20,000 nucleotides of DNA from an uncultured Methanosarcinales archaeon. GTDB taxonomy: Archaea; Nanobdellota; Nanobdellia; Woesearchaeales; BS150m-G63. A program made the position numbers and the translations under genes. Positions 1 through 20,000 of this stretch are shown in pieces (positions within the stretch are counted from its first letter, which is position 1; the number at the start of each line of letters is the position of its first letter). The stretch is from assembly GCA_964630685.1 (NCBI GenBank), contig CAZVVW010000005.1, forward strand, positions 51,796-71,795. The letters are read 5' to 3'. Below the pieces are notes generated by a model. It was not told the origin of the DNA. It did no database searches and was given only the letters and a program-made list of their open reading frames with translations.

Positions 1-1
1 A

Positions 2-871
2 ATGGAAGAAGCTTCTGAGCTTTTGAAAAGGGTTGAGAAGGGGGGAGTGCTTCCACTTATCACTACTTGCTGTCCTGGGTGGATCTTGATGATGGAACAT
101 TTTCATCATGAATTAGTTCCAAATATGTCTACGTGTAAGAGCCCCCATGAAATGTTGGGTTCGTTGATTAAAAATTATTATGCTAAAAATAATGGATTGA
201 ATCCAAAAGAGGTTGTTGTTGTAAGTATTATGCCTTGTACTGCTAAGAAATTTGAAAGTACGCGTAAGGAATTGAAAAGTGCTGTTGATTATGTGTTGAC
301 AACAAGAGAGCTTGGAAGATTAATCAAAAAGAAAGAAATTGATTTTAAAAATCTTGATGATGGAAATTTTGATCCTGCATTAGGTATTTCTACGGGTGCT
401 GCAGCAGTCTTTGGAGCTAGTGGAGGAGTTATGGAAGCTGCTCTGCGAACTGCGTATGAATTTGGAACTGGGAAAATTTTAACAAAAGTTGAGTTTAAAC
501 AAATTAGGGGAATGAGAGGGGTAAAAGAAGGTAAAGTTGACCTTAATGGTACTGAAGTGAAATTTGCTGTTGCTCATGGAGGAACAAATATCCATAAATT
601 ATTAGAGAAAAAAGATGATTATCATTTTATTGAAATGATGGCTTGCCCTGGTGGATGTATAGGTGGTGGTGGCCAACCAATTTATAGAGATCCAGATGTT
701 TTAAGAAAAAGAATGGAAGCAATATATCAAGTGGATAAAAGTCTGCCTTTGCGAAAATCTCATGAAAATCCAATTGTTAAAAAACTCTATAAAGAATATC
801 TGGGAAAACCATTGGGTAAAAAATCTGAGAAACTATTGCATACCACATATACTAAGAGAAGTCAGTTTTAG
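2..871 (+). CDS. hydA: Group A [FeFe]-hydrogenase catalytic subunit, C-terminal part (H-cluster domain plus fused small-subunit domain); 5'-truncated by window
   Basis: All three H-cluster motifs present: TTCCPGW (L1), MPCTAKKFE (L2), EMMACPGGCIGGGGQP (L3); also FGASGGVMEAALRT and C-terminal RKSHENP...LLHTTY. Confidence 0.95.
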   Translation: MEEASELLKRVEKGGVLPLITTCCPGWILMMEHFHHELVPNMSTCKSPHEMLGSLIKNYYAKNNGLNPKEVVVVSIMPCTAKKFESTRKELKSAVDYVLTTRELGRLIKKKEIDFKNLDDGNFDPALGISTGAAAVFGASGGVMEAALRTAYEFGTGKILTKVEFKQIRGMRGVKEGKVDLNGTEVKFAVAHGGTNIHKLLEKKDDYHFIEMMACPGGCIGGGGQPIYRDPDVLRKRMEAIYQVDKSLPLRKSHENPIVKKLYKEYLGKPLGKKSEKLLHTTYTKRSQF

Positions 872-1806
872 ATAGCTTTTTTTATCTTTGCAACGAAAAA
901 TCCTTCTGTGTCATTATCTTGTGGCCAGATTCTTAGGCATTTTTTTACTTCTTTGTTGTATTTTTTTCCTTCAAATTTTAAAATGGGGGGGCTTCTTTTT
1001 ATTGGAAGTTTAATTTCTTGTAATTTTGCGTTTTTGTATTTATCTATGAGAAAGGATACAACTTCTTCGTCTTCTTCTGGTTCTAAGCTACAAGTAGAAT
1101 AAACAATAGTGCCCCCTGGTTTAAGATTATTAAAAGCAGTTTCTAAAAGTTGTTTTTGTGTTCCAGATAATCTTCTTATCATATTTGGGTTCCACATCCT
1201 TAATGTTTTAAGACTTTTTCTTATTGTGCCTGTACCCGAACAAGGTGCATCTACTAATATCCTGTCAAACTGAAACCCTTTAAATCTCCTCCCCTCCATT
1301 AATGTTGTTAGTGTGTTTGTGAGTCCTGTTCTTTGTAAATTTATACCTAAAGGTCTAAGACGCATTCCTTTGTAATCATTAGTTATGAGTATCCCTTTAT
1401 TTTCCATTGTGATTGCTATCTGAGTTGATTTAGAGCCTGGAGAAGCACACATATCAAGAATGGTTTCACCTGGTTGAGGGTTAAGGGCCAAGGGAGGGAG
1501 CATTGATGCTGCTTCCTGCACATGAAAATATCCTAGCTGATGTTCTTTTAGATTTCCTATATCTCTTCTTTCTTTTTTCTTGTGCTCTATCCAAAATCCT
1601 TCTTTACACCAAGGAATTTGTGTTAATTCCCATTTTGGGAGTCTTTTTTTTAATTCTGTGGGTGAAATTTTTAATGTGTTTACCCTTAAGCTTCTTCTAA
1701 GAAAAGTCATAGAAATGTCCATGAATTTTTTGTAGTTTTTTCCTACTAATAGTTTATATCTCTCTTCAAATTTTTCTTTTATCTGAATATCTTTTTGATT
1801 TATCAT
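868..1806 (-). CDS. NOL1/NOP2/Sun (RsmB/RsmF-like) RNA m5C methyltransferase
   Basis: QEAASM, LDMCASPGSKS, ILVDAPCSGTG, VYSTCS motifs with both catalytic cysteines. Confidence 0.95.
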   Translation of the reverse strand: MINQKDIQIKEKFEERYKLLVGKNYKKFMDISMTFLRRSLRVNTLKISPTELKKRLPKWELTQIPWCKEGFWIEHKKKERRDIGNLKEHQLGYFHVQEAASMLPPLALNPQPGETILDMCASPGSKSTQIAITMENKGILITNDYKGMRLRPLGINLQRTGLTNTLTTLMEGRRFKGFQFDRILVDAPCSGTGTIRKSLKTLRMWNPNMIRRLSGTQKQLLETAFNNLKPGGTIVYSTCSLEPEEDEEVVSFLIDKYKNAKLQEIKLPIKRSPPILKFEGKKYNKEVKKCLRIWPQDNDTEGFFVAKIKKAI

Positions 1807-1889
1807 AATTTAAGAATATTGAGGTGGTATAAAAAAGTTTTCAAAACATTTATTAATCCATTGGGTTTAATTAAAATTGGGTGATATTT

Positions 1890-2648
1890 ATGTTTGGATT
1901 AGGTTGGATTGGAACAATAATTGGATTCTTAGTGCTGTATATTTTTGCAGGCATTAAAATTGTTAATGAATATGAGAGGGGAGTAAGATTTACTCTTGGA
2001 AAATATAAAGGAATAATTGATCCTGGATTAAGAGTTGTTTTTCCAGTTATACAAAGTTGGAGAAGGGTTGATATGAGAGTAAAAACCATAGATGTACCTG
2101 ATCAAGATTGTATGACTAAAGATAATGTGAGTGTTAATGTTAATGCTGTTTTGTATTACAAAGTTAGTGGTGCAGAAAAAGCTATTTTGGAAGTAGAACA
2201 TTATGATTATGCTGTTTCTCAGCTTTCACAGACTACTATGAGGGATGTTGTTGGTGAAGTAACTTTGGATAAATTATTGGCAGAAAGAGATGCTCTCAGT
2301 AAAAGAATAAAACAAATAGTTGACAAAGCAACAGATCCATGGGGAATTAAGATTGAAAGTGTTGAGCTAAAGCATATTGAACTACCTCAAGATATGAAAA
2401 GAACTATGGCCAAAGAAGCAGAAGCAGAAAGAGAAAAAAGGGCAGTTATAATTAAAGCTCAAGGGGAAGTTATGGCTGCAACAAATATGGCAAAGGCAGC
2501 GAAAACGTTGTCTGGCTCTAAAGGTGCATTACATTTAAGAACTTTACAAACCTTGAATGACTTGAGTTCTGATGCAAGTAATACAATAATCTTTGCTACC
2601 CCAATTGAAGTGCTTGATGCTTTTAAGGGGATTGCTAAAAGAAAGTGA
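1890..2648 (+). CDS. SPFH/band 7 (stomatin/slipin) family membrane protein
   Basis: N-terminal TM helix, EYERGV.FTLG, TKDNVSVNVNAV, DPWGIKIESVE, AEAEREKRA. ATG 1890 chosen because GGTGAT at 1880-1885 fits an SD; GTG 1881 is the alternative start. Confidence 0.93.
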   Translation: MFGLGWIGTIIGFLVLYIFAGIKIVNEYERGVRFTLGKYKGIIDPGLRVVFPVIQSWRRVDMRVKTIDVPDQDCMTKDNVSVNVNAVLYYKVSGAEKAILEVEHYDYAVSQLSQTTMRDVVGEVTLDKLLAERDALSKRIKQIVDKATDPWGIKIESVELKHIELPQDMKRTMAKEAEAEREKRAVIIKAQGEVMAATNMAKAAKTLSGSKGALHLRTLQTLNDLSSDASNTIIFATPIEVLDAFKGIAKRK

Positions 2649-2708
2649 TTCTTTTTTGTTTTATTTTTTCTTTTTTTTTGATTTATTTATGATTTCTTTT
2701 CTTTTTGT
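2649..2708 (+). terminator. Oligo-T tract, probable archaeal intrinsic terminator
   Basis: Several long T runs immediately after the SPFH stop codon. Confidence 0.5.
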
Positions 2709-2760
2709 CAAAAAAAATTGAGATACTAATTTAAATACAAGGGTAATTTCCCTTATTATT

Positions 2761-3477
2761 ATGGAAATAGTTCAAGAAATTCAAAAGAAAATACTCGTAA
2801 AATTAATGCATAATCCTGGAATGCACTATAATGAATTATGGGGTAAAGAAGGAGAGAGTAATAAATTTAATTATCACCTACAGCGATTGATTGATGATGG
2901 ATTAGTTACTAAAAAAGATGATGAGTATAAATTAACCACAAAAGGGAAAAAGATAGTTACCCATTTAGATGGTGAGACAGGAAATAAAAACCATAAACCT
3001 GTTGTGTGTTCTTTTATTGTTGGGTATAATTCTAAAACAAAAAAGATTTTAATAAATATCAGAAAAAAAGAACCTTTTTATGGGTATGCTGGGATTCCTG
3101 GTGGCAAAATAGATTTTGGAAATTCTCCAATTAAAACAGCTGAAGAAGAGTTTTTAGAGGAAACTGGATTAAAAGGAAAAATGAAATTAAAAGTTGTATC
3201 TAATTATAACACCTATAATGACGGGGAACTTATGCACCATTTAATCGCATTTACTTATATTTGTGAAAATCCAACAGGAGAATTAATTAAAGAAGATAGA
3301 GAGGGGAGAAATGAGTGGATAGATGTAAAAGATATTGATAAACATCCTCGTTACCCTGATTTAGATCTTATGATTAATAATTCTCTGGCAAAAGGGGATA
3401 AAATTCATTTTTTGAATATTCACAGATGGCAGGAAGAAGAGAAATTTGTGGATATGAAAATTTTTGATGATTTCTAG
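2761..3477 (+). CDS. N-terminal winged-helix + C-terminal NUDIX domain protein, possible ligand-sensing regulator
   Basis: SNKFNYHLQRLIDDGLVTKKDDEYKLT is ArsR-like wHTH; Nudix box GGKIDFGNSPIKTAEEEFLEETGL is degenerate. Confidence 0.8.
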   Translation: MEIVQEIQKKILVKLMHNPGMHYNELWGKEGESNKFNYHLQRLIDDGLVTKKDDEYKLTTKGKKIVTHLDGETGNKNHKPVVCSFIVGYNSKTKKILINIRKKEPFYGYAGIPGGKIDFGNSPIKTAEEEFLEETGLKGKMKLKVVSNYNTYNDGELMHHLIAFTYICENPTGELIKEDREGRNEWIDVKDIDKHPRYPDLDLMINNSLAKGDKIHFLNIHRWQEEEKFVDMKIFDDF

Positions 3478-3570
3478 ACTATTATTAGAAACTTTTATAA
3501 ACAGCCCTTTAGTTTTCTATAGAATAAGCTTGTGCTGAGGGTACATAAGATATCCTCGGGAGGTCGGAAC

Positions 3571-4185
3571 ATGACAGATTATAAATTAGTTTTAGCTGAC
3601 CCTAAGACTGGCAAATGTTATCAGCGTGAAATAAAAGATGCTGAATCAGAAGTCTTCTTGGGTAAAAAATTAGGAGAAAAAATTAAAGGTGACTCTTTTG
3701 GATTGAGTGGCTATGAGTTTGAAATTACTGGTGGTAGTGATAGCTGTGGATTTCCAATGCGAAAAGATGTTAATGGTGTTGAAAGAAAAAAAGTTTTAGT
3801 TATCTCTGGTGTTGGTGTAAAAATAAAGAGAAAAGGGCAAAGGCAAAGAAAGACTGTAAGGGGAAGAACAATTGGTAGAAATACCAGTCAAATTAATCTT
3901 AAGATAATTAAGTATGGTAAATCTAAATTAGGTGCTGTTCCAGAAGGAATAGGGGAAGGCGAATCTAAAGAAGAAGAATCTAAAAAAGATTCTCCAACAC
4001 TTTCAGAAAAAGAAAGCGAAAAAGAATCTAAGGCTAAAGAAGAAAAACCTAAAGAAGAAGTAGAGAAATCAGAAAAAGAAGCGCCAGAAGAGAAAGCTAA
4101 AGAAGAAGTAGAGAAATCAGAAAAAGAAGCGCCAGAAGAGAAAGCTAAAGAAGAAAAACCTAAAGAAGGTAAAGGTGACAAATAG
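3571..4185 (+). CDS. rps6e: 30S ribosomal protein S6e with long KE-rich C-terminal extension
   Basis: GYEFEITGGSDSCGFPMRKDV and RKTVRG motifs; GGAGGT SD before ATG 3571; precedes eIF2gamma as in many archaea. Confidence 0.95.
   Translation: MTDYKLVLADPKTGKCYQREIKDAESEVFLGKKLGEKIKGDSFGLSGYEFEITGGSDSCGFPMRKDVNGVERKKVLVISGVGVKIKRKGQRQRKTVRGRTIGRNTSQINLKIIKYGKSKLGAVPEGIGEGESKEEESKKDSPTLSEKESEKESKAKEEKPKEEVEKSEKEAPEEKAKEEVEKSEKEAPEEKAKEEKPKEGKGDK
4049..4155 (+). repeat. 48-bp in-frame tandem duplication (KEEVEKSEKEAPEEKA x2) in the S6e tail
   Basis: 4051-4098 identical to 4099-4146. Confidence 0.9.
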
Positions 4186-5426
4186 TGAAAAAGGACACTT
4201 ACAAACAACCAGAAGTAAACATTGGGTTAGTTGGCCATGTAGATCATGGTAAGACTACTCTAACCGAGAGACTTAGCGGTAAATGGACAGATACTCATTC
4301 TGAAGAACTGAAAAAAGGAATTACTATAAGGTTGGGGTATGCTAATACTATTTTCAGAAAATGTAGTAAATGTAAAGGTGCTAAAGCTTATACTGTAAAA
4401 GAAACTTGTGAACACTGTAAGTCAAAGACTAAAGAATTGAGAGGTGTTTCTTTTGTTGATGCTCCTGGGCACGAGAGTTTAATGGCTACTATGTTGAGTG
4501 GAGCAAATGTTATGGATGGTGCTCTGTTGCTGATTTCTGCGAATGAAAAATGCCCACAACCTCAAACAAGAGAACATTTGATGGCTTTAGAGATTATTGG
4601 AATTAAAAATGTGATAATTGTTCAAAATAAAATTGATTTAGTGTCTAAAGAAGATGTATTGAAAAATTATGAAGAGATTAAAGAGCTTATTAAAGGCACT
4701 CAATACAAAGATGCTCCCATTATTCCTGTTTCTGCCCAATTTGCAATTAATATAGGCCATTTAATAGGAATGATAGAGAAAACTATACCTACTCCTAAAC
4801 GAGATAAAAAGAAATCTCCGATTATGTTTGTTGTTAGGTCTTTTGATATTAATAAGCCTGGTTCTGGTCCAGGAAAACTTGTCGGTGGAATACTTGGTGG
4901 CGCCTTGAAAGAAGGTATGTTAAAAGAAGGAGATGATATAACTATCCTCCCTGGAAGAAGCAAAGAAGAACACAATCAAAAGGTTTGGATGCCAATAAAA
5001 ACCAAAGTAACTGGATTGATGAGTGGTACCCAAAAAATTAAAGAAGCTGGACCTGGGGGCTCTATAGCTGTAGCAACTTCATTAGATCCTTCTATTGTTA
5101 AATCAGATAATCTTAGCGGAAATGTAGTGGGATTGTTTGGAAAATTGCCTAAAGTGTGGAGCGAACTTCATCTTGAATCAAAATTATTAGAAAGGGTAGT
5201 GGGAACAAAAGAAGAATTAGATGTTGAACCAATAAAGATAAATGAAGTGATAATGTTTAATGTAAATTCATCTGTAACTGCAGGGGTTGTTAGTGAATTG
5301 AGCAAAGAAGGGTTTAAATCTAAATTAAAATTACCTGTATGTGCTGATGTAGGTGATAGAGTAACTATTTCTAGAATGGTTGGTTCTAGATTTAGGTTAA
5401 TTGGTTATGGGATTATTAAGGGGTGA
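4185..5426 (+). CDS. eif2g: Translation initiation factor aIF2 subunit gamma
   Basis: GHVDHGKT, GITIRLGYA, zinc knuckle CxxC..CxxC, DAPGHE, NKID, RSFDINKPG; GTG start overlaps rps6e stop. Confidence 0.97.
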   Translation: MKKDTYKQPEVNIGLVGHVDHGKTTLTERLSGKWTDTHSEELKKGITIRLGYANTIFRKCSKCKGAKAYTVKETCEHCKSKTKELRGVSFVDAPGHESLMATMLSGANVMDGALLLISANEKCPQPQTREHLMALEIIGIKNVIIVQNKIDLVSKEDVLKNYEEIKELIKGTQYKDAPIIPVSAQFAINIGHLIGMIEKTIPTPKRDKKKSPIMFVVRSFDINKPGSGPGKLVGGILGGALKEGMLKEGDDITILPGRSKEEHNQKVWMPIKTKVTGLMSGTQKIKEAGPGGSIAVATSLDPSIVKSDNLSGNVVGLFGKLPKVWSELHLESKLLERVVGTKEELDVEPIKINEVIMFNVNSSVTAGVVSELSKEGFKSKLKLPVCADVGDRVTISRMVGSRFRLIGYGIIKG

Positions 5427-5431
5427 ATCAA

Positions 5432-5608
5432 ATGGTTGATAAAAGAATAAAAAAAGCTGCACTAAAAAAGACAAAAACTCTTGAGAAAAAAAAGATTATG
5501 AGTAAAGAAGAATTAAAAAAAGATGATGCTGCTTTTATAAAAATGGCTAAAAGTTTGCCTAGATTGTTAAAAGGTAAATTTGCTAAAAGAATCAAAAAAA
5601 AGAAATGA
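5432..5608 (+). CDS. Small very basic (Lys-rich) hypothetical protein
   Basis: ORF directly after eIF2gamma with GGGGTGA SD 5 nt before ATG 5432 (alternative GTG 5423); no recognised motif. Confidence 0.55.
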   Translation: MVDKRIKKAALKKTKTLEKKKIMSKEELKKDDAAFIKMAKSLPRLLKGKFAKRIKKKK

Positions 5609-5615
5609 TATGGTA

Positions 5616-6326
5616 TTAAGGAGTTAATACTTTTGAAATTCTCTTAATTACATATCCCTTATCTCTCGGATTATTAACAAAATCTAATTTATCTCTATCT
5701 ATGATTATTGTTTTCTTTGGATTCCAATCATATTTTCTTAATGAGATTACATAATCTCTGTAGAATCCATCTAAATGTTTGATGTAATCTAAACTTATTG
5801 CTTGAGTTCCATCTGCATCGTCTTGTAATTCCATATCTCTCTGTCTTTCACTATGGATATTGTCATAAGAATGTTGAGGAGATATTTGGAGTAATATCAA
5901 AAGATCTATGGGCCTTATGTTGTCTGTTTTTTCCTTAAATAAGTCAAGATATTGAATGTGTTCTTTATCAGATAAATATCCAAAATGGTTGAGTGATTTT
6001 GCAAAAACTAAAGGATCTTCATATATTGAACGGTCAAATATTGCTGAATTGCCTTCTTTCTCAAAAGAATCATAATCTTTAACTCTTCTATTCAAAAGAT
6101 ATTTTTGCAATTCAAAAGAGTATTTTTTCTTGTCTTCATAAAATTTAGAAAGTATGGGGTTTTCAGCTATCTCTTCGTAAAATGCGTTAATTGATGCTGT
6201 GTTTTCTATTAGTTTTGCTAATGATGTTTTTCCAGAACCAATGTTTCCTGCAACAGCTAAGAGTAGATTTTCATGAGATAGGCGTGCTCTTAAAATTCCA
6301 TTGTTAGTCGATGGTTTTTTAATCAT
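5616..6326 (-). CDS. Deoxynucleoside kinase (dAK/dGK family)
   Basis: P-loop GNIGSGKT, FYED...FELQ, DRSIYED, lid-like ERQRDME. Confidence 0.9.
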   Translation of the reverse strand: MIKKPSTNNGILRARLSHENLLLAVAGNIGSGKTSLAKLIENTASINAFYEEIAENPILSKFYEDKKKYSFELQKYLLNRRVKDYDSFEKEGNSAIFDRSIYEDPLVFAKSLNHFGYLSDKEHIQYLDLFKEKTDNIRPIDLLILLQISPQHSYDNIHSERQRDMELQDDADGTQAISLDYIKHLDGFYRDYVISLRKYDWNPKKTIIIDRDKLDFVNNPRDKGYVIKRISKVLTP

Positions 6327-6470
6327 TTTTATATTAATTATTCTTGATATATTTAGTTGATTCTTTTATTCACTCCCTTGTTTTTATTGTTTATTGATAC
6401 TATAAAAAAGTTTCTATGATTGATCCCCATACTAAAAATTTATATTGTTTATTAGTTTAACTTAATAAAA

Positions 6471-6611
6471 ATGGAAGTTCCTGATTATGAAGAAGTAGAA
6501 TTTGTATGTGAATGTTGTGGTAAAAAAGTTAAAAGAATTAGGCGAAAAAATAATGATTCTAATGAATTTTTATGTCAACAATGTGGTAAAATAAGTATTG
6601 GATCTGATTAA
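6471..6611 (+). CDS. 46-aa zinc-ribbon microprotein, absent from the ORF track
   Basis: Manual translation MEVPDYEEVEFVCECCGKKVKRIRRKNNDSNEFLCQQCGKISIGSD*; two CxxC(G) knuckles; TATA-like TTTATA about 30 nt upstream. Confidence 0.75.
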   Translation: MEVPDYEEVEFVCECCGKKVKRIRRKNNDSNEFLCQQCGKISIGSD

Positions 6612-6671
6612 TGTTTTTAGAAAAGTTTATATAGTTTTATTCGTGAAAAGTTTACAAAAGAGCGTGAATAA

Positions 6672-7385
6672 ATGAAATTAACTCTAAAGAAAAAACCAAA
6701 AAATCCAATTCTTATAGAGGGTTTTCCTGGTTTTGGTTTGATTGGCACTATTGCCACTGAATATCTTATTGACCATTTAGATTGTGAATTAATCGGAAGG
6801 TATTGGTTTGAAGATCTTCCTGCGACTGTTGCGATTCATGAAGAAAAAATGGTGAATCCTGTGGGTATTTTCTATAACAAAAAAAACAATATTGTGATTA
6901 TTCATTCTATTGCTGGTGCTACAGGTGTTGAATGGAAAGCAGCTGATTTTGTATTTGGTGTTGCTAAAGCGCTCAGGGTTAAAGAAATTATTAGTTTAGA
7001 AGGTGTTGGGGCTACAATTTTAAGTGAAAAAAGCAGTGTATTTTACCATACTAATAAAGAAAAAACAAAGAAAAAGATTGAAAAGATGGGGATTAAACCC
7101 TTGAAAGAAGGAATCATTATGGGGATTACGTCTGCATTGATGGTTATCATTAAAGAAAAAATTCCCATGACTTGCTTTTTTGCTGAAACTCACACTAGTT
7201 TGCCAGATAGCAAAGCCGCAGCTAAAGTTATAGAGGTTTTAGATAAATATTTAGGGTTGAATGTAGACTATAAACCTTTATTAAAACAAGCTGAAAAATT
7301 TGAAGATAAATTAAGAAAATTAATGGAACGGGGAGTTACTGCCAAAAAACAGAAGGATCGTAAATCTTTGAGTTATGTTGGTTAA
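6672..7385 (+). CDS. PAC2 family proteasome assembly chaperone (PbaA/PbaB-like)
   Basis: LIEGFPGFGLIGTIATEYL, ISLEG, PDSKAAAKVIEVL, C-terminal YVG tail. Confidence 0.9.
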   Translation: MKLTLKKKPKNPILIEGFPGFGLIGTIATEYLIDHLDCELIGRYWFEDLPATVAIHEEKMVNPVGIFYNKKNNIVIIHSIAGATGVEWKAADFVFGVAKALRVKEIISLEGVGATILSEKSSVFYHTNKEKTKKKIEKMGIKPLKEGIIMGITSALMVIIKEKIPMTCFFAETHTSLPDSKAAAKVIEVLDKYLGLNVDYKPLLKQAEKFEDKLRKLMERGVTAKKQKDRKSLSYVG

Positions 7386-7490
7386 TTTAATATATTCTTT
7401 AATATATATTTTAGGGTTTATAGTTTTAAATGGTTATTTTTTAAAATATATTCTGTAAAAGATATGATTTAATGTGTTTTTTGTAGTGCT

Positions 7491-7569
7491 TATAACTTTT
7501 AGTCTTTGCTTAAAAGTTTTAATACGTTAAATTGAGCTTAGAGGTTTTAATCTTTTCTTAAATGTTTTA
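7491..7569. repeat. Two copies (7491-7521, 7539-7569) of a 31-bp dyad element; third copy at 8760-8790
   Basis: TATAACTTTTA-GTCTTTGCT-TAAAAGTTTTA and TAGAGGTTTTA-ATCTTTTCT-TAAATGTTTTA. Confidence 0.65.
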
Positions 7570-7877
7570 GTTAGATTAACAAGAAAGATTTTGATTTTTA
7601 AAATCTTAAATCATTATAAAAATTTTTAAATTTTTTATATAATTGCAATATTGAAAATAAATACTACTCTTTTTTGTTGAAAAGTGTAAAGAATTTTTTG
7701 GATATAAAAAAATAAATATTGTTTTTTGAAAAAAGTTGGGTTTTTGATATTTTTTGTTTTTGCTGGTTTTATGATATTTTTAAGTGTGTTGTTTTTTATG
7801 AAAAACCCTTGCGGTTTTTGTGTAAATAAGGCAAAGTAAGTCCATTTAAGCACAAAAATAGGGGTTTTAAGGGAAGA

Positions 7878-7885
7878 TTTATATA
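7878..7885 (+). promoter_or_regulatory. Probable TATA box of xerA
   Basis: TTTATATA preceded by a purine-rich BRE-like GGGAAGA. Confidence 0.55.
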
Positions 7886-7887
7886 TT

Positions 7888-7915
7888 TACGCGTATAAGG
7901 TACATTATACGCGTA
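7888..7915. other. dif: dif-like Xer recombination site (11-6-11)
   Basis: TACGCGTATAA-GGTACA-TTATACGCGTA: perfect 11-bp inverted arms, 6-bp spacer, and the ATAA-N6-TTAT core of known dif sites; 34 bp upstream of xerA ATG. Confidence 0.85.
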
Positions 7916-7949
7916 TTTTTGAGCACAAAAGTCTAAAAAAGAGGTAAAA

Positions 7950-8762
7950 ATGATAGAAAAGCTTGAAACTGAATTGAAATTAAGGGGTTTTAGTAAACAA
8001 ACTTTAAAGGCTTATTTGTATTATAATCGATTATTTCTTAGATATATTCAAAAAACGCCAGAAAGTATTTTAGAAGATGATATAAAAAAATATATAGGTC
8101 ATCTTTTGACTGATGAAAACTATTCTGCTTCTTCGGTTAGTTTAGTAAAAGCTGCGTTGAAATTTTTTTATGATGAAGTGCTGAAAAAAGGGGTTGTTAA
8201 TTTCAAGACTCCTAAAATCGATAAAAAGTTACCAATTGTGCTTTCTAAAGAAGAAGTGAGGAAATTGATAGATTCTGCAGGAACTGAGAAAAGTAAATTG
8301 ATTATCAAAATGTTGTATTCTTCTGGATTGAGGTTAAGTGAATGTATTAACTTGAAAAAAGGGGATTTAGAGTTTAGTGAGAAAATTGCGTGGGTTCGTG
8401 GCGGAAAAGGTAAAAAAGATAGAATTGTTATTTTTTCTGAGAATTTGATCGAAGAATTGAAAAAATACCTTGAAAACAAGGGTTTTGAGTCGGAATATGT
8501 GTTTTCAGGGCCAAATGGATCTATTAGTGCAAGGAATGTACAAGATATAGTAAAAAACGCTAGCAAACGTGCTGGAATCACTAAAAACGTTAGTCCCCAC
8601 ACTTTAAGACATTGTTTTGCAACACATTTACTTGAATCAGGAGTAGATATTAGAAAGATACAGGAATTACTTGGACACTCTAATCTTCAAACAACCCAGA
8701 TATATACGAGAGTTTCTAAAGAAGAATTGAAGAAGGTAAAAAGCCCTTTGGATGATATCTAA
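7950..8762 (+). CDS. xerA: XerA-type tyrosine recombinase
   Basis: N-terminal SAM-like domain; catalytic R (SGLRLSE), K (GGKGKKDR), HxxR (HTLRH), H (LLGHS), Y (TQIYT); GAGGT SD. Confidence 0.93.
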   Translation: MIEKLETELKLRGFSKQTLKAYLYYNRLFLRYIQKTPESILEDDIKKYIGHLLTDENYSASSVSLVKAALKFFYDEVLKKGVVNFKTPKIDKKLPIVLSKEEVRKLIDSAGTEKSKLIIKMLYSSGLRLSECINLKKGDLEFSEKIAWVRGGKGKKDRIVIFSENLIEELKKYLENKGFESEYVFSGPNGSISARNVQDIVKNASKRAGITKNVSPHTLRHCFATHLLESGVDIRKIQELLGHSNLQTTQIYTRVSKEELKKVKSPLDDI

Positions 8763-8790
8763 AACCTTTAAACTTTGCTTAAAAGTTTTA
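8760..8790. repeat. Third copy of the 31-bp dyad element, overlapping the xerA stop codon
   Basis: TAAAACCTTTA-AACTTTGCT-TAAAAGTTTTA; CTTTGCTTAAAAGTTTTAA at 8773-8791 is identical to 7504-7522. Confidence 0.75.
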
Positions 8791-8895
8791 AGCGTGTAAT
8801 TGTTAAGGGTGTTTTTATGTTTATTATATTCTTTAAACTATATATTGTTAAATAATCTTTTTAAAATAATTAATTTATACTATTTGTTGAGATAT

Positions 8896-9459
8896 CTATT
8901 TTTGAGATACTATCTTCTTAGAAACTGATTCATTGATTTTTACAATGTTCTTTTTTGCTTGGAGCTCTCTGAATTGAGGGCTTAATCTTAAGTAAACTTC
9001 TTTATCCAGGTATTTTTTGTAGATAGGTATTCCTTTTTCAATAAGATTTGTAATATAGTTTTGAACTAAAGGGGGTGTTATACACAAAAACTTAGCGATT
9101 TTTGAGTAAGTAACTGGCTCTTGTTCTTGCTCTAATGTATAAAAGGTTAGAAAAATTTCTTGTTCTTTTCTCGTCAGAGGGGTTATTTTAAACTTAATTT
9201 TTTTGTGTTTTGATGTTTTTTTTCCGAGATGCTGAATAAACATCATCACTTCATCTAATTTCTCATTTAATTTATCTATTTTAGAATCTAATTCATATAA
9301 ATATTCATAATTAGAATGGATTTCATTTGTATTTTCGTTTATAGCGTCGAGGTGTTCTTCAAATTCGTCTTTGATTTTATCAAAAGTTGCCTTTAATTTT
9401 TTGTTTAATCGTTCTTTTTCTCGACGAGAAACTTGATTTTTTAAATTTTTGTTTACCAT
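8896..9459 (-). CDS. Uncharacterised N-terminal coiled-coil + C-terminal winged-helix DNA-binding protein
   Basis: Heptad-rich N-half; PLTRKEQEIFLTFY...VTYSKIAKFLCITPPLVQNYITNLIEKGIPIYKKY resembles wHTH with wing; ATG 9459 preferred over TTG 9477. Confidence 0.75.
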   Translation of the reverse strand: MVNKNLKNQVSRREKERLNKKLKATFDKIKDEFEEHLDAINENTNEIHSNYEYLYELDSKIDKLNEKLDEVMMFIQHLGKKTSKHKKIKFKITPLTRKEQEIFLTFYTLEQEQEPVTYSKIAKFLCITPPLVQNYITNLIEKGIPIYKKYLDKEVYLRLSPQFRELQAKKNIVKINESVSKKIVSQK

Positions 9460-9505
9460 ATCCCAACAAGACAACAAAGAAAGAGGAGATTTAAATAGTT
9501 TTCTA

Positions 9506-10156
9506 CTAAACTCTTTTAATTAATTTACTGAGGTATAATTTTTCGTTTCCTTGCCTTACAACATCGACGTGATCTGATTCTTCTATCTCTGTAAGAATAC
9601 GGTAAAAAGAACTCTTTGAGCATAATCCTTGTTCATCTACAACTATTTCTCTTAATTTTAAAGAGGAAATATTTTCATATTTCTGGATTAATGAAAAAAC
9701 TAGGTTTTTTACATACCCTTTAGAATTTCTAGTTATTTTTTGAATTAATTTTTCTTTAAATGATGGCTTTGGAGGGTTCCCTATTTGTTCTATTTTTGAG
9801 TGTAATTCATGGATTTTGTCGTGCATAGGCTGATGTGAATCCATGATAGTGTTAATCTGTTGATCAAAGCTCTTTATCCTGTTTAATAATTCTTTGAATG
9901 CATAATGATCGTCGAGAATTTCCCTTATTTCATGTTTTGATAAAGGAGATGTCGATATTTTTTCATGAAGATGTTGAAGAAGCCTTTGTTGGTTTGCCAT
10001 TATTTTTTCTTGTTCTTGATGTTTAAGATGAAAATAATTGATCCATTCAAAAATATTGGATGTATGGGATTTTACATTATTAAAAGAATCTGCCAATGTA
10101 GAATGGAGCGAATGAATATCTTCTTTTGTTGCGTATTTCTTTTTAGACCAAAACAT
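9506..10156 (-). CDS. Uncharacterised His-rich coiled-coil + C-terminal winged-helix protein
   Basis: Helical N-half; KLREIVVDEQGLCSKSSFYRILTEIEESDHVDVVRQGNEKLY resembles wHTH (S..SFYR recognition helix plus beta wing). Confidence 0.75.
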   Translation of the reverse strand: MFWSKKKYATKEDIHSLHSTLADSFNNVKSHTSNIFEWINYFHLKHQEQEKIMANQQRLLQHLHEKISTSPLSKHEIREILDDHYAFKELLNRIKSFDQQINTIMDSHQPMHDKIHELHSKIEQIGNPPKPSFKEKLIQKITRNSKGYVKNLVFSLIQKYENISSLKLREIVVDEQGLCSKSSFYRILTEIEESDHVDVVRQGNEKLYLSKLIKRV

Positions 10157-10181
10157 TATTTTTGTAATAAAAGCATTCTCA

Positions 10182-10189
10182 TATATAAA
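10182..10189 (-). promoter_or_regulatory. Probable TATA box of the two-gene wHTH operon (near-leaderless transcript)
   Basis: Minus-strand TTTATATA about 25 bp upstream of ATG 10156; its BRE position overlaps the first TGGGAA box. Confidence 0.6.
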
Positions 10190-10193
10190 TTTT

Positions 10194-10432
10194 TGGGAAT
10201 GTTTTGGGAATATGTTGGGAAAAATGTGGGAATGTTTTGGGCTTTGAAGTTGCTAAAAATGATGTGTTGAGGGCGTATTGGTTTTTTTGATGGGAATGGA
10301 GTGGGAACGTATTGGGAATAGTTTGGGAATAGGGTGGGAATGTTTTGGGAATAGAAATATTGGGGTTTATAGAGGAGAAAATAGGCTGGGAATGTGGGAA
10401 TCTTTGAGAATAAAGTGGGAATTGGAGGGGAA
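10194..10432 (+). repeat. Helically phased array of TGGGAA boxes (iteron/centromere-like)
   Basis: Exact TGGGAA starts at 10194, 10205, 10216, 10227, 10291, 10302, 10313, 10324, 10335, 10346, 10387, 10395, 10416; in-phase variants at 10238, 10405, 10427; 5-nt spacers vary. Confidence 0.9.
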
Positions 10433-10576
10433 TTAAGAAGTTTATAGGTATAGTGAGGGTAAAAGTTATATATCAGTGATGTTCTTGAATGCTGTAAATG
10501 AATATGGCATAAATATGGTGATGATATCCATTATTTAAAAAAATTTAAGTTAAAAGTGAGAGTTTATGGAGGGGAG

Positions 10577-10620
10577 TATAAGGTAGATATAAGGTAAATA
10601 TGAGGCAGATATAACATATA
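10577..10620 (+). repeat. Degenerate 11-bp tandem repeat (TATAAGGTAGA) x3-4
   Basis: TATAAGGTAGA / TATAAGGTAAA / TATGAGGCAGA / TATAACATATA. Confidence 0.65.
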
Positions 10621-10621
10621 T

Positions 10622-11272
10622 ATGACAAATATAAGATCTAAAGGGGAATTAGCAGTGTTTTTAGCTAGTTTAAAGGGGTTTAAGAAGCCAAAAGTGAGAC
10701 TTGAACAATATATTATGGATAGTGAAATAGGTGCTCAAGTGCTTTGGGAAGCCTATATGAAGGGAGATATAGAGGGAAAAGTGATAGCTGACCTTGGTTG
10801 TGGTACTGGTTTATTGGGTATTGGGGCGTTATTATTGGGTGCTAAGAAGGTTTTTCTCGTCGATATTGATGATTCTGCTATTGAAGTGGCTAAAACTAAC
10901 CTTGCTAAAGTCAAAAGTGAGGGTTATGGGAATTATATGATTGGTGAATCCATCTTTTTAATGTGTGGTGTGGCAGGGTTTGATGAGTCTGTTGATGTTA
11001 TTATACAAAATCCTCCTTTTGGAGTCAAAGTGAGGGGGGCTGATAGGGCATTTCTTAAGAAATCCATGAGTGTTGCAGATGTTGTGTATAGTTTTCACAA
11101 AAGTGAGAGTAATGAGTTCATTAAAAAGTGTTCTAATGATGGAGGGTTTAGTGTTGAAGGTTATTGGGAATTTGATTATCCAATAAAAGCTATGCATGAA
11201 TTCCATACTCGGAGAATTTATAGGTTTAGGGTTGGGTGCTGGCGATTGGTAAGAAAAAGAGTGAAGTGTTGA
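10622..11272 (+). CDS. METTL5-like (COG2263) N6-adenine RNA methyltransferase
   Basis: LEQY, DLGCGTG SAM motif, VDID, NPPFG, VVYSFH, EFHTRR. Confidence 0.9.
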
Positions 11273-11328
11273 GTGGAGTGTTGAGTGGAGTGTTGAGTGG
11301 AGTGTTGAGTGGAGTGTTGAGTGAAGTG
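11259..11328 (+). repeat. 12-bp tandem repeat (GAGTGGAGTGTT) about 5.8 copies, spanning the MTase stop codon
   Basis: Four perfect internal copies at 11271-11318 flanked by GAGTGAAGTG variants. Confidence 0.92.
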
Positions 11329-11378
11329 GCCTAATTAGTAAGTTTTATAAATAAAGGATTGTTTTTTGCTAAAGTAAA

Positions 11379-11654
11379 ATGGAAGTTAAAATTATTGAGG
11401 AGAAAAAGAATAGGATTGTATTGGAGATAGAAGGTGTTGGTCATGGTTTCTGCAATGCATTAGTCAAAGAATTATACAATGATAAAGATACTAAATCTGC
11501 TGGATATCATATTGATCATCCATTGGTTGGAGTTCCTAAATTTATTGTCGAGAGTAAAAGCGATGCTAGAAAAGCAGTGATGAATGCTATCAAAAGATTA
11601 AAAAAAGTTACTGATTCTTTTAAAAAAGAAGTTGTTAAGTCTATAAAAAAATGA
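11379..11654 (+). CDS. rpoL: DNA-directed RNA polymerase subunit L (Rpo11)
   Basis: EIEGVGHGFCNAL...AGYHIDHPL pattern; typical size. Confidence 0.9.
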   Translation: MEVKIIEEKKNRIVLEIEGVGHGFCNALVKELYNDKDTKSAGYHIDHPLVGVPKFIVESKSDARKAVMNAIKRLKKVTDSFKKEVVKSIKK

Positions 11655-12223
11655 TTGATTCTGCCAAGGAATTGGTGAATTTAGTTAAAGGAGTTATAGG
11701 GGCGCGTTTTTCTGGAAAAGATTTTAATGTTAATAATGAATTGAAAGAGAAGTTTTCTGATAAGTTAGGGGTGTTTGTTACACTCAATGAAATGACTGGT
11801 GAAGAAGAAAATCTTCGTGGGTGTATTGGATTTATTGAACCTGTTTTTCCCCTGTGGGAAGGTGTTGTTAAAGGCGCTGAAGCTGCTGCTTTCGAGGATC
11901 CAAGATTTGTGCCGTTAGATAAAAGGGAATGGAAGGATATTAAAATTGAGATTTCTGTTTTGACTAAACCTGAATTAATTGAGGTTGATGAATCTGTTGG
12001 AGCCAGTGATTATCTGAATAAGATTAAAGTTGGCGAAGATGGGTTGATTGTTGAGTGCGGAATGTATAAAGGATTATTGTTGCCTAGGGTTGCTGAAGAA
12101 TATGGTTGGGATAGTGAAGAATTCTTAAAACAGACATGCCATAAAGCAGGGCTTGAGTTTGATGCTTGGAGAAATGATGATGTGAAAGTGTATAAGTTCC
12201 AGGCAGAAATAATAAAAGAATGA
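11651..12223 (+). CDS. AMMECR1 / AmmeMemoRadiSam protein A family
   Basis: GVFVTL, LRGCIG, AAFEDPRF, IEISVLT, GLLLP, FLKQTCHKAG. Confidence 0.93.
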   Translation: MIDSAKELVNLVKGVIGARFSGKDFNVNNELKEKFSDKLGVFVTLNEMTGEEENLRGCIGFIEPVFPLWEGVVKGAEAAAFEDPRFVPLDKREWKDIKIEISVLTKPELIEVDESVGASDYLNKIKVGEDGLIVECGMYKGLLLPRVAEEYGWDSEEFLKQTCHKAGLEFDAWRNDDVKVYKFQAEIIKE

Positions 12224-12304
12224 TAAGATCTGATGGGGAGAGATATATTTTTCCTAAAAAGTGTTTTAGAAAAGCTTATATATTGATGGTGCCTAACTTT
12301 TTCC

Positions 12305-12880
12305 ATGTTTCTGAGGAAAAAGAAGGTGAAAGATAAGCACTATTTGTACGCTGTAGAAAATAAATGGAAAAAAGGAAAAGGGGTTAAACAGAAGGTAAAA
12401 AAATACCTTGGTAGAGTGCATAAATTTAGAGAACCTGCGAGTAAAAAAATTGGATTTAGAGATTTCTTAGAGATGCATTATAGTGTTGAGTTGGGGGGGT
12501 ATCTCGATGAGACTGAATCTCGACAGATTATTTCTGATTTAGTAAAATGGGAACTTTACAAAAAAGGGTTTGGATTTGACGGGAATAAAGGGAAAGTTAT
12601 GAAGCGGAAAAAAGAAAGTGTTGTTGTGAACTTGGATAAAACTCGGAAGATGCTGTGTTATAATGGACGTTCGTTTGCTATTGAATCTAATGAAGGGTAT
12701 ATTAATAATTTAAGTGTTACTACACTTATTAATTATAAATTGAAAGATAATGGAAAATGGGAAGGTGATTTGGACAAGCGTGCTGTGGGGCTGAAGCTGG
12801 CTAGAATGTTTGTTGATGGAGGGATTAAAATTCCTGATGAAGTGTTTGTGGCTGTGTTTGAGAAAAAATTCTTAGAGTAA
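12305..12880 (+). CDS. Hypothetical protein with basic N-terminal domain resembling the N-terminus of IS1634-family transposases
   Basis: MFLRKKKVKDKHYLYAVENKWKKGKGVKQKVKKYLGRV; BRE/TATA (GAAAAGCTTATATA) about 25 nt upstream; no DDE domain apparent. Confidence 0.6.
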   Translation: MFLRKKKVKDKHYLYAVENKWKKGKGVKQKVKKYLGRVHKFREPASKKIGFRDFLEMHYSVELGGYLDETESRQIISDLVKWELYKKGFGFDGNKGKVMKRKKESVVVNLDKTRKMLCYNGRSFAIESNEGYINNLSVTTLINYKLKDNGKWEGDLDKRAVGLKLARMFVDGGIKIPDEVFVAVFEKKFLE

Positions 12881-12936
12881 TTTTAAATCACTTTAGTAGC
12901 AAAACTTTTATATAATAATTGTTGTTGTTGATTCTC

Positions 12937-13671
12937 ATGAATGAAGAAACCAATAAAGCTGATAAAAAAAATAATGTTGATGTTCCAAAACATATTGCTG
13001 TGATATTGGATGGTAATAGAAGGTATGCCAAACGGCTTATGCTACAGCCGTGGAAAGGTCATGAGGTTGGGACTAAAAATTTGGAGAGGTTGCTTGGGTG
13101 GTGTAAAGAGTTAGGGGTTAAAGAGTTAACACTTTATGCGTTTTCTATGCAAAATTTTAATCGTCCTAAAGAAGAATTTGATTTTCTGATGAAAATATTT
13201 AATGATGAGTTTGATAGATTGCTAAATGAGGAGAGTCTGCATAAAGATAAAGTAAAAGTCAGAGTTATTGGTAGGATTGAGCACTTTCCTGCTGAATTAT
13301 ATGAAAAAATGAAAAAAGTGATGGAAATGACTAAAGATTATGATAATTATATTGTTAATTTTGCAATGGCTTATGGTGGAAGGGAAGAAATAGTTGATGC
13401 TGTTAAGGTGATTGCAAAAAAAGTTGTGTCTGGTGAAATTGATGTTGAGGATATCAATCAAGAAAGTTTTGGTGATGCACTCTATATGAATGATGCGCCT
13501 GAATTAATTATAAGAACTGGTGGTGAAATGAGGACTTCTAACTTTTTACCTTGGCAGAGCACTTATTCTGAATGGTTTTTTGTTAAAGAGATGTGGCCAG
13601 AATTTACTAAAGATAATTTGATTGCTGTTTTTGAAAAATTTAATAAAAGACACAGAAGATTTGGTAAGTAA
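12937..13671 (+). CDS. uppS: cis-prenyltransferase (polyprenyl diphosphate synthase)
   Basis: PKHIAVILDGNRRYA, LYAFSMQNFNRP, YGGREEI, IRTGGEMRTSNFLPWQ, C-terminal RRFGK. Confidence 0.96.
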   Translation: MNEETNKADKKNNVDVPKHIAVILDGNRRYAKRLMLQPWKGHEVGTKNLERLLGWCKELGVKELTLYAFSMQNFNRPKEEFDFLMKIFNDEFDRLLNEESLHKDKVKVRVIGRIEHFPAELYEKMKKVMEMTKDYDNYIVNFAMAYGGREEIVDAVKVIAKKVVSGEIDVEDINQESFGDALYMNDAPELIIRTGGEMRTSNFLPWQSTYSEWFFVKEMWPEFTKDNLIAVFEKFNKRHRRFGK

Positions 13672-13766
13672 CCGAATCCTCAGTAATTTTTTAATAAAAA
13701 TCAAAGAAGATTTGGTAAGTAACCGAATCCTCAGTAATTTTTTAATAAAAATCAAAGAAGATTTGG
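13654..13766 (+). repeat. 51-bp exact tandem duplication (about 2.2 copies) spanning the uppS stop codon
   Basis: Unit AGAAGATTTGGTAAGTAACCGAATCCTCAGTAATTTTTTAATAAAAATCAA at 13654 and 13705; partial at 13756. Confidence 0.92.
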
Positions 13767-13858
13767 AAAATAATAGTTTATTGATTGATTTTTGGATGGT
13801 TTTTAGTTAATTTTTTATATTTCTTAATTAATAGATATAATGAGGTTAACTATATATT

Positions 13859-14554
13859 ATGAAAAAAGAAGATTTTCTTAAAGAAGCTCATGCGATTGAA
13901 GGGCAGTTGAAAGGTGAAAGAGAAGAGTTGAAGAAAGAAAAAAGTGCTCTTTGGTATATTCTTGCTGTGTTTCTTGCGCTAATAGTTGTTTCTATGATTA
14001 TTCCTTATTATGGCATAAAATTAGATCCAGAACCTAATTATATTGCTAAACTTGGAGAGGTTTTACCTGAAGGTGTGGTAATTGGTAATGAAAGTCATGG
14101 AATTGATAAGAAAAAAGATTTTTTGAGGTTTTTGGATTCTGGCGATGTTGTTGTAAAACAGATTGCTGATAGTGTTGTTAGTAAAAGTGGATGTATGGGG
14201 CATAAAGTGTGCTATGCTAAGGCATTATTTTATTTTGTTAAAGATAAGGATAATTTGAATTATATCAATGATCCTCCTGATGAATATGTAAAGACAGCTA
14301 AAGAGACTTTAAAGAGTGGTGGTGGAGATTGTGATGATTTTTCTGTGTTATTGGCTAATTTATTGCAGGCTGTAGGAATTAGCACCAGATTTGTGTTTGT
14401 GCCTGGCCATGTTTATGTTGAAGCATACCTTCCTGAAGCAATTGGAAAGTATAAGTCAGAAGGAGAATGGGTTTCAATGGATTCTACTTGTGAATATTGT
14501 GAATTTGGTGAGATTTCTATAAGTAGCTCAAATAAAGAAAAAGTGTATGTTTGA
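13859..14554 (+). CDS. Membrane-anchored transglutaminase-like (Cys protease fold) protein
   Basis: TM helix near N-terminus; GDCDDFSVLLANLL, GHVYVE, MDST give a Cys-His-Asp triad. Confidence 0.85.
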   Translation: MKKEDFLKEAHAIEGQLKGEREELKKEKSALWYILAVFLALIVVSMIIPYYGIKLDPEPNYIAKLGEVLPEGVVIGNESHGIDKKKDFLRFLDSGDVVVKQIADSVVSKSGCMGHKVCYAKALFYFVKDKDNLNYINDPPDEYVKTAKETLKSGGGDCDDFSVLLANLLQAVGISTRFVFVPGHVYVEAYLPEAIGKYKSEGEWVSMDSTCEYCEFGEISISSSNKEKVYV

Positions 14555-14701
14555 TGTGGTTGATTTTAGTTGATATATGTTTAATAGTTAAATTTATAAA
14601 TGAACAGAGGTTTTTTGATTAAATTGGGATGTATTTTATGTATTCTACATAAGATAACATGGTTCCCGTTTGACTATCTTTATTGGATAGGAGGGTAGAT
14701 A

Positions 14702-15517
14702 ATGAGAAAAGAAGACATATTAAAAGCTCTTAAAGAAGCTAAAGAAAAAGCTAATAAGAGAAATTTTAAACAAAAGTTTGATCTAATTATAAATATAAAA
14801 CATTTAAACTTAAAGAAATCTGACAATCAATTTGATGACTTTGTTGAACTTCACCATTCTAGGGGGAAAGAAACTAAAGTTTGTGCTTTAGTTGGACCTG
14901 AATTAGATAGTGAAGCTAAAAAAGTATGTACTAAATCAATTAGACAAGATGGATTTTCTAAATTAAGTAAAAAAGAATTGAAAAAAATTGGAAAGGAATA
15001 TGATTATTTTATCGCTCAAGCAAATATAATGCCTCAAGTAGCTAGTGCTTTTGGGCAAGTGCTTGGACCTCGGGGAAAGATGCCTAATCCCAAAGTTGGA
15101 TGTGTTGTACCTCCAAAAGCAAGTTTGGGTCTTTTATACAACAAATTACAAAAAACTGTAAAATTAAGCACTAAAAAAGGAGGAAGTGTAAAAACCATTA
15201 TTGGTAATGAAGATATGGATGCTGAAGATATTACAGATAATATTCTAACTGCCTATAATCATTTTTTAACCATCTTGCCAACTGGAAAACATAATGTTTC
15301 TGAAGTTCTTGTTAAAATGACTATGGGTCCTGCTATCAAAATTATTGGTGGTGGTGAAGGTAAAGGTGGAAAAGCTGTAAAATCTAAAAAAGTAGAAGAT
15401 AATAAAGAATATGTTTCTAAATCAACTGAAAAACCAGTAGAATCTGAAGAACCAAAAGTAGACTTAGAAAAATCTAAAGAAGATAAAAAAGAAACAAAGG
15501 GAGCTGATGAAGAATGA
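14702..15517 (+). CDS. rpl1: 50S ribosomal protein L1 with KE-rich tail
   Basis: RNFKQKFDLIIN, YDYFIAQANIMP, LGPRGKMPNP, KMTMGP. Confidence 0.96.
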   Translation: MRKEDILKALKEAKEKANKRNFKQKFDLIINIKHLNLKKSDNQFDDFVELHHSRGKETKVCALVGPELDSEAKKVCTKSIRQDGFSKLSKKELKKIGKEYDYFIAQANIMPQVASAFGQVLGPRGKMPNPKVGCVVPPKASLGLLYNKLQKTVKLSTKKGGSVKTIIGNEDMDAEDITDNILTAYNHFLTILPTGKHNVSEVLVKMTMGPAIKIIGGGEGKGGKAVKSKKVEDNKEYVSKSTEKPVESEEPKVDLEKSKEDKKETKGADEE

Positions 15518-16500
15518 ATCCAAAGGCCCATGTTTCAGAAGCTAAAAAAATTGTTGTAGCTAATCTAATTAAATTAATTAAAGAAAATCCTATAATTGGT
15601 GTTGTTAATATGGAAAATCTTCCTGCAAAACAATTGCAAAAAATAAGTGCAAAATTAAGGGAGAATGTTGTGTTAACTATGACTAAGAAGAGGTTGATGA
15701 AGTTAGCATTTGAAAAAACACAAGATGATAAAAAAGATATTATGAAATTAGTGGATTACTTGAAAGGTATGCCTGCTTTACTATTTACTAAACAAGATCC
15801 TTTTGGATTATTCAAAACTTTAAAGAAAAACAAGTCATTTGCTCCTGCTAAGGCTGGACAAATAGCTCCTTGTGATCTTTCTCTTAAAGCTGGACCAACA
15901 CCTTTTGCACCAGGGCCCATTATTGGTGAATTGGGTGCTATGGGATTAAAAACTAAAGTTGAAGATAATAAAATCCAAATTATTGAAAATAAAGTTGTTG
16001 TTAAAGAAGGAGAAGAAGTCCAAGCAAATGTTGCTGGAATCTTATCTAGACTTGGAGTAAAACCTGTTGAAATTGGTCTTGAATTAGTTGCTGTTTATGA
16101 AAATGGCGATATATTAACTAAAGATGTACTTGATATTGATGAAGAAGCTTATCTCAATGAGATGAAGTCAGCTCACAGTGAAGCATTTAAACTTGCGGTT
16201 GAACTAAATTATCCTATTGAAGAAGTTATTGCTATTGTGCTTCCAAAAATTCATGGTGAAGCACGTACTTTGGCTTTAGAACAAGATATTTTAACTAATG
16301 AAACTAGTGAAGATATTTTGAAAAAAGCTGAATCTGGTGCTCTGAAATTAAAAGGAAATGTTCCTGAAGATGCTCCTGTTGTAGAGGAGAAAAAGGGCGA
16401 AGAAGTAAAGGAAAACGTAAAGGAAGAGTCAGAAGCTGAAGAGAAGAAAGAAGAAGTAGAAGCTGAACCTAAAGAAGAAGTGAAGGAATCAAGTTCATAA
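15514..16500 (+). CDS. rpl10: 50S ribosomal protein L10 (P0)
   Basis: APAKAGQIAP, GPTPFAPGPIIGELGAMG, acidic tail; L1-L10-L12 order. Confidence 0.96.
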   Translation: MNPKAHVSEAKKIVVANLIKLIKENPIIGVVNMENLPAKQLQKISAKLRENVVLTMTKKRLMKLAFEKTQDDKKDIMKLVDYLKGMPALLFTKQDPFGLFKTLKKNKSFAPAKAGQIAPCDLSLKAGPTPFAPGPIIGELGAMGLKTKVEDNKIQIIENKVVVKEGEEVQANVAGILSRLGVKPVEIGLELVAVYENGDILTKDVLDIDEEAYLNEMKSAHSEAFKLAVELNYPIEEVIAIVLPKIHGEARTLALEQDILTNETSEDILKKAESGALKLKGNVPEDAPVVEEKKGEEVKENVKEESEAEEKKEEVEAEPKEEVKESSS

Positions 16501-16594
16501 TTTAAAAAATAACTTATGGAGGTATAGATCAAGAAGACTCATTTCATTTGTCTTCAAGGTTTATTCCCCCATCAAAACATTGGAGGTAAAAAAC

Positions 16595-16909
16595 ATGGAA
16601 TATATGTATGCAGCAATGCTTTTGCACAAAGCAGGAAGTGAGATTAATGAAGCTAATCTTACTAAAGTGTTGGATGCGGCAGGAGTTAAAGCAGACAAAG
16701 CAAAAGTTACTGTTGTTGTCAATGCTCTGAAAGGCGTAGATGTCGAGAAAGTATTGAAAGAAGCTACAGTGGCTCCAGTTGCAGCAGCAGCTCCAGCAGC
16801 AGCAGAAGCAAGCGGAGAAACAAAAAGCGAAGAACCTAAAGCTGAAGAGAAGAAAGAAGAAGTGAATGAAGAACAAGCAGCTGAGGGATTAGGAGCTTTA
16901 TTTGGGTAA
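16595..16909 (+). CDS. rpl12: 50S ribosomal protein L12 (aP1)
   Basis: MEYMYAAMLLH start, Ala-rich hinge, GLGALFG C-terminus; GGAGGT SD before ATG 16595. Confidence 0.97.
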   Translation: MEYMYAAMLLHKAGSEINEANLTKVLDAAGVKADKAKVTVVVNALKGVDVEKVLKEATVAPVAAAAPAAAEASGETKSEEPKAEEKKEEVNEEQAAEGLGALFG

Positions 16910-16912
16910 ACC

Positions 16913-16938
16913 ATACCTCATTATAAATAGTGAGGTAT
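16913..16938. promoter_or_regulatory. Inverted repeat after rpl12 enclosing a TATA-like sequence (terminator hairpin or operator)
   Basis: ATACCTCA-TTATAAATAG-TGAGGTAT. Confidence 0.45.
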
Positions 16939-16979
16939 AAATTACCTTTAATTATTTTTTAAGATTAAGGTGAGGCTTA

Positions 16980-17882
16980 ATGTTGTCAGGTAAAGAAAGA
17001 GATAAAATATACAAACAAGTTGAAGAACAACGAAAAAAGGTAGTTGAAGTTAGAAAAGAATTGAACTTCGCTGATTCTCAGAAAGAAGAATGGTTTGAGA
17101 AAAAAGAAGAAGTAAGTAAAAAAATCTCAAACATGATTAAAAGAATTAAAGGTTTAAAGAAAAAAAGAGATGAATTAACTAATAAAGTAAAGAAATCTAA
17201 AAAAGAAAGAAAAAGATATAATAAATTCATTAAAAATAGAATAAATGAATTTAAAGAATTAAGTAAAGAAAAAGATAGTCTAAGTAAAAAATATAAAATA
17301 AAAGGCGATCCTTCTAAAATCAAATATGAAATTGAAAAATTAGAGGAAAAACTAGAAACAGAAGCTGTTGCGTTTGATAAAGAAAGAAAATTAATGGGGG
17401 TTATTAAATCTAAGAAAAAACAGCTTGAAGAATCTTCTGAATTAATGAAAATGTTGGATAAGACTAAAAAACTATCCAAAGAAATTGATGAATTGAAAAA
17501 AACAGCAGATCAAAGCCATCAAAAAATTCAAGATTTTGCAAAAAATAGTCAAGAAGTTCATTTAGATATGTTAACACTTTCTAAACAAATTGATGAGTTG
17601 AAAAAAGAAAAAGAAACTGCGTATAAGAAATTTTTTGAATTTAAAATGAAATTCACTAAATTAAATAAATCTTTGAAAGAAGTGCTAATGAAAATGAATG
17701 TATTTAGTAAAAAGGTTAGCACGGATAAAAAAGATAGAAAATCTAAATTTGAAAGAAAAAATGAAGAAATTATCCAGACTAAAAGAAAAGATGTTGAAGA
17801 AAAATTGAAAAAGGGTGGTAAATTAACCACTGAAGATATTTTAGTTATGCAACAACAAATGGGTAATGAAAATAAAAAATAA
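16980..17882 (+). CDS. Archaeal long coiled-coil protein (COG1340-like)
   Basis: Continuous K/E heptads and characteristic C-terminal EKLKKGGKLTTEDIL. Confidence 0.75.
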   Translation: MLSGKERDKIYKQVEEQRKKVVEVRKELNFADSQKEEWFEKKEEVSKKISNMIKRIKGLKKKRDELTNKVKKSKKERKRYNKFIKNRINEFKELSKEKDSLSKKYKIKGDPSKIKYEIEKLEEKLETEAVAFDKERKLMGVIKSKKKQLEESSELMKMLDKTKKLSKEIDELKKTADQSHQKIQDFAKNSQEVHLDMLTLSKQIDELKKEKETAYKKFFEFKMKFTKLNKSLKEVLMKMNVFSKKVSTDKKDRKSKFERKNEEIIQTKRKDVEEKLKKGGKLTTEDILVMQQQMGNENKK

Positions 17883-17941
17883 AAGTTTTTGTTCTAAATT
17901 CTTAGGTATGATTCAATAAAACTTATTAGTAATAGAATTAA

Positions 17942-18262
17942 TTATTCTTTAGATTCTTCAGAAGGTTTTTCTTCAACTTTAGATTCAGCTTTTTCTGTTT
18001 GTTTATTTGTTTCTTCTTTTTTAGGAGAATCTTGTTTTGATTCTTGTTGAGTATCTTTTTCTTCAGGTTTTTCTTTACCTTTAAACTCAACATAACTACA
18101 TTTTCCGCAAGTAATTCTATTTTTGTGATCTGCCATAAAATAACCTGGACCACATTTTGGACAAAATCTTTTTTTACGAGTTAAATTTCCTGAGGAAGTT
18201 TCATAATGATTCCATCTTTCACTATGTTTTCTTGATTTTGGTTTTGCTTGTTGTTCTGCCAT
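17942..18262 (-). CDS. rps27ae: 30S ribosomal protein S27ae with KE-rich tail
   Basis: RKKRFCPKCGPGYFMADHKNRITCGKCSY. Confidence 0.95.
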   Translation of the reverse strand: MAEQQAKPKSRKHSERWNHYETSSGNLTRKKRFCPKCGPGYFMADHKNRITCGKCSYVEFKGKEKPEEKDTQQESKQDSPKKEETNKQTEKAESKVEEKPSEESKE

Positions 18263-18268
18263 TTTTAT

Positions 18269-18658
18269 CTACTCTGTTTTGTTTGAATCTTCTTCTTTAG
18301 GTGCATCTTCTTGGTTCTGTTTTTCAGAGTCTTGAGGGGTTTTCTCTTCTTTAGGTGCTTCCTTAGCTTTTTCAGCAGCTTTTGCTTCTTTTTCTTTTTG
18401 TTTTTTTGCTTTTTTCTCAAGAACTGCCATTACTTTTTTATCGTCATAAGCAAATGCTTCAATATTTGCTTCTTGTGAACCAAATTCAGTATAAATATGT
18501 TTAATTACTACAAGAGATTCGTCTACTTTTAATTTAGTAGCTATTGTTTTTTTCAAGTCTTCGTTAGAAGGTGTTGCACCTTGAAATGTTATTTTACCTG
18601 TGATTTCTGTTCTAGATAATAATGGTTGTTTTCCTTGTTGGGTTATCTCTAAATTCAT
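18269..18658 (-). CDS. rps24e: 30S ribosomal protein S24e with KE-rich tail
   Basis: PLLSRTE, ATPS, IYTEFG; upstream of rps27ae. Confidence 0.92.
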   Translation of the reverse strand: MNLEITQQGKQPLLSRTEITGKITFQGATPSNEDLKKTIATKLKVDESLVVIKHIYTEFGSQEANIEAFAYDDKKVMAVLEKKAKKQKEKEAKAAEKAKEAPKEEKTPQDSEKQNQEDAPKEEDSNKTE

Positions 18659-18671
18659 TTTAATACCTTTT

Positions 18672-18854
18672 TTACCTTACTTTTATTGCATATTCGCCTT
18701 TCATTTTTATTTGCATGTTTTGGGCGATCAATGATTTATTTGCATCAATGATGATTAATCTTCCTTGCCAATTTGTACTTAATTTATTGCTTTTACAAAG
18801 AGGACATTCTCCTCCTTCTACAAATAATTTACATGATTTGCATACTTTTTTCAT
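18672..18854 (-). CDS. spt4: Transcription elongation factor Spt4 (RpoE'')
   Basis: CKSC..CPLC zinc ribbon, WQG, SLIA, GEYAIKVR. Confidence 0.95.
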   Translation of the reverse strand: MKKVCKSCKLFVEGGECPLCKSNKLSTNWQGRLIIIDANKSLIAQNMQIKMKGEYAIKVR

Positions 18855-18912
18855 TTTAAGTTCCTTGAAATGAAAAGCTTTAAGACAAATGTTAATGAAG
18901 TCTTATTGTTTT

Positions 18913-19509
18913 TCATTTTTTATTCTTATCTCCTTTCTTTTCAGTGGAATCTGATTTAGGTTTTTTTGTTTTTTCTTGTGCTTCTTCTCTTATCCAATCA
19001 ATTCTTCCCAATCCTGGTTGCCTCATTGTTAGGCCAATTTTTGGATTTGCTGCTTCTTTGAAGCTTATTGCAATAATTCTTGCCACACACTTGTCTCCCA
19101 CTTTAAGAGATTTTTTACTTTCTTTTCCTAATAAAGATTTATCTTTTGAAAAGGATACATAATCATCCATTGTTTGGGATACGTGAATCATACCATCTGT
19201 TGGACCTATAGTCATAAATACACCAAAATCGGCTATATCTCTTATTCCTCCTAGAATTACTTCTTGAAGTTCTGGTTTGAAAGTTAAAAGTTCGAATTCA
19301 GTATCATAATAAGATGCTCCATCTCCGGGAATTATTATTCCTTCTTTAATTTGGGCTATTTTTACAACATCTATGATAATCCCTAAATCTTTTGATATCA
19401 TATTGGTATAGGTCTTCTTAATTGAAGATATAATTGCTTCTTCTACACTGAACTCAAATAATGAGGGAGGTACCCTTATATGGTCTTTTAATTTTAGTTT
19501 GTAAAACAT
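18913..19509 (-). CDS. rpoE1: DNA-directed RNA polymerase subunit E' (Rpo7)
   Basis: IRVPP, IIPGDGA, FGVFMTIGPTDGMIHVSQ, KIGLTMRQPGLG. Confidence 0.96.
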   Translation of the reverse strand: MFYKLKLKDHIRVPPSLFEFSVEEAIISSIKKTYTNMISKDLGIIIDVVKIAQIKEGIIIPGDGASYYDTEFELLTFKPELQEVILGGIRDIADFGVFMTIGPTDGMIHVSQTMDDYVSFSKDKSLLGKESKKSLKVGDKCVARIIAISFKEAANPKIGLTMRQPGLGRIDWIREEAQEKTKKPKSDSTEKKGDKNKK

Positions 19510-19535
19510 TTTATTATTTTTAGTTATATTTTTGT

Positions 19536-20000
19536 TTAGGTTATTATTAAGTATTTTTTTTGTCTCAGATTTATTGTTTTTATTCCTTGTTTTTTAAGTT
19601 TTTCCTTTAATTCCTTATCCTGAGTCGCTACAATATAATCCCCTTTTACTGCAAAATCAAGTATTATGTCGTCTACATAAGGTATTTTAGATAATGGTTT
19701 TGTTCTATTTATATGCTTTTCTGTTTTTATAGTCTTTATAGGGTATTTTTTCAATAATGAGAGGGCTAATTTCGCCGCTGAACTATGTTTCCCTTTTTGA
19801 GTTTTTATGATATTTTTCACTTCAGATATGCATTTATCTAAAATATATAAGCTATAATTAGGTAAAATTCGTTCAAATTCTGAAAAAATATCTACATTAA
19901 ATCTATCTGGAATTAATAAAAAATTGGTGTCGATTAGTACTTTTAATTGATTTGATTGATTTGATTGATTTGATTGATTTGATTGATTTGATTGATTTGA
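19536..20000 (-). CDS. PIN-domain ribonuclease (Fcf1/Utp24-like); start lies beyond the window
   Basis: Frame stays open upstream of the track's GTG 19820: (SNQ)6-LKVLIDTNFLLIPDRFNVDIFSEF...VDDIIL...VATQDKELK. Confidence 0.9.
   Translation of the reverse strand, partial: SNQSNQSNQSNQSNQSNQLKVLIDTNFLLIPDRFNVDIFSEFERILPNYSLYILDKCISEVKNIIKTQKGKHSSAAKLALSLLKKYPIKTIKTEKHINRTKPLSKIPYVDDIILDFAVKGDYIVATQDKELKEKLKKQGIKTINLRQKKYLIIT
19947..20000 (+). repeat. 9-bp perfect tandem repeat (TTGATTTGA) x6, running off the window end
   Basis: Six exact units; in frame with the PIN gene on the minus strand, encoding SNQ. Confidence 0.95.

Follow-up and report, generated by a model that had tools for sequence, protein, structure and literature searches.

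Genes and Non-Coding Elements Between PAC2 and METTL5

The window, which is the whole 20,000-nt stretch of Woesearchaeales DNA analyzed here, contains a block flanked by a PAC2 gene (6672–7385) and a gene for a METTL5-like methyltransferase (10622–11272). The sequence-only reading had taken these two as housekeeping genes, and their identities were confirmed by the Pfam matches. It had also placed the two largest non-coding stretches of the window between them, and the ORF calls agreed, since the next gap measured only 187 bp. The features of the block are as follows:

7386–7949, unstranded: left non-coding stretch (564 bp), the PAC2–xerA interval, with the xerA promoter, a dif-like site and repeat copies (ORF map and sequence)
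7491–7522, plus strand: direct repeat copy 1 of repeat family D3, core CTTTGCTTAAAAGTTTTAA
7539–7570: weaker direct repeat copy of family D3
7878–7885, plus strand: TTTATATA, likely TATA box of xerA as judged from the sequence
7888–7915, unstranded: dif-like site, perfect 11-6-11 palindrome TACGCGTATAA-GGTACA-TTATACGCGTA, between the xerA TATA box and start codon
7950–8762, plus strand: xerA, archaeal Xer-type tyrosine recombinase, 270 aa (Pfam, NCBIfam and PDB matches)
8760–8791, plus strand: direct repeat copy 3, 88% identical to copy 1, directly past the xerA stop codon
8896–9459, minus strand: ORF193 family protein, 187 aa from ATG 9459 or 193 aa from TTG 9477
9506–10156, minus strand: ORF216 family protein, 216 aa, predicted long helices and C-terminal winged helix
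10157–10621, unstranded: right non-coding stretch (465 bp), the ORF216–METTL5 interval, with the entire array inside
10554–10562, plus strand: AAGTGAGAG box, 60 nt ahead of the METTL5 start codon

The two winged-helix genes had been described as a convergent pair, which had to be revised. Both are on the minus strand in tandem (8896–9459/9477 and 9506–10156) and probably form an operon, and ORF193 is the only winged-helix gene that converges with xerA. Zero Rfam families matched across positions 7000–11000. By Pfam, no actin-like or tubulin-like motor domain was detected in the window, and no helicase, primase or Rep gene was found linked to the locus. The window was correctly said to lack ParA/SegA and Orc1 genes (Pfam); Orc1/Cdc6 is encoded on another contig.

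The product of xerA matched Pfam Phage_integrase (2.6e-45) and passed the curated XerA model (NCBIfam recomb_XerA_Arch, NF040815) with 281.5 bits (cut-off 220), and its best solved relative was P. abyssi XerA (4A8E, 1e-56). A paralogue on contig C6, 42% identical, scored 216.7 bits, slightly below the cut-off. The dif-like palindrome, an inverted repeat of 11-bp arms around a 6-bp spacer in non-coding DNA, had no further match anywhere in the genome (936,502 bp) when up to three mismatches were allowed. The proposed pairing of xerA with a dif-like site was confirmed. This site spans the expected transcription start of xerA. Work on archaeal Xer/dif gives the same 11-6-11 architecture for dif (PMC2958812); there, dif of Thermococcales is not beside xerA, whereas here it overlaps the xerA promoter. 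A dif-like site upstream of a xerA operon is described for haloarchaea in another study (PMC11840125). The exact 14-mer core of the direct repeat occurs only twice in the genome, once on each side of xerA. G[AC]TTAAA[AT]GTTTTA-like motifs flank recombinase genes in relatives.

An 11-bp-Phased Array Conserved Beside ORF216

The right non-coding stretch and the start of the ORF216 operon contain the following elements:

10182–10189, minus strand: TTTATATA, putative ORF216 promoter box, 25 nt before the ATG
10194–10243, plus strand: array cluster 1, five boxes spaced exactly 11 bp apart (TGGGAA four times, TGGGCT once)
10291–10351, plus strand: array cluster 2, TGGGAA six times, again spaced exactly 11 bp apart
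10362–10385, plus strand: spacer motif GGGGTTTATAGAGGAGAAAATAGG between clusters 2 and 3
10387–10432, plus strand: array cluster 3, TGGGAA at 10387, 10395 and 10416, with degenerate TGAGAA at 10405 and GGGGAA at 10427

TGGGAA occurs 25 times in the window, and 13 of these copies lie within 10194–10421 (~230 bp), all on the plus strand; the cluster 1 boxes read TTCCCA on the sense strand of ORF216. The spacings (11, 11, 11 / 11, 11, 11, 11, 11 / 8, 21) are exactly 11 in 8 of 12 cases, and Tandem Repeats Finder gave a period of 11. Although the genome holds 534 copies of TGGGAA on both strands, clusters of at least four were found only at this locus, and all eight TCCCA-N6-TCCCA pairs of the whole genome fall in this array. 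The array of ~11-bp phase noticed in the sequence-only reading therefore has no counterpart elsewhere in the 936 kb of the genome. Its first box is located 4 nt upstream of the ORF216 TTTATATA box, over the BRE position, and the distance of 25 nt between that TTTATATA box and the ATG implies a leaderless mRNA. The same promoter and box layout was observed in orthologous loci. In a phylogenetic footprint of three genomes of the genus, the GGGA cores were invariant and the spacers variable. The matching spacer in relatives often contains a TTTATCG(A/T)CGA-type near-palindrome, and conservation is loose, since just 6 of 32 loci have the strict pattern TATCGNCGA at a distance of 100 bp or less from the array.

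To evaluate the conservation of this arrangement, 33 loci from 33 Woesearchaeales genomes, one each, were surveyed. ORF193 adjoins ORF216 in all 33, and in 32 of them ORF216 is also accompanied by a phased [T/G]TCCCA array, the exception being a contig end. Only two further array-type clusters were found in ~390 kb. The arrays contain 10 to 21 boxes across 250–400 bp, and among 337 spacings between same-strand neighbour boxes, 133 were exactly 11 and 169 were multiples of 11. Of 401 genomes of the order, 211 have the family, usually with a single copy per clade, and protein identities were 94% in the same genus (G001), 68% in G002 and 27–49% in other genera and families. Conserved synteny, which had been suggested as a check, was thus found for a single-copy module and not for a sporadic island. 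These comparisons support the view that the gene pair and the phased array form one conserved module, present on the chromosome in a single copy.

PAC2, a recombinase, METTL5, RpoL and AMMECR1 recur as neighbours of the module, and no NTPase motor or other partner gene was conserved next to it in the 33 loci or in the Pfam matches of the window. A recombinase match was present on the ORF193 side in 24 of the 33 loci; 15 of these look like XerA orthologues and nine belong to a second tyrosine-recombinase clade, while G004 carries a serine recombinase in this slot instead. A CGTATAA-N6-TTATACG core adjoins the recombinase in just 6 of 33 loci, with varying spacers and outer arms. The physical coupling to dimer resolution that had been proposed was therefore supported only in part.

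This recombinase side is the only variable part of the locus: the PAC2–ORF193 interval ranges from 1.3 to 5 kb, while the core of array and gene pair is fixed. Such exchange of recombinases, together with a direct repeat that brackets xerA and occurs nowhere else in the genome and an array-plus-binder layout typical of plasmid par and rep loci, might suggest that the block is, or is left from, an integrated mobile element, with a recombinase and a partition or iteron cassette captured at a PAC2–METTL5 hot spot. We regard this as improbable, because the core occupies the same housekeeping-gene position in 33 of 33 loci from many families of the order, protein identity declines as expected under vertical descent, the variability is confined to the recombinase side, and neither protein had a meaningful match in PHROGs. 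In our reading, the locus is not a sporadic mobile island.

The position of the array relative to the genes around it bears on a second explanation, an ordinary transcription-factor operator. ORF216, ORF193 or both would then be local regulators, and the array only a long cooperative operator for their own operon and for the divergent METTL5–rpoL–AMMECR1 genes, contributing nothing structural to the chromosome. The array abuts the ORF216 promoter in all 29 tandem loci, with the proximal box over the BRE/TATA, METTL5–rpoL–AMMECR1 lies downstream of it in 25 of 33, and the winged helix of ORF193 resembles those of MarR/DtxR repressors, all of which agree with such an operator. However, 10 to 21 boxes far exceed the needs of an operator, and both proteins carry long coiled coils, which simple repressors usually lack. 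Where ORF216 is inverted (4 of 33 loci), moreover, the array was kept with up to 17 boxes away from the ORF216 promoter, the relocated promoter region had no boxes, and in G019 the array adjoins neither this promoter nor METTL5. A pure autoregulator would also be without output, because there is no second site in the genome. Taken together, the operator explanation is a real possibility, though a doubtful one.

Another motif, AAGTGAGRG, accompanied the array in 30 of 32 loci, at a distance of no more than 700 bp, and was always oriented away from it. The motif has only 14 copies in the own genome, four of which are at 10554–11101 of the window. AAGTGAGRG also adjoins the gene pair in another order.

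Predicted Folds, Putative Box Recognition and the Paralogous Unit

The architecture of coiled coil and winged helix that had been read from the translations was recovered in the AlphaFold2 models of the two proteins (pLDDT 80 and 86), in both of which long predicted helices precede a C-terminal winged helix. In ORF193 the model has a long helix at residues 3–79, a MarR/DtxR-like winged helix at 97–159 and two C-terminal helices. Its best Foldseek matches were MepR, FabT and DtxR (E 1e-3 to 7e-3), and Pfam Fe_dep_repress matched residues 101–156 at 27.4 bits against a cut-off of 26, a borderline match at the level of the domain only. In ORF216, long helices are predicted at 11–69, 74–107, 109–125 and 133–160, and the winged helix at 162–210 holds an invariant C-S-K-S-S-F-Y-R helix. 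The structural matches of the two proteins include the winged-helix DNA binders MecI, PadR, MarR and TubR. The top matches of the ORF216 winged helix were the cullin WHB (Z 10.2) and Rpa2 WH (Z 8.8), none of them outstanding, and protein-binding domains matched as well as DNA-binding ones. The ScpA/ScpB identity was rejected for both proteins, as neither has a Pfam SMC_ScpA or SMC_ScpB match; SMC, ScpA and ScpB are encoded in the own genome, with the genuine ScpA on contig C9 and ScpB on contig C3.

A paralogue with an altered recognition helix adjoins GTCTCA arrays that enclose Orc1-type ORB boxes. Helix and box differ together between the two clades. The clade-A helix SKS[ST]FYR[LI] pairs with TCCCA boxes (28 loci listed), and TCCCA outnumbers TCTCA in 25 of the 27 listed clade-A loci with clustered boxes. 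The clade-B helix S[KR]A[ST]FYRY pairs with TCTCA boxes in 5 of 5 loci (32 boxes vs. 1). This co-variation of protein and site counts as one evolutionary event, since it comes from a single clade-to-clade contrast. It fits a picture in which each protein recognises the array next to the gene that encodes it, and ORF216 is most likely the binder of the array boxes.

The paralogous unit also bears on a possible origin role. WhiP is the initiator at Sulfolobus oriC3, and the locus might by analogy be a second, Orc1-independent origin with the 11-bp boxes as iterons and ORF216 or ORF193 as initiator. Iteron-like direct repeats next to a winged-helix gene, canonical ORB boxes inside the arrays of the paralogue and a match of ORF216 to the Cdt1 C-terminal winged helix (Z 7.7, unremarkable among the matches) are in line with this idea. 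ORB-like boxes, however, were found in only 1 of 33 ORF216 loci, the orc1 gene lies on contig C19 with its own inverted ORBs, no helicase, primase or Rep gene is linked to the locus, and the inter-cluster spacers are not notably A/T-rich (genome 31% GC). GC skew gave no replichore signal in the lineage and no switch at the locus on contig C5. In five genomes the distance to orc1 ranged from 18 to 36% of the genome, so the locus marks no fixed replication landmark. Iteron initiators such as RepA and pi have two tandem winged-helix domains and iterons of 17–22 bp; each of the present proteins is predicted to contain a single winged helix, the array repeats with a unit of 11 bp, and neither protein matched a Rep family in Pfam, NCBIfam or PHROGs. 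The origin role in the sequence-only reading was not upheld. In our reading the locus is not an Orc1-type origin, its membership of the archaeal oriC class was rejected, and an Orc1-independent origin is highly improbable. The likeness to oriC is restricted to the paralogous unit on contig C10, where two ORB boxes lie inside the GTCTCA array by its gene, while the ORF216 locus has neither ORBs nor an orc1 gene.

A Possible Nucleoprotein Landmark

The locus has the layout of type II/III partition systems, in which blocks of short, evenly phased direct repeats precede the gene for the binder. According to the R1 study (PMC2241845), parC consists of two sets of five 11-bp iterons around a promoter and serves as both operator and segregation site. 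The array shares with it the direct repeats of 11-bp period, in clusters of about five, at the promoter of the binder operon. However, ParR is a ribbon-helix-helix protein followed by the actin-like ParM, while ORF216 is predicted to be a coiled-coil and winged-helix protein and has no linked motor; the R1 site is plasmid-borne and the present one chromosomal with up to three clusters. In tubC (PMC6009700), direct repeats in blocks are always upstream of tubR, and a ring- or filament-like complex represses the promoter. A winged-helix binder and blocks of direct repeats upstream of its gene are common to both systems, but no TubZ or TubY neighbour was found here, and ORF216 has ~130 residues of N-terminal helices compared with the short dimerisation helix that PMC6009700 gives for some TubR. 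TubR chains ranked 23, 31 and 39 in the Foldseek list of ORF216 (E 0.07–0.1), weak matches that were no better than those of dozens of winged helices. The actin-like or tubulin-like motor gene of ParMRC/TubZRC was not found in the window (Pfam) or among the conserved neighbours, and the ParA/SegA gene of ParABS/SegAB is absent from the window (Pfam) and from the tested genes of the conserved neighbourhood.

A further comparison is offered by Thermococcus kodakarensis, in which a TrmBL2 filament on intergenic DNA around dif is an SMC boundary and XerA/dif is dispensable (PMC11840125). The likeness would be a DNA-bound protein filament as a chromosome landmark in a genome that encodes SMC, ScpA and ScpB. 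However, ORF216 and ORF193 are not of the TrmB family (Pfam), TrmBL2 has low sequence specificity whereas the present locus has a precise phased box, and 2.3 kb separate the array from the dif-like site.

We tentatively favor, at a little short of an even chance, the explanation that the locus is a vertically inherited, lineage-specific nucleoprotein landmark of Woesearchaeales, built on an ORF216-bound array. ORF216 would bind 9-bp boxes A-Y-A-[T/G]-T-C-C-C-A, which recur at 11-bp intervals next to its own gene, grouped into two or three clusters, and would coat one face of the DNA over ~250–400 bp, so building an extensive nucleoprotein complex. This complex would also set the level of its own proteins, since the box nearest the promoter overlaps the BRE/TATA of the leaderless ORF216–ORF193 operon. 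We infer that the complex on this single site is probably the functional product, since there is no second genomic site and the array survives gene inversion. In cis, it would mark this chromosomal position in the manner of a centromere, a boundary or a roadblock, but no motor gene is linked to it. The second winged-helix protein, ORF193, probably reads another conserved motif, for which AAGTGAGRG is a guess, and xerA with its dif-like operator would be a frequent, non-obligatory neighbour of the module. A broader proposal, which we consider rather unlikely as a whole, is that a private coiled-coil/winged-helix family polymerises on 11-bp-phased arrays at landmarks, with the GTCTCA paralogue around ORB boxes and the TCCCA paralogue plus ORF193 at a fixed site often by xerA/dif, as motor-less centromeres or SMC loading/roadblock sites through which the small chromosome of these archaea would be organised and segregated.

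To our knowledge, chromosome organisation, segregation and dimer resolution in DPANN archaea are essentially unknown, and many of these archaea have, as far as we know, no recognisable ParA/SegAB. The two small soluble proteins and the genome-unique 250-bp site, found order-wide and with a paralogous unit around Orc1 boxes, provide an easily testable handle. If the complex is only an operator, it would still show how two uncharacterised families of regulators, found in hundreds of genomes, recognise their sites. If it is structural, it would represent a new class of archaeal chromosomal cis-element and adaptor.

Layout of the locus and the phased array

The block lies in G000 (the window is C5:51796-71795), a genome of 936 kb with 31% GC in 35 contigs that is 96.6% complete; the names of its homologues point to Woesearchaeota/Nanoarchaeota. 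Its genes are arranged as follows (window positions).

6672-7385, plus strand: PAC2, left flank of the block
7950-8762, plus strand: xerA
8896-9459/9477, minus strand: ORF193
9506-10156, minus strand: ORF216
10622-11272, plus strand: METTL5-like methyltransferase gene, right flank of the block

The non-coding stretches between PAC2 and xerA (564 bp) and between ORF216 and METTL5 (465 bp) are the biggest inter-ORF gaps in the window, as the sequence-only reading had proposed. The same reading took the two winged-helix genes to be convergent, which was incorrect, since ORF193 and ORF216 lie in tandem on the minus strand and only ORF193 and xerA converge. An Rfam scan of 7000-11000 returned no RNA family.

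Between ORF216 and METTL5, 13 exact TGGGAA boxes, all on the plus strand, were found at 10194-10421. The boxes are grouped as 4, 6 and 3, spaced by 11, 11, 11; 11, 11, 11, 11, 11; and 8, 21, and degenerate boxes carry the phase on. Along the sense strand of ORF216, TGGGAA reads TTCCCA. TGGGAA occurs 534 times in the whole of G000, on both strands, with no further cluster of four or more, and all eight TCCCA-N6-TCCCA pairs of the genome fall inside the array. These results indicated that the array is real and non-random, and that G000 has no other such site. Four nucleotides separate the box nearest to ORF216 from a TTTATATA box, which lies 25 nt upstream of the ORF216 ATG; this spacing suggests that the ORF216 transcript is leaderless.

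Other repeats were also recorded. A second 11-bp periodic repeat, TATAAGGTAGA, is present in 3.5 copies at 10577-10625, immediately upstream of the METTL5 start codon and extending across it; its conservation in the genome G001 was not obvious. Tandem Repeats Finder reported a 12-bp unit GAGTGGAGTGTT (5.8 copies, 11259-11328), which straddles the METTL5 stop at 11272 and the DNA beyond, a 51-bp unit (2.6 copies, 13639-13773) downstream of a prenyltransferase gene, and a 9-bp unit TTTGATTGA (6.6 copies, 19942-20000) at the window end.

Conservation of the core module and the variable recombinase side

Among genomes of the order with a completeness of 90% or more, the ORF216 profile matched 211 of 401; in a phylum sample it matched 166 of 301. 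Strong full-length matches were confined to the same order, and those in other orders of the class were weaker and mostly N-terminal. An apparent 12-bp array in L080, a locus of G488 from one of these other orders, was rejected as a coding 12-nt repeat. It lies at 2096-2180 of that locus, in the linker of a distant ORF216 homologue, and gives TRVQ repeats in the peptide.

Synteny was compared at 33 loci, one in each of 33 genomes (the window, L023-L032, L034, L035 and L059-L078; L024 is from the unpublished genome G002). ORF193 adjoins ORF216 in all 33. An array, defined as a cluster of at least six [TGA]TC[CT]CA boxes beside ORF216, was present in 32, the exception being L078, where the contig ends 46 nt beyond the gene; two further such clusters were found in the approximately 390 kb examined. 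METTL5 lies on the far side of the array in 25 of the 33 loci. The expected synteny of the homologues held for the pair and the array, but a tyrosine recombinase accompanied them in only 24 of 33. The core module keeps its synteny and its divergence is gradual, which indicates that it is not a sporadic island.

The 32 arrays contain 394 boxes with the extended consensus A-Y-A-[T/G]-T-C-C-C-A. Among 337 same-strand neighbour spacings, 133 were exactly 11 and 169 were multiples of 11. Within the genus, G002 included, the spacers vary around GGGA cores that do not change. A TTTATCG(A/T)CGA-like near-palindrome is frequent between array clusters and in the unit of the ORF216 paralogue described below; it is loosely conserved, and the strict spacer motif TATCGNCGA was found near the array in just 6 of 32 loci. 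In the closed genome G019 (L030, 7080-7400), the array is followed by an extended non-coding stretch of phased GGC(A)5-7 A-tracts, which is likely intrinsically bent, and then by AAGTGAGRG boxes.

On the recombinase side, the xerA product scored 281.5 bits against the curated archaeal XerA model (cut-off 220), and its closest solved relative is P. abyssi XerA (1e-56). The dif-like site (7888-7915) is a perfect palindrome of 11-6-11 layout that separates the TATA box of xerA from its start codon, and it occurs only once in the genome. Such a position has a precedent in haloarchaea, for which a passage of PMC11840125 places a dif-like site upstream of a xerA operon; for Thermococcales, a passage of PMC2958812 describes dif as not adjacent to xerA. 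The CGTATAA-N6-TTATACG core of the window's site also stands beside the recombinase in G001, G002, G020, G101 and G245, where the spacers and outer arms differ, and G018 carries a dif-like variant with a 7-nt spacer. A direct repeat brackets xerA, and its exact core occurs at these two places only in the genome. The xerA promoter and the dif-like site lie between direct copies of (A/G)AGCACAAAA at 7848-7857 and 7921-7930, which G001 and G002 share and which may serve as accessory sequences.

A second Xer-like paralogue is encoded on contig C6 (L089, 1825-2637). It is 42% identical to the xerA product and, at 216.7 bits, barely below the cut-off of 220. An upstream palindrome of its own, AGATTAAACATA ... 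TATGTTTAATCT, lies at 1700-1780 of that locus, so each Xer-like gene of G000 has its own candidate site in the promoter region.

The 24 loci with tyrosine-recombinase matches carry them on the ORF193 side, 22 within 1.1 kb. Fifteen of the matches are at least 43% identical to the window XerA and nine are 29-39% identical. The coupling of xerA and dif to the pair and the array was thus borne out in part, for the recombinase, but the strict dif-like core was present in only 6 of 33 loci. In G004, a serine recombinase (L025, 4295-5053) stands beside ORF193 where most relatives carry a tyrosine recombinase, which makes the interval between PAC2 and ORF193 look like a recombinase or integration hot spot. 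The variable recombinase-bearing interval beside the core module may be such an integration hot spot. In public metagenome contigs from four runs, no joint indicating excision of the xerA cassette was found, and the contigs break within the array. An odd X6 record, in which 7028 is joined to 9932 with 8 letters added, has a likeness of 90% and may come from another organism.

The two proteins and their candidate sites

At E ≤ 1e-3, the ORF216 and ORF193 families comprised 233 and 249 database proteins, respectively, and the named members of both carry hypothetical or generic names from Woesearchaeota or Nanoarchaeota. The AlphaFold2 model of ORF216 (pLDDT 80) has predicted helices at 11-69, 74-107, 109-125 and 133-160 and a winged helix at 162-210. 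That of ORF193 (pLDDT 86) has a single helix at 3-79, a winged helix at 97-159 and two short C-terminal helices. Fold searches returned generic winged-helix matches for ORF216 (cullin WHB, MecI, PadR, Rpa2 WH, MarR, TubR, Cdt1) and for ORF193 (MepR, FabT, DtxR). No match stood out in these Foldseek and VIA-wide searches, nor did any of the suggested relatives SegB, WhiP, RepA and the Orc1 winged helix, and the N-terminal helices were barely covered. Against PDB sequences, ORF216 gave coiled-coil noise only, and the ORF193 matches were to HTH proteins of the GerE/Lrp type, none better than E 1e-3. NCBIfam and PHROGs yielded nothing above their cut-offs for either protein, and the ESM Atlas contained only unnamed Woesearchaeota/Nanobdellota clusters. 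These results place ORF216 and ORF193 in no characterised family. A ScpA/ScpB identity was rejected, since genuine ScpA, ScpB and SMC are encoded elsewhere in the genome. The two proteins did not match each other significantly by BLASTP, a profile-profile comparison aligned just 33 N-terminal columns (74% probability), and a heterodimer prediction for the pair scored 0.12 against a mark of 0.32, which speaks neither for nor against a complex. No description of the proteins or of the arrays was found in the literature searched.

G000 encodes one ORF216 paralogue of 150 aa (E 3e-11) on contig C10.

L002 (C10) 1438-1890, minus strand: paralogue ORF
L002 (C10) 1891-2173: upstream unit of the paralogue

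The GTCTCA/TGAGAC boxes upstream of this gene have spacings of 22, 11 and 66, and GTCTCA boxes also lie upstream of the orthologues in G022, G036 and G032. These arrays surround canonical ORB-type Orc1 boxes, e.g., GTTCCATCGGAAACAAAGGGG, two of them in the G000 unit. The combined ORB/GTCTCA unit also occurs in G022, G036, G007, G032 and G073; in G007 boxes and ORBs lie by the paralogue gene, the ORB pair being next to the 3' end, and in the closed genome G073 the ORB pair is about 110 bp upstream of the gene. Two of the three strict ORB matches in G000 are at the C10 unit, though orc1 is on another contig; the third is on the contig that carries orc1, close to a relaxed second box. A second ORB-like pair, directly oriented and about 80 bp apart, was seen on contig C19 (about 920-1040), 10 kb from orc1/cdc6, and a sequence similar to the array spacer motif, GTCGTCTATAAA, comes after the second box of this pair.

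Recognition helices and box types of the two clades

Clade A (ORF216; 28 loci printed): helix SKS[ST]FYR[LI]; more TCCCA than TCTCA in 25 of the 27 loci where boxes cluster
Clade B (paralogue; 5 loci): helix S[KR]A[ST]FYRY; 32 TCTCA versus 1 TCCCA

The winged-helix recognition helix thus changes in step with the box between the clades, a single evolutionary contrast. Such a co-change is as expected if each protein binds the array at its own gene.

In 30 of 32 loci, a different motif, AAGTGAGRG, is found no more than 700 bp from the array, and it always points away from it. Several loci have 4-7 non-coding copies, and in some genomes the copies are in tandem, each after a TATA-like stretch. G000 has 14 copies only, four of them at 10554-11101, some within the METTL5 coding sequence. 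The motif often stands on both outer sides of the block from recombinase to array, pointing outward on both (the window, L025, L060, L065, L068, L075 and others). Its reverse complement CTCTCACTTT also stands between the two homologous genes in a different order of the class; in L080 these genes are convergent, with three such boxes between them. Candidate roles for AAGTGAGRG are a promoter element, a polar site or an ORF193 operator, and our guess is that ORF193 reads it.

Operator, origin or chromosome-organising site

The array could be an operator of ORF216, and we argue on three observations that it is not merely this. In G016, G019, G034 and G143 (4 of 33 loci), ORF216 alone is inverted so that its promoter, without boxes, faces ORF193, but the array has not moved and has as many as 17 boxes, some of them forming TGGGAC-N-GTCCCA palindromes; the G019 array touches neither METTL5 nor the ORF216 promoter. 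Arrays are also large, with 10-21 boxes across 250-400 bp. Finally, no second site exists in the genome, and a pure autoregulator would be without output. On the other side, the METTL5-rpoL-AMMECR1 genes could be under regulation by the array.

The proposed origin function failed for an Orc1-type origin, which was rejected: ORB-like boxes were found in just 1 of 33 ORF216 loci, and in G019, G085, G143, G380 and G357 the distance from the locus to orc1 and its inverted ORBs is 18-36% of the genome, a position neither adjacent nor antipodal. As for a terminus, no strictly antipodal position relative to orc1 was seen in these five genomes. GC skew did not change sign on C5, the contig of the window, and in twenty 20-kb samples of the closed genome G019 it followed the gene strand only, with no replichore signal. 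GC-skew mapping of origin or terminus is uninformative in this lineage.

In its layout, the array most resembles those plasmid centromeres that also serve as operators. TubR is a winged-helix protein. In R1 parC, according to a passage of PMC2241845, two sets of five 11-bp iterons surround the promoter, and each iteron binds one ParR dimer. In tubC, as described in part of PMC6009700, direct repeats are grouped in blocks whose place is always upstream of tubR, and the TubR-tubC complex both represses the promoter and recruits TubZ. Membership in either system fails, because the module here has no motor gene, and in the case of ParR the binder fold also differs.

In our reading, the most likely mechanism is that ORF216 would coat the phased array cooperatively, with autoregulation. 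A passage of PMC11840125 reports that in Thermococcus a protein filament on dif-flanking DNA builds an SMC boundary, a possible functional analogy for the module that is worth testing. A chromosome-organising role is plausible but unproven, and the module is a real, conserved and undescribed cis-element together with its putative binder.
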